Positions 1 through 64,000 of a stretch of DNA of 64,000 nucleotides are shown here, piece by piece; position 1 is the stretch's first letter; each line of letters begins with the position of its first letter. Source of the DNA: an uncultured Alphaproteobacteria bacterium (GTDB taxonomy: Bacteria > Pseudomonadota > Alphaproteobacteria > Rs-D84); assembly GCA_944389595.1 (NCBI GenBank), contig CALXMY010000001.1, positions 179 to 64,178 on the forward strand, given 5' to 3'. Both the position numbers and the translations under genes were made by a program. The notes beneath the pieces are model-generated. The model had not been told where the DNA came from, did no database searches, and was given only the letters and a program-made list of their open reading frames with translations.

Positions 1-441
1 ATTATAAATTCAAATGGTGTTTATTCAGATGATGCGCGTGGAAATCGTTATTATTATGGATATCAGCAAACTAAATTAAGTATGATTTCATATTATTTTG
101 AACATGCAAAGCAGTTTTGGAATCATCAGACTATTAATGGGGTGCCGTTGGAATTACAGGAAATTCGCGTTCAAACGGCTGCAAACAGTTCGGTGCCGTA
201 TAATTTTGAATGGCAAACGCGTCGTACACCGATTGCAACTCGTGATGTTCGGAAAAATCGTGTCGCATGGTATAATATAAAATTCAATGTTGGCGAAACA
301 GGCTGGATTTGTAACAAATTATATATGACATTGTTTGATGCCGCAACGAATATAGCCGCCGAAACCGCACATCAGTTATATAATGATCAAAGGGTTATTG
401 ACTGTGTTCGCAATTTGATTACGAAACAAGCAACCAGATAA
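1..441 (+). CDS. hypothetical protein, 5' end outside window
   Basis: Reading frame open from base 1, in frame with track ORF 82..441; no recognisable motif. Confidence 0.4.
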   Translation: MINSNGVYSDDARGNRYYYGYQQTKLSMISYYFEHAKQFWNHQTINGVPLELQEIRVQTAANSSVPYNFEWQTRRTPIATRDVRKNRVAWYNIKFNVGETGWICNKLYMTLFDAATNIAAETAHQLYNDQRVIDCVRNLITKQATR

Positions 442-497
442 CTTATGGATTTTATGGACATTTTTTGATAAAATACCCCTGAAAAGGGGTGTTTATA

Positions 498-1655
498 ATG
501 GACCAAAATAAAATCCAACGTTTTAACGAATTAAAAAATCGTGCCAGTAAAAATTTCGATAAATATCTGAATGCTTTATTAAATGGCACGGATGTTTATA
601 TGTTGCCAAAAGAAAGACTAAGCGACAGGGAATGGCGCGAACTGAACGGCCTGTTAAGTGAAAAAAACGTAAAGTTTATTGAAACAATAGAGCGTGGCGT
701 TCCATATATGCAATTTTCTAAAATTAATAACCATGATACATTTGAAAATGCGGCGGCAAAAATCAAGATGATGCGTTTTAACGAATTAAAAAATCGTGCC
801 AGTAAAAGTTTTGATAAATATCTGAACGCTTTATTAAATGGCACGGATGTTTATATGTTGCCAAAGGAAAGACTAAGCGACAGGGAATGGCGCGAACTGA
901 ATGACCTGTTAAGTGAAAAAAACGTAAAGTTTGTCGAAAAAATGGAGCGTGGTGTTCCATATATGCAATTTTCCAAAACCAATAACCATGGTGAATTCAA
1001 AAGGGCAACTGCAAAGGTCAAGGTGATGCAGTTTAACGCAATAAGAAATAAATATCCGTATTTGTCGGATTCTGTGATACAAGAGATTGTTGACAATCAG
1101 GATAATATCAGTCCAGGCCAAATCTACAATATGATACGACATACAAAGAAAAAATATAATTTAAGTCGGGATGAATTTAACAAGGCCGTTGCGTACGGGA
1201 AAACGCCGAATGATTATATTGATGTTTCGCAATATCAACAATGGACGTGGGTGCGTCAATCGCGGGTTCAACAACCGCATGCTAAGCGGGACATACATCA
1301 TATCAGTTTGAATGTTAATATCGTCGAAGGGCTGATAAAGGCACTGGATGATGTATTGGCCCAGGATGCCGGCAGATATATCGAATATTATAAATTTCCA
1401 AAAAGCGATTATTATGACGAGGCCATAACCAGACATGACCCTGTGACCATTTATTTATCTGCCAGAAACAGGGATATAGAACAAAAAATAGTTCGTGCGG
1501 TTGCACCGTATGCGCGTTCAAACGAGGGGCTGCTCGGCGAAATTTTAGGGTATGGTGTCGATATTAGCCCGGAAACAACCCAAAAATATGGCATGTCTGT
1601 GGGGCAAATGGTCGGCAGACAAATATACGCCATGTTAAAAAATTATAACAGATAA
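498..1655 (+). CDS. hypothetical protein with internal tandem 85-aa duplication
   Basis: ATG at 498 preceded by AAGGGG Shine-Dalgarno (track ORF begins at GTG 489); two ~90% identical 85-aa copies encoded by tandem 255-bp DNA repeat (519..773 / 774..1028). Confidence 0.55.
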   Translation: MDQNKIQRFNELKNRASKNFDKYLNALLNGTDVYMLPKERLSDREWRELNGLLSEKNVKFIETIERGVPYMQFSKINNHDTFENAAAKIKMMRFNELKNRASKSFDKYLNALLNGTDVYMLPKERLSDREWRELNDLLSEKNVKFVEKMERGVPYMQFSKTNNHGEFKRATAKVKVMQFNAIRNKYPYLSDSVIQEIVDNQDNISPGQIYNMIRHTKKKYNLSRDEFNKAVAYGKTPNDYIDVSQYQQWTWVRQSRVQQPHAKRDIHHISLNVNIVEGLIKALDDVLAQDAGRYIEYYKFPKSDYYDEAITRHDPVTIYLSARNRDIEQKIVRAVAPYARSNEGLLGEILGYGVDISPETTQKYGMSVGQMVGRQIYAMLKNYNR

Positions 1656-1690
1656 TTTTGTTGCCTTGATTAATTTATGGGGGTGGGTAT

Positions 1691-2245
1691 ATGCATCAGG
1701 ATGCGCAAATACAATCAATACTGAATAAAATGCATACGATGTTTGATGGTGCGGTTGGGCCAAATAATCGCGCCGAATATATGCGTATGAAAAATGTGTC
1801 TGGAATTGATTGGCATTTTTCACTGACAGCCGAAGATATTATAAATCAAAAAATTCCACGTATGGTTGCCGGGTGCACTGGTATCGCAAAAGTTTTCTGT
1901 AAATACGCCACAGATGCTGGATTGAATTTTTTTGTTTTAACTACGGCGCGTGTAGCGGATTTGGCGGGCGCGGCGGATGACCATGCGGCCGCGACCGCCG
2001 AACGCATAATCAACGGCCATCAAATTATTGCCGTACGTGACGAAAACGGTAAACTGCGTGCTTTTGATCCCGGATTACAGGAATTAAGGTATATAAAACC
2101 TGATATTTATGTTGGTAGTATTGTAAAGTTTCGTTTTGATGATGTAATTCCGCATGTTATCACCGCAATTTTAACCCCGGCCGAATATAATAAAATTGAT
2201 ACGTATAAAAAATTGCGCGACTTGTACGTAAATGGTAAAAAATAA
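1691..2245 (+). CDS. hypothetical protein
   Basis: GGGGGTGGG SD 6 nt before ATG; no family recognised. Confidence 0.5.
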   Translation: MHQDAQIQSILNKMHTMFDGAVGPNNRAEYMRMKNVSGIDWHFSLTAEDIINQKIPRMVAGCTGIAKVFCKYATDAGLNFFVLTTARVADLAGAADDHAAATAERIINGHQIIAVRDENGKLRAFDPGLQELRYIKPDIYVGSIVKFRFDDVIPHVITAILTPAEYNKIDTYKKLRDLYVNGKK

Positions 2246-2314
2246 CAAAAATAATTAGCGCATGTTGACAAAAAATATTTTTAATATAATAATTTGTAAT
2301 AACAAAGGGCGAAC

Positions 2315-2908
2315 ATGAAATATTCCCATCGGCAAATTAATTATATTTTAAAATCTGCGCATCGCAATGTTGGTGATGCGATTATTAAAAATGACAATGT
2401 GTTTATAAAAGATATTGTGTTAACGCGTACCACTGGACCGGATGATATAAAATTATTATTTCGTGGCAAACCGGTTGATTTGTCCGATGATATAAAAAAC
2501 AAACAACGCGCGTTGCGTGTGTTGGCCGATGCATATGGAAAATATAATCGTCGTAATCGGGTGCGTAATATTTTTCAAAAATTATCAGATAATTTGACAC
2601 GTAATTATAAATTAGAATCAATGACAGATTCTGAAATTCACGCATGGTTTGCGCTGGATAGGGTTGCGCAAAATATTGGGCGCGTTAAAATTTCGCGTGT
2701 TGGCGCAATGTATAATATTCATTCCAATGATGTTGTTTTTTCATATATTCCATCGGCATACCCAAAACAAATATATGTTGTATCATTTAATAATGGTCCG
2801 ATTATACAAATTGAACAGGGTAAAACAAATCCATATTTATTTGATAAAGCATCGGATGTTTTTACCAATATTTATCATAAAATAATTTTGCCGCAACGGG
2901 TGCGCTGA
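2315..2908 (+). CDS. hypothetical protein
   Basis: AAGGGCG SD before ATG; no family recognised. Confidence 0.5.
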   Translation: MKYSHRQINYILKSAHRNVGDAIIKNDNVFIKDIVLTRTTGPDDIKLLFRGKPVDLSDDIKNKQRALRVLADAYGKYNRRNRVRNIFQKLSDNLTRNYKLESMTDSEIHAWFALDRVAQNIGRVKISRVGAMYNIHSNDVVFSYIPSAYPKQIYVVSFNNGPIIQIEQGKTNPYLFDKASDVFTNIYHKIILPQRVR

Positions 2909-2913
2909 TTTTG

Positions 2914-3405
2914 TTATATTGTTACATTCATGCAATATTGGGCGCACAGACCGATTAAGAAAGCAACGATTGACACACATACGCATACGCCCAGCATTTC
3001 AAAAAAACTTCGCATATATGGCTGTTGGTTCACGCGTCCCAAATAATAATTGAATCCAAAAATTTCGGCGACCGCGATAACGAACATTACAATCATTTCC
3101 ACCACGCGATTTGAAAATATAAAAAATGGTAATATTAATAATGCGCATGTCGCCATATATGCGCCGCCTGTATACAATGCCGATATAAATGCACGTCGAC
3201 CGCCACCCGCCCGCACCGCCAAATAATTTGATGCACCCATGGACAGACTGGCCGTGATGGATGCAATTATCGCGGTTAATATAATTGCGTATCTGTCGGC
3301 CATTGCTATGGCCAGGCCTGAAATCAAGCCGGTTAGTGATACTAATGCATCATGCATTCCCAATACGATTGCGCCGGCGGATTTAAAATTATTCTTGCGT
3401 ACCAT
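2914..3405 (-). CDS. VIT1/CCC1-family (DUF125) membrane protein
   Basis: 163 aa, multi-TM, N-terminal motif MHDALVSLTGLISGL resembles VIT family signature. Confidence 0.45.
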   Translation of the reverse strand: MVRKNNFKSAGAIVLGMHDALVSLTGLISGLAIAMADRYAIILTAIIASITASLSMGASNYLAVRAGGGRRAFISALYTGGAYMATCALLILPFFIFSNRVVEMIVMFVIAVAEIFGFNYYLGRVNQQPYMRSFFEMLGVCVCVSIVAFLIGLCAQYCMNVTI

Positions 3406-3458
3406 ATGTATTATTTTATCATTTGTGTAACAATATTTACCCCAGGTAAGAAATCATA

Positions 3459-3995
3459 ATGATACTGCCACGCGAATTTTATTTGCAAAACCCGATGGAT
3501 GCCGCGCATGAATTGTTGGGCGCGTATTTGTGTCGTGAAATGCCTGATGGTTCATTTATTCGTGCGCCAATATGCGAACTGGAATTATATCTGGAAAACG
3601 ACAGAGCATGCCATGCGTTTGGTGGACGGTGCACGTCGCGTAATGATGCAATGTTTATGATGGGCGGTCATGCGTATGTATATTTATGTTATGGATTACA
3701 TAATATGTTAAATATTGTATTGGGGCCGGCGGGAATGCCTGCGGCGGTGTTGATACGTGCGCTGGAATATGATAATTGCAATGGCCCCGGTAAATTGTGT
3801 AAAACATTAAATATTACGCGCACAGATAATAAACTGGATTTAACCGTGGGGAAACGCGTATGGATTGAACCGCGTGATGTTAATCCAAAAATTATAACTG
3901 GCACGCGTATCGGGGTTGATTACGCCGGCGCGGATGCACAACTGCCGTATCGATTTGCAATTGCAAACAGCCCATATATCAGCAAACCGATTTAG
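3459..3995 (+). CDS. mpg: DNA-3-methyladenine glycosylase (Mpg/AAG family)
   Basis: LPREFY, ELLGAYL, ELELYLENDRACHAFGGR.TSRN, MFMMGGHAYVYLCYGLHNMLNIV, AVLIRALE motifs typical of PF02245. Confidence 0.7.
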   Translation: MILPREFYLQNPMDAAHELLGAYLCREMPDGSFIRAPICELELYLENDRACHAFGGRCTSRNDAMFMMGGHAYVYLCYGLHNMLNIVLGPAGMPAAVLIRALEYDNCNGPGKLCKTLNITRTDNKLDLTVGKRVWIEPRDVNPKIITGTRIGVDYAGADAQLPYRFAIANSPYISKPI

Positions 3996-4561
3996 TTTAT
4001 TTTTATTGCCCCATCACGGACGATGTTTATATTTTCGCCATCCAATACCGCAACAGTACTGGGCGCGCCACCCATTGGTTCAAATGCGTTATCAATTACA
4101 ATTATGTTCGGAAAAGTTTTACGAATTTCGTCGGCCGATTGTAATGTTGGTTGGCCCGATATATTTGCGGATGTTGTTGCCAAACAATGCCCATCAATCA
4201 CACCGCACAGTTCCATAAATGGTTTATAGTTTGGCACGCGTACCCCACCAAACACCATGGAATCAGTCCCCGCCACCGGCACACCAATGGTCAGTGCCCC
4301 CGGCCAATATTTTTGTGCCAATTCAAATGCACGTGCCGGATAATTTGCCATGTATGGTTTAATATGTTCCAAACTGTCCGACATTATAATCAGGTGTTTG
4401 TTTGCGGGCCGCCGTTTTATTTCAAACAATGCATCCGCCCCCGCGCGTGTCGGCAACGCCCCCAGTCCCCATACTGTATCGGTTGGGAACGCAATCACGC
4501 CACCAGATTTTAAATGATTGTTTAATTCAGCAATAAATATTGCATCATGTAAATTTGTCAT
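3992..4561 (-). CDS. tsaC: L-threonylcarbamoyladenylate synthase TsaC/YrdC
   Basis: GGVIAFPTDTVWGLG motif near N-terminus; ATG at 4561 (track start 4579 is GTG). Confidence 0.7.
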   Translation of the reverse strand: MTNLHDAIFIAELNNHLKSGGVIAFPTDTVWGLGALPTRAGADALFEIKRRPANKHLIIMSDSLEHIKPYMANYPARAFELAQKYWPGALTIGVPVAGTDSMVFGGVRVPNYKPFMELCGVIDGHCLATTSANISGQPTLQSADEIRKTFPNIIVIDNAFEPMGGAPSTVAVLDGENINIVRDGAIKIN

Positions 4562-4699
4562 ATTCACCAAAATAAACACAAAAACACACGTTGTAAAGTT
4601 AAAAGTTTAAAAATCGTGGTGCTTTTTTTCTTGCATTTATACGACATATACAACAAAATCCAATGGCGTTTTTTAATTAAAGCATAAGGAGAAACCATA

Positions 4700-7360
4700 A
4701 TGAGTAATAAATGGGTATATACCTTTGGCAATGGTGCAGCAGAGGGCAAGGCCGACATGCGCAACCTGCTGGGGGGCAAAGGGGCCAATTTGGCTGAAAT
4801 GAATTTGGTTGGATTGCCTGTACCGGCGGGGTTTACCGTCACGACCGAGGTTTGCAGTTACTATTACGACCATGACCAGACTTATCCCGATGATTTAATG
4901 GACCAGGTTCGCGATGGTATCGCGCATATTGAAAACATCATGGGCAAAAAATTTGCCGATAATGAAAACCCATTATTGGTTTCTGTGCGTTCAGGTGCGC
5001 GTGTTTCCATGCCGGGTATGATGGATACTGTTTTGAATTTGGGTTTAAACGATGAAACGGTCAAGGCGTTGGCACGGCATTCAGGCAACGAACGTTTTGC
5101 ATATGATTCATATCGTCGTTTTATCATGATGTTTTCCGATGTTGTGTTGGGGGCTGATATTGACCTGTTTGAACATACATTGGAACGTATGAAGGAAGAC
5201 AAAGGTTACAAGGTTGATACCGAACTGACCGCCGATGATTTAAAAGAATTGGTCGAAAAATTCAAAGAAATCGGTGTGAAAATTGGCAAGGTATTCCCCC
5301 AGGATCCATGGGAACAATTGAAATTGGGTATCGGTGCCGTGTTTGGCAGCTGGATGAGCAAAAAGGCCATCACATACCGTAAATTGAATAATATCCCGGG
5401 CGATTGGGGTACGGCCGTGAATGTCCAGGCAATGGTGTTTGGTAATTCTGGTGATGATTCTGCAACTGGCGTATGTTTCAGTCGTGACCCTGCCACCGGT
5501 GAAAACAAATATTATGGTGAATATCTGATTAATGCCCAGGGCGAGGACGTTGTTGCCGGTATCCGTACACCGCAACCAATGAGTCGCGATGATTCCGGAC
5601 GGCCATCATTAGAGGAAACAATGCCTGCGGTATACAAGGAATTGTGTGACGTTCGTGAAAAATTGGAAAAACATTATAAAGATATGCAGGACATGGAATT
5701 CACAATTGAACATGGAAAATTGTGGATGTTACAGTGCCGTAATGGTAAACGTACTGCGGCCGCCGCGGTTCGCATGGCGGTTGAAATGGTCGAAGAAGGC
5801 CTGTTAACCAAAGAAGAGGCCATCCTGCGTGTTGGTGCGGATCAATTGGATCACCTGTTGCACCCGACGCTGGACCCCAAGGCAGAAAAGAAAGTCATTG
5901 CAACTGGTTTGCCGGCATCCCCGGGTGCCGCCGTCGGCCAGGCTGTATTTAATGCCGATGATGCGGAAAGTTGGGCAGCGGCCGGTAAAAAGGTTATGTT
6001 AATCCGCGTTGAAACATCACCCGAAGATATCGCCGGTATGAACGCGGCCCAGGGTGTTATCACTGCGCGTGGTGGTATGACATCGCATGCGGCGGTGGTT
6101 GCGCGTGGTATGGGTACGCCATGTGTATCTGGGTCACCAGATATTAAAATTGATTATGAATCAAAAACAATGAAAACAACCGATGGTGTTGTTATCCACG
6201 AAGGCGATTGGGTTTCCATTGATGGTGCCAAGGGTCAAATTATCGCCGGCCAGGTTCCAACTGTATCGGTTGAATTGACTGGTAATTTCGGCACATTAAT
6301 GAAATGGGTTGATGAAATCAAAACATTAAAGGTCAAGGCCAACGCCGAAACACCAAAAGATGCCAAACAGGCGCGCGATTTCGGTGCCGAAGGTATCGGT
6401 TTGGCACGTACGGAACATATGTTTTTTGACCCGGCACGTATCCAGGATATGCGCGAAATGATTTTGGCCGATGACGAAGATGGCCGTCGCGCTGCGCTGG
6501 CAAAATTGTTGCCGTATCAAAAGGCCGATTTTGTTGAATTGTTTAAAATTATGGATGGATTGCCAGTTACAATTCGTCTGATTGACCCACCGTTGCACGA
6601 ATTCCTGCCGCATACTGATGCGGAAATTGCGGAATTGGCGGCGCATATTGGTAAATCGGTCGAATTTGTCAAGGCGCGTGCCGACGCGTTGCATGAACAA
6701 AATCCGATGTTGGGACATCGTGGGTGCAGATTGGCGATTACATATCCGGAAATCTGTGAAATGCAAACACGCGCGATTTTGTCCGCTGCGATTGAATGCA
6801 AAAACGCAGGTATCCGTGTGTTCCCTGAAATAGAGGTTCCATTGGTCGGATCGAAAAAAGAGGTCGACATTGTTAAATCCGTAATTGATGCAACGGCGGC
6901 ATCGTTGTTTGCAGAAACCGGCGATCGTGTGGAATACAGTGTTGGTTCCATGATTGAATTGCCGCGTGCGGCCGTGTTGGCGGATCAAATCGCGGAAAGT
7001 TGCGAATTCTTTGAATTTGGCACAAACGATTTGACACAAACAACATTGGGTATGTCGCGTGATGACACGGGCAAGATTTTGGATGAATATCGTGCACGTG
7101 GTATCTATGTTGCGGATCCGTTTGCCTCTGTGGACCAGGCCGGCGTTGGATTATTAATCGAAGATGCGGTTAATAAAGCCCGCCGAACCAAAGGTGACAA
7201 AATTCACCTGGGGGTGTGTGGTGAACATGGTGGCGATCCGGCATCTGTTGAATATTTCCATCGCATTGGATTTGATTCCGTTTCGTGCAGTCCGTTCCGC
7301 GTGCCAATTGCACGCCTTGCGGCGGCCCAGGCGGCGGTTAAATTCCCACGCAACAAGTAA
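4700..7360 (+). CDS. ppdK: pyruvate, phosphate dikinase
   Basis: 886 aa; N-terminal ATP-grasp region, central phospho-His motif GGMTSHAAVVARGMGTPCVSG, C-terminal PEP-utilising TIM barrel. Confidence 0.9.
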   Translation: MSNKWVYTFGNGAAEGKADMRNLLGGKGANLAEMNLVGLPVPAGFTVTTEVCSYYYDHDQTYPDDLMDQVRDGIAHIENIMGKKFADNENPLLVSVRSGARVSMPGMMDTVLNLGLNDETVKALARHSGNERFAYDSYRRFIMMFSDVVLGADIDLFEHTLERMKEDKGYKVDTELTADDLKELVEKFKEIGVKIGKVFPQDPWEQLKLGIGAVFGSWMSKKAITYRKLNNIPGDWGTAVNVQAMVFGNSGDDSATGVCFSRDPATGENKYYGEYLINAQGEDVVAGIRTPQPMSRDDSGRPSLEETMPAVYKELCDVREKLEKHYKDMQDMEFTIEHGKLWMLQCRNGKRTAAAAVRMAVEMVEEGLLTKEEAILRVGADQLDHLLHPTLDPKAEKKVIATGLPASPGAAVGQAVFNADDAESWAAAGKKVMLIRVETSPEDIAGMNAAQGVITARGGMTSHAAVVARGMGTPCVSGSPDIKIDYESKTMKTTDGVVIHEGDWVSIDGAKGQIIAGQVPTVSVELTGNFGTLMKWVDEIKTLKVKANAETPKDAKQARDFGAEGIGLARTEHMFFDPARIQDMREMILADDEDGRRAALAKLLPYQKADFVELFKIMDGLPVTIRLIDPPLHEFLPHTDAEIAELAAHIGKSVEFVKARADALHEQNPMLGHRGCRLAITYPEICEMQTRAILSAAIECKNAGIRVFPEIEVPLVGSKKEVDIVKSVIDATAASLFAETGDRVEYSVGSMIELPRAAVLADQIAESCEFFEFGTNDLTQTTLGMSRDDTGKILDEYRARGIYVADPFASVDQAGVGLLIEDAVNKARRTKGDKIHLGVCGEHGGDPASVEYFHRIGFDSVSCSPFRVPIARLAAAQAAVKFPRNK

Positions 7361-7363
7361 AAA

Positions 7364-7387
7364 AAACGCCCCGATGGGGCGTTTTTG
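7364..7387 (+). terminator. rho-independent terminator (AAAAACGCCCC-gatg-GGGGCGTTTTT)
   Basis: perfect 10-bp GC-rich stem followed by T-run immediately after ppdK stop. Confidence 0.8.
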
Positions 7388-7413
7388 TTACTCGTAACTC
7401 GTTACTGGTAACC
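7388..7413. repeat. dispersed intergenic repeat unit (GTTACTCGTAAC / GTTACTGGTAAC)
   Basis: TTACTCGTAACTCGTTACTGGTAACC; related copies at 11232-11270 and 12130-12171. Confidence 0.6.
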
Positions 7414-7973
7414 TAGAAACTGTAATGAATCGCCAATCCCGTGAAATTAAATCCGCGGTTTATGTTTGTAAAATCACCATTTGAAAAATGTTGGGTAAAT
7501 AATTCAATATGCCAATCGTTTCCGATATTTTTACCAATAAAAACGCGTTCGCCGAATACCAGGCGGCTTTCGACATACCGATCGCGTGAATCACGCATAT
7601 ATGGCCCAACACCAATTCCAAAATAAAAACCGCGCCAATTTAATAGTGCCACATCCCACGACACACCAATTGCCATAAAAGACAAATCGTGATCATGGTG
7701 ATAACCGAAATTTTGAACAAATGCCACATTCATTCGCGATGGTAATCTGAAAATATCAATTGGTTGACTGTATTGCACCATCAAATTAGTCATCGGTTCA
7801 AATTCCCATAAAAACGGGTTAACCAATTTGAACATAGACCCCGGTCCAATGCCCTGGGCGGCGTATAACGCAATTGAATTTTCGTTTCCCGTTCCAAACA
7901 TTGGGTTATACCCATCGTTTGCTATTGCGGGTGTGATAATCAGTGATAAAAATATCGCGATGTACTTTTTCAT
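7413..7973 (-). CDS. outer-membrane beta-barrel, lipid A deacylase PagL-like
   Basis: signal peptide MKKYIAIFLSLIITPAIA, HFSNG motif near C-terminus (His-x-Ser of PagL family), C-terminal aromatic residue F. Confidence 0.5.
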   Translation of the reverse strand: MKKYIAIFLSLIITPAIANDGYNPMFGTGNENSIALYAAQGIGPGSMFKLVNPFLWEFEPMTNLMVQYSQPIDIFRLPSRMNVAFVQNFGYHHDHDLSFMAIGVSWDVALLNWRGFYFGIGVGPYMRDSRDRYVESRLVFGERVFIGKNIGNDWHIELFTQHFSNGDFTNINRGFNFTGLAIHYSF

Positions 7974-8164
7974 TTGAAACGAATTATACAATAAAATTGC
8001 AAATAAAAAAATAATAAAAAATTCCGCATGTTAACATCCGGTTTTCTTATTTACAGACCGCACTAAAAATGTTATAATTAAAGAAAATAAGTGGGCATAT
8101 TGTACATTAATGCGCCATAAAATAACGGAATTTCCGGGCCTTTCCGGACTACAGGGGGAGTTTT

Positions 8165-11100
8165 ATGAAAAGCCGTAATTTCGCAGATCACATAAAAAAT
8201 GCGATGGGAACAGTATTTCTGTTGGCGGGTGCGTTTTTTGTTTGTTCGACATTATTGTCGATGCGCGCCGTGTTTGCTGATCCAATTGCGCCGACCATGA
8301 CGGTATCGGCACCGACGGTTGCATCGCCGCGTACATCGGGGACGGTACGCGCATCTGCGCGTCCGGCATCATCGCGCAGCACAGCGTCATCCGTTGTATC
8401 GCGTGGCACGGCACAAACACAAAATGTTGCACCATCACGTGGGGTGACATCACGCGCAATTGTCTCGCGCGGTACGACCACGCCGGTAACATCGCGGGTT
8501 AATACAACAACGGCATCGCGTGCAACGGCATCGGGTCGGCCCAGTACAACGGTTTCGCGCCCCGCGGCGGCAACGGCCGCAAATTCACGTGGGGTAACAT
8601 CACGTGCGGTTGTATCACGTGGTACCGCATCAAATACGGTTTCGCGTGTGGCGGCGAATAATACAGCACGCAGTGTTCGTTCACGCACGGCGACAACGCC
8701 ATCGCGCATTTCATTACAGGGCAGTGCAATCCGTGGCAGCAAGGCCGCCGTGAATTCCAATACATACACATATCTGCAAAGCAAATTATATACGGGTAAT
8801 TATTCAAATATTATTGACTCGTCAACCGGTCTGATTTCGGCCGAGGCTTATAATAACTGTATGGAATCATATTATGCATGTATGGATGAAATTTGTACCG
8901 CACGTAATGCGGCACAACGTCGCTGTGCATGTGCCGGCCGTGTCAAGGCATTTGCCGAGGCCGAAGCCGCACTGGAACAGGCGAACGAGGAATTAATCAA
9001 GGTTTCCGGTGAATTGGCGTTGTTGGTAGCAACCAAGGGCAAAGATATCAGCCAGGCTTTCCAATTAACAGACGCTGAAAAGGTTATGAACTGTGTTTCA
9101 TGGAAGGAAACAACCGATAAATATGGTACTGATTCTGAAGAGGCCCAGGATTGGTGCTTTAACCATGGTATATATGACGGCAATGGCAAAGGACAAAGCC
9201 CGTGCGGCCAGCCATCATATTGTTCGTCATCGGGTAATACATTCGGATTTGATATTGCAAATATAGACGGCTCCAGCAGTGATATTTTGGCATCACTGCA
9301 ATCATGGGCCGATGCAAAGGAAAATACATTAACAATTATTAGCGATGATACAGACAGTTTGACATCGGCATTTGAAAACCTGACCAGTGTTGTGGGCAGT
9401 TTGGCCGGCATTGATGGTGCTTTTGCAGATTCTGGTGATCTAAAGGATTCGTTGGCTGAAACATGGGGCTATGAATTATTTGAATACGCGCACAATAACG
9501 TTTGTAACCGCGTGTTGGATTCTTGCTTTAACGGCATATACGAAGCGTGCGGTACCCCACCGACCGGTGGCGCAAAATGTGGCAACGGCCGTTCACAATG
9601 TCCGTATAATTACAACAGTTATATATCTGTATCAAATACTGGAACATATGAATTGAACTTTATTGAACCAAATACGGGATATACGGCATCTAATTCGGCA
9701 ACGTGTTTTGGTTATACAACCGCATCCGGTGACCCGTATGCAGATTTGCGTGGTCCAGTGGCGGATGCACGTCGCAGCATTATGCAAAAATATGCGTTGG
9801 ATGCCAATGCCGATTGCGATGCATATGGTGAACAATTAAGTACGGCCGCCCAAAATATTGGCTATCAAAAGGTTGCCGCACAACAGGCATTGCAACAAAA
9901 ACGTTTGGAATTCGCCCAAGAGGAAGAAACAACCATCGCATCAGATTACAAGGCTGCGCGTGATAACTTTAATGAATGCTTGGCCGAATTGTATGATTGC
10001 TATACAACCCAGGAAACGGCGCAGCCGAACTGGAGTACCAGCCGCATCAAAACATATTGCGCCCAGGTATCAAATGTTCCGCATTGCTATGAAGAAATGA
10101 TTTGCAGTGCCCCGAACAATATATTACAGGCCGTTATTGACAAAGAAGACGACAGAACCAAGAAGTGTACGAATTCAACTGACTTTGACACTAATACATG
10201 TCGCAATATCATAACACTGTCTGAAATCTTAAGTGGCACATATGCTGAAGGTGCGGTAGAGGATTCGTCAGTTGCCCTGCGCGAGGCATGTCTGCAATCG
10301 ATTGATATCGAAGGTGTTCGTTCATGGCGCAGCAAGAATACCAGTGATGATGCTGGCTGGACCAGCCCACAGTGCCCGGATGGTACACACGAAGAGAACA
10401 GTGCGTGCGTGCCAAATACACAGGAATGTGATGCCACTGGATTTACAGATCCCAATGCAGCAAAGGGGGTTCAAACATGGGATTCTGTTAAGGAAACTTG
10501 GGGACCGTGTGTGTTAACAGAATGTAAGGGTGATTATTATGCATCAAATGGACGTTGCATACCATGCGGTGAAAATACCCATACCGAAAACGGTGCATGT
10601 GTACCGAATACTAAATCATGCACGCACACCGATCCAAATGTGTCAACAGCAACGCAAACATGGAATTCGAGCAGTTGGGGTGCATGTACACCGCAATCAT
10701 GCCGGTTAGATTACGTATTGAGTGATGGTAAATGTATAGCCAAGGTTCGGGTATGTAACAGTGGTGATCCGTATGCAGCCACCGGAACCCAACAATGGGA
10801 CGAGGAAACAAAAGAATATGGCCCGTGCCAGGTTCGTACATGTATTGCCGGATATGTATTGGATAATGGCAAATGTATCAGTAATTCACGCCAGTGCACC
10901 CATTCTGATCCGAATGTTGCAAATGCTGTGCAACAATATGATTCCGCGAGTGGACGCTGGGGTGATTGCGTGGCCACATCATGCGAAGCCGATTATGCAT
11001 TAACGGCGGATAAAAGATGCGTGGCCAGCGAAACCAGTTGTAAACATACCGATCCAAATGTTGCGACGGCATTTCGCACATGGAATGGCAGTACGTATGG

Positions 11101-11188
11101 CGCGTGTTTGGCGCGGACCTGCGTTGCCGGATATGAATTGAATGGTAACACATGTGTGGCGATTGCAACGCCCGGTACCGGTGAATAA
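8165..11188 (+). CDS. large secreted protein, S/T/R-rich repeat region plus Cys-module repeats (paralog A)
   Basis: 1007 aa; GGGGGA SD; signal peptide; VSRGT/TSR repeats; conserved block NCMESYYACMDEICT...QRRCACAGRV; seven ~40-aa modules C.H.DPNV...Q.W.....G.C....C...Y.L..GKCI. Confidence 0.7.
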   Translation: MKSRNFADHIKNAMGTVFLLAGAFFVCSTLLSMRAVFADPIAPTMTVSAPTVASPRTSGTVRASARPASSRSTASSVVSRGTAQTQNVAPSRGVTSRAIVSRGTTTPVTSRVNTTTASRATASGRPSTTVSRPAAATAANSRGVTSRAVVSRGTASNTVSRVAANNTARSVRSRTATTPSRISLQGSAIRGSKAAVNSNTYTYLQSKLYTGNYSNIIDSSTGLISAEAYNNCMESYYACMDEICTARNAAQRRCACAGRVKAFAEAEAALEQANEELIKVSGELALLVATKGKDISQAFQLTDAEKVMNCVSWKETTDKYGTDSEEAQDWCFNHGIYDGNGKGQSPCGQPSYCSSSGNTFGFDIANIDGSSSDILASLQSWADAKENTLTIISDDTDSLTSAFENLTSVVGSLAGIDGAFADSGDLKDSLAETWGYELFEYAHNNVCNRVLDSCFNGIYEACGTPPTGGAKCGNGRSQCPYNYNSYISVSNTGTYELNFIEPNTGYTASNSATCFGYTTASGDPYADLRGPVADARRSIMQKYALDANADCDAYGEQLSTAAQNIGYQKVAAQQALQQKRLEFAQEEETTIASDYKAARDNFNECLAELYDCYTTQETAQPNWSTSRIKTYCAQVSNVPHCYEEMICSAPNNILQAVIDKEDDRTKKCTNSTDFDTNTCRNIITLSEILSGTYAEGAVEDSSVALREACLQSIDIEGVRSWRSKNTSDDAGWTSPQCPDGTHEENSACVPNTQECDATGFTDPNAAKGVQTWDSVKETWGPCVLTECKGDYYASNGRCIPCGENTHTENGACVPNTKSCTHTDPNVSTATQTWNSSSWGACTPQSCRLDYVLSDGKCIAKVRVCNSGDPYAATGTQQWDEETKEYGPCQVRTCIAGYVLDNGKCISNSRQCTHSDPNVANAVQQYDSASGRWGDCVATSCEADYALTADKRCVASETSCKHTDPNVATAFRTWNGSTYGACLARTCVAGYELNGNTCVAIATPGTGE

Positions 11189-11202
11189 TTCCGATGTTAA
11201 AA

Positions 11203-11228
11203 AACGCCCCACCGGGGCGTTTTTTAGG
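11203..11228 (+). terminator. rho-independent terminator (AAAAACGCCCC-accg-GGGGCGTTTTT)
   Basis: same stem sequence as 7364 terminator. Confidence 0.8.
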
Positions 11229-11231
11229 GGA

Positions 11232-11357
11232 GTAAATAGTTACTGGTTACTCGTAACTTGTTACTCGTGATACCCCCGTCGTGCAAAGCACGCCCCCCCA
11301 CGTTCCACCTACGCAAACTTTGTTTGCGTGGGTGGTAAGCTGCGGGGTGGTAAGAGA
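11232..11357. repeat. mosaic intergenic repeat blocks
   Basis: GTAAATAGTTACTGGTTACTCGTAACTTGTTACTCGTGA, CGTGCAAAGCACGCC and GGGGTGGTAAGAGA blocks shared with 12130-12260. Confidence 0.6.
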
Positions 11358-11427
11358 ACTCAAGAATATACGCTTGTGTCTTTCCTTGTTATCGATGTGT
11401 TTTGTTGAAAAAATTATGCAAAACGCT

Positions 11428-11456
11428 TGACTTTTTATAAAAAAATGTTAATTTTG
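11428..11456 (+). promoter_or_regulatory. putative sigma70 promoter of rplU-rpmA
   Basis: TTGACT ... 16 nt ... TAATTT, about 50 nt upstream of rplU ATG. Confidence 0.35.
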
Positions 11457-11505
11457 TAGAAAACTTTAGACAAAATGAACAAGAACAATAACAAGAGAAA
11501 GACAC

Positions 11506-11805
11506 ATGAGCAATATTGCAATCTTTCAAACCGGCGGCAAACAATATCGCGTGAAAACGGGTGATGTTATAAAGGTTGAACGCCTGAATGCCGACGGCAC
11601 GGTCGAATTTGACCAGGTTTTAATGCTGGACGACAAAATCGGCACACCGTTTATCGACGGCGCGCGCGTCGTGGCCCAGGTTGTGGAACAAAAACGTGGG
11701 GACAAGGTTTTGGTGTTCAAGAAAAAACGCCGTCACAACTATCGTCGCACACGTGGCCATCGCCAGTATATCACTGTGTTGAAAATTACGGAAATCAAGG
11801 GTTAA
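11506..11805 (+). CDS. rplU: 50S ribosomal protein L21
   Basis: [27 protein letters not shown] typical L21 N-terminus. Confidence 0.9.
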
Positions 11806-11829
11806 TCCCCGGATATAAGGAGTTTAATT

Positions 11830-12096
11830 ATGGCACATAAGAAAGCAGGTTCGGCAACCACCAACGGACGCGATTCGGCGGGCCGTCGTTTGGGCGTTAA
11901 AAAATCCGGTGGCAGCCGTGTTATTGCCGGCAACATCATTATTCGCCAACGTGGCACATCTGTGCATCCTGGTCTGAACGTCGGTATGGGCAAGGATCAC
12001 ACACTGTTTGCGAAAATTGCGGGCATTGTGAAATTTAAACGTGGTTTGGGCGATCGGAAAACTGTTTCCGTCATACCCGAAGACCAGGTAAAATAA
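11830..12096 (+). CDS. rpmA: 50S ribosomal protein L27
   Basis: [28 protein letters not shown] typical L27. Confidence 0.9.
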
Positions 12097-12126
12097 AAAA
12101 CGCCCCCACGGGGCGTTTTTTTTCAG
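12097..12126 (+). terminator. rho-independent terminator (AAAAACGCCCC-cacg-GGGGCGTTTTTTT)
   Basis: same stem family as 7364 and 11203. Confidence 0.8.
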
Positions 12127-12129
12127 GGC

Positions 12130-12260
12130 GTAAATAGTTACTGGTAACTCGTTATTCGTTACTCGTACTCCCCATCATCCGTCGGGGGCGGCGGGGTGGT
12201 AAGAGAGTGCGTAATTTGGTAACTGGTTCCCATTGTCATCGCGTGCAAAGCGTGCCGCCC
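12130..12260. repeat. mosaic intergenic repeat blocks
   Basis: GTAAATAGTTACTGGTAACTCGTTATTCGTTACTCG, GGGGTGGTAAGAGA, CGTGCAAAGCGTGCC shared with 11232-11357. Confidence 0.6.
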
Positions 12261-12389
12261 AACTGGTGTTGTTTAATTGGGGAAACTGCGCTGAACATCG
12301 GATTATCACATATGCGGTTAAAATCGCAAATTGTTACGAATTTTCATCTTTTATGCGGCCCGCAGTTGTGATATAATTACTTAACAAGT

Positions 12390-14744
12390 ATGAAAAAATT
12401 ATCATTGTGTCTTTTTATAATCGCGTGTTTTGCGCCGTTGGTTGTTGCCAATGGGGCATCGCGCGTGATTCCGTCGTTGGGTGTATCGACCGGTGACAAT
12501 GCCAATTCCACTGGTTCGCGTGACGCATCCGTTATCGCGGCGCGTGTAAAAACAACACGTTCGTCTGTGACACCGCCTGCAACAAATACGGATACGGTAA
12601 CAGCGCGTGATACATCTGCGCGTGCGGTGGTAAATCGCAGTGGTGCGACACAATCTGATAATGTTTCAAAATCTGATGTTGTACGTGTTGGCTCGCGTGT
12701 TTTGAATATAAACGGCACATCCACACCAACAACGTCTGGGCGTGGTTCAACAAATGTGCGCAATACTGGTGCCGCGTCGCGTGTTGGTTCGGCCCAGGTA
12801 CACACAAATACCGCGCGCGAAAATCTGGAGGCAACGGTCAATACCGTTGGTCGTAATTCACGGGTAGAGGCGGCCAGTATAAATAATAATCCCGCGGTGC
12901 GTCGTGCCGGGTTAACACTGCGCCCATCCACGGCCGAGGTTGGCGGTCGCGCCACAATTGCGGGCACAGATATACAAACAGGTTCAAACATTGACGAACA
13001 AATTCGCGGTGTGCAAACACGTGCGGCCACAAATGTACCAACCACTGAATCCATTGCCGAGGCCAAAGAACGTTTGGATTTAACATCTGACTTAAATGCA
13101 TCATGTCAACAGCAATACAATGATTGCATGGATCAATTCTGTAATGTTATTGATGCAAACCAGGGACGTTGTTCATGTTCGGCAAATTTGGCAAATTACA
13201 CCGATGTAGAAGAGGCCGTAACCGATGCAAATAATAAATTGAACGAGGTTGCCCAACAAATTCGCTATGTCGGATTAACAGCGGATGAAATACGCGCAAT
13301 TATGAGCGAGACCGAGGCCGAAGCGGCCTTGTCCGGGGCCAAGGATACATCGGAAACACGCAATATGTTGGAAGAAATCGAAAAATTAATTCGTGATCCA
13401 TCGGGTTCCAGTTCGACATATTCGTCAAATTCGGTGTCATTGGGTTTGGATATGGATTTGGATTTTTCATCCGATATTGCCGATATATTTAATTTGGATT
13501 TTCTGAATTTAAACACGGGCAGTTTTTCAAACCTGCGCGGAACCAGTTTATATAATGCGGCAAAAAATCGTTGTCGGGTTGTTTTGAATCAATGCGAAGA
13601 GGCCGGCGCAAATATTGATCAAATCACCGCAAATTACGATTTGGCAATTGACAAGGATTGCATTGCGTATGAACAGGGCCTGACCAAAATGAACCAAACA
13701 TTGGTTTCAAATGTGCGCAGTGCGAATTTGATGCTGCAAAAGGCGCGATTGGCAGTGTTGCAAAATAAAAATCAATACGATGCCAAGGGATGTATTGCGG
13801 CATTGGATACATGTATGACCGATGAAATGGTTTGTGGTGCGGATTATACAAAATGTCTGGATCCGACCAAGCGATATATTGATGAAAACGGCAATGTTGT
13901 TTTGGGCCAGGATATTACCAATATTTTGGATTTTATGGCAGATTATAATAATGCAAATATTGTTTCGGATTTCTTGTCTGAGTCATACGGCAGTGAAACG
14001 TACTTTGACGAAAAATATTGTGCCGGCGAAGGTAATGATGGGCGTTGTGTTGTAAAGTATCTGTTGCAGAAAATCGGTACCAAAGAAGACAGCACCGCCG
14101 AAGGTTTATGCCGTCCTGTTTTGGATAAATGCCAGGCATATACATATGATGAAGATGGTAAGTATCAGAAATATAATGATATAGTTGTAAATTATATCCA
14201 GCGTGCAATGGTGAATATCCAGGCGGCTCAGCGTCAGATTATATCTGATTATGCGTCAAATTGTATGCTGGATGTTGCAAACTGTTATAATCAACAGGTA
14301 ACACAGGTAAACGCATGGTCCACCAGTGCCAGTGTAAGCAGTATATATAATGTTATGCGTGGTGCATGTCGTAATGTGGCATTGACGTGTGCATATGCAG
14401 TATTTGCCAATGATACTGCCAGCTGTCCAGACGATGCAGGTCAAGAGGACACATGCATAGAAAGTATATCGCAAATGTTCTATCAATCATTATTGTGCCC
14501 GGATAATTCAAAGTATAGTTCAAGTTGTAAAACCCAGATTAATACTGAGGGAACATCATGTGTTAATGATATGTGTGAATGTTTGTCTGGTTATGACCCG
14601 TGGGCCGGTACACAATGTTTGCGTGAATGCCCGGATAATGCGGAACCTAAAAGGAATGCATACGGGCAATGTGTGTGCAAAACCGGATACACAATGCGTA
14701 ATGGTTTATGCGTTGCGGATAATACATCTGGGTCTGGTGCCTAA
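12390..14744 (+). CDS. large secreted protein, S/T/R-rich region plus Cys-rich modules (paralog B)
   Basis: 784 aa; signal peptide MKKLSLCLFIIACFAPLVVA; T/S/R-rich N-terminal region; conserved block SCQQQYNDCMDQFCN...QGRCSCSANL matching paralog A; C-terminal EGF-like CECLSGYDPWAGTQC. Confidence 0.7.
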   Translation: MKKLSLCLFIIACFAPLVVANGASRVIPSLGVSTGDNANSTGSRDASVIAARVKTTRSSVTPPATNTDTVTARDTSARAVVNRSGATQSDNVSKSDVVRVGSRVLNINGTSTPTTSGRGSTNVRNTGAASRVGSAQVHTNTARENLEATVNTVGRNSRVEAASINNNPAVRRAGLTLRPSTAEVGGRATIAGTDIQTGSNIDEQIRGVQTRAATNVPTTESIAEAKERLDLTSDLNASCQQQYNDCMDQFCNVIDANQGRCSCSANLANYTDVEEAVTDANNKLNEVAQQIRYVGLTADEIRAIMSETEAEAALSGAKDTSETRNMLEEIEKLIRDPSGSSSTYSSNSVSLGLDMDLDFSSDIADIFNLDFLNLNTGSFSNLRGTSLYNAAKNRCRVVLNQCEEAGANIDQITANYDLAIDKDCIAYEQGLTKMNQTLVSNVRSANLMLQKARLAVLQNKNQYDAKGCIAALDTCMTDEMVCGADYTKCLDPTKRYIDENGNVVLGQDITNILDFMADYNNANIVSDFLSESYGSETYFDEKYCAGEGNDGRCVVKYLLQKIGTKEDSTAEGLCRPVLDKCQAYTYDEDGKYQKYNDIVVNYIQRAMVNIQAAQRQIISDYASNCMLDVANCYNQQVTQVNAWSTSASVSSIYNVMRGACRNVALTCAYAVFANDTASCPDDAGQEDTCIESISQMFYQSLLCPDNSKYSSSCKTQINTEGTSCVNDMCECLSGYDPWAGTQCLRECPDNAEPKRNAYGQCVCKTGYTMRNGLCVADNTSGSGA

Positions 14745-14772
14745 AAAAAGCCCAATTAATTGGGCTTTTTTA
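14745..14772. terminator. bidirectional terminator hairpin
   Basis: AAAAAAAGCCCAATTAATTGGGCTTTTTT between convergent genes. Confidence 0.7.
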
Positions 14773-15459
14773 TGCGGTTATTTTTTCCATAAATTTATTA
14801 TGTGCGTCCAATTCATCCGCGTGTGCGGGAAATTCACGGTGTGGAAAATTTGCGCCTATTTTGGGGTGTGCCAAAAATGCGGCGTGTTGCTGTTCAATTA
14901 TTTCCTTTGCATCCGGGGCGGGCGCAGTGTTTTCCAATTCTTTATATACCTTGGCCAGAATTTCGGCATCAATCAATGCCCCGTGCGCATCCGCACGCGC
15001 CGTTAATGATATTCCGTACCATTTGGCCAATGCATCCAATGTATAACTTTTGGGACCAAAAACACGGTTGCGCGCAATTACAATTGAATCCAATTGTTGT
15101 GCACGTGGTATTTCCGGCAGCCCAATCATACGTAATTCATGATTAATAAACGGAAAGTCAAAATCCAATCCGTTATGCGCAACAATCGGACTGTCGCCAA
15201 CAAATTCCAAAAATCGTGGCGCAACAACCGCCATTTTTGGTTTGTCTTCTAAAAAAGCATTGGAAATTTTATGAACCATATACGATTCGGGCGGAATTAT
15301 TTTGCCATCGGGATTAATATATTCATGAAATGTATTATCAGTAATTGTGCCATCAATCATTTCAACCGCACCAATTTCAATACAACGATCGCCACGCATA
15401 TATTCAAAACCGGTTGTTTCAATATCAAAACAAATAATACGCCCCATGCCTGTCCCCAT
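14770..15459 (-). CDS. dnaQ: DNA polymerase III epsilon subunit (3'-5' exonuclease)
   Basis: ICFDIETTG exo I motif, HNGLDFDFPFI exo II, HGALIDAEIL exo III. Confidence 0.8.
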   Translation of the reverse strand: MGTGMGRIICFDIETTGFEYMRGDRCIEIGAVEMIDGTITDNTFHEYINPDGKIIPPESYMVHKISNAFLEDKPKMAVVAPRFLEFVGDSPIVAHNGLDFDFPFINHELRMIGLPEIPRAQQLDSIVIARNRVFGPKSYTLDALAKWYGISLTARADAHGALIDAEILAKVYKELENTAPAPDAKEIIEQQHAAFLAHPKIGANFPHREFPAHADELDAHNKFMEKITA

Positions 15460-15502
15460 AAAATATAGTTTTGTAAAGTTTCGTTTTGTGTATTATAATG
15501 CG

Positions 15503-17635
15503 ATGGTGAATTTAATGCTAGAAAATCTTAATCCTGAACAAAAATTAGCGGTTGAAACAACCGATGGGCCATTACTGGTGCTGTCGGGGGCGGGTACCGG
15601 CAAAACGCGTGTGTTGACCACGCGTGTGGCGTATATATTAAATAATGCGCTGGCCGCCCCGTGGCAGGTTTTGGCACTGACATTTACGAACAAGGCCGCA
15701 AATGAAATGAAAGCGCGTTTGGCAAATTTTTCCGATGGCGCAAATTGGTATGCTGGTGATGTGTGGTGTGGAACATTTCATTCAATTTGTTTGCGTATAT
15801 TGCGCGCAAATGCGGATGCTGTTGGATTGCGGCGCGACTTTTTAATATACGGCGAAGATGAACAAAAAAGCGTTTTAAAAAACGTCTTGAATGAAATGGG
15901 AATGGATGTCAAAGATTTTAATCCGTCGGATTGGATTGAACGAATTTCCGCAATCAAGGACAAAGGTTTAAACAACGCCGGGCATGCATCAGATATCGAA
16001 ACAAAAATTTTAAATGCATATAATGCGGAACTGGCGCGATTATCTGCGGTGGATTTTGGTGATATTATATTAAAAGTTTTACAACTGTTTGATACGTTCC
16101 CAGATGTTTTGGCGCGATATCAACGGCAATTTAAATATATTCTGGTTGACGAATTTCAGGATACTAATGCCGCGCAAATGCAATTTTTACAAATGCTAAC
16201 CCGTGGAATTGATAACCCAAACATTTGCTGTGTTGGTGATGACGATCAATCAATTTATTCATGGCGCGGTGCAGAAATTAAAAATATTTTAAATTTTGAA
16301 AAAACATTCCCAACCGCAAAAATAATCAGATTGGAAACAAATTACCGCAGTACACCAAATATATTGGGTGCGGCAAATTCACTGATACGCCATAACACGG
16401 GTCGATTGGGCAAAGATTTGCGAACAGGGCCAAATATGCCGATGGGTGAACCGGTATATGTTTTAACAGTTCCGTCGGATTTTGACGAGGCACGTTTAGT
16501 GTCTGATATTATTATGCGTCGGGACAAAGGCGAAATGTATTCAAATTTTGCGGTTTTGATTCGCGCGGGCAGTTTATCACGTTTATTCGAAGAAGAATTT
16601 ACATCACGCGGCATTCCGTATAAATTAATTGGTGCAACTAAATTTTATGATCGTGCGGAAATACGTGATGCCATTGCATATTTGCGTTTATTGGTATATC
16701 CATTTGATGATATATCATTTATGCGCATAATTGGAAAACCACGTCGCGGATTTGGCCCGTCTGCAATTGCAAAGTTGCGCGCATGCGGGGAAAATTTAAT
16801 GGATGGTCTGCGTAAATCGACACTGACCGGGAAACAGCGTATTGCCGCAGATGCATTTTTAACGGCATTTGATTTTGATTGGATGGCAATTTCCCCGATG
16901 GATGCGGCACAAAAATTATTGGATAATGCGGGATATATACAAATGTGGCGCGAATCGCGTGATGTTGATGCCGCCGACAGATTGGACAACATTCGTGAAT
17001 TAATAATGAACGTCATTTCAAAATATGATACATTGCCAGAATTTTTGGAACATGCGGCATTGATGATGACGGATGATAACGATTCTGATGATGCGTCGCC
17101 TGCAACTGATGCCGTCAGTGTCATGACAATTCATGCGGCCAAAGGATTGGAATTTGATACGGTATTTTTACCCGCCTGGGAAGAGGGCATATTCCCAAAT
17201 GATATGGCGGTGCAATCCGGCGGACTAGAGGAGGAACGCCGTCTGGCGTATGTTGCGATTACGCGTGCACGTCGGCGCGCAATAATAATTAACACCATGT
17301 CGCGAATGGTGTTTGGAAATCGTCAATATAATTCCCCCAGTCGGTTTATTACCGAAATGGATAACCGTTTTTTGGATTTCCAGGGCGGGGCCCCACGCCG
17401 TTCATATGGCACGGATGCAACAAATGCGCATAATCGTTTGCGTGGCGCATCATATACACATTCCGCCACACGGCGTGAAAATGTTGAACACAAATCCGCG
17501 GTCGGGCGATTGGTATCACATGCAGAAATGGGGGGCGGCGTTGTAATAGAAGACGCGGGCAATATTTTAACCGTTGCATTCAAAAATCGCGGTATCAAGA
17601 AAGTTGCCCGGCAATATATCGATTTTGTTGATTAA
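15503..17635 (+). CDS. uvrD: UvrD/Rep-family DNA helicase
   Basis: LNPEQKLAVE, Walker A GAGTGKT, TFTNKAANEM, VDEFQDTN, helicase C-terminal motifs; start moved to ATG 15503 to avoid overlap with dnaQ. Confidence 0.8.
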   Translation: MVNLMLENLNPEQKLAVETTDGPLLVLSGAGTGKTRVLTTRVAYILNNALAAPWQVLALTFTNKAANEMKARLANFSDGANWYAGDVWCGTFHSICLRILRANADAVGLRRDFLIYGEDEQKSVLKNVLNEMGMDVKDFNPSDWIERISAIKDKGLNNAGHASDIETKILNAYNAELARLSAVDFGDIILKVLQLFDTFPDVLARYQRQFKYILVDEFQDTNAAQMQFLQMLTRGIDNPNICCVGDDDQSIYSWRGAEIKNILNFEKTFPTAKIIRLETNYRSTPNILGAANSLIRHNTGRLGKDLRTGPNMPMGEPVYVLTVPSDFDEARLVSDIIMRRDKGEMYSNFAVLIRAGSLSRLFEEEFTSRGIPYKLIGATKFYDRAEIRDAIAYLRLLVYPFDDISFMRIIGKPRRGFGPSAIAKLRACGENLMDGLRKSTLTGKQRIAADAFLTAFDFDWMAISPMDAAQKLLDNAGYIQMWRESRDVDAADRLDNIRELIMNVISKYDTLPEFLEHAALMMTDDNDSDDASPATDAVSVMTIHAAKGLEFDTVFLPAWEEGIFPNDMAVQSGGLEEERRLAYVAITRARRRAIIINTMSRMVFGNRQYNSPSRFITEMDNRFLDFQGGAPRRSYGTDATNAHNRLRGASYTHSATRRENVEHKSAVGRLVSHAEMGGGVVIEDAGNILTVAFKNRGIKKVARQYIDFVD

Positions 17636-17639
17636 AATT

Positions 17640-18938
17640 TTAGTTTTTTTTACGAATGGTTTTAATAATATCTTTGCCTTGTTTGGTAACGTTACCCCAA
17701 ACTTTTTTGATATCATTACTAAATTGTTGACTGAATGTTTTATCGATTTTCCCGCCCAGATTTTCCGCAATTTCATTTGCGCGACTGGCCAAATACGCAA
17801 CCAATATGCCGGTTAATAATGTTATCATAAATCCGGAATTTTCCAATGTTGGAACCGATGCGGATGCATCCACGCTGATTGTGCCTGATAACAGTGCGGC
17901 ACACAGCGCAATTACAATTGATAACGATACAAAATAAATTGCTGCATCTATGAATCTGGATATTTGTTTTGATAATGATTCTGGTTTGAACAGGCCCAAA
18001 AATCCATTGTATATATCACCAACAATACCCTTGTACGATGTTTGGTTTATTGTTTCGGCAATGGCGGTAAACGGTAACATCGCAACCCCCAGAAATAAAT
18101 CAATAATTACCCCCAATCCCATTAATGCAAATTTAAAGGCATTGTATACGAACACAACAATAAATATTAATCCAACCAGCATTGTAAACGCACTGTGCCC
18201 AATACCAGAAATCATCCATTTCCACCCAATTGAAATCGCGGTTGTGAAAAATCCAGATAATCGTGTTGGAACGCATAATATATTTGCGGTGGCTTCGGCA
18301 TCCAATATCATGTTTTCAGATACGTGTTGTGCAGTATATGCATGTATTGCCCCGCACGTATCCGGAATTTGTAATCCGATTGTATTTGATACCGCGTTTA
18401 ATATTAAATCAGACAAATATGTACCAATACTGATAATCGGCCCCATAATCCACATAAATAATTGTGCGGGTCCGAATGCCAATATAATCGACCAAATTGC
18501 AATTACCGCGCCCTTTTTTACCAGATTTTCACCCAAATCCATTGCACTGGTGCCTTTGGTCATCATGTTATATGTTTCAAATATTAACCAGAATACATAC
18601 GCGATAATCATGAATATTATTGCAAATCGTACCAACGATGCATCCAATATATCCGCAATAACAGACATCGCATTAATCAGTGCCAAACCTATTTTCGCCT
18701 CGATTGGAACATAATCAGGTACGGATTGTGCATTTTGGAACCCGGATTGAAATTCAACCATATCGGTTCCAATTGCCATGTTAAATTGCGCCATATTATC
18801 ATCGGTCATCCAATTGCCATAATCACCGATTTCTGTTAATGGTAAATTTGATTCGGCCCCGATTGCATACGGCATAATAAACATGCATGCGATTGCAACC
18901 ATAATAATTTTTACAAAGATGCGTTTCAGTATTTTCAT
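17640..18938 (-). CDS. polytopic membrane protein, TrbL/VirB6-like, paralog 1
   Basis: 432 aa; signal peptide, periplasmic segment, >=6 TM helices, Lys-rich C-tail with NLGGK motif; start ATG overlaps stop of upstream paralog by 1 nt. Confidence 0.55.
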   Translation of the reverse strand: MKILKRIFVKIIMVAIACMFIMPYAIGAESNLPLTEIGDYGNWMTDDNMAQFNMAIGTDMVEFQSGFQNAQSVPDYVPIEAKIGLALINAMSVIADILDASLVRFAIIFMIIAYVFWLIFETYNMMTKGTSAMDLGENLVKKGAVIAIWSIILAFGPAQLFMWIMGPIISIGTYLSDLILNAVSNTIGLQIPDTCGAIHAYTAQHVSENMILDAEATANILCVPTRLSGFFTTAISIGWKWMISGIGHSAFTMLVGLIFIVVFVYNAFKFALMGLGVIIDLFLGVAMLPFTAIAETINQTSYKGIVGDIYNGFLGLFKPESLSKQISRFIDAAIYFVSLSIVIALCAALLSGTISVDASASVPTLENSGFMITLLTGILVAYLASRANEIAENLGGKIDKTFSQQFSNDIKKVWGNVTKQGKDIIKTIRKKN

Positions 18939-20383
18939 TACTTTTTACCAACCGCATTTGATATGATACCGAATATTTGCTTTGGTGTGTTCCATATTTT
19001 TTTACCTAAATCTTTTGCCCATGTTCCAAAATCAAATTGTTCACCTTTACCGGCCTTGTCCAATCCGAATATGGCGGAAACTTTTGGTTTAATGGCCCAA
19101 AAATACAATGCGAATAATAATATCATCATCAACAGAAAATCCCATCCGTCGCGCATAAAATCAAATGCACCGGGATATTCGCGTTCAATTGTTGCGCGTT
19201 GCGCGGTAAAACAGTCACGGAATTTATCGGCATCCATTTCACCGTCAGCGGTTGCGACCTGTTCGCATGTGGAAAATACATTTATTATCGACATTGTTTG
19301 GGCATCAGGATTTTCAACAGTGCGCCCCATCATTGGCGGTAAAATCGCGCTGTATCCGTCCACAGGCCCCGGGAAATACGCATCAGCGGCATATGCAACG
19401 ATGGCATACGTTAATATAACTTTCAAAGTAATACTGATAATTTGAACAGCGGATTCCACCAATTTATTAATTGCATTTTTTACAACCCCACTGGCCAAAG
19501 ACCATGTTTGTTCAAATGCCGCCGCCCCCAATATCAGTGGCAAAAATATGATATAAAACACCAATTTAAATATTACTGATAAAACCTGGAATACTAAATC
19601 GAATCCGATTATCAAAAACATCAAAACCAATGTCAATCCGGCCAGCCATGTAAATACGCCACCGCCCAAATCCAACCATGCATAATTCATTAACGAAAAA
19701 CCGCCCGCCGCGCCGGCCAACATGACGCTGTTAATGTTTCCCATAACGCACATAAAAGGTTGTAATATTGGTGCCAATACATTATCAGATGCATTCGCGG
19801 CATCAATTGCACCACATTGCGCGGCATCCGATACCCCAGATGCCGCCATTGATAATTCGGCACCAACAAATAACACCGGTGTAATTGTAATGTTCGCAAC
19901 CGTGCGCAATGCCGCCGTGCCGCCCATCCCCAGTGCACCCATCAGTGCGCCAACAATTAATACGCGTGCACCCTGTCGCCATACTTTGTCAAACCAGCCG
20001 GCCAATTCCAGTTTTTTTTCTTTTTCATCCAGTTTTGCTGTTTCTTTGGCCGCATTAAAAATATATTGCCCCGTGTGCACGAATAAAAATAATCCGAATC
20101 CAATGGCCAATAAAATCCAAATGTTATCAACCATGGCGGTCCAAAACATTTCGGCCGCATTACCGATAACAACAAATAAATCCTCGATATATTTGCACAG
20201 AAAACATCCATTCGCAGATGCAATATCGCCGTCACCCGCACCAATTGCGTTTAAAAAGCCATCCATACTGGTATATGTTATTGCATCGCCACTGATTGCT
20301 GATGTCAAATACCATATACCAACGCCGATTGCTATCAGCGCCATGGCAATTTGTATGGCAATCATAATCAGTTTTGCTTTCAC
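18938..20383 (-). CDS. polytopic membrane protein, TrbL/VirB6-like, paralog 2
   Basis: 481 aa; GCFLCKYIEDLF CxxC motif, multiple TM helices, C-tail DLGKKIWNT..KK; GTG start at 20383 overlaps upstream stop (alt ATG 20365). Confidence 0.55.
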   Translation of the reverse strand: MKAKLIMIAIQIAMALIAIGVGIWYLTSAISGDAITYTSMDGFLNAIGAGDGDIASANGCFLCKYIEDLFVVIGNAAEMFWTAMVDNIWILLAIGFGLFLFVHTGQYIFNAAKETAKLDEKEKKLELAGWFDKVWRQGARVLIVGALMGALGMGGTAALRTVANITITPVLFVGAELSMAASGVSDAAQCGAIDAANASDNVLAPILQPFMCVMGNINSVMLAGAAGGFSLMNYAWLDLGGGVFTWLAGLTLVLMFLIIGFDLVFQVLSVIFKLVFYIIFLPLILGAAAFEQTWSLASGVVKNAINKLVESAVQIISITLKVILTYAIVAYAADAYFPGPVDGYSAILPPMMGRTVENPDAQTMSIINVFSTCEQVATADGEMDADKFRDCFTAQRATIEREYPGAFDFMRDGWDFLLMMILLFALYFWAIKPKVSAIFGLDKAGKGEQFDFGTWAKDLGKKIWNTPKQIFGIISNAVGKK

Positions 20384-21591
20384 TTCTTTTCTGCGCTTTG
20401 GTTTTTATTATCGTCTTTCTTTTCGCCGCCATTCAATATATTTTTACCGATATTTTTGGCGACATTTACAACATTTGTTGTCAATTTCATTGCGTCGTCA
20501 GCCAATTGTTCGCTTAATTTATTATCAGGCGACACGCCGAACGATTCCCATACCATTGATGTAACCTGGGGAATTTGTCCATATATAAAGTTTAACACAT
20601 ATATCAATATTATGCATCCACCAACAGTCATTGCGGCCAAATTATCATCTGATAAATCTTCTGCGAAAATATTGCCACTGGTAATTAAATCCATAACTTC
20701 GTTCACACTTTGCCCCGGTTCAGAAAAGAATTTTGCAATTATCACCATAATAATTGTATATGTCAGCACCGCAGATACCAATGCGATAATTGCATTTATC
20801 AGTTTTTTAAATTGATTGGTGCCAACCTCTTTGCCCAACCCAGACATCCATTTTGGGGCATCATCGCCCTTGAACGCGACCAATATTAATGACAATGGGA
20901 AAAAGAATGCGAAAAACGTCATTGCCACAATGATATCGGCAAAATAAAAGCAAAATCGTACAAATAATTTGAAAAATCCATAAAACAGATACAGCCCGAT
21001 AAAAAATAAAATAATATGTTTAATCAGTGAACCAATGCCAAACAATGCTTTTAATGAAAAAGCTTTGTCCATAACAGCAATACCCAATTTCATATATGAT
21101 TGAAATTGTGTAATTGTTGTTTTCATCAACATAATGATAGTATCGCGCAATTGTGGACGATAAAATCCATCATCGGACATTTGCATTGGTTGATATGTAA
21201 CTTTTTCATTAACGATGTCGTTATCAGTGTTTAACATGCTGTGCGTATAAATCAGTGCGATATTTGCCGCCGGTTCAAAAGTTATTGTCGTAATAAAGCG
21301 CGGCAGCATTACCCCCATGCTTAAAAATGTTAACGAAACCAATGAATTTATTAACAGTGGCTTTAAAGATTTCTGATACCATGGATCTGTTATTCCACCT
21401 TTGATATTTTTCCATACAGCGTTTATTACATAAAATGCAAACAATATGCAAAACAGAATGGCACAGAAAATTGCAAATTGGTTATATACTGATGCGGCCG
21501 CATCAGATACAATTTGAAACAAACGGTCAAATACCGGGCAACCCCAACATTGCACCGCAGAATCAACCAAAGAATTCATAAAATCGTTCAT
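20380..21591 (-). CDS. polytopic membrane protein, TrbL/VirB6-like, paralog 3
   Basis: 403 aa; QCWGCPVFDRLF CxxC motif; multiple TM; C-tail NIGKNILNGGEKK; ATGA overlap with paralog 4 stop. Confidence 0.55.
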   Translation of the reverse strand: MNDFMNSLVDSAVQCWGCPVFDRLFQIVSDAAASVYNQFAIFCAILFCILFAFYVINAVWKNIKGGITDPWYQKSLKPLLINSLVSLTFLSMGVMLPRFITTITFEPAANIALIYTHSMLNTDNDIVNEKVTYQPMQMSDDGFYRPQLRDTIIMLMKTTITQFQSYMKLGIAVMDKAFSLKALFGIGSLIKHIILFFIGLYLFYGFFKLFVRFCFYFADIIVAMTFFAFFFPLSLILVAFKGDDAPKWMSGLGKEVGTNQFKKLINAIIALVSAVLTYTIIMVIIAKFFSEPGQSVNEVMDLITSGNIFAEDLSDDNLAAMTVGGCIILIYVLNFIYGQIPQVTSMVWESFGVSPDNKLSEQLADDAMKLTTNVVNVAKNIGKNILNGGEKKDDNKNQSAEKK

Positions 21592-22883
21592 TTCTTTTTA
21601 ATCCATCCAAATGCGGTTCCCAGTGTTTTGCCCAAATTTTTAACGTTTTTCTGTAATACTTTTGTGTCGCCTTTGACCTGGTTGTATAAATTATCCATTC
21701 CCTTGCCCACGTATGAATCCAATTGTTCGCGTGTCAGATTAAATATACGAAACATTAAATAAAATGTTAATATCGCAGACAGCCATAATATTGAATGTTC
21801 ACCAAATCCCAATGCATTGGTCGCCACAGATGGTACATTTGATGTCGATGTTCCGCCGGCCGCAACAACAAATACAGATGAATTCCATCGGAATAACGAT
21901 TTTACGATCGCAATATTTACGCATAATATAAATGCGCATGCGATTGTTGTTATAACGATTTTTTGTAATGCCTTGGTTATGCCGCCGAATGCCGGCCATA
22001 TGTCCAGCCATTTTTCATTTGATTTTACCACATATGTTAAAACCTGAAACGGATACATTATTAATGCCATGCCAAAATTAAATATTGCCTGGATTATCAG
22101 CAATGCCATAAATAAATTACTGGCCACAAATGTGAATATTAAAATTATTCCTGTGACAATGTTTAAAAAGTCTTCGCCACCATGTGGAATCAGCGTTATC
22201 AGCCCGCGCAATCCGGATGTTACAAAATCAAATCCGCGTTTTATTATTTGATTGTTGGCATTTGATATATCGGATACCGGTTGGACCAGAAATTCGCAAC
22301 TTTCGCGTGTAATCCAGCCTTCTTGGATTATTGATTGCGGACATTCTATTTTTTTACCCGATACGCCGGCCTCGTTAATTGTATTGGTAATACTTTCGGT
22401 ATAATATGCGCCAAATTGCAGAAATGGGTTAATCAGCCATTCTGTCATATACACAGGTTTTAATTGCAATAAAATAGTTACCGCGATAATGGCGCGAATT
22501 GCCGGTTTTAACATATTTGTTGCAATTGTCATACCGCTGATACCATCGGCCATTTCGCCACCACCAGAAAATCCAAAAAAACCGACCCATGTTTTCGGAA
22601 AATATAATTTCAGCAAATACATTGCCATTGATACGATTAAAAATCCCCACACTAAAATATAAATAATACCGTCGCCATTGCCGACAAAAAATTCATATCC
22701 GCCGGTTGCGACCGCCATCAACGCATCCAATATTGTTGGAATTAATGGTGCCAAATTCAATGCATCAACAATTGCATATTGGGCGGCATTTGCATCAATC
22801 GGGGTACACAAAAACACGGCCAAAACCACCAATGGTATTGCGCGAATAAATATATTATAAACTATCGATTTTATAAAAAACAT
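21588..22883 (-). CDS. polytopic membrane protein, TrbL/VirB6-like, paralog 4
   Basis: approx 431 aa from ATG 22883 (track start 22910 is TTG); signal peptide MFFIKSIVYNIFIRAIPLVVLAVFLCTPIDANA; multiple TM; C-tail NLGKTLGTAFGWIKKK. Confidence 0.55.
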   Translation of the reverse strand: MFFIKSIVYNIFIRAIPLVVLAVFLCTPIDANAAQYAIVDALNLAPLIPTILDALMAVATGGYEFFVGNGDGIIYILVWGFLIVSMAMYLLKLYFPKTWVGFFGFSGGGEMADGISGMTIATNMLKPAIRAIIAVTILLQLKPVYMTEWLINPFLQFGAYYTESITNTINEAGVSGKKIECPQSIIQEGWITRESCEFLVQPVSDISNANNQIIKRGFDFVTSGLRGLITLIPHGGEDFLNIVTGIILIFTFVASNLFMALLIIQAIFNFGMALIMYPFQVLTYVVKSNEKWLDIWPAFGGITKALQKIVITTIACAFILCVNIAIVKSLFRWNSSVFVVAAGGTSTSNVPSVATNALGFGEHSILWLSAILTFYLMFRIFNLTREQLDSYVGKGMDNLYNQVKGDTKVLQKNVKNLGKTLGTAFGWIKKK

Positions 22884-22933
22884 TCTCTCGGTATTATTTT
22901 GTCTTTTCAATTATATCACATTTAGGGCAAAAT

Positions 22934-24241
22934 ATGATATACTTAAAAACAATGAGCAAGTTAAAAAAATTCTGGATTATTTTTTTATCGTTCCTGCCGT
23001 TTTCGGCGGGTGCCGCGGCACCGTTGGTTATTGGGGCAATTGCGGGATTGGGGGTTATTGCCGGATTTTCGATTTACAGAACGGCCGCCCCGGTAAATAT
23101 GGCAGATTCATTGAATTTTTTTTCCAGTTGCTGGTCGTGCCAGATGTTTTCGGACATAATTGCAATAATGTCCGGATTGGTTCCGCGGGTGTATGATGCG
23201 TTGGCTGGCGTTATTATACCGTTTGCGGCGGTATTAATGGCAATATGGTTTGCATGGAAATTGCTGTCTGGTTTTATAAATACAAAAATGGATGAAACAT
23301 GGTCGTTGGTTGGCGATTTTGGGACGAAATTTATAAAATTGGCTTTTGTTTCGGCATTGTTATTAATTCCATTACCACGGTTATTGACTGATATTGTAAT
23401 TGAACCGGTATTTAATGTCGGTTTGTCGTTAAACAGAATTGTTTCCGGAAACGACGAATTTGCAAAATGTGTTGTTGCGACTGCGGTGGCAGATCCGACC
23501 GCCGCCAGTGTGGATGCCGCATCATCGGGCGCGTTTTCGCCACAATTGCGCCATAATTTGACATGTGAAATTGCAAACATGCATCAAATGACCGGATTGG
23601 GAATGACGGTCGGGTGGACAATGCTGAACATGGCATTTAATGACGAATATATGCATCATATTTTATGGGTAATCCCAATATTTCCAAATGTGCCGATTTT
23701 CTTTGCCGGGTTATTAATATTGGTTGTATTCTTTTTCGCGTTATTACCAGTTCCCCTGTATTTTTTGGAGGTTTTTATAAAACTGGCCATGGATTTGGTA
23801 ATGTTGCCATTTATGCTGTTGTCATGGTTATTTGATGGATGGGCCATATTTCCAAAGGGCGGCCGTAATATAAAAAATATGATAAATGATGTGATAAAGG
23901 GCACCCTTGGCATCGCCATGGTCGGGGTTTTTGTTACGTTTTCGGTAATGTTTTTAAACGCCGTGTTTGGCCAGTGGCGCGGCGCGGACAGATTGGCCCT
24001 GGCATTGGCCGAAAACGATTCGACAATTTTGATGGATGGTTTGTTAATGCGAAATGACAGTATTATCACTATCTTATTAATGGGGCTGTTTTTTGCAATG
24101 TTTATGACAATGATACCTGCGCTGGTAAAATCTATATTTACCAATGTGGAAATTCCGAATACATTCTACGAATCGACCAAGAAAAATTTAAATATTGTGT
24201 GGGGAAACATGAAAAAATGGTACACATCACTAAAAAAATAA
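22934..24241 (+). CDS. polytopic membrane protein, TrbL/VirB6-like, paralog 5 (divergent)
   Basis: 435 aa (alt start 22952); signal peptide, SCWSCQMFSDII CxxC motif, multiple TM, C-tail KKNLNIVWGNMKKWYTSLKK. Confidence 0.55.
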   Translation: MIYLKTMSKLKKFWIIFLSFLPFSAGAAAPLVIGAIAGLGVIAGFSIYRTAAPVNMADSLNFFSSCWSCQMFSDIIAIMSGLVPRVYDALAGVIIPFAAVLMAIWFAWKLLSGFINTKMDETWSLVGDFGTKFIKLAFVSALLLIPLPRLLTDIVIEPVFNVGLSLNRIVSGNDEFAKCVVATAVADPTAASVDAASSGAFSPQLRHNLTCEIANMHQMTGLGMTVGWTMLNMAFNDEYMHHILWVIPIFPNVPIFFAGLLILVVFFFALLPVPLYFLEVFIKLAMDLVMLPFMLLSWLFDGWAIFPKGGRNIKNMINDVIKGTLGIAMVGVFVTFSVMFLNAVFGQWRGADRLALALAENDSTILMDGLLMRNDSIITILLMGLFFAMFMTMIPALVKSIFTNVEIPNTFYESTKKNLNIVWGNMKKWYTSLKK

Positions 24242-24309
24242 AAAATCAAGTGCTTTATTTAACGTGCCCCCCTTTTTTGTGTCGTCCGAATCTGATATAA
24301 TTCATAGCA

Positions 24310-24831
24310 ATGAAACAGTTTCCGATTCTTTATTGGCCACGCAAAACCACCGCCGACCCGGATTACCAGTTGGCGCGCAAGATTATAAATAACACAACCG
24401 GTGTCATGCCGGATGTTTTGACCGGCCCAACCGATATAGTTGAAATATTGGCACAAAATCCAAATGCCACGGTTTATTATCCTGTGTTTTGCGAATCGAC
24501 CGGATGGTGGGGGGAACTGTTGGGCGGCGATGCCATTGTAACGGATAAATTAATAATATCCCCGGAATGTCAATTGATGGTAATCGAATCATCAAAAATG
24601 ACAAACGCAACATCCACGCGTGGCGGCAAACATCAACTGTTGGCGGCGGAAATATACCCGGCCAGCGGTTTTTTTAAGAAAATGAATTCCGGAATTGCAA
24701 CGGTTGCGGATATGTTGGCAACTGATGCGGGGACTATTTTGGCATTGTTTGCGGGGAAAAATCAGTCCCAATTTATAAATGTATTGGAATCAACGGGAAA
24801 TTCATATTTGGGGTGTATTGGGCGGTATTAA
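24310..24831 (+). CDS. hypothetical protein
   Basis: 173 aa ORF, no family recognised. Confidence 0.45.
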   Translation: MKQFPILYWPRKTTADPDYQLARKIINNTTGVMPDVLTGPTDIVEILAQNPNATVYYPVFCESTGWWGELLGGDAIVTDKLIISPECQLMVIESSKMTNATSTRGGKHQLLAAEIYPASGFFKKMNSGIATVADMLATDAGTILALFAGKNQSQFINVLESTGNSYLGCIGRY

Positions 24832-24910
24832 TGTGTTATTATTGCTTGATTTCTGTAAAAATACTTGTATAATTTCGTGGCTTTATGAATTTTAATAAAA
24901 GGGTAAAATG

Positions 24911-25123
24911 ATGAAAAAAGGCATTCATCCAGAATATTACGCAATTAATGTGACCAGAACAGACGGTAAAACAATTGTTATGTATTCTTCGGAAAAGAAA
25001 GATTTGGTGTTATCCACAGATAATTTGAATCATTCCGCATTTACGGGCCAACGCAACAACGCCGGCGAAAAGGGCCAGCGTGCCGCCGAATTTAAAAGTA
25101 AATTTGCCGGATTCAAATTTTAA
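24911..25123 (+). CDS. rpmE: 50S ribosomal protein L31
   Basis: MKKGIHPEYY ... FTGQRN ... G; Cys-less L31 type. Confidence 0.8.
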   Translation: MKKGIHPEYYAINVTRTDGKTIVMYSSEKKDLVLSTDNLNHSAFTGQRNNAGEKGQRAAEFKSKFAGFKF

Positions 25124-25135
25124 TATTCATGGGGC

Positions 25136-25846
25136 ATGGCAATGGAATTGCTGATCAAAGGTTCAACCGAATTAAACAAAATGTTTATGGCACTGCAACG
25201 GACTGCATCCGGGTTGCGCCACGATTTTGGCGAGGTTGAAAATCTGCAGCAATCATTGCATGGTGCACGTGATTTTGTTAAAAAGGCCGCCGCCAGAATA
25301 GAGGAAAGCATTCTGGGGGATTTATTGTTGGTGCGCCCATCGGCCGGGCTGTTAACACCGAATGTGTCGCATACCGGTGACGGGCGTGATGAATTTGTGT
25401 TGGCTTTATCGGGTGCGGCAAATTTTGTTCGTGCCAATCCACATTTTGCAATATCATTGGCATTACGTTCAAATGATGAAACAAAAATTGCATTGGTATA
25501 TTCGCCAATTGATGAACGTTTATATTATGCCGAATCTGAACGTGGCGCGTATGCATATTCAACATATCATTCCGCGCGTGTGCGTGTGTCGAATTTGTCC
25601 GAACCGGCGGATTTGACTGTGGCGTGTAATACATCTGCACTTTGTGGTGATTTTGGCGATATACGTCGTACCGGGTGCCCGGCACTGGATTTGGCGTGGG
25701 TTGCGGCCGGCAAATTTGATGCATTTGTATCAGACCCATTGGATTTTGCCGAAATTGCGGCCGGCGATTTATTGGTACGCGAGGCCGGCGGAAAAATTGA
25801 GATGGGGGCCGAATTGGTTGCCACAAATGGTCGGGTTGTTTTATAA
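25136..25846 (+). CDS. inositol monophosphatase-family protein with degenerate metal-binding motifs
   Basis: C-terminal half matches IMPase fold (ALDLAWVAAGKFDAFVS, DFAEIAAGDLLVREAGG) but canonical DPIDGT is replaced by ALSGAANF. Confidence 0.55.
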   Translation: MAMELLIKGSTELNKMFMALQRTASGLRHDFGEVENLQQSLHGARDFVKKAAARIEESILGDLLLVRPSAGLLTPNVSHTGDGRDEFVLALSGAANFVRANPHFAISLALRSNDETKIALVYSPIDERLYYAESERGAYAYSTYHSARVRVSNLSEPADLTVACNTSALCGDFGDIRRTGCPALDLAWVAAGKFDAFVSDPLDFAEIAAGDLLVREAGGKIEMGAELVATNGRVVL

Positions 25847-25863
25847 ATAACTGTTTATTATAA

Positions 25864-25888
25864 TTTCCCGCACATGCGGGATTTTTTG
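25864..25888 (+). terminator. rho-independent terminator
   Basis: TTCCCGCACATGCGGGATTTTTT after stop of 25136..25846. Confidence 0.7.
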
Positions 25889-26357
25889 ATGGCCCTGGGG
25901 GTCATCTTTATTTCTTGTTATTAAAACAGAAAAAAATATGACGACACACACCATTTTCTGCCGGGTCAAAAAATAATTCCCGGGCCACAGGAAAAATGGG
26001 TGGGAATGCCATTTTTTTTATGTGGAGATAAGACGGGCATTCCCATTTTTACAAACACTTTTTACCGCAATAATTAAAAAATTATGGCGGTTGGAGGTTC
26101 AAAACTATATTAAGCAATAGCGGAACTTATTCAATGTATTCATTCCCCTCCAACCCAATATGGTTGGCGGGATTTTAACGCAACCCGGTGCGTGCTTAAT
26201 AAGAGGTTTTGATGCCCCGCATCAGTTTTAATTCTGAATGCCCAACAATTATATCATGTTTTATTTTAAAAATCTATAAAATAAAGTACAGGCGCACATA
26301 AAAACAATTAACACAAAACTTGCAAACATGTAATAAATATCCTAAGATTCAAAGGCT

Positions 26358-28406
26358 ATGAAATTTAAAAAAATACTGCGTATTTTTCTGAATATACTGT
26401 TTTGGGGCTTTACATTTGGCATTGCCGCATTGGCGGTGTTGATTTTTATTTACGGTAATGATTTGCCGGATTATAAAAAATTGGCAACATATGCCCCACC
26501 GGTGGCAACGCGTTTGTACGCATCAGATGGCAGTTTATTAATCGAATACGCCGAAGAACGTCGTGTTTTTATTGATTTTGACGATTTGCCACCGCAATTG
26601 GTAAACGCCTTTATCGCGGCCGAGGATCAAAATTTCTGGACGCATCCGGGTATTGATGTCCAGGGTATTATGCGCGCATTGGTAAATAATGGTTTGCATA
26701 TGATGGGATTCGATGCGCGTTTTTCCGGTGCATCAACAATTACACAACAGGTTGCAAAAAATTTCTTTTTAACATCCGAACGTACAATTTCCCGTAAAAT
26801 CAAAGAGGCTATTTTAGCCCTGCGTTTGGAACGCACTTTTTCCAAGGAACATATTTTAACACTGTATATGAATCAGATTTATTTGGGCGCGCGCGCATAT
26901 GGTGTTGGTTCGGCGGCATTAATGTATTTTAACAAGCCCGTATCAGAATTAACATTATCGGAATGCGCGTTTTTGGCCGCTTTGCCAAAGGCACCCAATA
27001 ACCGTGACAATGCAATCCAACGTCGCAATTACGTTTTAAATCGCATGGTTGACGAAGGGTATATAACACGGGCCGATGCTGATGCGGCGGCGGCCGAACA
27101 ATTAAATATAAACAGCGGCTTTACCGCACAAATGGATGCCGATTTTCAATATTTTGCCGAAGATGTGCGTCGTCAATTATTAAATGAACTGGGGCGTGAA
27201 ACGCTGTATAACGATGGGTTGTATATAAAAACAACAATTGTCCCGGAATTGCAGCATGCGGCCAGTGCGGCGTTGAACAAGGAACTGGACAACTATAATT
27301 CCATACGCGGCGAAAACGAACAAAAATTACAGGGTGCCATTATCGCAATGAATCCGCATACGGGGCGTGTTGTTGCGATGGCGGGTGGGCGCGCATTCAG
27401 TGAAAGTTCTTTTAATCGCGCAACCCAGGCAATGCGCCAAATTGGCAGTACGATAAAACCTTTTGTATATTTGGCCGCATTGGAACGCGGCACTTCGCCC
27501 CAGGCATTAATTTTGGATGCACCAATCGTCGGATGGCGCGAAGATAATACGTTATGGAAGCCTGAAAATTATGATAAAAAATTTCTGGGTGATATTCCAC
27601 TGCGTTATGCATTGGAAACATCGCGTAATGTCCCGGCGGTACGTATGGTGCAAAGTTTGGGGGTTGAAAACGCCATCGAAGTTGCCCAGCGTTTCGGTGT
27701 GTATCCAATGGATTTGGACAATATAAATCTGTCATTGGCATTGGGGTCGGGCGAAACAACATTGGCGCGTTTGGTGTCGGGGTATTCCGCGTTTGTAAAT
27801 GGCGGGTACGTTATTCAACCAAAATTGGTTGATTATATCCAGGACCGTTATGGACGCACATTGGATGGAAACACAATCGAACTGATTAATTGGCAACCTG
27901 ATTTGTTGCCCCCAGAAAGGGTATCCGATGCCCAACCATTATCCGACCCGCAAAGTTTGTATCAAATGGTGTCAATATTGCAGGGAACGGTTGAACGCGG
28001 AACCGGAAAACAGGCACGTGTGCCTGGGCATACAATTGCCGGAAAAACGGGTACAACAAATGATGTCAAAGATATTTGGTTTGTTGGCTTTTCAAAAAAT
28101 TTAATCGCAGGTGTTTATTTGGGCTTTGATATGCCGGCCCCATTGGGGCGTGGCGCGGGCAGTCACATGGCCGCGCGCGTGTTTGCTGATTTTATGAAAA
28201 CGGCATTGGCGGGTGAAAAAAATCAGCCATTTTCTGTGCCAGACGGGTTAACATTTGTTCGGGTTAATCGTATGTCTGGGGCGGCGGCATCGGATGATCC
28301 AAATGGCACAATTATTACCGAGGCATTTAAACCAGGGCAAAAGCCGAATCCGGCCCCGCAAAAAGATAAATCACAAAGTGGGCCCGTGGTTGGCGGCGTA
28401 TTTTAA
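26358..28406 (+). CDS. mrcA: penicillin-binding protein 1A (bifunctional transglycosylase/transpeptidase)
   Basis: N-terminal TM; GT51 motifs EDQNFWTHPGID, RKIKEA; transpeptidase STIKPF (SxxK), SRN, KTGTT. Confidence 0.85.
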   Translation: MKFKKILRIFLNILFWGFTFGIAALAVLIFIYGNDLPDYKKLATYAPPVATRLYASDGSLLIEYAEERRVFIDFDDLPPQLVNAFIAAEDQNFWTHPGIDVQGIMRALVNNGLHMMGFDARFSGASTITQQVAKNFFLTSERTISRKIKEAILALRLERTFSKEHILTLYMNQIYLGARAYGVGSAALMYFNKPVSELTLSECAFLAALPKAPNNRDNAIQRRNYVLNRMVDEGYITRADADAAAAEQLNINSGFTAQMDADFQYFAEDVRRQLLNELGRETLYNDGLYIKTTIVPELQHAASAALNKELDNYNSIRGENEQKLQGAIIAMNPHTGRVVAMAGGRAFSESSFNRATQAMRQIGSTIKPFVYLAALERGTSPQALILDAPIVGWREDNTLWKPENYDKKFLGDIPLRYALETSRNVPAVRMVQSLGVENAIEVAQRFGVYPMDLDNINLSLALGSGETTLARLVSGYSAFVNGGYVIQPKLVDYIQDRYGRTLDGNTIELINWQPDLLPPERVSDAQPLSDPQSLYQMVSILQGTVERGTGKQARVPGHTIAGKTGTTNDVKDIWFVGFSKNLIAGVYLGFDMPAPLGRGAGSHMAARVFADFMKTALAGEKNQPFSVPDGLTFVRVNRMSGAAASDDPNGTIITEAFKPGQKPNPAPQKDKSQSGPVVGGVF

Positions 28407-28417
28407 TGGGGGGACAT

Positions 28418-28705
28418 ATGAAACTTTTACTGTTAATATCGGCGATTTTATTGGGGGCATGCGACCAAAATGCAACCAAAATGGTATGTGGCGAATATGA
28501 TGTAAAATATGACATTATAAATAATGGCGATGCCATCAGTGCCGTAATAAATGGCGATAAAGTGACATTGAATATCGCAATTTCTGGGTCGGGGGCGCGT
28601 TATGTTGGTGAATTAAATGGCGCAATTGTTACATTGTGGAACAGTGGTCCGGACTGGACAATGTTTTTAAATGATGGTGCCCCGATATCGTGCACAATTA
28701 AATAA
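28418..28705 (+). CDS. MliC-family lysozyme-inhibitor lipoprotein
   Basis: lipoprotein signal MKLLLLISAILLGAC; SGSGARY motif characteristic of MliC/PliC. Confidence 0.5.
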   Translation: MKLLLLISAILLGACDQNATKMVCGEYDVKYDIINNGDAISAVINGDKVTLNIAISGSGARYVGELNGAIVTLWNSGPDWTMFLNDGAPISCTIK

Positions 28706-28760
28706 TTTTTGTTTTGGAAAATTTATGTGATAAAATGTCAGCATAAGAAGGAGAATTTTT

Positions 28761-29849
28761 ATGCTGACATCTTTGTTTTTGGAACGCGGTGCCACATTTT
28801 TTGCCAGTGGATGGACACAATTTGCGGCGGCATTTGGTTTGGCTTTTTTGATTTTATGGTTGTTTGGTCGGCCATTTATACAATTAATGCATAAAATACA
28901 AAAACGTGGTCAGCCAATCAGTGAAAATGTGCCGGATGCGCACCGTAAAAAGGCCGGCACCCCCACAATGGGTGGTTTGCTGATAATTGCGGCAATTATA
29001 ATCGCCAGTATTTTATTTATGCCATTGGATAATCCAACCGGATGGATTGCGCTGTTATCATTGATTATGTTTGGAATAATTGGTTTTATTGATGATTATA
29101 AAAAGGTTGTCAGTCAATCAAAAAAGTCATCAAATGGTTTGTCGCCATTAACACGTTTATTAGCAGAGGGTTTCTGTGTAATAATATTGGCATATTTAAT
29201 AAATAAAACCATACCGTTATATATTCCGGAATTGTCATTGGCATTGCCGTTTGGAATAATTTTTTCATTGGGGTTGTGGTATTATGTTTTTGCATATTTT
29301 GTAATCGCGGGCAGTGCCAACGCCACAAATATAACCGATGGTTTGGACGGCATGTTGGCAAAACTGTATATGCCTGTATTGGTGGTGTTGGTGGTCGCAT
29401 TATATGGCGCAACACGTATCGGGTTCATGGATACTGTTATGTTTTTACCGACCGCCAGTGGATTGTATGCGGTGCTGGGCGCGGCGTTTGGCGCAGTGTT
29501 GGGATTTTTGTGGTATAATGCAAAGCCGGCATCAATATTTATGGGCGATGTTGGATCACTGGCGTTGGGCGGATTTATGGGTACGGTTGCGATGCTGTTA
29601 AAATCCGAAGTTATAATGGCAATTGCCGCGGGTATGATGGTGCTGATTTTGTTATCGTCATTTATTCAAACGATGTATTTCAAATTGTCACGTAAAATAA
29701 CCGGAACCGGCAGACGCGTTTTCCTGCGCGCGCCATTGCATCATCATTTCGAAGAATTAGGGTGGCCGGAAACAAAAATTGTGGAACGATTTTTCATTGC
29801 CTCGATATTGTTTTCGGGATTGGCATTAATATTGCTGAAATTTGCATAA
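28761..29849 (+). CDS. mraY: phospho-N-acetylmuramoyl-pentapeptide transferase
   Basis: 362 aa, 10 TM, GTPTMGGLLII, NATNITDGLDG, MGDVGSLALGG motifs. Confidence 0.85.
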   Translation: MLTSLFLERGATFFASGWTQFAAAFGLAFLILWLFGRPFIQLMHKIQKRGQPISENVPDAHRKKAGTPTMGGLLIIAAIIIASILFMPLDNPTGWIALLSLIMFGIIGFIDDYKKVVSQSKKSSNGLSPLTRLLAEGFCVIILAYLINKTIPLYIPELSLALPFGIIFSLGLWYYVFAYFVIAGSANATNITDGLDGMLAKLYMPVLVVLVVALYGATRIGFMDTVMFLPTASGLYAVLGAAFGAVLGFLWYNAKPASIFMGDVGSLALGGFMGTVAMLLKSEVIMAIAAGMMVLILLSSFIQTMYFKLSRKITGTGRRVFLRAPLHHHFEELGWPETKIVERFFIASILFSGLALILLKFA

Positions 29850-29855
29850 AATAAA

Positions 29856-30995
29856 ATGTTACGAACCGAAGAAAGCAAACTTACCAGTTGGTATTTCGAA
29901 ATAGACCGCAAATTGTTGGTCTATGTGCTGGCGATGATAGTCATCAGCATTATATGCATGATTTCCGCCGGTTCGGTTGCCGCCGAACGTTTGGGACATC
30001 CGTGGAATTATTATATTATAAAGGCTATACCGTTTTATATTGTCGGAACGTTGCTGTTGCTGGGCACCAGTATGTTAAACAAAAAATGGGTAATGTTGCT
30101 TTCGTGGGCCGATGTTATTGGCGGACTGTTATTGTTATTGGTGACATTGGTTATGCCGCATACTATTAATGGGTCTGATCGGTTTGTGTCGCTGTTTGGG
30201 TTGGCAAATGTTATGCCGGCTGATATTATGAAGCCCGGTTTTATAATTATTACAGCGTGGTTTTTATCAAAAATGCGCGATACATATGGTGATGATATAT
30301 TCTTTAACCGCAACGCATGGCGATTACGGTGGATGTCATGGTGGCCATATTTGGCAACGTTTGCGGTGGCGATTTTGATTATATTTCAACATCCTGATTT
30401 GGGCACTTCGATTTTATATTTGGCGGTATTGTGCGCGATGTTGTTTATTGCGGGGTTGCCATTGGTTATTATTCCGGTAATTGGATTGGCGGGATTGGGG
30501 TTATTAACGGTCGCATTTTTTACAATGTCGCACGTGCACGATCGAATAATATCATTTTTTACCGGAACAGGTGACACGTACCAGGTTGATCAATCAATTC
30601 AATCGATTCAAAATGGCGGATTGTTCGGCCAGGGCGACAGTTCGTTTGTAAAGCAATCTTTGCCCGATGCACATACGGACTTTATATTTGCCGCCATTGC
30701 CGAAGATGCGGGTGCAATTATGGCATGCGCATTAATAGTGTTTTTAATGTTGGTTTTGCGTCGTTTAATTGTTAATGCAACCAGTGCGCGTGACAGATTT
30801 GTGTTTTATGCAACTGGTGGTGCGGCGGCATTGTTTGGAACCCAGGTATGTATAAATTTAATGTCAACGCTGCATCTGTTTGCGCCAAAGGGCATGACGT
30901 TGCCTTTTATATCATATGGGGGCAGTTCGCTGATATCATTTTGCGTATTATTCGGATTTATTATGGCAATCGTACGCGAAGATAAATGGAAATAA
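29856..30995 (+). CDS. ftsW: SEDS-family cell division protein FtsW
   Basis: 379 aa polytopic; HTDFIFAAIAEDAG and YGGSSL motifs; position between mraY and murG. Confidence 0.8.
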   Translation: MLRTEESKLTSWYFEIDRKLLVYVLAMIVISIICMISAGSVAAERLGHPWNYYIIKAIPFYIVGTLLLLGTSMLNKKWVMLLSWADVIGGLLLLLVTLVMPHTINGSDRFVSLFGLANVMPADIMKPGFIIITAWFLSKMRDTYGDDIFFNRNAWRLRWMSWWPYLATFAVAILIIFQHPDLGTSILYLAVLCAMLFIAGLPLVIIPVIGLAGLGLLTVAFFTMSHVHDRIISFFTGTGDTYQVDQSIQSIQNGGLFGQGDSSFVKQSLPDAHTDFIFAAIAEDAGAIMACALIVFLMLVLRRLIVNATSARDRFVFYATGGAAALFGTQVCINLMSTLHLFAPKGMTLPFISYGGSSLISFCVLFGFIMAIVREDKWK

Positions 30996-31016
30996 TATGA
31001 ACCAAGGAAATAAAAA

Positions 31017-32063
31017 ATGAAAATTTGGATTGCAACGGGGGGGACTGGCGGACATGTTTTTCCGGCATTAAGCGTGGCGGATGAATTGGCGGCGCGTGGA
31101 CATCGCGTTACAATTTCAACCGATGGTCGCACAAAAAAAATGGTGCGTGATGGTGCACCGCGTCGTGCGCATATCGCATTTGTTTGGGCATCTGGGGTTG
31201 GCGCAAAAAGTCGTATGCGGCAATTTGCCGCATTGGCAAAAATTGCTGTGTCGGGTGCATGGCTGATATTGCGTTTTATGTTTTCACGTCCAAATGCCAT
31301 GGTTGCGTTTGGTGGTTACGCATCCGTTGCGCCGGTATTTGCCGCGCATGTATGGCATATACCAACGTTTTTGCATGAACAGAACGCTGCAATTGGGCGG
31401 GCAAATAAATTCACAATGCGATGGGTAAAAACGCTGATGACCAGTTTCCCAAATGTTGATGGCATTCCACAAAATACCACTGTGCGTGTTGTGTATACCG
31501 GGTTGCCCGTGCGACATGAAATTTTGGCGGCGCATGCATCGCCATTACCACGTGGCGCAAATTTATTGGTAACGGGCGGTTCGTTGGGTGCGCAAATTTT
31601 GGACGATGTTGTTCCGGCTGCAATTTTACAAATGAAAAATAAAAAAATATTTGTAACACATCAAACACGGCCTGAAAATGTTGCGCGGTTGCAAAAATTA
31701 TATGCAGACAATAAAATTCGTGCGAACGTTTTGTCATTTATTCATGATATGGCGGGTGCGATTGTTGATGCGAATTTAGTTATTGGTCGCAGTGGTGCCA
31801 GCACAGTTGTTGAATTGGAAACGATTGGTCGCGGTGCGATATTGGTGCCATTAAATATAAATCCGGACCAGGCGGCCAATGCGGCCAGTTTTGCAAAAAC
31901 GGGCGGCGGTTTTGCCGTGCCACAGGAAAAATTCACGCCAAAATGGTTGGCGGCGACACTGGATGAATTATTTGATAACCCATCGCGATTGGAAAAAATG
32001 GCGAAAAAGGCACTGGTTGAAAATAATGCGGTGCAAATAATTTGCGATGAAATAACAAAATAA
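31017..32063 (+). CDS. murG: UDP-N-acetylglucosamine--N-acetylmuramyl-(pentapeptide) pyrophosphoryl-undecaprenol GlcNAc transferase
   Basis: GGTGGHVFPAL N-terminal motif; GT28 C-terminal domain. Confidence 0.85.
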   Translation: MKIWIATGGTGGHVFPALSVADELAARGHRVTISTDGRTKKMVRDGAPRRAHIAFVWASGVGAKSRMRQFAALAKIAVSGAWLILRFMFSRPNAMVAFGGYASVAPVFAAHVWHIPTFLHEQNAAIGRANKFTMRWVKTLMTSFPNVDGIPQNTTVRVVYTGLPVRHEILAAHASPLPRGANLLVTGGSLGAQILDDVVPAAILQMKNKKIFVTHQTRPENVARLQKLYADNKIRANVLSFIHDMAGAIVDANLVIGRSGASTVVELETIGRGAILVPLNINPDQAANAASFAKTGGGFAVPQEKFTPKWLAATLDELFDNPSRLEKMAKKALVENNAVQIICDEITK

Positions 32064-32135
32064 TTAATTTATGCATTTTTCTGCTTGCTTGCGATTCGTC
32101 ATTTGTTCTATGATTGAATCAGGAAGGAAAGGAAA

Positions 32136-33572
32136 ATGCGACAGATTGCAGTTTCTGTGTTATCACTGTTTATTGCGTTGCCGGCATTTGCCGGGGCACG
32201 TATGCCGGTTGTAAATTTGGCGGCCGGTGGTGTTTCTGCGCGTGCCGCGTTTGGTGAACCCGTTGTGTCGGCGCAAAATAAAGGTGCCGAAAAAAATATA
32301 ATTGCGACAAATTCTGATACACAAAAATCTGATAATTCGGGTGTGCGTAATGTTGTTGCGCGCAGCGGGACTGCTCAAACGGTCAATATTGCACATTCAA
32401 AACATGCGGATACCGGTGGCACGATAATGGCAAGTGCCGATGTTTTATCGCCCCGTCGGCCCAGTGCAGATTTATGGGCGCATTCATCAACCGGCACCGC
32501 CACACCATTGCGGTTGCCCAGTCCGGATGAATTTTCCGTTATTCGTTCCGATGACGTATTACCCGAAGAAAGTTTAAATTCCGCCGCGCCAACGCGTATC
32601 GCGGCACGTACAACATCAAATAACGATGTTGCATGGACGGCATCTGTTTCGCCCCAGGCATCGTACGACGTGTCCGCGACAATGTCTGAATTGGACGCAC
32701 AAATTGCGCGTTTGAATGAATTACAACGTCGCGCAAATGACAGTGTGCGCGATGATTTCGCGAATATGCAATCCGATCCACGTGAAATTACAAATGTGGC
32801 GGCACCACGTGTTGCGTCGCGTAATGTCGTTGCGCGTCCGGCGGCCACTAAAACCGTTCAAAAAACGATTGCATCACCCACAATTGCGCGTGCCGACGAT
32901 TCGGATGACGATATTAAATTATCGCGCATGGTTGTGCCAATGAATGATATGACCGATGATGTTGTTGTGCGTGCGGTTAAACGTGCCGAATCTCCACGTA
33001 TTACTTCTGTACGCGAAGATATGACTAAAATGAGTCCCAGCGAATTGCGCAAGGCATTTCGAAAAACATTTTTATCGGAAAATAAACATTTATCAACATT
33101 TCAAATTGATGACAGATTTGATGTGGCCAGTGATATGACCGCCAATGCCGCGGGATTTACATCGGCGCGTGATTTGTCCGAATCTGGTGGTATTCGTCCA
33201 TTGGAAATAAAAATCAAATTCCGTAATTATGATGCGGCGTTATCGCGTGATAATTATACGCTGTTAACCGAATATGCGGGAATTGTGTTAAGTAATCCGA
33301 CCCGCGCAATTCAGGTTTCAATTCCGCAAAAGGTGACTGTGGATGACGATGACCGTAAATTGGCGGCGCGTCGTTTGGCAATCGTGGAACAGGTTTTGCG
33401 TGACAACGGCATTTCGGAACAACGGATATTGCCCGTTTTATCCCAGCGTGACGAAGATGGTTTGGTTCTGCGTATGATATCATTGGATCAATATGAAACG
33501 TTGACCAAACAACAACAAAATATATTTGGTGATACAATCAGTAAAAAAACGTACAGAAGTATGTCGTGGTAA
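32136..33572 (+). CDS. secreted hypothetical protein
   Basis: 478 aa; signal peptide MRQIAVSVLSLFIALPAFA; S/T/R/A-rich; occupies the position where murC/ddl/ftsQAZ would normally follow murG. Confidence 0.5.
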   Translation: MRQIAVSVLSLFIALPAFAGARMPVVNLAAGGVSARAAFGEPVVSAQNKGAEKNIIATNSDTQKSDNSGVRNVVARSGTAQTVNIAHSKHADTGGTIMASADVLSPRRPSADLWAHSSTGTATPLRLPSPDEFSVIRSDDVLPEESLNSAAPTRIAARTTSNNDVAWTASVSPQASYDVSATMSELDAQIARLNELQRRANDSVRDDFANMQSDPREITNVAAPRVASRNVVARPAATKTVQKTIASPTIARADDSDDDIKLSRMVVPMNDMTDDVVVRAVKRAESPRITSVREDMTKMSPSELRKAFRKTFLSENKHLSTFQIDDRFDVASDMTANAAGFTSARDLSESGGIRPLEIKIKFRNYDAALSRDNYTLLTEYAGIVLSNPTRAIQVSIPQKVTVDDDDRKLAARRLAIVEQVLRDNGISEQRILPVLSQRDEDGLVLRMISLDQYETLTKQQQNIFGDTISKKTYRSMSW

Positions 33573-34324
33573 ACGAATTTATTACGCGCGCGGGAAATAT
33601 GATAAAAAATACCGCGCGTTTTTCTGTTGAATTTTTATTTCCGGCAACATGCCCGCTGTGTGGAACGCCTGTTTCAACAAATGGTGAATTATGCGCGGAT
33701 TGTTGGTGTGCATTTAATTGGATTGGGCGACCGTGTTGTGAACAGTGTGGCTATCCGTTTCCGGCAAATTTAGATTTAGGATTGCATCCAATGTGTCCAA
33801 ATTGCGCGGCGGGTGGTTGCGTTTTGGATTTAATTCGCAGTGCATGCACATATGACGATGCGTCACGTGGCGCGGTATTGCCGTTTAAACATGCGGGGCG
33901 TGTAAATTATGCAACATTTATGGCGCGTGCCATGATATGGGCAATGCGTGATGTTGATATTTCGCCCGATATCGTTATGCCGGTACCATTGGCATATGGC
34001 CGATTGTTTCATCGTGGTTATAACCAATCAACATTACTGGCGCGGCCAATTGCGAATGCGTTTGGTGTTGATATGGATTTAACCAGTGTGCATCGTGCAT
34101 ATCGCCCAGATATGGGACATAAAAATGCCGCCCAGCGTGCGGAAAATATACACGGGGTATTCAATGTTGTACGGCCCGATAAAATTCGTGGTCGTCGCAT
34201 TTTGTTGGTTGACGATGTTATGACAACCGGTGCAACGTTTGGGGAATTACGGCGTGTGTTGGTAAATGCCGGCGCAACGGCGGTTTATGGTGTAACATTT
34301 TGTCGTGTTGTGCGCGCAATATAA
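33566..34324 (+). CDS. comF: ComF-family phosphoribosyltransferase
   Basis: N-terminal double zinc ribbon CPLCG...CADCW / CEQCG...CPNC; PRTase motif LLVDDVMTTGATF. Confidence 0.65.
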   Translation: MVNEFITRAGNMIKNTARFSVEFLFPATCPLCGTPVSTNGELCADCWCAFNWIGRPCCEQCGYPFPANLDLGLHPMCPNCAAGGCVLDLIRSACTYDDASRGAVLPFKHAGRVNYATFMARAMIWAMRDVDISPDIVMPVPLAYGRLFHRGYNQSTLLARPIANAFGVDMDLTSVHRAYRPDMGHKNAAQRAENIHGVFNVVRPDKIRGRRILLVDDVMTTGATFGELRRVLVNAGATAVYGVTFCRVVRAI

Positions 34325-34341
34325 CAGATATAATACCCGGT

Positions 34342-34767
34342 TTAACTTTGGTGTATATTTCTGTCGTCCATGAATGATTTCAGCATATGATGTTTTTGAC
34401 TGTCTATTTCCTGGCGAATAATTTTTGCCGAACACATTTTTAATAACAGTTCCAATTTATCCGCAGTTTTCATATTTTTTGATAAAGTTATTTTTTTGTT
34501 TGTGATATCAGGTACCGTATTTTTTTTATCAAAAACATGTTTGACATCGGTTGATATCAAATCACCGTCAATGTACAGTTCATATCTGACATAACTGTTT
34601 GTTACGCCATTATGCGAAAAGAAACTGCGTATATCAAAATGCATCGGAATACCATCATCGGTATCATAAAAATCAAACGAATACTGTGATATAGTATGCC
34701 CGTTTAAAACAGACACGAAACTTTTTGGAATTATGCTGCATAAAAAAAGAAATAAATCGTAATCCAT
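34342..34767 (-). CDS. hypothetical protein
   Basis: 141 aa ORF in AT-rich segment; no motif recognised. Confidence 0.4.
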   Translation of the reverse strand: MDYDLFLFLCSIIPKSFVSVLNGHTISQYSFDFYDTDDGIPMHFDIRSFFSHNGVTNSYVRYELYIDGDLISTDVKHVFDKKNTVPDITNKKITLSKNMKTADKLELLLKMCSAKIIRQEIDSQKHHMLKSFMDDRNIHQS

Positions 34768-34883
34768 GATACACGTTATAATATTACAAATGGTTGTTTT
34801 GTCAAGCTGATTATTAACGATAACTTGAATTTTTATTTTAATATGCTAGGATTGAAAGGTATTTACATTCATAGGAAAAAATC

Positions 34884-37292
34884 ATGAAGGCAGAATTGGG
34901 TAAAAATATAAACACGCGTGAAATGGAATCACGTATTCAGCAATTTTGGGATTCAAATAATTTTTGGGACAACGATGTTAAATCTGGGAAAACGCCGTTC
35001 TGTGTAATGATGCCGCCACCAAATGTTACGGGCTGTTTGCATATGGGGCACGCGTTGGATAATGTACTGACAGACATTGTTTGTCGATATAAACGCATGT
35101 GCGGGTATGATGTATTATGGCAGCCTGGGACCGATCATGCGTCAATTGCAACACAATTGTTGGTTGAACGCGATTTATCAAAACGCGGAATAAATCCGCG
35201 CAGTTTAACCACGGATGAATTATTAAAAGTTGCATGGGAATGGAAAAACGACAAAGGTGGCCAGATTATAAACCAATTGCATATATTGGGGGTTACGCCG
35301 GTGTGGCATCGTGAACGTTTTACTATGGATGATGGGCTGTCGCATGCGGTGGTAAAACTGTTTGTGAAAATGTATAACGATGGTTTGATTTATCGCGCAA
35401 AACGTTTGGTTAACTGGTGCCCAAAACAACAAACATCCGTATCTGATCTGGAGGTTGAAACCCGCGAGGAACACGGTAAATTTTATTATTTTAATTACCC
35501 ACTGGTTGGTGGTGGGGTGGTGGAAATTGCAACCACGCGTCCCGAAACACTGTTTGGTGACCAGGCAATTGCAATTCATCCGGAAAACGAAAAACTGAAA
35601 CATTTAATTGGTAAAACGGCAATTATACCGTTGACCGATATTGAAATACCAATTATTGCCGATGAACATGCCGACCCGGACAAGGGAACAGGTGCGGTTA
35701 AAATTACCCCTGCGCATGATTTTGATGACTGGGATGTTGGTGTTCGTCATAATTTGATGCCTGTGAATATTTTAACACCGGATGCAAAATTAAACGATAA
35801 TCCGGTGGTGCCCGAAAAATATCGTGGTATGGACAGATTCAAGGCACGTGATGAAATTGTTGCTGATATTGATGCGGCCGGTTTGCTGGTTAAAATCGAA
35901 GATAAAATAATTCCAACCCCGTATTCTGAACGTGGCGGTGTTGTTGTTGAACCATATTTAACCGATCAATGGTTTGTGGATGCGGAAAAATTGGCGACTG
36001 CGGCGATTAGCGTTGTTGAAAATGGCAATATTAAATTTATGCCGGAACATCGGTATAATCTGTATATGTCATGGATGAAAAATATTCGCCCATGGCCAAT
36101 TTCGCGCCAATTATGGTGGGGGCATCATATACCCGCGTGGTATGATGCCGATGGTAATATTTATGTTGCCGAAACCGAGGCAGATGCCATCGCACAATCT
36201 GGGGGTAAACAGTTAACCCGTGACAAAGATGTTTTGGACACATGGTTTTCATCTGCGTTGTGGCCGTTTTCCACATTGGGTTGGCCGGATGAAACACCAG
36301 AACTTAAAAAATATTACCCAACGGATTTGCTGTATACGGGTGTCGATATCATCTTTTTCTGGGTCGCGCGTATGATAATGATGGGCATGTATGTTATGGG
36401 TGATATACCATTCAGAACGGTGAATTTTCATGGCCTGGTGCGTGATGCAAAGGGACAAAAAATGTCAAAAACCAAGGGTAATGGTACCGATCCATTAACC
36501 GCGGTTGAAAAATTTGGTGCGGATGCGTTGCGTTACTGGATTGCAACCGCCCCAATTGGCACAGATATTCGTTACAGCGAAGACGAGATTAAACGTGGTT
36601 CAAAATTATTGACCAAACTGTGGAATGCGGCGAAATATGTTTTAATGAATTTGACGGATTTTGAACCAAATACCGCCAACCCGGTCGCAATTGAAAATCG
36701 CTTTATCGAAGACAGATGGGTGTTGTCCGAATTAAATAAAACAATTGCGGATGTGCGCCGTCATTTGGATAAATATGATAACTATAATTCGCGTGCGGCA
36801 ATTGATACATTCTTTTACGATGTATTTTGCGACCAGTATTTGGAATTTATCAAGGACAGATTTTGGTCGCCTGAAAAATACAGTGATGAATCAAAATTGT
36901 CTGCACAATGGACATTGTTCGAAGTGTTGCGTGCGGTTATCGGTATGTATGCACCTTTTATCCCGTTCCAAACCGAAGAATTATGGCAGCAAATTTATAA
37001 ACCGTACGAACGCGGTGATACATTGCATTTGACTGCGTATCCAGATGTTGACGCATCGCGTGAAACAGATGTTGAAAAAATGCAAATTGCGCTGGATATA
37101 TTGAAATCTGTACGTGGTTTACGCACCGAACGCAAGATTGGCAATGGTGCCAAATTGGAAACGTTAACAATTCCGCAATCGACACCAAATGAATTGCATG
37201 GTGTTATAAAATCTGCGGCACGTGCAAATAATATTGTTTTGGGCGACGCAATTGATTTTGTTGTGGTTGCCACAAATGGGGAAAATAAATGA
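34884..37292 (+). CDS. valS: valine--tRNA ligase (short, ~800-aa form)
   Basis: PPPNVTGCLHMGHA (HIGH), KMSKTKGN (KMSKS), class I editing domain; only 802 aa. Confidence 0.85.
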   Translation: MKAELGKNINTREMESRIQQFWDSNNFWDNDVKSGKTPFCVMMPPPNVTGCLHMGHALDNVLTDIVCRYKRMCGYDVLWQPGTDHASIATQLLVERDLSKRGINPRSLTTDELLKVAWEWKNDKGGQIINQLHILGVTPVWHRERFTMDDGLSHAVVKLFVKMYNDGLIYRAKRLVNWCPKQQTSVSDLEVETREEHGKFYYFNYPLVGGGVVEIATTRPETLFGDQAIAIHPENEKLKHLIGKTAIIPLTDIEIPIIADEHADPDKGTGAVKITPAHDFDDWDVGVRHNLMPVNILTPDAKLNDNPVVPEKYRGMDRFKARDEIVADIDAAGLLVKIEDKIIPTPYSERGGVVVEPYLTDQWFVDAEKLATAAISVVENGNIKFMPEHRYNLYMSWMKNIRPWPISRQLWWGHHIPAWYDADGNIYVAETEADAIAQSGGKQLTRDKDVLDTWFSSALWPFSTLGWPDETPELKKYYPTDLLYTGVDIIFFWVARMIMMGMYVMGDIPFRTVNFHGLVRDAKGQKMSKTKGNGTDPLTAVEKFGADALRYWIATAPIGTDIRYSEDEIKRGSKLLTKLWNAAKYVLMNLTDFEPNTANPVAIENRFIEDRWVLSELNKTIADVRRHLDKYDNYNSRAAIDTFFYDVFCDQYLEFIKDRFWSPEKYSDESKLSAQWTLFEVLRAVIGMYAPFIPFQTEELWQQIYKPYERGDTLHLTAYPDVDASRETDVEKMQIALDILKSVRGLRTERKIGNGAKLETLTIPQSTPNELHGVIKSAARANNIVLGDAIDFVVVATNGENK

Positions 37293-38017
37293 CGGAAAAA
37301 TTGGTTGAAAAGCGTGTGTTACAGGCATATCAATGTGACAGATATGGATATGTTCGTCCGCTGATTTTAATGAATGAATTACAGGGCGTTGCCGATACGC
37401 ATGCCGAACGTTTGGGGTGTGGTCGTACATATTTGTTGGCGCATAATTTGGCGTGGGTGGTAACGCATTATTTGGTTGATATAATCGAAAGCCCACGCGA
37501 GGGCGAAGAATTATCGTTTATTACATGGCCGTCTGCGCATGATATTTTGCGTGCAACACGTGATTTCGAAATCCGTGGGGCAGATGGGCGGTTAATGGTA
37601 CGTGCCACGTCGCAATGGATTTTAATTGATATGACACGTCGTCGGCCATTGAAGTTGGATGAAAATTTGCCATATTGGGAAATAATACCGGAACGTGCAT
37701 GGGATGTTTCGTTTGAAAAGTTTCCTGATTTTACGCCAACAAAAACGCATACTATGAAATGCCGATTTGATGATATTGATGTAAATCAACATATTAATAA
37801 TGCGGTATATGCCGTATGGGCGACGGAAAGCGTTGGGTATATTTATCGCAGTCAACATAAATTGTGTCGCATCGAATTAAATTTCAAAAAAGAAATCAGT
37901 CCCGATACGCCGGAAATTGCAGTTGATGTTACAATAGATGGATTAATCACACGGCATAAAATAAAAAACGGTGATACCGTTCACGCGGATGTAATTTGTA
38001 CATGGGCAGAATTGTAA
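37289..38017 (+). CDS. acyl-ACP thioesterase-family (hotdog fold) protein
   Basis: 242 aa; DIDVNQHINNAVY motif typical of PF01643; start overlaps valS stop (ATGA). Confidence 0.55.
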   Translation: MTEKLVEKRVLQAYQCDRYGYVRPLILMNELQGVADTHAERLGCGRTYLLAHNLAWVVTHYLVDIIESPREGEELSFITWPSAHDILRATRDFEIRGADGRLMVRATSQWILIDMTRRRPLKLDENLPYWEIIPERAWDVSFEKFPDFTPTKTHTMKCRFDDIDVNQHINNAVYAVWATESVGYIYRSQHKLCRIELNFKKEISPDTPEIAVDVTIDGLITRHKIKNGDTVHADVICTWAEL

Positions 38018-38047
38018 TCATAATCAATAATAATGGAATACAAATTA

Positions 38048-38075
38048 AAAAAATCGCCAATTGGCGATTTTTTTA
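38048..38075. terminator. bidirectional terminator hairpin
   Basis: AAAAAAATCGCCAATTGGCGATTTTTTT between convergent thioesterase gene and rpmH. Confidence 0.7.
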
Positions 38076-38225
38076 ATTTGCTGCATTCACAGCCAATCTT
38101 TTACGACCCGCTGCACGGCGACGGTTTAAAACCTCGCGTCCACCCTTGGTCGCCATCCGTTCACGAAAGCCATGCGTACGCACGCGACGTGTTTTTGATG
38201 GTTGATATGTACGTTTTGTTGCCAT
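38073..38225 (-). CDS. rpmH: 50S ribosomal protein L34
   Basis: own translation of minus strand: [50 protein letters not shown]; not in ORF track because <60 aa. Confidence 0.85.
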
Positions 38226-38281
38226 AATAAAATCCTTTTGTGCCCCTATTTAATCACAGGTTTTTGAAAAACGCAACATTT

Positions 38282-38377
38282 TTATTTAGATTTTACCAAA
38301 CCCAGTTTTTTCAAGCCTTCTATCATCAAATAATACGCAAATAATGCTGTAAACATACGCCATAACGGTAAAAACAT
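38282..38377 (-). CDS. candidate small hydrophobic peptide (31 aa)
   Basis: own translation MFLPLWRMFTALFAYYLMIEGLKKLGLVKSK; GGGGG SD 6 nt upstream of ATG; single predicted TM helix. Confidence 0.35.
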   Translation of the reverse strand: MFLPLWRMFTALFAYYLMIEGLKKLGLVKSK

Positions 38378-38696
38378 GTTTAGCCCCCTGTGTTTATTTG
38401 CATCTATTTCGATGGTGCAGCCGCGAAATCATACTGGCAAAATTACGCAGCCGATTAATATTCCAACGCATTACCAGTAATTGCGCGCGTATCCATACGT
38501 CGTTTTTGCCACATGAATTCAGCATGGAATTCGTTTCGTTTTTTGCATCATCTAATAATTTTTTTAACCGTGTCATGATATTTTTATGCTATCACAAATT
38601 GATATTTTGTCAATGTGATTTTTGGGGTTTATTTCTTGACCGAAACTGTAAAAATTTGCTATTCTTTATTTGTTAAAAACAGGGGATTTATTACGT

Positions 38697-41441
38697 ATGT
38701 CAGACACAAATAATATCAATGAAATAAATGAAATCAAAATTCCACAGTCATCGTTGGAACATGAAATGCGCACCAGTTTTTTGGACTATGCCATGTCGGT
38801 TATTGTTGACCGTGCATTGCCCGATGTTCGCGACGGGTGTAAACCGGTGCATCGGCGTATTTTGTACGTTATGAACGATGTTGCGCCGGCAAACAAACCA
38901 ACGGTTAAATCTGCACGTATTGTTGGTGATGTTATGGGTAAATATCACCCGCATGGCGACAGTTCTATATACGAGGCCATGGTCCGCATGGGCCAGGATT
39001 TTTCCATGGGTGAAATGTTGGTCCAGGGCCAGGGTAACTTTGGTTCGCGCGACGGGGACAAGGCCGCAGCCATGCGTTATACCGAAGCGCGTCTGTCAAA
39101 ATTGGGTGCGTCCATGATGGACGATATGGACAAAGATACAGTTGATTGGCAACCGAATTTTGATGGTACATTACAGGAACCTGTTGTTTTGCCAACCAAG
39201 TTCCCAAACTTTTTGGTAAACGGTGGTTCGGGTATTGCGGTGGGTATGGCCACAAATGTGCCGACATATAATTTGGGTGAAATATGCAACGGGATTTTGG
39301 CGATTTTGAACAATCCGCAAATGTCCGATGACGAATTGTTTTCAATCATTCCGGGACCTGATTTCCCAACGGGTGCGATTATTATGGGGCGCGCCGGCGC
39401 GTACAAGGCGCATACCACAGGTCGCGGTTCGATAATTGTTCGTGCGAAAACGCATATGGAAACTTTTCATGATCACCCGGCAATTGTTGTTGATGAAATT
39501 CCGTACCAGGTAAATAAATCGCAATTGATTATGAAAATTGCCGAACTTAGCAAGGACAAACGTATCGAAGGTATCGCCGAAATTCGTGATGAATCATCCA
39601 AGGAAGGGTTGCGTATTGTTATTGAATTAAAGCGCGACGCAATCCCGGACGTTGTGTTAAATCATTTGTTCCAATATACGGAAATGCAAACGAATTTCCC
39701 GGTGAATATGATGGCATTAAACCGTGGACGGCCGATGCTGTTTAACGTTCGCGGTGTATTGGATGCGTTCATTGATTTTCGGTGCGAGGTTATTCGTCGT
39801 CGTACGATTTTTGATTTAAATCGTGCGCGCAATCGTGCGCATACGTTGTTGGGATTGTCGGTTGCGGTTGGCAATCTGGACGAAGTTATTGAATTAATTA
39901 AATCCAGTGCAAATCCGGATGCTGCACGCGAAGCGTTGGTTTCACGCGGGTGGCGTGCATCTGATATTGAAAACTATATTCAATTAATTGATGACCCAAA
40001 TACGGAATACAAAGATGGCATGTTTTATATGTCTGATGACCAGGCGCGCGCCATTTTGGAATTACAATTGCATCGTTTAACCGGATTGGAACGTGATAAA
40101 TTGCATGCGGATTTGGTTGATTTAGGTGCCCAGATAAAAGATTTACTGGACATTTTGGGCAGTCATGCGCGTATTATTCAAATTATTCGCGAAGAAACAA
40201 CAATGGTCCGCGATAATTGGGCCAGCCCGCGCCGCACGGAAATATCAGATGCCGAAATAGATATTGATATAGAGGATTTAATCGCGCGCGAGGATATGGT
40301 TATAACTGTTTCAAATACCGGGTATATTAAACGTGTGTCATTGGATACATACCGTGCACAAAAGCGCGGTGGCAAGGGTCGCAATGCCATGACCACCAAG
40401 GATGACGATTATGTAATTCAGGTGTTTGTTGCAAATACTCATACGCCGCTGTTATTCTTCAGTTCGCGCGGGTTATGCTATAAATTAAAAACATATAAAT
40501 TACCCGAAGCTGCCGCCGCGGCCAAGGGACGACCACTGGTAAATTTGTTGCCGTTACAAACCGGCGAAACAATTACCGCGATTTTACCAGTACCCGAAGA
40601 AGATGTTGCCGCCGCACGTGCATCGGGCAAAGAACATTTCTTGATGTTTGCAACTGCGTCTGGAACGGTGCGTCGTAATCGTATGTCCGATTTTGATTCG
40701 ATTCGTGCGAACGGTAAAATCGCAATGAAATTGGATGATGGCGACAGTTTGATTTCTGTGCTGCCGTGTACAGATGACCAGGATGTATTCCTGGCAACAT
40801 ATCGTGGGCGGTGTATACGTTTCCCTGTGTCGGAAATACGCGTCTTTGCGGGGCGTAATTCAACCGGCGTGCGCGGTATGACATTGGCCACAGACGATAA
40901 AATTATTGGTATGGCGATGTTAACGCATGGTGAATCTGATGCCGCTGTGCGTGCCGCATATGTAAAACAATCGCGTGCCGCACGTCGTGCCGCAACAGGC
41001 ATAGAAGAGGAATCAGACGACGAAGAAGACGTAACAAACGTAACATTAACCGATGAACAAATGGCAAAAATGGCCGCGGACGAGCAGTTTATATTAACTG
41101 TATCTGAAAACGGGTTTGGTAAACGTACATCGTCGTACGAATATCGCACAACACACCGTGGTGGTGGCGGTTTTGCGAATATTAAATTGGGCGGAAAAAA
41201 TACTGCTGTGGCGGGGTCTTTCCCGGTGGCCGATGATAACGATATTATCATGGTAACAGACGGCGGAAAAATTATACGTACGCCTGTGCGCGATGTGCGC
41301 ATTGCTGGGCGCAGCACCGCGGGCGTTACACTGTTCCGTACGGCCGAAAATGAAAAGGTTGTATCCGCAATATCAATCCTGAGTGACGAAGGCGAAGCGG
41401 CCGAGGTTGAACATGATGCCGCCGAATATGGGGCACAATAA
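38697..41441 (+). CDS. gyrA: DNA gyrase subunit A
   Basis: AGGGGA SD; MSDTNN...[34 protein letters not shown]; catalytic Tyr region [10 protein letters not shown]; C-terminal beta-pinwheel repeats. Confidence 0.9.
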
Positions 41442-41454
41442 AAACGGGGTCGGC

Positions 41455-41859
41455 ATGGATAATGAATATTTTGCATCAATAAACGAGGTATCAAAACGTT
41501 TGTCCGTGCCGGCATATACGTTGCGTTATTGGGAAAAGCAATTCCCCGTGGCAATTCGTCCAACAACGGGGGCCGGTGGGCGACGTTATTATCGGGCGGA
41601 AACGATTGACCGATTGGTTATAATTCGCGATTTGTTGTATAAACATGGTATGACCATAGCGGGGGTCAAAAAATTATTGCGCGACGGAAATTTCCCCGCA
41701 TCATCAGATGAATTTATATCCGCATCAAATGATGGTGGAACGCAATCTGTTATGCAGGCCCAGCCGGATGTTTCGCCAAAAACTAATACAAACGCCGCGC
41801 AAATTGATACGGCAATATCTATGCTGGAACAGGCATGCGATTTATTAAAAAATGTTTAA
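41455..41859 (+). CDS. MerR-family transcriptional regulator
   Basis: HTH INEVSKRLSVPAYTLRYWEKQF; start set to ATG after gyrA stop. Confidence 0.6.
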   Translation: MDNEYFASINEVSKRLSVPAYTLRYWEKQFPVAIRPTTGAGGRRYYRAETIDRLVIIRDLLYKHGMTIAGVKKLLRDGNFPASSDEFISASNDGGTQSVMQAQPDVSPKTNTNAAQIDTAISMLEQACDLLKNV

Positions 41860-41862
41860 TAA

Positions 41863-41890
41863 AAAATGCGCCAACGGCGCATTTTTTTAT
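41863..41890. terminator. bidirectional terminator hairpin
   Basis: AAAAAATGCGCCAACGGCGCATTTTTTTA. Confidence 0.7.
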
Positions 41891-42504
41891 TTTTGATTTT
41901 CCTGTTTGGATTTTAATGTTTTTAATCTTTTTTCATAAAATTTCATCAAAGTCGTGTTTACATCATTTTTGAATTTTTGTGTGTTGTTTTGTATACGTTT
42001 ATGCCATGTGGTCGTATCCAAATATTTTCTATACGCGGCACTGTCCGCAGCCAAATTATCAATTTCGGCGTTTACGTTTCGTAAATAATCCGTTGCGTGG
42101 CTTAATGGCCGGCTGTTGCGCAGTGCGGTGGTATATGTGGCATCCTTTATGGAATCGCGCGTTGCGTAAAATTTTTCTGCTGCTTCCTCTAGCGCAATTG
42201 TTTTATCAGATGATGCCATTGGTGTTGCGTTTATTTTTTTGCGCGCATCAGATAATTGCTGCATCGCATTTTTGTATTCCGTGGTATGCGGCAAAATGCT
42301 GTCCGCGTATCTCAGCGCGTTATTAAATGCTGTTTGATATTCCAATGTGGCATATGGCAAAACAGTATTACGCATATGGTCCAATTTACCCTGGTCAAAA
42401 CTTTTTGCGTCATATGATGCGATATATGCCGCAATGAACATGGCAATAATCGCAAAAATGCAACATGTTATTTCTAATTTTTCCATTGGTGTTTTTTTCG
42501 CCAT
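41887..42504 (-). CDS. hypothetical N-anchored helical protein
   Basis: 205 aa; single N-terminal TM then helical/coiled-coil domain. Confidence 0.45.
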   Translation of the reverse strand: MAKKTPMEKLEITCCIFAIIAMFIAAYIASYDAKSFDQGKLDHMRNTVLPYATLEYQTAFNNALRYADSILPHTTEYKNAMQQLSDARKKINATPMASSDKTIALEEAAEKFYATRDSIKDATYTTALRNSRPLSHATDYLRNVNAEIDNLAADSAAYRKYLDTTTWHKRIQNNTQKFKNDVNTTLMKFYEKRLKTLKSKQENQK

Positions 42505-42519
42505 GTTAAGTCCTTTTTT

Positions 42520-43092
42520 TTATCTGTCTTTTTCGTTTATTTTTTGTTGCACAATGGCAGCACGCTTGTCAAAATATTTGGACAAATTCAGGTTTGCGTT
42601 TAACCGTGCCTCGCGCCAACGTTGACCTAATGTGACAGAATCATTATATTTTAAGTATTGTTCAATTTGTTTTACCCTGTTTCTTGATGCATCTAATCGC
42701 AGTTTTGCTTTTTGCAAATCACGATTATTATGAATGTATTGATTCTGCAATTCGCTGTTTAATGAATCAATTTTGCGTTCCAGAGAATCGCTTTTATTAA
42801 TGTTGCCACGTTTAATTTCGTCATAAAATTGATTTAATAATCTCATGTATGTCGTATCTTGTTTTAATGTGTCATAGCTACGATTAATAACCGTATCATA
42901 CACCAGTTGATAATTCTCTTCCGAATGATACAGATTTTCGCGCGCTAAATCCAGGTCGTGTTGATTCGCTGGCATATCAGTTGCGTACGCGAATATTGCA
43001 ATCGCACCTATCACGGTTGTGCCGGCAAACATTGCCGCCCCTGCAACGTGTTTCCCGAACTTTTTAATATTTAATTTTTTTTGTTCAGACAT
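42520..43092 (-). CDS. hypothetical N-anchored helical protein (same architecture as neighbour)
   Basis: approx 190 aa from ATG 43092; single TM then coiled-coil domain. Confidence 0.45.
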   Translation of the reverse strand: MSEQKKLNIKKFGKHVAGAAMFAGTTVIGAIAIFAYATDMPANQHDLDLARENLYHSEENYQLVYDTVINRSYDTLKQDTTYMRLLNQFYDEIKRGNINKSDSLERKIDSLNSELQNQYIHNNRDLQKAKLRLDASRNRVKQIEQYLKYNDSVTLGQRWREARLNANLNLSKYFDKRAAIVQQKINEKDR

Positions 43093-43196
43093 AATAATTC
43101 CTTTTGCTTTTTCCCATAACAATATAGTACAAAATATAATATTGTCAATATATAAAATGAAAAAAATATTTTTCTCGTGTTATGGGAAAAATATTT

Positions 43197-43271
43197 TGGC
43201 AGTCCCAACGGGAATCGAACCCGTGTTACCGGAATGAGAATCCGATGTCCTAACCGCTAGACGATGGGACC
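43197..43271 (-). tRNA. tRNA-Glu (anticodon CTC as read)
   Basis: own fold: acceptor GGTCCCA/TGGGACT, D-arm TCGTCTAGCGGTTAGGACA, anticodon stem TCGGA/TCCGG with loop TTCTCAT, T-arm GGGTTCGATTCCC, discriminator G, CCA encoded. Confidence 0.75.
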
Positions 43272-43617
43272 AACGCCGTATATATTACAAATTATTTCCC
43301 ATTTTGCAAATGGTAAATGTATTGGGGCTGTGTGTGGGGCGATAATTTCGCGTATCAACATATTTAATGAAAAATATTGGGGTGGAAATTCTGGTGGCGG
43401 AATATTTGATAATAAGGGTGATATAATGGGAATTCATGTATGGGGCAAGCCTATAATTGGTGGTGAAAATCACGCAGGCAGCGCGGGTGGAATAAATCTG
43501 CAGATATCTGCATGGGATGGAATGAAAAGAAATGTAAAAGGTAATCTGCAAAATATAGTTGATGCTATAAAAGTTAATGATATAACAGTTAACGGTAAAG
43601 AAGTTGAAAGTATGTAA
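43264..43617 (+). pseudogene. C-terminal remnant of trypsin-like (S1) serine peptidase
   Basis: GNSGGGIFDNKGDIMGIHVWG matches the catalytic-Ser segment (GDSGGP-like) of the S1 fold; no room for His/Asp-bearing N-terminal half because ORF begins inside tRNA-Glu. Confidence 0.4.
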
Positions 43618-43656
43618 AAAGTGTTTTTTTATTTTTTTACCAAGGGGGGTTAAATT

Positions 43657-44028
43657 ATGAAAAAAGAAACAAAGGTCACGAAGTTAAAAATTGCTGGTAT
43701 AACTGCTTTGGTTGCGGGTGTGCTGGCGGCCGGTGGAATCGCATACAATAATTTTGCAAATTCCGAGAAAGATTCCGATAAAAAATTGGAAATCAACACG
43801 TCTAAATTAACTGTAAAGCAAATGCAGGATTTTATCCATGAATCAGATATTGCACTGGCACGTTTGCAAGGCGTTATTGATTCTGATACCGCCAATCCCG
43901 AAGAAAAATTCGAAGCACGTCGTGCATATAACAATATAAGTGTTGAGCGTGATAAAATGCGGAACGAATTACAAAAACGCCAACAAAAAACAATTGATTT
44001 TGATACAGTTCGTACGAACCATAGGTAA
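43657..44028 (+). CDS. hypothetical membrane-anchored protein
   Basis: 123 aa, N-terminal TM, GGGG SD. Confidence 0.4.
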   Translation: MKKETKVTKLKIAGITALVAGVLAAGGIAYNNFANSEKDSDKKLEINTSKLTVKQMQDFIHESDIALARLQGVIDSDTANPEEKFEARRAYNNISVERDKMRNELQKRQQKTIDFDTVRTNHR

Positions 44029-44134
44029 TGGTTGCGTTATCATAGTGCTAAATAGGCATCCCGCGGGTGTTGCGGGGCAAAAAAATCGCCCCATGTGGGC
44101 GATTTATAAACATTGCATTTATGTTAAGCGTATA

Positions 44135-44899
44135 TCAGCGTTTAATATTCTTTTCTTCTAATAAACGTAACATTTGTTTTACGGTCTCTTTGACATAAAA
44201 CGGTTCTATGATATTTGCCTCTATGCCATAATAATCTGGTTTGAATGTCAAACCGGCGGCGGCGACAAATTTTTCCAATGCCTTTGGATCCAATGCCAAT
44301 GTTATGCCCTCTTTGCGGTCATAGATAGTGTATATCATATCACGCATATTTTTTTGCAGACTGTTTAATTTTTTTGCAATAACGCTTTCGTCTTCTTGGA
44401 TATATTTTTGTAAAGCGTTCGGGGTCAGCCCACTATGTTTTGTCAGGGGGCCCCCAATATTATCTTTTAGATTCAAATTGGAATTCCCAAGCAACCAATC
44501 GATAGAATCCGCAAAAACATAATATGATGGCGACCGAAATGTAATGGCTTTTTTTGCCCCCGGTAAACGGCTTTTGTACAGTTTTGCCAATGTATAGGCG
44601 ATGTATTCGGGGGTACTGTTTATATAGTATTTTGCCAGTACATTAACATCAAATATATAGCGTTCAGGATTCAACGGTTTTTCGTGTTTTCGTAATTTTG
44701 CTATTTTACAAAATTCATCCAGAAAACTTTTATGTAAACACAAATGTAATTCGCCGTCAACAAGCCATGTGCGAATAACGTTGGGCATATATGTTTGATA
44801 ACGTTTCAGCAAATCATCGAAACTTTGCTTTGTATAAACAATATACAATCCTAACTCGTCAGGTGACAGCCAATTTTCTGGTTTGCGTTTTATATACAT
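44135..44899 (-). CDS. hypothetical protein
   Basis: approx 254 aa from ATG 44899 (track ORF extends to 45067); no family recognised. Confidence 0.45.
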   Translation of the reverse strand: MYIKRKPENWLSPDELGLYIVYTKQSFDDLLKRYQTYMPNVIRTWLVDGELHLCLHKSFLDEFCKIAKLRKHEKPLNPERYIFDVNVLAKYYINSTPEYIAYTLAKLYKSRLPGAKKAITFRSPSYYVFADSIDWLLGNSNLNLKDNIGGPLTKHSGLTPNALQKYIQEDESVIAKKLNSLQKNMRDMIYTIYDRKEGITLALDPKALEKFVAAAGLTFKPDYYGIEANIIEPFYVKETVKQMLRLLEEKNIKR

Positions 44900-45184
44900 A
44901 ACAAATCCTTTTTTATTATATTTTGGGGCCATAATATCACAAAAACAAGATTTGTCAATATGTTTTTTGGGATGTTTACAAATCTTTAACAAATATTTCC
45001 CATTTTGTAAATGGTAGAGTGTTTTATTGCGCGTTCCGGTCAATACCAGGAAACATGCAAACAACATAATATAAAATTTATTGATACATCAGATGGTATT
45101 CTGACCGCTTTGGGTGATTATATGAATATAACATCGTGCATTTTTTTGTATGAATCTTTCAGAAAAGTTGGTATAATAAACCAC

Positions 45185-46927
45185 ATGAATTTCCCAACCA
45201 GCCTGAACGGTTTTTTTAAGTTAATTTTCAAGACTTTCCCCGTTTGGTTAATTTCTTTATTTGTTATTTCGATATTATATCGTTCGGCAACGAATATATC
45301 TTGGCCTTTTGTTAACAAGTGGATTGTAGAGATGTTTGAATCTGCGACCACTGGTGTTTTTTCCTGGGTGTTTTGGGCAATTGTGGGGATGTTTGCTGCA
45401 ACGCTTATATTTGGGATATTGGAAAAACTTTTAACAGGATGGTTTTTGCCGTATTTGTCGAAATATATAAACCAAACGTTATACGAGTATATTTATCAAA
45501 ACGACACAGATTTTTTTATTAACCAACCCGCAGGTCAAACGTCCAGTTACGTTGCAAAAATATGCGGTAATTTTATATCATTGACCATCAGTACCGCCAT
45601 TCAGATAACTGGCTTTGTTTTATCGTTGGTGTTTGTTTTGGGTACGATTTTAACGATGGATGTGTATCTGGCGTTAATAATATTTGTCATTGTTGCCGTT
45701 CGCGGTGCATGGCAATTATGGATGCAACGCAAAATAAACAAACAGAAAAAAATCCAGGTGGAAAAGCAGTCCCGGGTTTCTGGTTACAGAATAGACAGTC
45801 TTACCAATGCATTGAATATAAAAATGTTCGGCAATACAGCGGATGAAAATAAATTTATTTGGAAAAAACAAATGGATTTATTAAAAACAGACCGACATAT
45901 TTTTAAGTTGGATTTATTGCGTTCTATACCATCTAATATTATCTGGTTGGTGATGCAGATATTTATAATATTATTTGCTGTATTTATGATTTTTGATGGA
46001 CAAATTACAATTTCTGATGGCGTATTTGTCGTTACGGGGGCGCGATCTTTTGGGTCGCAATTGTCAAGTGTTTTTCTGTTAATACAATCGTATTCAGAAA
46101 CCAAGACCGAGGCCACCAAGGCATATAACAGCGTTATCGTTCCACAAACAATTGCTGATAAACCAAATGCGAAACGTTTGGTAAAACAAAAATCTGAAAT
46201 AGTTTTTGATAATGTATCATTTACATACAAAAATGGTAAAAAGGTTTTGAAAAATTTTAATTTAACTGTCGCGCCAAATGAAAAATTGGGAATAGTTGGA
46301 TTATCGGGTTCGGGTAAAACAACGCTGATAAATTTGTTATTACGGATGTATGATGTTGATACCGGTGCAATAAAAATAAATGGCAGGGATATTCGGGATT
46401 TGATTCAAAATTCACTGCATAAAAATATCAGCATTGTTCCCCAAGATGTGACATTGTTCAATCGAACGATATTGGAAAATATACGCTATGGCGCGCCAAA
46501 TGCGTCCAAGTCCGATGTGATTCGGGCCGCTAAACACGCATATATTCATGATTTTATTATGGGGCTGCCAAATGGTTATGATACATTGGTTGGGAATCGT
46601 GGTGTAAAATTATCTGGTGGCCAGCGTCAAAGGGTCGCGATTGCGCGTGCAATATTAAAAGATGCGCCAATCTTGGTGTTTGACGAGGCCACATCTGCAT
46701 TGGATTCAGAAAGTGAAAAATATATTCAAAACGCATTAAATCGTATTATGCACGGCAAAACCGCCATAGTTATCGCACATAGGTTGTCGACATTGCGTAA
46801 TATGACCAGGATTGTTGTAATTCAGAACGGAAAAATTGTCGAGACCGGAACCCACAAACAATTATTGCGTGCAAATGGTGCATACAGAAAATTGTGGAAT
46901 ATGCAAACAGATGGATTCGTGGGATAA
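45185..46927 (+). CDS. ABC exporter, fused permease/ATPase (MsbA-like)
   Basis: 6-TM N-terminal domain; Walker A GLSGSGKTT, signature LSGGQRQR, Walker B ILVFDEATSALD, H-loop; start chosen downstream of overlapping minus-strand gene. Confidence 0.8.
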   Translation: MNFPTSLNGFFKLIFKTFPVWLISLFVISILYRSATNISWPFVNKWIVEMFESATTGVFSWVFWAIVGMFAATLIFGILEKLLTGWFLPYLSKYINQTLYEYIYQNDTDFFINQPAGQTSSYVAKICGNFISLTISTAIQITGFVLSLVFVLGTILTMDVYLALIIFVIVAVRGAWQLWMQRKINKQKKIQVEKQSRVSGYRIDSLTNALNIKMFGNTADENKFIWKKQMDLLKTDRHIFKLDLLRSIPSNIIWLVMQIFIILFAVFMIFDGQITISDGVFVVTGARSFGSQLSSVFLLIQSYSETKTEATKAYNSVIVPQTIADKPNAKRLVKQKSEIVFDNVSFTYKNGKKVLKNFNLTVAPNEKLGIVGLSGSGKTTLINLLLRMYDVDTGAIKINGRDIRDLIQNSLHKNISIVPQDVTLFNRTILENIRYGAPNASKSDVIRAAKHAYIHDFIMGLPNGYDTLVGNRGVKLSGGQRQRVAIARAILKDAPILVFDEATSALDSESEKYIQNALNRIMHGKTAIVIAHRLSTLRNMTRIVVIQNGKIVETGTHKQLLRANGAYRKLWNMQTDGFVG

Positions 46928-47018
46928 TATAATGATTTCAAATCAGGTCTTAATGCGAACAGACACCACGCATCACCAGATTTAATGAAAAATATTGGTG
47001 TGGAAATTCAGGGGTGAC

Positions 47019-47639
47019 TTAATCATTTTGTTTATTGAATGATCGTTGTAATATATTCCTTGATGGCTGTTGTTTTATTAAATCTGCAATATCAACACGA
47101 TGGTATTTTCCATCTGATATCGCTTGCCGCATTTCTGACTGTAAATTATCGTTTGTGGATGTGCCGGGTTTGTTTTTCAACGGTTCGTTTAACTCATATA
47201 TTTTATACCCCATTTTTCTTAATTCCGCGAATGTATTATATGTTTCGCGCCCGGATATTTTAATGGGCTTGGTTGAATAATATTCTGTGCCCCGGTCATG
47301 AATAAATGGCGCGTTTGTTGGTTCATACACAGTATAAAGATAAAATTCTGGTTTGATATTTTTTGCCAGACGCTCGAAAAATATTTTTCTGTCCCCCGTT
47401 TTTTGTGTATAATCGTACTTCACTTGGCCCCGGCCGGATAAACATTTTACCAACGCAAAAAATTTGGCATATTCCGCATGATCTGTAACAAATGCGCCAG
47501 TTACACGTTTGTTTTGTACGCTGTTAAATTGTTCCCTTGGTTGCAAAAAATCACCATGAATTTGCGTGGCGGAACCGTGATAATATTTGCGCTTTGTGGT
47601 TAATTTTTTTATCCCACTCGAAAAAACGTTTTTGTTCAT
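47019..47639 (-). CDS. hypothetical protein, possible PARP-like (H-Y-E class) ADP-ribosyltransferase fold
   Basis: 206 aa; YYHGS ... VTGAFVTDHAEYAKFFA ... EFYLYTVYE resemble the HGS / aromatic / Y-x-V-Y-acid segments of the PARP-type ADP-ribosyltransferase core (weak, by eye). Confidence 0.35.
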   Translation of the reverse strand: MNKNVFSSGIKKLTTKRKYYHGSATQIHGDFLQPREQFNSVQNKRVTGAFVTDHAEYAKFFALVKCLSGRGQVKYDYTQKTGDRKIFFERLAKNIKPEFYLYTVYEPTNAPFIHDRGTEYYSTKPIKISGRETYNTFAELRKMGYKIYELNEPLKNKPGTSTNDNLQSEMRQAISDGKYHRVDIADLIKQQPSRNILQRSFNKQND

Positions 47640-47742
47640 AAAAATACTCCGGCATTTATGCTTAAATTATACAATAAAAATCGCAAAAATACACCAAAAT
47701 AGAAAATTTTCATAAAACCGGCTTTTGAATATACGATGCCAG

Positions 47743-47757
47743 GGGCGCACGGATTCC
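47743..47757. repeat. 15-bp direct repeat of tRNA-Gln 3' end
   Basis: GGGGCGCACGGATTC identical to 47920-47934 inside tRNA-Gln, 177 bp away, same orientation. Confidence 0.7.
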
Positions 47758-47889
47758 CTCGCACGGCGCGGGGCGACCGCGGGGAAACCGTAACGATTTG
47801 ACTGCGCGTGTGCTTGTCAAATCTACTTGTTTTCGAACCGGCAACCGTCGGTTGCGGGCCACGAACCGTGGCCACGAACCAAAAATAAA

Positions 47890-47915
47890 AACGCCACAGG
47901 GGCGTTTTAATTTTT
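47890..47915 (-). terminator. terminator hairpin after tRNA-Gln (AAAACGCCCC-tgtg-GCGTTTTT on minus strand)
   Basis: same AACGCCCC/GGGGCGTT stem family as ppdK, rplU and rpmA terminators. Confidence 0.6.
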
Positions 47916-47988
47916 GGTTGGGGCGCACGGATTCGAACCATGATAAAGAGAACCAAAATCTCTTGTCCTACCATTAGACGACACCCCA
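47915..47988 (-). tRNA. tRNA-Gln (anticodon TTG)
   Basis: own fold: TGGGGTGTCGTCTAATGGTAGGACAAGAGATTTTGGTTCTCTTTATCATGGTTCGAATCCGTGCGCCCCAACCA; acceptor TGGGGTG/CGCCCCA, anticodon loop TTTTGGT, CCA encoded. Confidence 0.8.
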
Positions 47989-48156
47989 AAAGCAAGTTGC
48001 ATTATATATGTATTTGATAATTTTGCAATAATATTTTTTATCAAATGTTGTTCAGGTAAAAATTTTTTTAAAATTTATTATTTTTCCACTTGCAATTTAT
48101 TTATTAAAACATATAATTATTCACGTTTTTAATAATTAACAGCCCGGGGGAATAAA

Positions 48157-48606
48157 ATGGCTCGTAAAGAATTTGTTAAATTATTTGAACAAAACGTCTT
48201 ATTATTCGACAGATTGTCTGATAAATTAAAGCGCGCGCCCGCGTTTTTGGCCGGTTTTCCGCGCCAGCAATTAAGTGTTTTGGTGCGTTTGCATTTGGGT
48301 GGGCCCGATTTGTTAAAGGAAATTGCGCGGCGCGAAATGTTGACTGCACCAAACCTGTGTGCGGTGTTTCGCAAATTGGAACGTGACGGTTTGGTTTTGC
48401 GTAAAATTGATGAAAAAGATCGTCGTAACACCTGGTATTCTGTGACCGAGGCCGGCGAAAAAGTTGCGACCCAGGCGATGGACGTAATGCGTAACGCAAT
48501 TGAAGATTTATTTGCGGGTATTTCACGCGAAGATGAAATGGCGTTAACGGGTGCAATGAAGACGATTAACAGTATCTTAACCAAAATGGAGTTAACAAAT
48601 GCATAA
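48157..48606 (+). CDS. MarR-family transcriptional regulator
   Basis: 149 aa winged-helix; precedes efflux operon; stop overlaps next gene. Confidence 0.7.
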   Translation: MARKEFVKLFEQNVLLFDRLSDKLKRAPAFLAGFPRQQLSVLVRLHLGGPDLLKEIARREMLTAPNLCAVFRKLERDGLVLRKIDEKDRRNTWYSVTEAGEKVATQAMDVMRNAIEDLFAGISREDEMALTGAMKTINSILTKMELTNA

Positions 48607-49933
48607 ATTCAAATTGGCCGCGGTTGTATTGTGCGCGGTTGGCGCAATGGGTAATGCGTATGGAATGGATTTGTCGCTGGATACGGCGGTTGACATGATT
48701 TTGGCCGAATCCCAGGATTTAAAAAAGGCCGCCGCAAATGTTGAAAAGGCCGAAGCGTCACTGGATGTGGCGAATGCAAATCGCTGGTTTAAAATTGACG
48801 GAACGGCAACATATATGAATTTGGTAAATGTGAAAAATCCGACAAAATCGTATACTGTTGATTTGCCGCCGGAATTGGGTGGATTATTGTCGCAATATTT
48901 GGAAAAAAACATCCAATTGCCGGAACAAATTGATATTTATGACAATATGTTTATGGCGGGGGTCACGGTTACCCAACCGATTTATACATTTGGTAAAATC
49001 GGCAATGCGGTAAAGTCGGTCAAGGCCGCAATAAAAATGGCCGAATCCAGCCAGGAAATGACGCGCCGCGAAGTAAAATACAGCGCGGTTGATATGTATT
49101 GGACCGCAAAAATGACGGACGAAATTGTTAAAATATCGCGCGCTGATTTACAGGCGGCACGTGACGCACGGCGCAGTTTAACATCCGCCGGTCGTGCCAA
49201 TCGCAGCAATTTGGTTAAAATTGAATCTGATATCGCGACCAAGGAAATAAACCTGTCGAATGCGGAATTTAATCGTGACACTGCGCACAGAATGTTAAAA
49301 ATTCTGGCGGGCATAGATGTTAACGAGGAATTAAATCTGACGGATGAATTTCCTGATACGTTTCCTGAATTAGAAGTTGGCGAATTAAAATCTACGCCGC
49401 AATGGGATATATTGAACCAACAGATTCAAATGTATGAACGTAATGCTAAATCAAAACGTGCGGGAATGTTGCCAACATTGGCGGCGACGGCATCATATAA
49501 CTATATTGCAATGGGGCCAAATATGGGAAACATGTTTGACGGTATTGATACACAATCTGCGTATTGGGGTTTGGCGTTACAGGTGCCGATATTCAGCGGT
49601 GGTGCAAATATGGCAAATGCCACAATCGAGGCCATGAATGCCGAAGCGGCACGTCAAGATTTAGACAAGGCAACCAAATTAGTAACCGAAGAATACACAC
49701 GCGCCATTGATCAATATAATCATTTGCGCGGGAATTTAAAAACATTGGAAAATGCGCGTGATTTGGCGGCCAAGGCATATGATTTTTCCAGTGGGCGTTT
49801 TGCATCCGGGCAAACATCGGCCGTTGAATTGGCCGAGGTTTCAGCCGGTCTGTATCAATTGGATATGGCACTGTTGAATGCGAAATATAATATTTTAATG
49901 TCTGCGGAATCTGTGAAAAAATTGGGTGAATAA
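48599..49933 (+). CDS. TolC-family outer-membrane efflux protein
   Basis: 444 aa; signal peptide; two-repeat helical/beta architecture typical of OEP family. Confidence 0.65.
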   Translation: MHKFKLAAVVLCAVGAMGNAYGMDLSLDTAVDMILAESQDLKKAAANVEKAEASLDVANANRWFKIDGTATYMNLVNVKNPTKSYTVDLPPELGGLLSQYLEKNIQLPEQIDIYDNMFMAGVTVTQPIYTFGKIGNAVKSVKAAIKMAESSQEMTRREVKYSAVDMYWTAKMTDEIVKISRADLQAARDARRSLTSAGRANRSNLVKIESDIATKEINLSNAEFNRDTAHRMLKILAGIDVNEELNLTDEFPDTFPELEVGELKSTPQWDILNQQIQMYERNAKSKRAGMLPTLAATASYNYIAMGPNMGNMFDGIDTQSAYWGLALQVPIFSGGANMANATIEAMNAEAARQDLDKATKLVTEEYTRAIDQYNHLRGNLKTLENARDLAAKAYDFSSGRFASGQTSAVELAEVSAGLYQLDMALLNAKYNILMSAESVKKLGE

Positions 49934-49935
49934 AA

Positions 49936-50532
49936 ATGGAAAAAATAGCAAGCAAATTAAAATCACAACAGATAAAAAATGCATTATATGGCGCATGTGC
50001 AATTGCGCTGGTTGGATGGGTTGTGTTCAGGTTTGCCGCAATTGGTGCGGAAAATGCACGTGCAGTATTTAACCCGGCGCGCGTGGCGGCCGATGTTGGC
50101 GCACCGGTTTATGCAATGAAAATGTCGCGTGGCACGGGTGTTTTGCGTGAACCCATAGAAATAAAAAATAATCGTGCATTGGTATCGTCGGTGCGTGTTG
50201 GTAAATTACAATCGGGCCAGCGTGTTGGTGCCGGTGAAATTGTATCTGTATCGCATGATGTCGATTTAAATACCGGTATGCACATTGTGCGTACGCGCGG
50301 TGCAACAGATGGGTTGCAATATGCGGAATTTGAAACAGACGGTTATTTTGTGCCGTTATATGCGGTAAATAATGGTACTGTGATGTTGGATGTTAATGGT
50401 GTTGCCACACCGCGTAATGTGACTATATTGCGGTCAGACGCACAAAATGCACTGGTTGATGGATTAAATGATGGCGATGTTGTGATATTGTCACATGTTG
50501 ATGCCGGTGGCAAAGTTCAAATCGTAAAATAA
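49936..50532 (+). CDS. minimal periplasmic adaptor (membrane fusion protein) of RND system
   Basis: 198 aa; N-terminal TM; C-terminal beta-barrel/MP-like segment YAVNNGTVMLDVNGVATPRNVTILRSDAQNALVDGLNDGDVVIL; no helical-hairpin domain. Confidence 0.5.
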   Translation: MEKIASKLKSQQIKNALYGACAIALVGWVVFRFAAIGAENARAVFNPARVAADVGAPVYAMKMSRGTGVLREPIEIKNNRALVSSVRVGKLQSGQRVGAGEIVSVSHDVDLNTGMHIVRTRGATDGLQYAEFETDGYFVPLYAVNNGTVMLDVNGVATPRNVTILRSDAQNALVDGLNDGDVVILSHVDAGGKVQIVK

Positions 50533-50568
50533 TCTGTTTTTATCAATGATATTTAGGGGAGTTCCAAA

Positions 50569-53500
50569 ATGTTAAAATTCTTTGTTCGCAGACCTGTTAC
50601 AACTGTTATGTTTGTTTTATTTTTTGTCGTATTGGGTTTTGTGTCGTTTCCGAAAATGAACATTGAACGCACGCCATCGGTTGAATTACCAATGGTGACG
50701 GCCACATTTATATATCCCGGGGCCGCCCCATCCGAAATTGAATCCCAGGTTATAAAACGTGCCGAAGATGCAATATCCGAAGTTTCCGAAATTAAAAAAA
50801 TTACATCCCAGGCATTTGAAAACGGTGGATTTGTTATGGCGGAATTTAACATCGGTGTCGATGTTAATGACAAGGCAACCGAAGTCAAAACAAAACTGGA
50901 TTCATTGATTTCTGAATTTCCAACTGATATGGAACAACCCGTGGTGGAAAAATTAAATCCATTGGAACAACCCGTGGTCGATATTATGGTGACGGGTGAA
51001 AACCTGCGTGATTTACAGGAATATGTTGATGATACATTATCAAATAAAATTACTGCGATTGCGGGTGTTGCCAGTGTAGATGTGTTTGGCGGCGAAACAC
51101 GTGCAGTACGAATTGCAATGAATCCGGAAAGTCTGGCGGCACGTGGCGCAACGGTTATGGATGTTGTATCGGCATTGGGGGCGCGTAATTTAAATGTTCC
51201 GGGCGGGAAAATTGAATTCGGAACAAATTCATCAAATGTGCGATTTGTTGGTGAATTTTCCAGTGTTGATGAAATTGCAAATTTACAATTAACAACCGTC
51301 GAAGGGCAACGATTCAAATTATCAGATATTGCAACAGTTACCGATGCCGCCCGTGATATGGAAAATGGTGCGCGCTATAATGGAAATGAAGTTATTATTG
51401 CATCTGTTGTAAAATCATCCGATGGAAATGCAATAAACGTTTCACGTGCATTGCATGAACAAATGCCGAATTTAATTGCTGATTTGCAATCCGAATTCCC
51501 AGATGCCCGTATGGAAATAATTTCTGATACATCAACCGCGATTGCCGATGAAACATATGGCACAATCGAAGGAATTATTTTAGGCGTTATATTTACAGTT
51601 TTGGTATTGCTGGCGTTCACGCGTAATTGGCGTTCTACGGTTATTGCGGGGGTTGTGATACCCGCATCATTGATTGCTGGATTCTTTTTAATGGATGCCA
51701 GTGGATTTACAATTAATGCGTTAACGTTGTTGGCATATTCGTCCGCGTTGGGAACATTGGTGTCAAACGCAATTATTCTGATAGAATCTGCGTTACAGGA
51801 AATGCGCAACGGCAAAAATCCCGAAGATGCCGCAATCGACGGTACTAAAAAAGTTGGTGTGTCCGTTTTGGCGGGTGTTGGTACAAACGTTGTGGTGTTT
51901 TTACCATTGGCGTTTATGGGTGGAATTGCCGGCCAATTCATGAATCAATTTGGGTTGACGGTTGTGTATTTAACGCTGTTGTCGTTGGTTTTCTCGTTCA
52001 CATTAACACCAATGATGATTGCAAAGTTTTTGCGTTTAACAGAAAATAAAAAAACAAAAAAGACAAAGACTGTTCGTGCAACAATTGTGAATGAATCAAC
52101 AAATAACACGCAAAAAAAGTCACGTTTGCGTCGTTGGTTTGATTATCAAATTTTGCATCCGTGGCGCGTGGTTGCCATGGCGGTGGCGGTTTTGGTTGGT
52201 TCAGCCATGTTGATGGGTTTTGTTGGAAATGAATTTGCGCCGTCCACCGATACAAATGAAATTAATATAACTGCGCGTGCACCAATGGGTGCAACATATG
52301 AAAAATCATCAGAAATCGCCAAACAAATCGAAGAAAAATTGGCTGATTTTGACGATGTATCGGCTGTGTCGGTAAAAATTGGTGATCGCGGATTGCAAAA
52401 TATCGCGATTAAATTGACGTTGACTGATATTGCCGACCGCAGTAAATCTGACCAGGAAATTGCCCGTGAAATAATGCCGGTGTTATCTGAAATACCGGAT
52501 GTGGAAATCCAGATCAGTGCCGGTGCGGCAATATCGGCGGGAATGTCAAATGCAGATATTGTATTAAACGTTTATGGGCCTGATGACGCGAAACGTAATG
52601 CATATGCAAATCAAATCTTGGATATGATAAATCAATTACCCGAGGTTCAAACCGCTGTATTGGCCCAACAAAAGCCCGCGACAGAAACTCAATTTATTCC
52701 AAACGAAGATAAAATGAATTCGTGGGGTATTAATAATTCATATGCGGGGTTAACATTACGTACCGCATTGTACGGTAACGATGATTATAAGTACAAAGAA
52801 AACGGCGAAGAATATCCAATCATTTTGGAATTTGCCGAAGAATTCAAAAGTATGGGCATGTTTGACAATGTGTTTGTAAATTCCCAGCGCGGCATGGTGC
52901 CATTGTCGGAATTGGGTACAATTCAAATTGTCGATGCAACACCTGATATTATGCGCATTGATAAAAACCGTATTACTGAAATTGATGTGACATTGGGTAA
53001 ATCAACAATGGGGCCCGTACAGAAAAAGATAGAGGCCGCCATTGCCAAAATCGATTGGGATACAGGTTATGGGGTTGACTTTGGTGGTATGTCCGAAATC
53101 CAGGGTGAAACCACAACTGAAATCGGAAACGCATTTATGTTGGCAATTATTCTGACATATATGTTATTGGCGGCTATATTGAATTCGTTGGCACATCCGT
53201 TTACAATTGCGACATCTATTGTTACCAGTTTTGCAGGCGTGTTTGCATTAATGTTTTTGTCGGGCGCATCAATGAACGTTGGCGCGATGTTGGCATGCGT
53301 TATGTTGGTTGGATTGGTGGTGAATAACAACATTTTGGTGTTGGAACCAACGGTTACGCGCATTGCAAATGGCGAAAATATGAAATCTGCATTGTGGACC
53401 GAATTAAAAGATAAACAGGGCATGATTTTAATGACATCTATTGCGGTTATTACCGGTATGATTCCGCAATTATGGTCTGCGGATGGGATGAAGGTTGCGA

Positions 53501-53619
53501 TGGCCGCGGTTATGATTGGCGGAATGTTTGCCAGTATGATATTTACGTTTGTATTAACGCCGGCATTGTTCTGTTTGGTGGAACGCGGTCGACAAAAATT
53601 AAAACATCGTAAAAAATAA
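50569..53619 (+). CDS. RND-family efflux transporter (AcrB-like)
   Basis: 1016 aa; 12 TM with two large periplasmic loops; AcrB-like N-terminus MLKFFVRRPVTTVMFVLFFVVLG. Confidence 0.85.
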   Translation: MLKFFVRRPVTTVMFVLFFVVLGFVSFPKMNIERTPSVELPMVTATFIYPGAAPSEIESQVIKRAEDAISEVSEIKKITSQAFENGGFVMAEFNIGVDVNDKATEVKTKLDSLISEFPTDMEQPVVEKLNPLEQPVVDIMVTGENLRDLQEYVDDTLSNKITAIAGVASVDVFGGETRAVRIAMNPESLAARGATVMDVVSALGARNLNVPGGKIEFGTNSSNVRFVGEFSSVDEIANLQLTTVEGQRFKLSDIATVTDAARDMENGARYNGNEVIIASVVKSSDGNAINVSRALHEQMPNLIADLQSEFPDARMEIISDTSTAIADETYGTIEGIILGVIFTVLVLLAFTRNWRSTVIAGVVIPASLIAGFFLMDASGFTINALTLLAYSSALGTLVSNAIILIESALQEMRNGKNPEDAAIDGTKKVGVSVLAGVGTNVVVFLPLAFMGGIAGQFMNQFGLTVVYLTLLSLVFSFTLTPMMIAKFLRLTENKKTKKTKTVRATIVNESTNNTQKKSRLRRWFDYQILHPWRVVAMAVAVLVGSAMLMGFVGNEFAPSTDTNEINITARAPMGATYEKSSEIAKQIEEKLADFDDVSAVSVKIGDRGLQNIAIKLTLTDIADRSKSDQEIAREIMPVLSEIPDVEIQISAGAAISAGMSNADIVLNVYGPDDAKRNAYANQILDMINQLPEVQTAVLAQQKPATETQFIPNEDKMNSWGINNSYAGLTLRTALYGNDDYKYKENGEEYPIILEFAEEFKSMGMFDNVFVNSQRGMVPLSELGTIQIVDATPDIMRIDKNRITEIDVTLGKSTMGPVQKKIEAAIAKIDWDTGYGVDFGGMSEIQGETTTEIGNAFMLAIILTYMLLAAILNSLAHPFTIATSIVTSFAGVFALMFLSGASMNVGAMLACVMLVGLVVNNNILVLEPTVTRIANGENMKSALWTELKDKQGMILMTSIAVITGMIPQLWSADGMKVAMAAVMIGGMFASMIFTFVLTPALFCLVERGRQKLKHRKK

Positions 53620-53624
53620 TTACA

Positions 53625-53652
53625 AATGGGGCACATACGCCCCATTTTTATT
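53625..53652 (+). terminator. rho-independent terminator
   Basis: AAATGGGGCACATACGCCCCATTTTTA. Confidence 0.7.
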
Positions 53653-53705
53653 GCAAATAACAAAAAAACATGATTATAATTTTGCTGATAACCAAAGGAT
53701 TTTAA

Positions 53706-54308
53706 ATGATGACTAAAAAAGACATTGTCGTTTTTGATTTTGATGGAACATTGTCTGCGCATGATACAAATATGGAATTTGCAAAATATTGTTTTCGTCG
53801 TGCACTGCGGCCATGGTTGTTTTTGCCGTTGGTTGCAATTGCGGCAATTGTGCGCATGTTTAATCCGGCCGGCGTTTGGTGGCGGCAAACCATGCGCAGA
53901 TTTTTAACCGCGGATATGGTGAAAAAATTTGGCCCTGGTTTTATTAAACAACATAAACGCGAACGTTTTGGTTGGTCCGCCGACCAGGTGGCCAAGGAAC
54001 GCGCCGCTGGGCATACAGTGATTTTAATTTCCGCCAGTCCGGATTATTTATTACCGCAATTGGTACGCGATATGAAATTTGATGCCGTTTTATGTTCGCG
54101 CATGGTGAATGGGAAACCATGGAAATACGAATTTTTATGTTGGGGTAAAAATAAAGTTTTGGTCATGGACGAATGGGCGAAAAAAAATAAAATAATTCCA
54201 CATGTTATTCGTTCGTATTCGGACAGTAAATCAGATATGCCATTAATGGAAATTGCCGACGAACAGGTTTGGATTGACCGTGAAACCGGGTTAAGAAAAT
54301 CCGCCTAG
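53706..54308 (+). CDS. HAD-superfamily hydrolase (subfamily IB-like)
   Basis: VVFDFDGTL motif I near N-terminus; C-terminal SDSKSD motif. Confidence 0.6.
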   Translation: MMTKKDIVVFDFDGTLSAHDTNMEFAKYCFRRALRPWLFLPLVAIAAIVRMFNPAGVWWRQTMRRFLTADMVKKFGPGFIKQHKRERFGWSADQVAKERAAGHTVILISASPDYLLPQLVRDMKFDAVLCSRMVNGKPWKYEFLCWGKNKVLVMDEWAKKNKIIPHVIRSYSDSKSDMPLMEIADEQVWIDRETGLRKSA

Positions 54309-54342
54309 TGCAAAAATAAATCACATCCGTTAAAATCAGAAT

Positions 54343-54579
54343 ATGGTTATAACGGATGTTTTATATGATTTAACTGTTGGTGTGGCGGGTGCGGTTATTG
54401 GCGCACTGATAATGTTGGTGTTTAACCGCAAAAAAACACGGCGATTATCGAACGAGATTTTGGTTAATCGCCATGATTTGGAAAAATTGCGTTTGGAAAA
54501 TAATAAATTAATTGAAACGATAAAAGACCGCGAAACACAAATTTTAAAACTGCAACGTAAAATCCTGCGGAAGAAATAA
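54343..54579 (+). CDS. small membrane protein with C-terminal coiled coil
   Basis: 78 aa; one TM then K/R/L/E-rich helix. Confidence 0.3.
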   Translation: MVITDVLYDLTVGVAGAVIGALIMLVFNRKKTRRLSNEILVNRHDLEKLRLENNKLIETIKDRETQILKLQRKILRKK

Positions 54580-54667
54580 AAAGCCGGAACACACAAAGTT
54601 CCTTATTCTTGATGGGGCTGACTTGGCCGGCGGGGACACACGGATAACTTCAACCCCGATACGGCGA

Positions 54668-55540
54668 TTACGATTCGAAATCCATGTCACGCAGTTTTTC
54701 TGCGCGTGGTGTGATTTTCCCAATGGATGTTTGCAATTGTTCGATATCTGTGGTGGCCATTGAAAAATGTTGTTGTACTTTGGCCGCACGGTCAGATAAT
54801 CGCCCCAGGTCTGTTAATAATAATTCCAATTCACGTTTGATTTTGTCGGCCACGCGTTTGATTTTTATGTCTGACAGTACCGCGCGTACTGTATTCAATG
54901 TTGCCCACAATGTGGATGGCGATACAATAAATACTTTACGCCGTGCGGCATAATCAATGGTGTTTGGAAATTCACGATGCAATGTTTCAAATATTGATTC
55001 CGATGCAATAAACATCATGGCCGATTCCGCAGTTTTTCCCGGAATAATATATTTATCTGCAATTGCATCAATGTGTTTCCGCACATCTAATTCAAATTGC
55101 TTGCGTGCGCCATCGTCATTTAGTTCGGTCATGCGGGTGTAACTTTCCAGTGGAAATTTACTGTCAATAATCATATCACCCGGCGGATACGGCAATCGTA
55201 TTATGCAATCCGGACGAACGCCGGTATCCAGTACAGTTTGGAACGAATATGTGTCTGGTGGCATAATATCCGCCACCAAATCGGCCAATTGGCGTTCGCC
55301 AAATGTTCCACGTGCCTGTTTGTTGCCCATTAATATATTTTTAAAATTGGCAATATCTGCACTGATGTTTTTTAATTCAATGGCATTTTGACTAAGTGCG
55401 CCCAACCGTTCGGCCAATCGTTCACGCAAACGTGCATTATCTTCGCGCAGACCGGAAACATCCACCGTCGGTCGCCGCACCAGCAACGCAATCAACATCA
55501 CAATTATAACCGCCAATAATACGAAAATAAAAGTTGTCAT
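54668..55540 (-). CDS. rmuC: DNA recombination protein RmuC
   Basis: N-terminal TM and coiled coil; RPDCIIRLP...IIDSKFPLESY...FIVSPSTLWATL match RmuC core; only 290 aa. Confidence 0.7.
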   Translation of the reverse strand: MTTFIFVLLAVIIVMLIALLVRRPTVDVSGLREDNARLRERLAERLGALSQNAIELKNISADIANFKNILMGNKQARGTFGERQLADLVADIMPPDTYSFQTVLDTGVRPDCIIRLPYPPGDMIIDSKFPLESYTRMTELNDDGARKQFELDVRKHIDAIADKYIIPGKTAESAMMFIASESIFETLHREFPNTIDYAARRKVFIVSPSTLWATLNTVRAVLSDIKIKRVADKIKRELELLLTDLGRLSDRAAKVQQHFSMATTDIEQLQTSIGKITPRAEKLRDMDFES

Positions 55541-55582
55541 TTTCCAATCCTTTGATAAAATCCATTATAAAAGGATTTATAT

Positions 55583-56083
55583 ATGTTGCAAATGAAACTT
55601 TGCGGCGATTTGATTTTGCGCGAAAAATGCGCGCCAATAACTGAAATCACGCCGGAATTGTTGGATGTTATGACGGAAATGGTCGGCATGATGCGCGACC
55701 AGAACGGTGTTGGTTTGGCCGCGCCCCAGGTGGGTCAATTAAAACGATTTTTGGTTATGATGGATCCAGACACTGAAACTGTATTCAAAATGATTAACCC
55801 AAAAATAATCACGCGCAGTTCGGACCTTTGCACAATAGAGGAAGGATGTCTGTCCGTGTTGGGGCCCGATGAATTGCCTGTTTATGCGAATGTGACGCGT
55901 CCCGCCGCGGTCGAAGTTGAATGGACGGATGAAAATGGCAAACAAATGGCTGCAAAAATGTCTGGGTTGCCCGCACGTATTGTCCAACATGAAACAGATC
56001 ACCTGGATGGGATTTTGTTTATAGACTATCTGTCGCCGGTGCGGCGTGAAATGGTTATGCGAAAGGTGCGGAAACACAAATGA
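55583..56083 (+). CDS. def: peptide deformylase
   Basis: GVGLAAPQVG, EGCLS, HETDHLDG motifs. Confidence 0.85.
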   Translation: MLQMKLCGDLILREKCAPITEITPELLDVMTEMVGMMRDQNGVGLAAPQVGQLKRFLVMMDPDTETVFKMINPKIITRSSDLCTIEEGCLSVLGPDELPVYANVTRPAAVEVEWTDENGKQMAAKMSGLPARIVQHETDHLDGILFIDYLSPVRREMVMRKVRKHK

Positions 56084-56886
56084 AAATTGTACTGATGGGC
56101 ACAAATGCTTTTGTAGTGCCAGTCTTTGATGCGATATTAAATGCAGGTCACGAAATTATGGCCGTATTTACGCGTGCGCCAAAACCTGTTGGTCGCAAAC
56201 ATATTTTAACCCCGTCGCCGGTGCATAACTGGGCGCAATCGCATAATTTGCCCGTGTATACAAATATACGTGATTATAATTTTTCGCCCGATATGGTGGT
56301 GGTTGTGTCGTATGGCGTGATATTGCGTGAAAATGTTTTAAATTTTGCGCCATGTATAAATATTCACCCCAGTGATTTACCAAAATATCGCGGGCCGTCG
56401 CCGATACGCACTGCGATTTACAATGGTGATGCATCATCGGCCGTATGTTTGATGAAAATTATTCCTGAAATGGACGCGGGCGATATTTATATGCGCCGCG
56501 AATTTGACATCGGTGAAAATGATACAAATGAAGATGTTGAAAGCGTTGTATCAAAAATTGGTGCGGAAATGCTGACAGAATATTTATCGAATCCGTCTGC
56601 CTATAAAGCGGTGCCTCAAATCGGTGAACCGACATTTACACATAAATTTACCAGTGATGATGAAGTAATAGATTGGTCGCGCGATGTAGTTGCGATACAT
56701 AATCAGGTACGTGCGCTGGGTGCAGGCCGTACAAAGATAAACGGAATTGATGTAAAAATTTTGGAAACGCGCGTTGAAAACAATGAATTAAAAATATTAA
56801 GAATTCAGCCCGCCGGTAAAAAGCCTATGGATTGGCGCAGTTTTGTAAATGGTCTGCATGGCGCAGAAATAAAATTCGGGGAATAA
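56080..56886 (+). CDS. fmt: methionyl-tRNA formyltransferase (short form)
   Basis: INIHPSDLPKYRGPSPIRTAIYNGD formyltransferase motif; overlaps def stop; 268 aa. Confidence 0.75.
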   Translation: MKIVLMGTNAFVVPVFDAILNAGHEIMAVFTRAPKPVGRKHILTPSPVHNWAQSHNLPVYTNIRDYNFSPDMVVVVSYGVILRENVLNFAPCINIHPSDLPKYRGPSPIRTAIYNGDASSAVCLMKIIPEMDAGDIYMRREFDIGENDTNEDVESVVSKIGAEMLTEYLSNPSAYKAVPQIGEPTFTHKFTSDDEVIDWSRDVVAIHNQVRALGAGRTKINGIDVKILETRVENNELKILRIQPAGKKPMDWRSFVNGLHGAEIKFGE

Positions 56887-56888
56887 AA

Positions 56889-57071
56889 ATGAAGTTTTGT
56901 GGATTGTGGCACGCGCATGTAAAATTATCTGTTCATAATGATTTTGGTAAATGCGAATGCTTGGGGTGTTTTGGGTCACATTGTCACAGTTGTAAAACAT
57001 ATGCACGTATGCAATCATTGATTATGTACACGTTTGAAAAAACTAAATGTGATAAATGCTTGGGCCGATAA
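56889..57071 (+). CDS. small Cys/His-rich protein (60 aa)
   Basis: MKFCGLWHAHVKLSVHNDFGKCECLGCFGSHCHSCKTYARMQ...KCDKC; 8 Cys + 5 His; TAA overlaps truA ATG (TAATG). Confidence 0.35.
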   Translation: MKFCGLWHAHVKLSVHNDFGKCECLGCFGSHCHSCKTYARMQSLIMYTFEKTKCDKCLGR

Positions 57072-57829
57072 TGACAAGATATAAAATAACTGTTGAATAT
57101 GATGGTACAGATTTAATAGGGTGGCAGGAAAATCGCCAAGGGCCGTCTGTGCAATCTATATTGCGTGATGCAATAGAAAAGTTTTGTGGTGCGCGTCCTG
57201 ATATTGTTGCCGCCGGGCGTACAGATGCCGGTGTGCATGCAATTGCCATGGTGGCTCATTTTGATTTACCAAATGCCACGCCGGCCGATACAGTTATGCG
57301 CGCAATAAATTTTTATTTGGCGGATTCGCCCGTGTCGGTATTGGATTGTGAAATTGTGTCGGACAATTTTAATGCGCGTTTTTCATGTGTTGCGCGTCAT
57401 TATAAATACATTGTCTTAAATCGTGGTGCGCCACCAACGTTGGATAAAAATCGTGTGTGGTGGGTGCCGCGTCGATTAAATGTTTCCGCAATGCGTCGTG
57501 CGGCGGCAAAATTAATCGGCCATCATGATTTTACCAGTTTTCGCGCCACCCAATGCCAGGCCAAAAGCCCCATTAAAACATTGGACGAATGTAAAGTTAC
57601 CAAACGTGGTGATTTAATCGTGTTTGAATTTTCGGCGCGTTCTTTTCTGCATCATATGGTTCGCAATATGGTTGGCACGTTGGTTGAAATTGGTCATGGT
57701 AAACCATATGATATCGACGAAATTTTTGCGGCAAAAAATCGCAGTGCCGCGGGGCCAACTGCGCCGGCATGTGGTCTGTATTTCATTCGCGCGGATTATG
57801 CCATGGACGGCGATGATAAACGTATTTGA
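57071..57829 (+). CDS. truA: tRNA pseudouridine(38-40) synthase
   Basis: YKITVEYDGTDLIGWQ, GRTDAGVHA catalytic Asp motif. Confidence 0.8.
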   Translation: MTRYKITVEYDGTDLIGWQENRQGPSVQSILRDAIEKFCGARPDIVAAGRTDAGVHAIAMVAHFDLPNATPADTVMRAINFYLADSPVSVLDCEIVSDNFNARFSCVARHYKYIVLNRGAPPTLDKNRVWWVPRRLNVSAMRRAAAKLIGHHDFTSFRATQCQAKSPIKTLDECKVTKRGDLIVFEFSARSFLHHMVRNMVGTLVEIGHGKPYDIDEIFAAKNRSAAGPTAPACGLYFIRADYAMDGDDKRI

Positions 57830-59723
57830 TTTTGCCTGATTGATAAATTACAAATCCGCCACGCAATATTTTATGATTACATTGCGGGGCATCGATATTA
57901 AAATATGACACAATATAATCAATATTTTCATCATTACATAACTGTATAATATTGTTCTGTAACGGTACATATTTTTGAATATATGCCAATGTAAAGTTTT
58001 CTGTTTCATACATCCAGACACCATTGATTGGTTTGCGCCGAATATTTTTGGTGCCAACCGGTTCATGATTTAATTGCTTCCACGTATCAAATGTAAAATA
58101 GTGATTTGATGCGCGCGATTTTGTAAATTCCAGATTTCCATCTTTGCCAATAAATGCGGCCAATTCATGATCGTGTGTTATATAAAATATTGGCCGCGGA
58201 TGCACAACGATTAACGTAATTCCAATCGCGAAAAATATTACCGCACAAATATAATTTACTTTTACGCGTATATTGCGAATAAACATCAGCGATATAAAGC
58301 CCAAAATTATAAACACCATTGCCACATTTGGAATATGCGGCAAATCAATTGTTGCGCCCGGCAGATTTATTATATATTCACCAATGCGCAAACATATATC
58401 ATAAATATACGCCGCCATATCCAACGGCCACGACCACCCGAACAGTGTTGTTATTGCCCCGATACATACCAGCGGCATAATTGCAATTGAAAATATCGGC
58501 AGTAATATTAAATTACCAATTAATCCATAAATAGGTAAATTGTAAAAATGCATAACTACAAATGGTGCGGTAAATACTGTTGCCACAACAGATGTTAATA
58601 CCGCCGTGTAAATAACTTTTAATAATTTATTGCGTGGCATTTTGGGACGTACGGTATGCCATAACCATACCAATCCAAATATTGCCGCAAACGATAATTG
58701 AAACCCTGGTTGCATTATAAAATGTGGGTTAATCAGAAAAATTGCACTGAATGCAATGCACACGTTACGCATTGAAATAGCATTTCTGCCAAATATAAAT
58801 GCCATGAAAACCAATGTTGCCATAATAAACGCGCGAATTGTTGCGACATCTGTGCCCGATAAAAACAAATAAAACAGTAATCCAACCCATGCGCAAATCA
58901 GTGCCGGAATTCGCGCAGGAAAACGTTTTGTAATTGGACTGATGGAACGGAATATCAAATAAAATACGGCAAACAACCATGCCGAAACCAATGTTATATG
59001 AAATCCACTGATTGACCATACGTGTCCAACACCGGTTGCGGTCCAAATGGGCGAATCTTTTTCAGGCACAGCGTTTTTATATCCTAATACCAACGTGTCA
59101 ACCAAAAATGAATTTGTATGCCGGTGGATGTAATCACGCAATGCGGCAATATTGTTTTTATCCGCGGCCGTAACAGTTTTATATTCGTTCATATACCCGT
59201 TTGCCGATAATCCATTAAAATATGCCCATCGTGCATAATCGAATGTTTCGGGCGCATCCGGCCCATCGGGGCGAAATAAACCAATATTTGCGCTGATTTT
59301 ATCGCCAACGTTTGGCGGGGTAATATTTGATTTGGCCGATACGCGAATAACCGCATCACCATTGCCAGAATTAATTTGTGATGCATCTGTTTTGATATAA
59401 ATTCGCGCCTTGTCAGATGTGTAATCAATATGTTCGACCGTGCCTGTTATATTAATTCCATGCATTTCGCGTGGAATCATTGGTGTGTCAATTATATGTG
59501 TAAATATGGCCGCATAGCAAAATCCAAATATAAATAACGCCACTGCGCGAATCGGTATATATGTTTTAGATATAATAATGGCAATACAACAAATGATACC
59601 CAAAATGCATATGCTGATGTTTGGCTCGGCCGATAAATTAAAATATAATCCTGCGCCAAAAGCCATCAAAAACGGCACCCATAAAAACAAATTACCCAAT
59701 TGGTTTTGCCATAATTCCCGCAT
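57783..59723 (-). CDS. comEC: ComEC/Rec2-family DNA internalisation channel protein
   Basis: approx 647 aa from ATG 59723; polytopic; ComEC competence domain (GVGHVWSISGFHITLV); C-terminal metallo-beta-lactamase-like region. Confidence 0.75.
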   Translation of the reverse strand: MRELWQNQLGNLFLWVPFLMAFGAGLYFNLSAEPNISICILGIICCIAIIISKTYIPIRAVALFIFGFCYAAIFTHIIDTPMIPREMHGINITGTVEHIDYTSDKARIYIKTDASQINSGNGDAVIRVSAKSNITPPNVGDKISANIGLFRPDGPDAPETFDYARWAYFNGLSANGYMNEYKTVTAADKNNIAALRDYIHRHTNSFLVDTLVLGYKNAVPEKDSPIWTATGVGHVWSISGFHITLVSAWLFAVFYLIFRSISPITKRFPARIPALICAWVGLLFYLFLSGTDVATIRAFIMATLVFMAFIFGRNAISMRNVCIAFSAIFLINPHFIMQPGFQLSFAAIFGLVWLWHTVRPKMPRNKLLKVIYTAVLTSVVATVFTAPFVVMHFYNLPIYGLIGNLILLPIFSIAIMPLVCIGAITTLFGWSWPLDMAAYIYDICLRIGEYIINLPGATIDLPHIPNVAMVFIILGFISLMFIRNIRVKVNYICAVIFFAIGITLIVVHPRPIFYITHDHELAAFIGKDGNLEFTKSRASNHYFTFDTWKQLNHEPVGTKNIRRKPINGVWMYETENFTLAYIQKYVPLQNNIIQLCNDENIDYIVSYFNIDAPQCNHKILRGGFVIYQSGKIKYVYHRRPWHNPRE

Positions 59724-59801
59724 ATAAAAAGTATAGGAATTTATTTGATTGCGTCGCAACGAAAAATTTCGTATGATGAAAGCCCATAAGGAGAATAACT
59801 T

Positions 59802-61379
59802 ATGGCGAAGTATATTTTTATTACCGGTGGTGTTGTTTCCAGTTTGGGCAAGGGCGTTGCAGCGGCAAGTTGTGGCGCCCTTCTTCAATCGCGTGGATAC
59901 AGTGTTCATGCGCGCAAATTTGACCCATATTTAAATATTGACCCGGGTACCATGTCGCCGTTTCAACATGGCGAAGTTTATGTTACAAATGATGGTTTTG
60001 AAACGGATTTAGATTTGGGGTATTACGAACGTTTTCTGGGGGTGCAACTGTCGCGTAATGATTCTGTTTCAGGTGGGCGAATTTATTGGGATGTTTTAAA
60101 CGCTGAACGGCATGGGGACTATTTGGGGGCCACTGTTCAAATGATTCCGCATGTCAGTAATAAAATAAAGGAATACATTTCCGCGCCGACAAATACGGAT
60201 TTTGTTGTATGTGAAATTGGTGGCACGGTCGGTGATATAGAGGGAAAAATTTTCCTGGAATCGATACGTCAATTTGCAAATGATATTGGGCGCAAAAATG
60301 TTATGTTTGTGCATTTGACATTGGCACCATATTTGGAAAAAAGTGGCGAATTAAAAACAAAACCAACACAAATGTCTGTGCGTGAATTATTGGAAAATGG
60401 AATCCAGGCCGATATGCTGATTGTGCGCAGTCAACGAATTTTAACCGCAGATGAACGTGCAAAAATCGGAATGTTTTGTAATTTGCCGGCCAAAAATGTT
60501 ATCAGCGGATTGGATGTTGATAATATATATAAAATTCCATTGGCCTATGATGCCCAGCATGTGTTTGATATAATCGCGGACTATTTTGATTTACCAAATG
60601 CCGCCGGAAATATGGATAAATTTCAAAAAATTGACAGATATTTATCCGCTGATTTACCACATGTTAAAATTGGTGTGGTCGGAAAATATTTTGATGTGCC
60701 CGATGCATATAAATCATTGAACGAGGCTTTGTTCCACGCGGGTATACAAAATAACGTGCATGTTGATATTGAAAAAATAAATGCGGAACATTTTTCTGCG
60801 GATGCGGCCGCCACGGTGGATGGTATTTTGGTGCCTGGGGGCTTTGGAATGCGCGGTGTTGCCGGTAAAATTGCGGCGGCCGAATTTGCCCGCGAAACAG
60901 GTGTGCCATATATGGGAATATGTTTGGGGATGCAGGTTGCAGTAATTGAATTTGCGCGCAATGTGTTGGGCATTTCCGATGCTGATTCAACCGAATTTGC
61001 AAAAAATTGTACGCCAATTATAAATATAATGCCCGATCATGATGCGGACGATATGGGCGGTACATTACGATTGGGGGCGTATCCGTGCGTGATTACGCCA
61101 AATACATTGGCGCATAAAATATATGGTGCCACCCAAATATCGGAACGACATCGTCACAGATATGAAATGGATATCTCGTTCGAGCAAAAATTGGCTGATG
61201 CCGGCATGATAATATCAGGGCGCAGTCCAGATGGTCGTTTGCCCGAGATAATTGAATTGAAAAATCATCCGTTTTTTATTGCGGGACAATTTCATCCCGA
61301 ATTTCAATCGGGGCCATACAGTGGGCACCCAATGTTCAATGCGTTCATTGCGGCGGCGGCCCAACATAGACATTGTTAA
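59802..61379 (+). CDS. pyrG: CTP synthase
   Basis: MAKYIFITGGVVSSLGKG; GATase domain GICLGMQ; 525 aa. Confidence 0.9.
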   Translation: MAKYIFITGGVVSSLGKGVAAASCGALLQSRGYSVHARKFDPYLNIDPGTMSPFQHGEVYVTNDGFETDLDLGYYERFLGVQLSRNDSVSGGRIYWDVLNAERHGDYLGATVQMIPHVSNKIKEYISAPTNTDFVVCEIGGTVGDIEGKIFLESIRQFANDIGRKNVMFVHLTLAPYLEKSGELKTKPTQMSVRELLENGIQADMLIVRSQRILTADERAKIGMFCNLPAKNVISGLDVDNIYKIPLAYDAQHVFDIIADYFDLPNAAGNMDKFQKIDRYLSADLPHVKIGVVGKYFDVPDAYKSLNEALFHAGIQNNVHVDIEKINAEHFSADAAATVDGILVPGGFGMRGVAGKIAAAEFARETGVPYMGICLGMQVAVIEFARNVLGISDADSTEFAKNCTPIINIMPDHDADDMGGTLRLGAYPCVITPNTLAHKIYGATQISERHRHRYEMDISFEQKLADAGMIISGRSPDGRLPEIIELKNHPFFIAGQFHPEFQSGPYSGHPMFNAFIAAAAQHRHC

Positions 61380-61380
61380 A

Positions 61381-61412
61381 TAAAACCCCGTTTTAACGGG
61401 GATTTTATTTTC
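61381..61412. terminator. bidirectional terminator hairpin
   Basis: AAATAAAACCCCGTTTTAACGGGGATTTTATTTT between pyrG and convergent RNHCP gene. Confidence 0.7.
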
Positions 61413-61719
61413 CAAAAATGAATGAATTATTAATTGATAACTTTATAATTTCATCCATATTATCGTTGTCGGCGGCGCGTTGGCGCATGATTTTGCCACA
61501 TGTGGTGCATTTGTGGGTTATTATAAAATCATGTCCCAATTGTTCGACTGCAATTGGCGACATCATACCGCCACAATTGGCCGCCCGATCACCGGGATTA
61601 TTATCAACATGTCGCGACCACAAACAATTTGGACAATGGTTTGTATATCCATTGCCCTGAACATGTGTGCCACAATGTGCGCATGTAAAATCTTCGACCC
61701 GGCGTGTGAATTTTTTCAT
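61405..61719 (-). CDS. RNHCP-domain zinc-ribbon protein
   Basis: CAHCG ... YTNHCPNC ... CTTCG motifs matching RNHCP family (PF12647). Confidence 0.55.
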   Translation of the reverse strand: MKKFTRRVEDFTCAHCGTHVQGNGYTNHCPNCLWSRHVDNNPGDRAANCGGMMSPIAVEQLGHDFIITHKCTTCGKIMRQRAADNDNMDEIIKLSINNSFIFGK

Positions 61720-61967
61720 TATAATCCCAATGCATTGCGATACATTTGGGTCAGTTCGTCGGCCTCGTCCAGTTCGTCCGGATCCAATTTACGTAAACGT
61801 ATCATTTGACGTATATATTTTGGATCAAATCCGGCGGATTTTGCCTCGCTGTAAATTTCTTTGATATCAGCGGCGATGGCGGCCGCATCCTCGTTTAATT
61901 TTTCAATTCTTTCAATAATGCTTAACAATTGTTGGTTATCAATTGCGCCATGATTTGCATTTTTCAT
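61719..61967 (-). CDS. gapR: GapR-like nucleoid-associated protein (DUF2312)
   Basis: LLSIIERIEKLNEDAAAIAADIKEIYSEAKSAGFDPKYIRQMIRLRK closely resembles Caulobacter GapR core; ATG at 61967 chosen. Confidence 0.65.
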   Translation of the reverse strand: MKNANHGAIDNQQLLSIIERIEKLNEDAAAIAADIKEIYSEAKSAGFDPKYIRQMIRLRKLDPDELDEADELTQMYRNALGL

Positions 61968-62060
61968 TGGTGTTTTCCCCTTGTTTTTTAACGCATTATA
62001 TGATATATCATAAATCGAAAAAATCAAGGAAAACAAAAGTACAAAAAAGCAAGGTATATT

Positions 62061-63428
62061 ATGAGATTTACTAAAATTACTGCGTCCATTGGACCAAAAT
62101 GCGAAGATAAAAAAACATTAAAACAAATGATTGCCGCCGGCGTAAATATATGCCGTTTGAATTTCAGTCATGATACTGGCGCGGTCCAGGGTAAAAAAAT
62201 TGATATGATTCGTAAAATATCTGATGAATTACATACCCCGGTTGCGATAATGATTGATTTACAGGGCCCAAAACACCGCATTGGAAATTTTGAAACCGAG
62301 GATAAATATCCATTAAAAATCGGGCAAAAATTTACTTTTGATTCTGATCCCACGCCCGGCGATTCCACGCGGGTACAGTTGCCTGATGCGGATGTTATGA
62401 AATCGTTAAATGTTGGCGACAGAATTTTGTTAAACGATGGCAAAATTGAAATGACGGTGGATTCCACGTCGCCGGATAAAATTGTTGCAACGGTGGTGCG
62501 GGGTGATGAAATATGGTCGCGCCGCGGATTTAATTTACCGGATACGGAAATTGACACGTCTGTTTTAACGGACAAAGACAGGGCGGATTTGGAATATGCA
62601 ATTACAAAAAATCCTGATTGGGTTGCAATATCATTTGTTCAACGTCCCGAAGATATTGCCGAGGTTCGCGATTTTATCACCGCGCGTACATCGCATCCGA
62701 TAAAGATTGTTGCCAAAATTGAACGCCCAAATGCGGTTGAACGTATATCTGAAATTGCCGCTGCGGCCGATGGAATTATGATTGCACGTGGCGATTTGGC
62801 GGTTGAAATTCCGTTTGAACGTGTACCGGCAATTTCGCGACATATAATTCGCGAATGCCGTAAAATGAACAAACCTGTGATAATGGCAACGCAAATGTTG
62901 GGCACAATGGTAAACAGCGAATTCCCAACGCGTGCCGAAATCAGCGATGTTGCAAACACGGCATATTTACGCGCGGATTCCGCCATGACATCCGAAGAAA
63001 CAACCATTGGCATTAATCCGGTGAATGTTATAAATACAATGAACAAGATATTGTCGTATGCAGATACGGATGCAATTGCAAACCCATATGATTGGTCGCG
63101 TGTGGAAAATGTGCCTGAAAACGATTGGTCACGCAGTGTGGCATCAATGGCATATTTAAATCGTGCGGCGGCAATTGTCGTTTTTGCGCGTGATACGAAT
63201 ATTGCAACACAAATTGCGTGTCGCAAACCCGACATTCCAATTGTTGCTGTTTGCGCCGAACAGGGCATTGCCAATCAATTATGCATGTTGCGTGGTGTGT
63301 TCCCGGTATTTGATACTGATTTATATGCGCACCGTGATGGATTTAATGCGGCACATAAATTTGGTGTGGTGTCGGGTAAATTGGTTATTGTTGATGACGA
63401 CAAAATCAGTTTGCGCACATTAAGTTAA
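62061..63428 (+). CDS. pyk: pyruvate kinase
   Basis: RLNFSHD, MIDLQGPKHR, MIARGDLAVEIP, MVNS motifs. Confidence 0.85.
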   Translation: MRFTKITASIGPKCEDKKTLKQMIAAGVNICRLNFSHDTGAVQGKKIDMIRKISDELHTPVAIMIDLQGPKHRIGNFETEDKYPLKIGQKFTFDSDPTPGDSTRVQLPDADVMKSLNVGDRILLNDGKIEMTVDSTSPDKIVATVVRGDEIWSRRGFNLPDTEIDTSVLTDKDRADLEYAITKNPDWVAISFVQRPEDIAEVRDFITARTSHPIKIVAKIERPNAVERISEIAAAADGIMIARGDLAVEIPFERVPAISRHIIRECRKMNKPVIMATQMLGTMVNSEFPTRAEISDVANTAYLRADSAMTSEETTIGINPVNVINTMNKILSYADTDAIANPYDWSRVENVPENDWSRSVASMAYLNRAAAIVVFARDTNIATQIACRKPDIPIVAVCAEQGIANQLCMLRGVFPVFDTDLYAHRDGFNAAHKFGVVSGKLVIVDDDKISLRTLS

Positions 63429-63429
63429 A

Positions 63430-63492
63430 AAATAAAAAATCTTTGTCTGCGGTGGCGGGTTTTGTATTGACCGCCACCGTGTTTTTTTATTA
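63430..63492 (+). terminator. rho-independent terminator
   Basis: GCGGTGGCGG ... CCGCCACCG hairpin followed by TTTTTTTATT. Confidence 0.7.
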
Positions 63493-63506
63493 AAATCAGT
63501 TTTGAT

Positions 63507-64000
63507 ATGAAGAGACTGTTGGGAATCTTGCTGTTGTTTTTTGCGTGTTTTTCGCATGCGTACGCCGCGCCGTATCGCGCGGTGTTGGTGGCCGATATGG
63601 ATACCGGCCGCGTTTTATACCAGGAAAATGCCGCGGTACCAAATTACCCGGCCAGTTTAACCAAAATAATGACTTTATATTTAACGTTTGACGCATTGGA
63701 ACACGGGCGTTTGCATTTGGATGATTATTTAATTGTGTCCAAATCGGCCGCGGCGGCAGAGCCTGTGAAACTGGGCGTTTCCGCGGGCAGTAAAATCCGG
63801 GTCGAAGACGCGATAAAGGCGTTAACAGTGCTTAGTGCGAATGATGTTGCACGTGTTTTGGCCGAAAATCTTAAGGGCGGGATGGAGGGCAATTTTGCCG
63901 ATTTAATGACGCGGGTTGCGCGTGAAATTGGATTGTCCGGAACAAATTTTGAAAATTCATCCGGGTTGCCAAATGATGACCATATGTCCACCGCGCGTGA
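63507..64000 (+). CDS. D-alanyl-D-alanine carboxypeptidase (PBP5/6-like), 3' end outside window
   Basis: signal peptide MKRLLGILLLFFACFSHAYA; SLTKIMT (SxxK) and SGL.N motifs of S11 peptidases. Confidence 0.65.
   Translation, partial: MKRLLGILLLFFACFSHAYAAPYRAVLVADMDTGRVLYQENAAVPNYPASLTKIMTLYLTFDALEHGRLHLDDYLIVSKSAAAAEPVKLGVSAGSKIRVEDAIKALTVLSANDVARVLAENLKGGMEGNFADLMTRVAREIGLSGTNFENSSGLPNDDHMSTAR

What the first reader, a model, noticed from the sequence alone, without database searches (positions are those of the whole stretch)
47019..47639. Orphan 206-aa protein with possible PARP-like ADP-ribosyltransferase signature
The sequence contains, in order, YYHGS, then VTG-A-F-x-x-x-x-E-Y-A-x-FFA, then E-F-Y-L-Y-T-V-Y-E. 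These resemble the three core elements of H-Y-E class ADP-ribosyltransferases (PARP/DarT/diphtheria-toxin type): the HGS strand, the aromatic nicotinamide-stacking segment, and the E/Y-x-hydrophobic-Y-acid catalytic strand. It is an orphan on the tRNA-linked segment with no adjacent macrodomain antitoxin. The match is by eye only. If real, it would be a candidate toxin or host-targeting effector.
Basis: inference. Interest (0 to 1): 0.6.

Follow-up and report, generated by a model that had tools for sequence, protein, structure and literature searches.

The report
Unannotated Arr-like ADP-ribosyltransferase-fold protein family
The 206-aa ORF is a real gene from a small, unnamed protein family in genome-reduced gut Alphaproteobacteria; it is a distant relative of the rifampin-inactivating enzyme Arr, probably uses NAD+ to ADP-ribosylate an unknown target that is not rifampin, and shows no sign of being a toxin.

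Summary
The ORF (47019-47639, minus strand, 206 aa) and all three motifs exist as described. It belongs to a rare family: 122 clusters among 5.8 billion, all 'hypothetical', none with a Pfam domain, mostly from Ca. Enterousia and related gut Alphaproteobacteria. Four searches point to the ADP-ribosyltransferase (ART) fold, and each ranks Arr (rifampin ADP-ribosyltransferase) first: Pfam (13 of 32 members, sub-threshold), PDB sequence profile (E 0.03), Foldseek on a good AF2 model (2hw2, probability 0.98) and hhalign (80-94%; shuffled controls far lower). The conserved triad is H21-F50-D115, not H-Y-E. The proposed catalytic Glu (E106) lies in a subfamily-specific insert and is absent from 102 of 170 domain instances. 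The family fails Arr membership: below the Pfam cut-off, Tyr replaced by Phe, rifampin-binding loop deleted, an extra beta-hairpin and a 55-aa C-terminal extension. PARP, DarT, Tpt1 and toxin families are not hit. There is no macrodomain, antitoxin, signal peptide or delivery domain. A second subfamily ('B') is often adjacent or fused to this type elsewhere, but is absent from this window. Most likely it is a cytoplasmic NAD+-dependent mono-ART with an unknown acceptor. It is a new family-level variant of a known superfamily and of moderate interest.

The parts
47019..47639 (-). CDS of 206 aa: A-type member of an unannotated Arr-like ART-fold family
   Evidence: ORF. 55 close homologs and 122 clusters with the profile. 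AF2 model has pLDDT 81.4 and pTM 0.75. The top Foldseek PDB hit is Arr 2hw2.
47571..47585 (-). YYHGS (residues 19-23) at the end of beta1; H21 is the predicted NAD+-contacting His, equivalent to Arr H19 in its HGT motif
   Evidence: H is kept in 161 of 163 instances. It aligns to Arr H19. The strand spans 18-23 in the model.
47520..47540 (-). P34...F38-N39-S40 loop (residues 34-40): N39 aligns with the N of the Arr SN[Y/F] NAD-entrance motif; conserved only in the A-type subfamily
   Evidence: hhalign alignment. N is present in 73 of 170 instances. Motif definition from PMC6092378. This part of the model has low confidence, residues 38-45.
47484..47498 (-). GAFVT strand (residues 48-52); F50 takes the place of Arr Tyr49 (nicotinamide-side aromatic)
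   Evidence: F is kept in 162 of 164 instances, with 1 Y and 1 W. It aligns to Arr Y49.
47364..47426 (-). Extra beta-hairpin (about residues 72-92) that is absent from Arr
   Evidence: Strands 73-78 and 83-88 in the model. Deleting residues 72-92 raises hhalign to 93.5%, E 2e-7. hhalign opens a gap here by itself with the distant subset.
47322..47345 (-). FYLYTVYE strand (residues 99-106), equivalent to Arr beta4 'RIYIVEP'; Y102 is conserved, but Y105-E106-P107 is a subfamily-specific insert and not the catalytic acid
47295..47309 (-). PFIHD (residues 111-115); D115 is the predicted catalytic acid, equivalent to the Arr E82-D83-D84 segment
   Evidence: D is kept in 151 of 160 instances and F112 in 154 of 160. 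D115 aligns to Arr D83, next to catalytic D84, so the register is uncertain by one residue.
47022..47189 (-). C-terminal extension (residues 151-206: helix 163-175, strand 179-182, helices 184-190 and 194-202) with no counterpart in Arr; candidate acceptor-binding or partner-binding module
   Evidence: Secondary structure of the model. Conserved E169, M170, I174, H180, R181 and D183 in the A subfamily. Arr ends after the strand equivalent to residues 145-150.
47647..47671 (-). Own expression signals: GGAG 7 nt before the ATG and a perfect TATAAT 26 nt before the ATG
   Evidence: Read directly from the sequence. The consensus scan found no -35/-10 pair here, so the promoter is inferred.
47888..47988 (-). 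tRNA-Gln(ttg) with a terminator-like hairpin (47888-47908) that separates it from the ART gene

Best explanation
The ORF is an intact, expressed-looking gene for a cytoplasmic protein of about 24 kDa with the ADP-ribosyltransferase fold. It belongs to a small, previously unannotated family whose closest characterised relative is Arr, the NAD+:rifampin ADP-ribosyltransferase. Proposed mechanism, inferred by analogy with Arr: NAD+ binds in the cleft between the two half-sheets. His21 (YHGS, end of beta1) contacts the NAD+ ribose. Phe50 (GAFVT strand) stacks on the nicotinamide side in place of Arr Tyr49. Asp115 (PFIHD) stabilises the oxocarbenium intermediate after nicotinamide leaves. ADP-ribose is then transferred to a nucleophile on an acceptor. 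That acceptor is held by elements absent from Arr: the extra hairpin (residues 72-92) and the 55-residue C-terminal extension. The acceptor is not rifampin, because the Arr rifampin-binding loop is deleted. Because the gene stands alone in this window and in many other loci, with no antidote gene, the enzyme is probably not self-toxic. It most plausibly modifies a small molecule or metabolite, or a specific endogenous target. In many relatives it works with, or is fused to, a paralogous 'B-type' domain. What is shown: the gene, the family, the conservation, the fold and the homology to Arr. What is inferred: NAD+ use, the catalytic roles of H21, F50 and D115, and the class of acceptor.
For: Gene and family: ORF; 55 homologs at 42-91% identity; 39 representative clusters among 1.84 billion; 122 clusters among 5.8 billion, none annotated. 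Fold: AF2 pLDDT 81.4 with the core above 90. The top Foldseek PDB hit is Arr 2hw2 (probability 0.98, E 8e-3); the only other recognisable folds in the list are PARP16, tankyrases and cholera toxin A1. BFVD hits include a phage 'Ms Rifampin ADP-ribosyl transferase' (probability 1.0, TMt 0.69) and a viral NAD+ ART. Sequence profiles: Pfam Arr-ms is the only hit for the window protein (E 0.088) and the most frequent hit among members (13 of 32, best 6.5e-4), followed by DUF3990 and ART-PolyVal, which are in the same Pfam clan (clan membership from PMC7955679). With the family profile, the top two of 177,635 PDB sequences are Arr (E 0.026 and 0.031). hhalign against an alignment of 18 PF12120 proteins gives 80.4%, 93.5% after removing the extra hairpin, and 93.9% (E 1.6e-7, 83 columns) with the distant subset alone. 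150 column shuffles scored 11.2 +/- 2.1 (maximum 18.6) against observed scores of 30.9 and 38.3. The secondary-structure order of the model (beta1-beta2-beta3-alpha1-[hairpin]-beta4-beta5-beta6-beta7-alpha2-beta8) is collinear with Arr (Arr elements from PMC6092378). Catalytic positions: conservation of H21, F50 and D115; their alignment to Arr H19, Y49 and D83/84; Arr mutagenesis data cited in PMC6092378. Not toxin-like: no conserved antidote gene, no macro, ARH or Nudix neighbour. The same gyrA...MarR-RND slot, bracketed by tRNA-Gln and tRNA-Glu, holds the gene in a relative with 61-63% identity. The gene is intact while neighbouring genes have decayed to fragments.
Against: Every individual link to Arr is sub-threshold or moderate: Pfam scores are below the gathering cut-off, Foldseek TM-scores are only 0.30/0.43, and hhalign stays below 95%. 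The close A subfamily alone reaches only 17% against Arr, and the B subfamily alone does not reach it at all. The Tyr that is catalytically important in Arr is replaced by Phe, which cannot hydrogen-bond, so activity could be altered or lost. D115 aligns to Arr D83 rather than D84 in both extended alignments. I could not inspect coordinates, so the spatial clustering of H21, F50 and D115 is untested. No evidence identifies the acceptor. The small-molecule idea rests only on the Arr analogy, the lack of an antidote gene and loosely 'resistome-like' neighbours (GNAT acetyltransferases, P-loop kinases, MarR-RND efflux) that are neither universal nor statistically tested.
Confidence: 0.6

Rival explanations
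1. One reading: a PARP/DarT/diphtheria-toxin-type H-Y-E ADP-ribosylating toxin or host-targeting effector that modifies a macromolecule (DNA, RNA or protein) of a competitor, a phage or the animal host.
For: The ART fold is supported. The family is lineage-restricted, often multi-copy and variable at one chromosomal slot: A-type in the window and L007, and an N-domain plus B-type fusion in L031. That pattern is reminiscent of conflict genes. The gene lies in a low-GC, rearranged inter-tRNA segment with an att-like tRNA 3' repeat. B-type members weakly hit ART-PolyVal, a family of injected phage and plasmid effectors.
Against: No antitoxin or immunity candidate is conserved next to it, and there is no macrodomain, ARH or DarG-like gene. 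No signal peptide is evident in MNKNVFSSGIKKLTTKRK, and there is no Rhs, PAAR, MuF or other delivery domain. PADLOC gives nothing. There are no Pfam hits to PARP, DarT, Diphtheria_C, exotoxin or enterotoxin families. The proposed catalytic Glu is not conserved. A solo copy is stably kept in genomes of about 0.9 Mb.
Confidence: 0.13
2. A nucleic-acid- or nucleotide-directed ART with Tpt1/KptA-like chemistry. It would transfer ADP-ribose to a phosphate on an RNA or tRNA end or on a nucleotide, with the product further processed by a phosphohydrolase.
For: Distant members are fused to an HD-superfamily phosphohydrolase domain in both orders (P0064, P0072). One distant member is embedded in a gatC-gatA-[X]-[238 aa]-gatB operon, which encodes tRNA-dependent amidotransferase. 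tRNA-Gln genes lie within 2-3 kb in four distinct contexts: the window, L007, L001 and L023. PMC9503650 assigns RNA repair, small-molecule modification and generation of soluble ADPr derivatives to one ART clade, H-H-h.
Against: No member hits Pfam PTS_2-RNA. The Tpt1 R-H-R-R tetrad is absent: the residue before the His is Tyr in 162 of 163 instances, and there is no N-terminal winged-helix domain. The tRNA proximity is better explained by integration or rearrangement hot spots, given the 15-nt tRNA 3' repeat and the gene remnants. The gat operon context is a single lineage. The HD domains are only weakly matched: Pfam E 5e-4 to 1e-3 and one structural-genomics HD hydrolase.
Confidence: 0.14
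3. A catalytically dead or re-purposed ART fold: an NAD+/ADP-ribose-binding regulator, an NADase, or a scaffold subunit that only works as a partner of the B-type paralog.
For: Tyr is replaced by Phe at the position equivalent to Arr Y49. A and B types are adjacent in at least six distinct loci and fused in both orders, B-A and A-B. That pattern is typical of obligate heteromers in which one subunit can be non-catalytic.
Against: Both A and B types keep the full H...F...D set. Strict conservation of His, Gly, Ser/Thr, Phe and Asp is what catalysis would predict. Many genomes, including this window, carry A without an adjacent B. An unregulated NADase would need an immunity gene, and none is seen.
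Confidence: 0.1
4. A bona fide Arr orthologue that confers rifamycin resistance.
For: Arr is the top hit in every search. A MarR-RND efflux operon is adjacent.
Against: The score is below the Pfam cut-off (13.5 against 25 bits). The beta5-beta6 rifampin-binding loop ([LV]TK[KR]P with K91, L92 and P96) is a gap of 10-12 residues in the family (residues from PMC6092378). There is no DPN[VL] motif and no M[RK][DE]xL on the aligned helix. The protein carries an extra hairpin and a C-terminal extension.
Confidence: 0.03

Closest known systems
Arr (NAD+:rifampin ADP-ribosyltransferase; Pfam PF12120 Arr-ms; PDB 2hw2, 9iaf)
   Same: Small single-domain ART fold with the same order of secondary-structure elements. 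HG[ST] at the end of beta1 (H21 = H19). An aromatic residue on the next core strand (F50 = Y49). A conserved Asp after the 'hydrophobic-Y-hydrophobic-V' strand (D115 = D83/D84). A shared 'x-Y-x-[ST]-x-x-P-[IV]-x-I' strand and an 'ELRK.G...IY' C-terminal helix-strand. Stand-alone cytoplasmic gene without an antidote gene. Arr is the top hit in Pfam, PDB-profile, Foldseek and hhalign searches.
   Different: Identity is about 16-22% and only over the core. Scores are below the Pfam threshold. Phe replaces the catalytic-site Tyr. The rifampin-binding loop is deleted, the DPN[VL] motif is missing and alpha2 is shortened. There is an inserted hairpin of about 20 residues and a C-terminal extension of about 55 residues. 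The family shows an A/B paralog pairing and fusions that, to my knowledge, have not been described for Arr (not checked in the literature). It is restricted to Rs-D84-type gut Alphaproteobacteria plus a few other lineages.
ART-PolyVal (PF18760) and DUF3990 (PF13151), uncharacterised ART-clan families
   Same: Weak N-terminal profile matches covering the HGS strand and the following strand and helix: 3 of 32 members each, and B-type at E 1.3e-3. Like them, this is an uncharacterised small ART domain.
   Different: All scores are far below the gathering cut-offs. This family is not embedded in polyvalent phage or plasmid proteins, and I found no T6SS or Rhs context here.
Tpt1/KptA RNA 2'-phosphotransferase (PTS_2-RNA; H-H-h clade)
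   Same: A non-toxic, housekeeping-type ART that acts on a non-protein acceptor. It shares an 'HG[ST]'-type first motif. Fusion or association of some relatives with phosphoesterases (HD here; 2H, macro or Nudix for Tpt1) is conceptually similar.
   Different: No profile or fold match. The R-H-R-R tetrad and the N-terminal winged-helix domain are absent. The second position is Phe, not His, and the third is Asp, not a hydrophobic residue.
PARP, diphtheria-toxin and DarT H-Y-E enzymes
   Same: The same superfamily fold and the same logic of a first-strand His plus an aromatic residue.
   Different: Only marginal Foldseek matches (E of 1 or more, probability 0.21 or less). No Pfam matches. No conserved catalytic Glu. 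No DarG or macrodomain partner. No regulatory, translocation or receptor domains.

Membership tests
ADP-ribosyltransferase superfamily (Pfam clan ADP-ribosyl, CL0084) | Split beta-sheet NAD+-binding fold recognisable by structure comparison | tested here: met
ADP-ribosyltransferase superfamily (Pfam clan ADP-ribosyl, CL0084) | Three conserved active-site positions on core strands (H/R; Y/H/S; E/D/Q/hydrophobic) | tested here: met
   H21 is kept in 161 of 163 instances, F50 in 162 of 164 and D115 in 151 of 160. They align to Arr H19, Y49 and D83/84. Their spatial proximity in the model could not be checked.
Arr / PF12120 (rifampin ADP-ribosyltransferase) | Score at or above the Pfam gathering threshold (25 bits) | tested here: not met
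   13.5 bits for the window protein. The best E-value in the family is 6.5e-4, and all hits are below 25 bits.
Arr / PF12120 (rifampin ADP-ribosyltransferase) | HGT motif with H19 at the end of beta1 | tested here: met
   YHG[ST] is nearly invariant and aligns to Arr H19-G20-T21.
Arr / PF12120 (rifampin ADP-ribosyltransferase) | Tyr49 on beta3 | tested here: not met
   The residue is Phe in 162 of 164 domain instances, and Tyr in one.
Arr / PF12120 (rifampin ADP-ribosyltransferase) | Catalytic Asp84 within DPN[V/L] | tested here: inconclusive
   A conserved Asp (D115) aligns to D83, one residue from D84. The following P-N-[VL] is absent; the sequence here is D-R-G-T.
Arr / PF12120 (rifampin ADP-ribosyltransferase) | SN[Y/F] motif in the beta2-beta3 loop | tested here: inconclusive
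   F38-N39-S40 aligns with S37-N38-F39, so only the Asn matches. N39 is conserved only in the A-type subfamily, 73 of 170 instances.
Arr / PF12120 (rifampin ADP-ribosyltransferase) | Rifampin-binding loop between beta5 and beta6 ([LV]TK[KR]P; V87, K91, L92, P96) and alpha2 motif M[RK][DE]xL | tested here: not met
   The family has a gap of 10-12 residues opposite Arr 'PNVTDKKLPGNPTR'. The helix aligned to alpha2 is about 8 residues long and lacks the motif. Residue list from PMC6092378.
PARP / diphtheria-toxin-type H-Y-E ARTs | Catalytic Glu on beta5 and Tyr on beta2/3; profile match to PARP, Diphtheria_C or Exotox-A | tested here: not met
   E106 lies in a subfamily-specific insert and is a gap in 102 of 170 instances. 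The aromatic is Phe, not Tyr. No Pfam hits to these families in 32 diverse members. Foldseek E is 1 or more.
DarT-DarG toxin-antitoxin | DarT (DUF4433) profile match and an adjacent macrodomain antitoxin | tested here: not met
   No DarT hit. No PADLOC hit. No macrodomain in the window neighbours or in about 24 distinct homolog contexts.
Tpt1/KptA (PTS_2-RNA) | R-H-R-R catalytic tetrad, N-terminal winged-helix RNA-binding domain, profile match | tested here: not met
   The residue preceding the His is Tyr in 162 of 163 instances. The protein starts 18 residues before the HGS strand. No PTS_2-RNA hit.
Any ART | NAD+-dependent ADP-ribosyl transfer or NAD+ hydrolysis | not testable with these tools
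   This needs biochemistry with the purified protein.

The most novel reading that the evidence does not exclude
The A-type protein encoded here and its B-type paralog may form a two-component, or tandem-domain, ADP-ribosylating enzyme with a non-canonical H-F-D active site. That would make it a distinct ART clade, found so far mainly in genome-reduced Rs-D84 gut Alphaproteobacteria. It would be kept in genomes of about 0.9 Mb because it modifies something central to their dependent lifestyle, such as a partner- or host-derived metabolite or antibiotic, or a tRNA- or nucleotide-linked substrate. The HD fusions and the gatCAB-embedded relative hint at the second possibility.
Probability: 0.2. 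Interest if true: 0.6.

Novelty: new variant of a known kind. Interest (0 to 1): 0.38.

Why it matters
ADP-ribosyltransferases act as antibiotic-resistance enzymes, toxins, RNA-repair enzymes and anti-defence factors, and which role a family plays depends on its details. This family has no entry in the Pfam or NCBIfam copies searched, and none of its 122 clusters carries a name. Even so, it is retained, often in two or three copies, in bacteria with only about 850-950 genes. It shows that the Arr scaffold has been rebuilt: the rifampin loop is removed, and a new hairpin, a new C-terminal module and a Tyr-to-Phe change are added. Identifying the acceptor would extend the known range of 'non-protein' ADP-ribosylation. 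It would also help in reading resistome screens, where such genes could be mistaken for arr. Practically, the result removes a 'candidate toxin' flag from this locus.

Tried and rejected
(1) NCBIfam and PADLOC scans of the protein found nothing. PHROGs gave only weak hits to families of unknown function.
(2) phmmer of the single sequence against PDB gave only spurious hits: spike RBD and TCR. The A1 profile, which was diluted by second-domain columns, also missed Arr. Only the broader single-domain profile A3 ranked Arr first.
(4) I tested whether the two similar-sized ORFs at 41887-42504 and 42520-43122 are paralogs. They are not.
(5) I searched the whole 64-kb window for a B-type copy or a second family member. 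There is none.
(6) I asked whether the GC-rich stretch upstream (47700-47885) is a riboswitch or other known RNA. There is no Rfam match, and folding is only modestly better than shuffles (z = -2.7).
(7) The weak Pfam CTD6 hits (E 0.003-0.1, residues 104-197) are confined to one tight subgroup of near-identical 201-aa proteins. I treated them as noise.
(8) The GNAT (Acetyltransf_3) neighbour occurs in 8 of about 24 contexts, directly adjacent in three. It is absent from the window and many other loci, and no background rate is available, so I did not rely on it.
(9) The B-subfamily-only profile against Arr gave no signal, so the B-to-Arr link is only transitive.
(10) I abandoned a two-domain (B-A) structure prediction because MAFFT aligned the B singles onto the A half.
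(11) The primary Arr structure paper (PMC2290778) is not held. Arr residue roles were taken from PMC6092378 and PMC8120803 instead.
(12) The search for related loci with the broad alignment A3 failed for lack of a conserved stretch, so the genome scan used A2 and therefore reports only the close A-type subfamily.
Full report
OBSERVATION. The window contains an ATG-initiated ORF of 206 codons at 47019..47639 on the minus strand. It is preceded by GGAG (47647-47650) 7 nt before the start codon and by a perfect TATAAT (47666-47671), both read. tRNA-Gln(ttg) lies 275 nt upstream on the same strand and is closed by a terminator-like hairpin. tRNA-Glu(ctc) lies 3.7 kb downstream of the gene's 3' end.

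IS IT A REAL GENE, AND HOW COMMON IS IT? A search of 5.8 billion protein clusters found 55 homologs at 42-91% identity. All were 'hypothetical' and none had a precomputed Pfam domain. An exhaustive HMMER search of 1.84 billion representatives with the family profile found only 39 clusters at E of 1e-3 or better. A broader profile found 122 clusters in the 5.8-billion set, again without a single annotation. In one genome per species (185,579 species), the close subfamily occurs at 22 loci. All are in MAGs of 'Candidatus Enterousia' or unclassified Alphaproteobacteria from ruminant, horse and other animal guts. Enterousia belongs to order Rs-D84, whose genomes are reduced to about 0.75-1.0 Mb (PMC12306168). 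Conservation is strong and position-specific, so this is a functional gene, not a chance ORF.

FOLD AND HOMOLOGY. For the window protein, Pfam reports only Arr-ms (PF12120, rifampin ADP-ribosyltransferase). The hit scores E 0.088 and 13.5 bits against a 25-bit cut-off, and starts exactly at YYHGS. Among 32 diverse family members, Arr-ms is the most frequent hit (13 members, best E 6.5e-4). DUF3990 and ART-PolyVal follow with 3 members each, and PMC7955679 lists both with the ART clan/superfamily. No member hits PARP, DarT, PTS_2-RNA (Tpt1) or the diphtheria, cholera or pertussis toxin families.

A family profile searched against all PDB sequences ranks two Arr entries first (9iaf E 0.026, 2hw2 E 0.031), and ARR-2 also appears. 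An AlphaFold2 model built on the family alignment is confident: mean pLDDT 81.4, pTM 0.75, core blocks at 90-96. Foldseek against the PDB again puts Arr 2hw2 first (E 8e-3, probability 0.98). The only other recognisable folds in the list are PARP16, tankyrases and cholera toxin A1, at E 1-2. Against predicted viral structures, the model matches small uncharacterised phage proteins at E down to 4e-6. It also matches a phage protein named 'Ms Rifampin ADP-ribosyl transferase' (probability 1.0, TM 0.69 on the target) and a giant-virus NAD+ ART.

I then built an alignment of 18 genuine PF12120 proteins and ran profile-profile comparison. The broad family profile gives 80.4% (E 1.3e-5) over the first 46 columns. 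Relative to Arr, the model has an extra beta-hairpin at about residues 72-92. Deleting it raises the result to 93.5% (E 2.2e-7) over 85 columns, whereas deleting the alternative segment gives no gain. A profile of only the distant relatives, with neither close A-type nor B-type sequences, reaches 93.9% (E 1.6e-7, 83 columns). In that run hhalign placed the gaps itself. 150 column-shuffled controls scored 11.2 +/- 2.1 (maximum 18.6) against observed scores of 30.9 and 38.3.

ACTIVE-SITE ANATOMY. Arr is an H-Y-D enzyme. It has H19 in an HGT motif at the end of beta1, Y49 on beta3 and the catalytic D84. It also has an SN[Y/F] loop motif, a DPN[V/L] motif, a beta5-beta6 rifampin-binding loop and a rifampin-contacting helix M[RK][DE]xL (PMC6092378; PMC8120803). 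In the alignments, H21 matches H19, N39 matches N38 and F50 matches Y49. 'FYLYTV' matches 'RIYIV', 'PFIHD' matches 'AIEDD', and 'EYYSTKPIKI' matches 'SYRTREPVWI'. D115 lands on D83, one residue from D84.

Across 170 domain instances of the whole family, counting non-gap positions, H21 is kept in 161 of 163, F50 in 162 of 164 (one Tyr, one Trp), D115 in 151 of 160, Y102 in 156 of 161 and Y120 in 151 of 159. It is a gap in 102 of the 170 instances. The family signature is therefore H-F-D. The segment 'EYAKFFA' is the helix that follows the aromatic strand, not the nicotinamide-stacking element.

Relative to Arr, the family deletes the rifampin-binding loop (a gap of 10-12 residues), lacks P-N-[VL] after the Asp and has a much shorter alpha2. 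It adds the hairpin and a 55-residue C-terminal extension with its own conserved residues E169, M170, I174, H180, R181 and D183. It therefore fails the Arr membership test and should not be expected to modify rifampin.

GENOMIC CONTEXT. In the window, the gene is convergent with an ABC exporter (45011-46927). It lies next to a MarR-OEP-MFP-RND efflux operon on the far side of tRNA-Gln. No neighbour is a macrodomain, ARH or Nudix protein. Across about 24 distinct homolog contexts, no single partner is conserved.

Two patterns do recur. First, there is a second subfamily, which I call B-type. Its members are about 180 aa with the signature 'KTLYHGS...ITDGFI...AAFAT...YVYEVSSDGF.PD...NGNIKVYVL', and they keep the same H, F and D. 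B-type lies immediately upstream of the A-type gene in at least six distinct loci. It is also fused to A in both orders, B-A (about 350 aa) and A-B (342-355 aa). This is a Rosetta-stone indication that A and B act together. The window has no B-type copy within its 64 kb.

Second, small modification enzymes recur nearby in the Enterousia loci, but not universally. They include Acetyltransf_3 and FR47-like GNATs, P-loop kinases, a histidine phosphatase and HExxH proteins.

A relative with 61-63% identity (L007) has the gene in the same chromosomal slot: gyrA-MerR ... MarR-RND, bracketed by the same tRNA-Gln(ttg) and tRNA-Glu(ctc), but with different co-residents. In another genome, that slot holds a 391-aa protein made of an unknown N-domain plus a B-type domain. 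Distant members are fused to HD-superfamily hydrolase domains. One distant member sits inside a gatC-gatA-[X]-[238 aa]-gatB operon.

The window segment between the two tRNAs is low in GC (0.33-0.39 against 0.41-0.49) and carries rearrangement scars. These are an exact 15-nt copy of the tRNA-Gln 3' end 178 nt downstream of the tRNA, a 44-nt direct repeat bracketing the ABC block, and C-terminal fragments of two genes that are intact neighbours of the ART gene elsewhere. The ART gene has stayed intact amid this decay.

INTERPRETATION. The best-supported reading is a cytoplasmic, NAD+-using mono-ADP-ribosyltransferase built on the Arr scaffold but with a remodelled acceptor site. By analogy, H21 and the loop Asn position NAD+, F50 stacks against the nicotinamide side, and D115 stabilises the oxocarbenium intermediate. 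The hairpin and the C-terminal module, possibly with a B-type partner, bind the acceptor. The absence of any antidote gene, the stand-alone copies in tiny genomes and the kinship to Arr favour a non-self-toxic role. That role could be modification of a small molecule or a specific endogenous target.

The rivals are as follows. A Tpt1-like nucleic-acid- or nucleotide-directed enzyme is hinted at by the HD fusions and the gat operon, but the Tpt1 catalytic tetrad and domain are absent. A pseudo-enzyme or obligate heteromer subunit is possible, given the Tyr-to-Phe change and the A/B pairing. A true rifampin Arr is effectively excluded by the missing binding loop.

The steps shown here are the gene, the family, the conservation, the fold and the Arr homology. 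The steps inferred are NAD+ use, the residue roles and the class of acceptor.

NOVELTY AND VERDICT. The ART superfamily and Arr are well known, and finding another divergent ART family would not astonish a specialist. However, this family is uncatalogued in the Pfam (2025) and NCBIfam (2026) copies searched. It also has a non-canonical H-F-D triad, a distinctive A/B paralog architecture and a narrow distribution in genome-reduced gut symbionts. I rate it a new variant of a known kind, with interest about 0.38. Its interpretation is partly supported: the ART fold holds, but the catalytic Glu is wrong, the nearest family is wrong, and there is no evidence for a toxin.

Noticed in passing
window 47742-47756 (-) and 47920-47934 (-): An exact 15-nt direct repeat (GAATCCGTGCGCCCC) of the 3' end of tRNA-Gln lies 178 nt downstream of the tRNA, just upstream of the ART gene. 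About 0.16 matches are expected by chance, even allowing 2 mismatches. The 163 nt in between are unusually GC-rich. It looks like an att-type scar of an integration or excision event at the tRNA, or a partial tRNA duplication.
   Followed up: partly
window 43351-43394 and 46969-47012: A 44-nt direct repeat (89% identity) brackets a 3.6-kb block carrying a 123-aa ORF, a 310-aa ORF and the ABC exporter. The second copy lies in the 91-nt gap between the convergent ABC and ART genes. The first copy overlaps a fragment of a trypsin-like gene. It is probably a rearrangement or insertion scar.
   Followed up: partly
window 45002-45133 and 43378-43482: Two gene remnants. The C-terminal 44 aa of a P-loop kinase (57% identity to the intact gene next to the ART gene in other Enterousia loci) is fused in frame to the annotated start of the ABC-transporter ORF, so the true ABC start is probably further downstream. 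The C-terminal 35 aa of a trypsin-like protein (69% identity to the intact gene in L007/L010) is also present.
   Followed up: partly
window 42400-47800: The segment between tRNA-Glu(ctc) and tRNA-Gln(ttg) has lower GC (0.33-0.39) than its flanks (0.41-0.49). Its gene content differs from the same slot in L007 and L031. It is a variable inter-tRNA hot spot between gyrA-MerR and the MarR-OEP-MFP-RND efflux operon.
   Followed up: partly
L033/L034 5001-6247 (Alphaproteobacteria MAG, contigs of 290-720 kb): A distant 170-aa family member and an unannotated 238-aa protein are inserted between gatA and gatB of a gatCAB (Glu-tRNA-Gln amidotransferase) operon.
   Followed up: no
proteins P0064 (401 aa) and P0072 (378 aa): Distant family members are fused to an HD-superfamily hydrolase domain, in either order (ART-HD and HD-ART). 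The HD part matches only an uncharacterised structural-genomics HD hydrolase (2pq7, E 0.002).
   Followed up: partly
L031 5001-6176; proteins P0234-P0248 (391 aa): A recurrent 391-aa architecture joins an unknown N-terminal domain of about 200 aa to a B-type ART-like domain. In L031 it occupies exactly the chromosomal slot that holds the A-type gene in the window.
   Followed up: no
window 44135-45067 (-): A 310-aa ORF with no Pfam match lies next to the ABC exporter. Its 5' end overlaps the (probably over-extended) ABC ORF by 57 nt.
   Followed up: no
window 42520-43122 (-): A 200-aa ORF with a sub-threshold Pfam match to TssO, a type VI secretion component (E 0.0011, 19.6 against 29.2 bits). 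A 200-aa protein occupies the equivalent position in L007. It is probably not meaningful.
   Followed up: no
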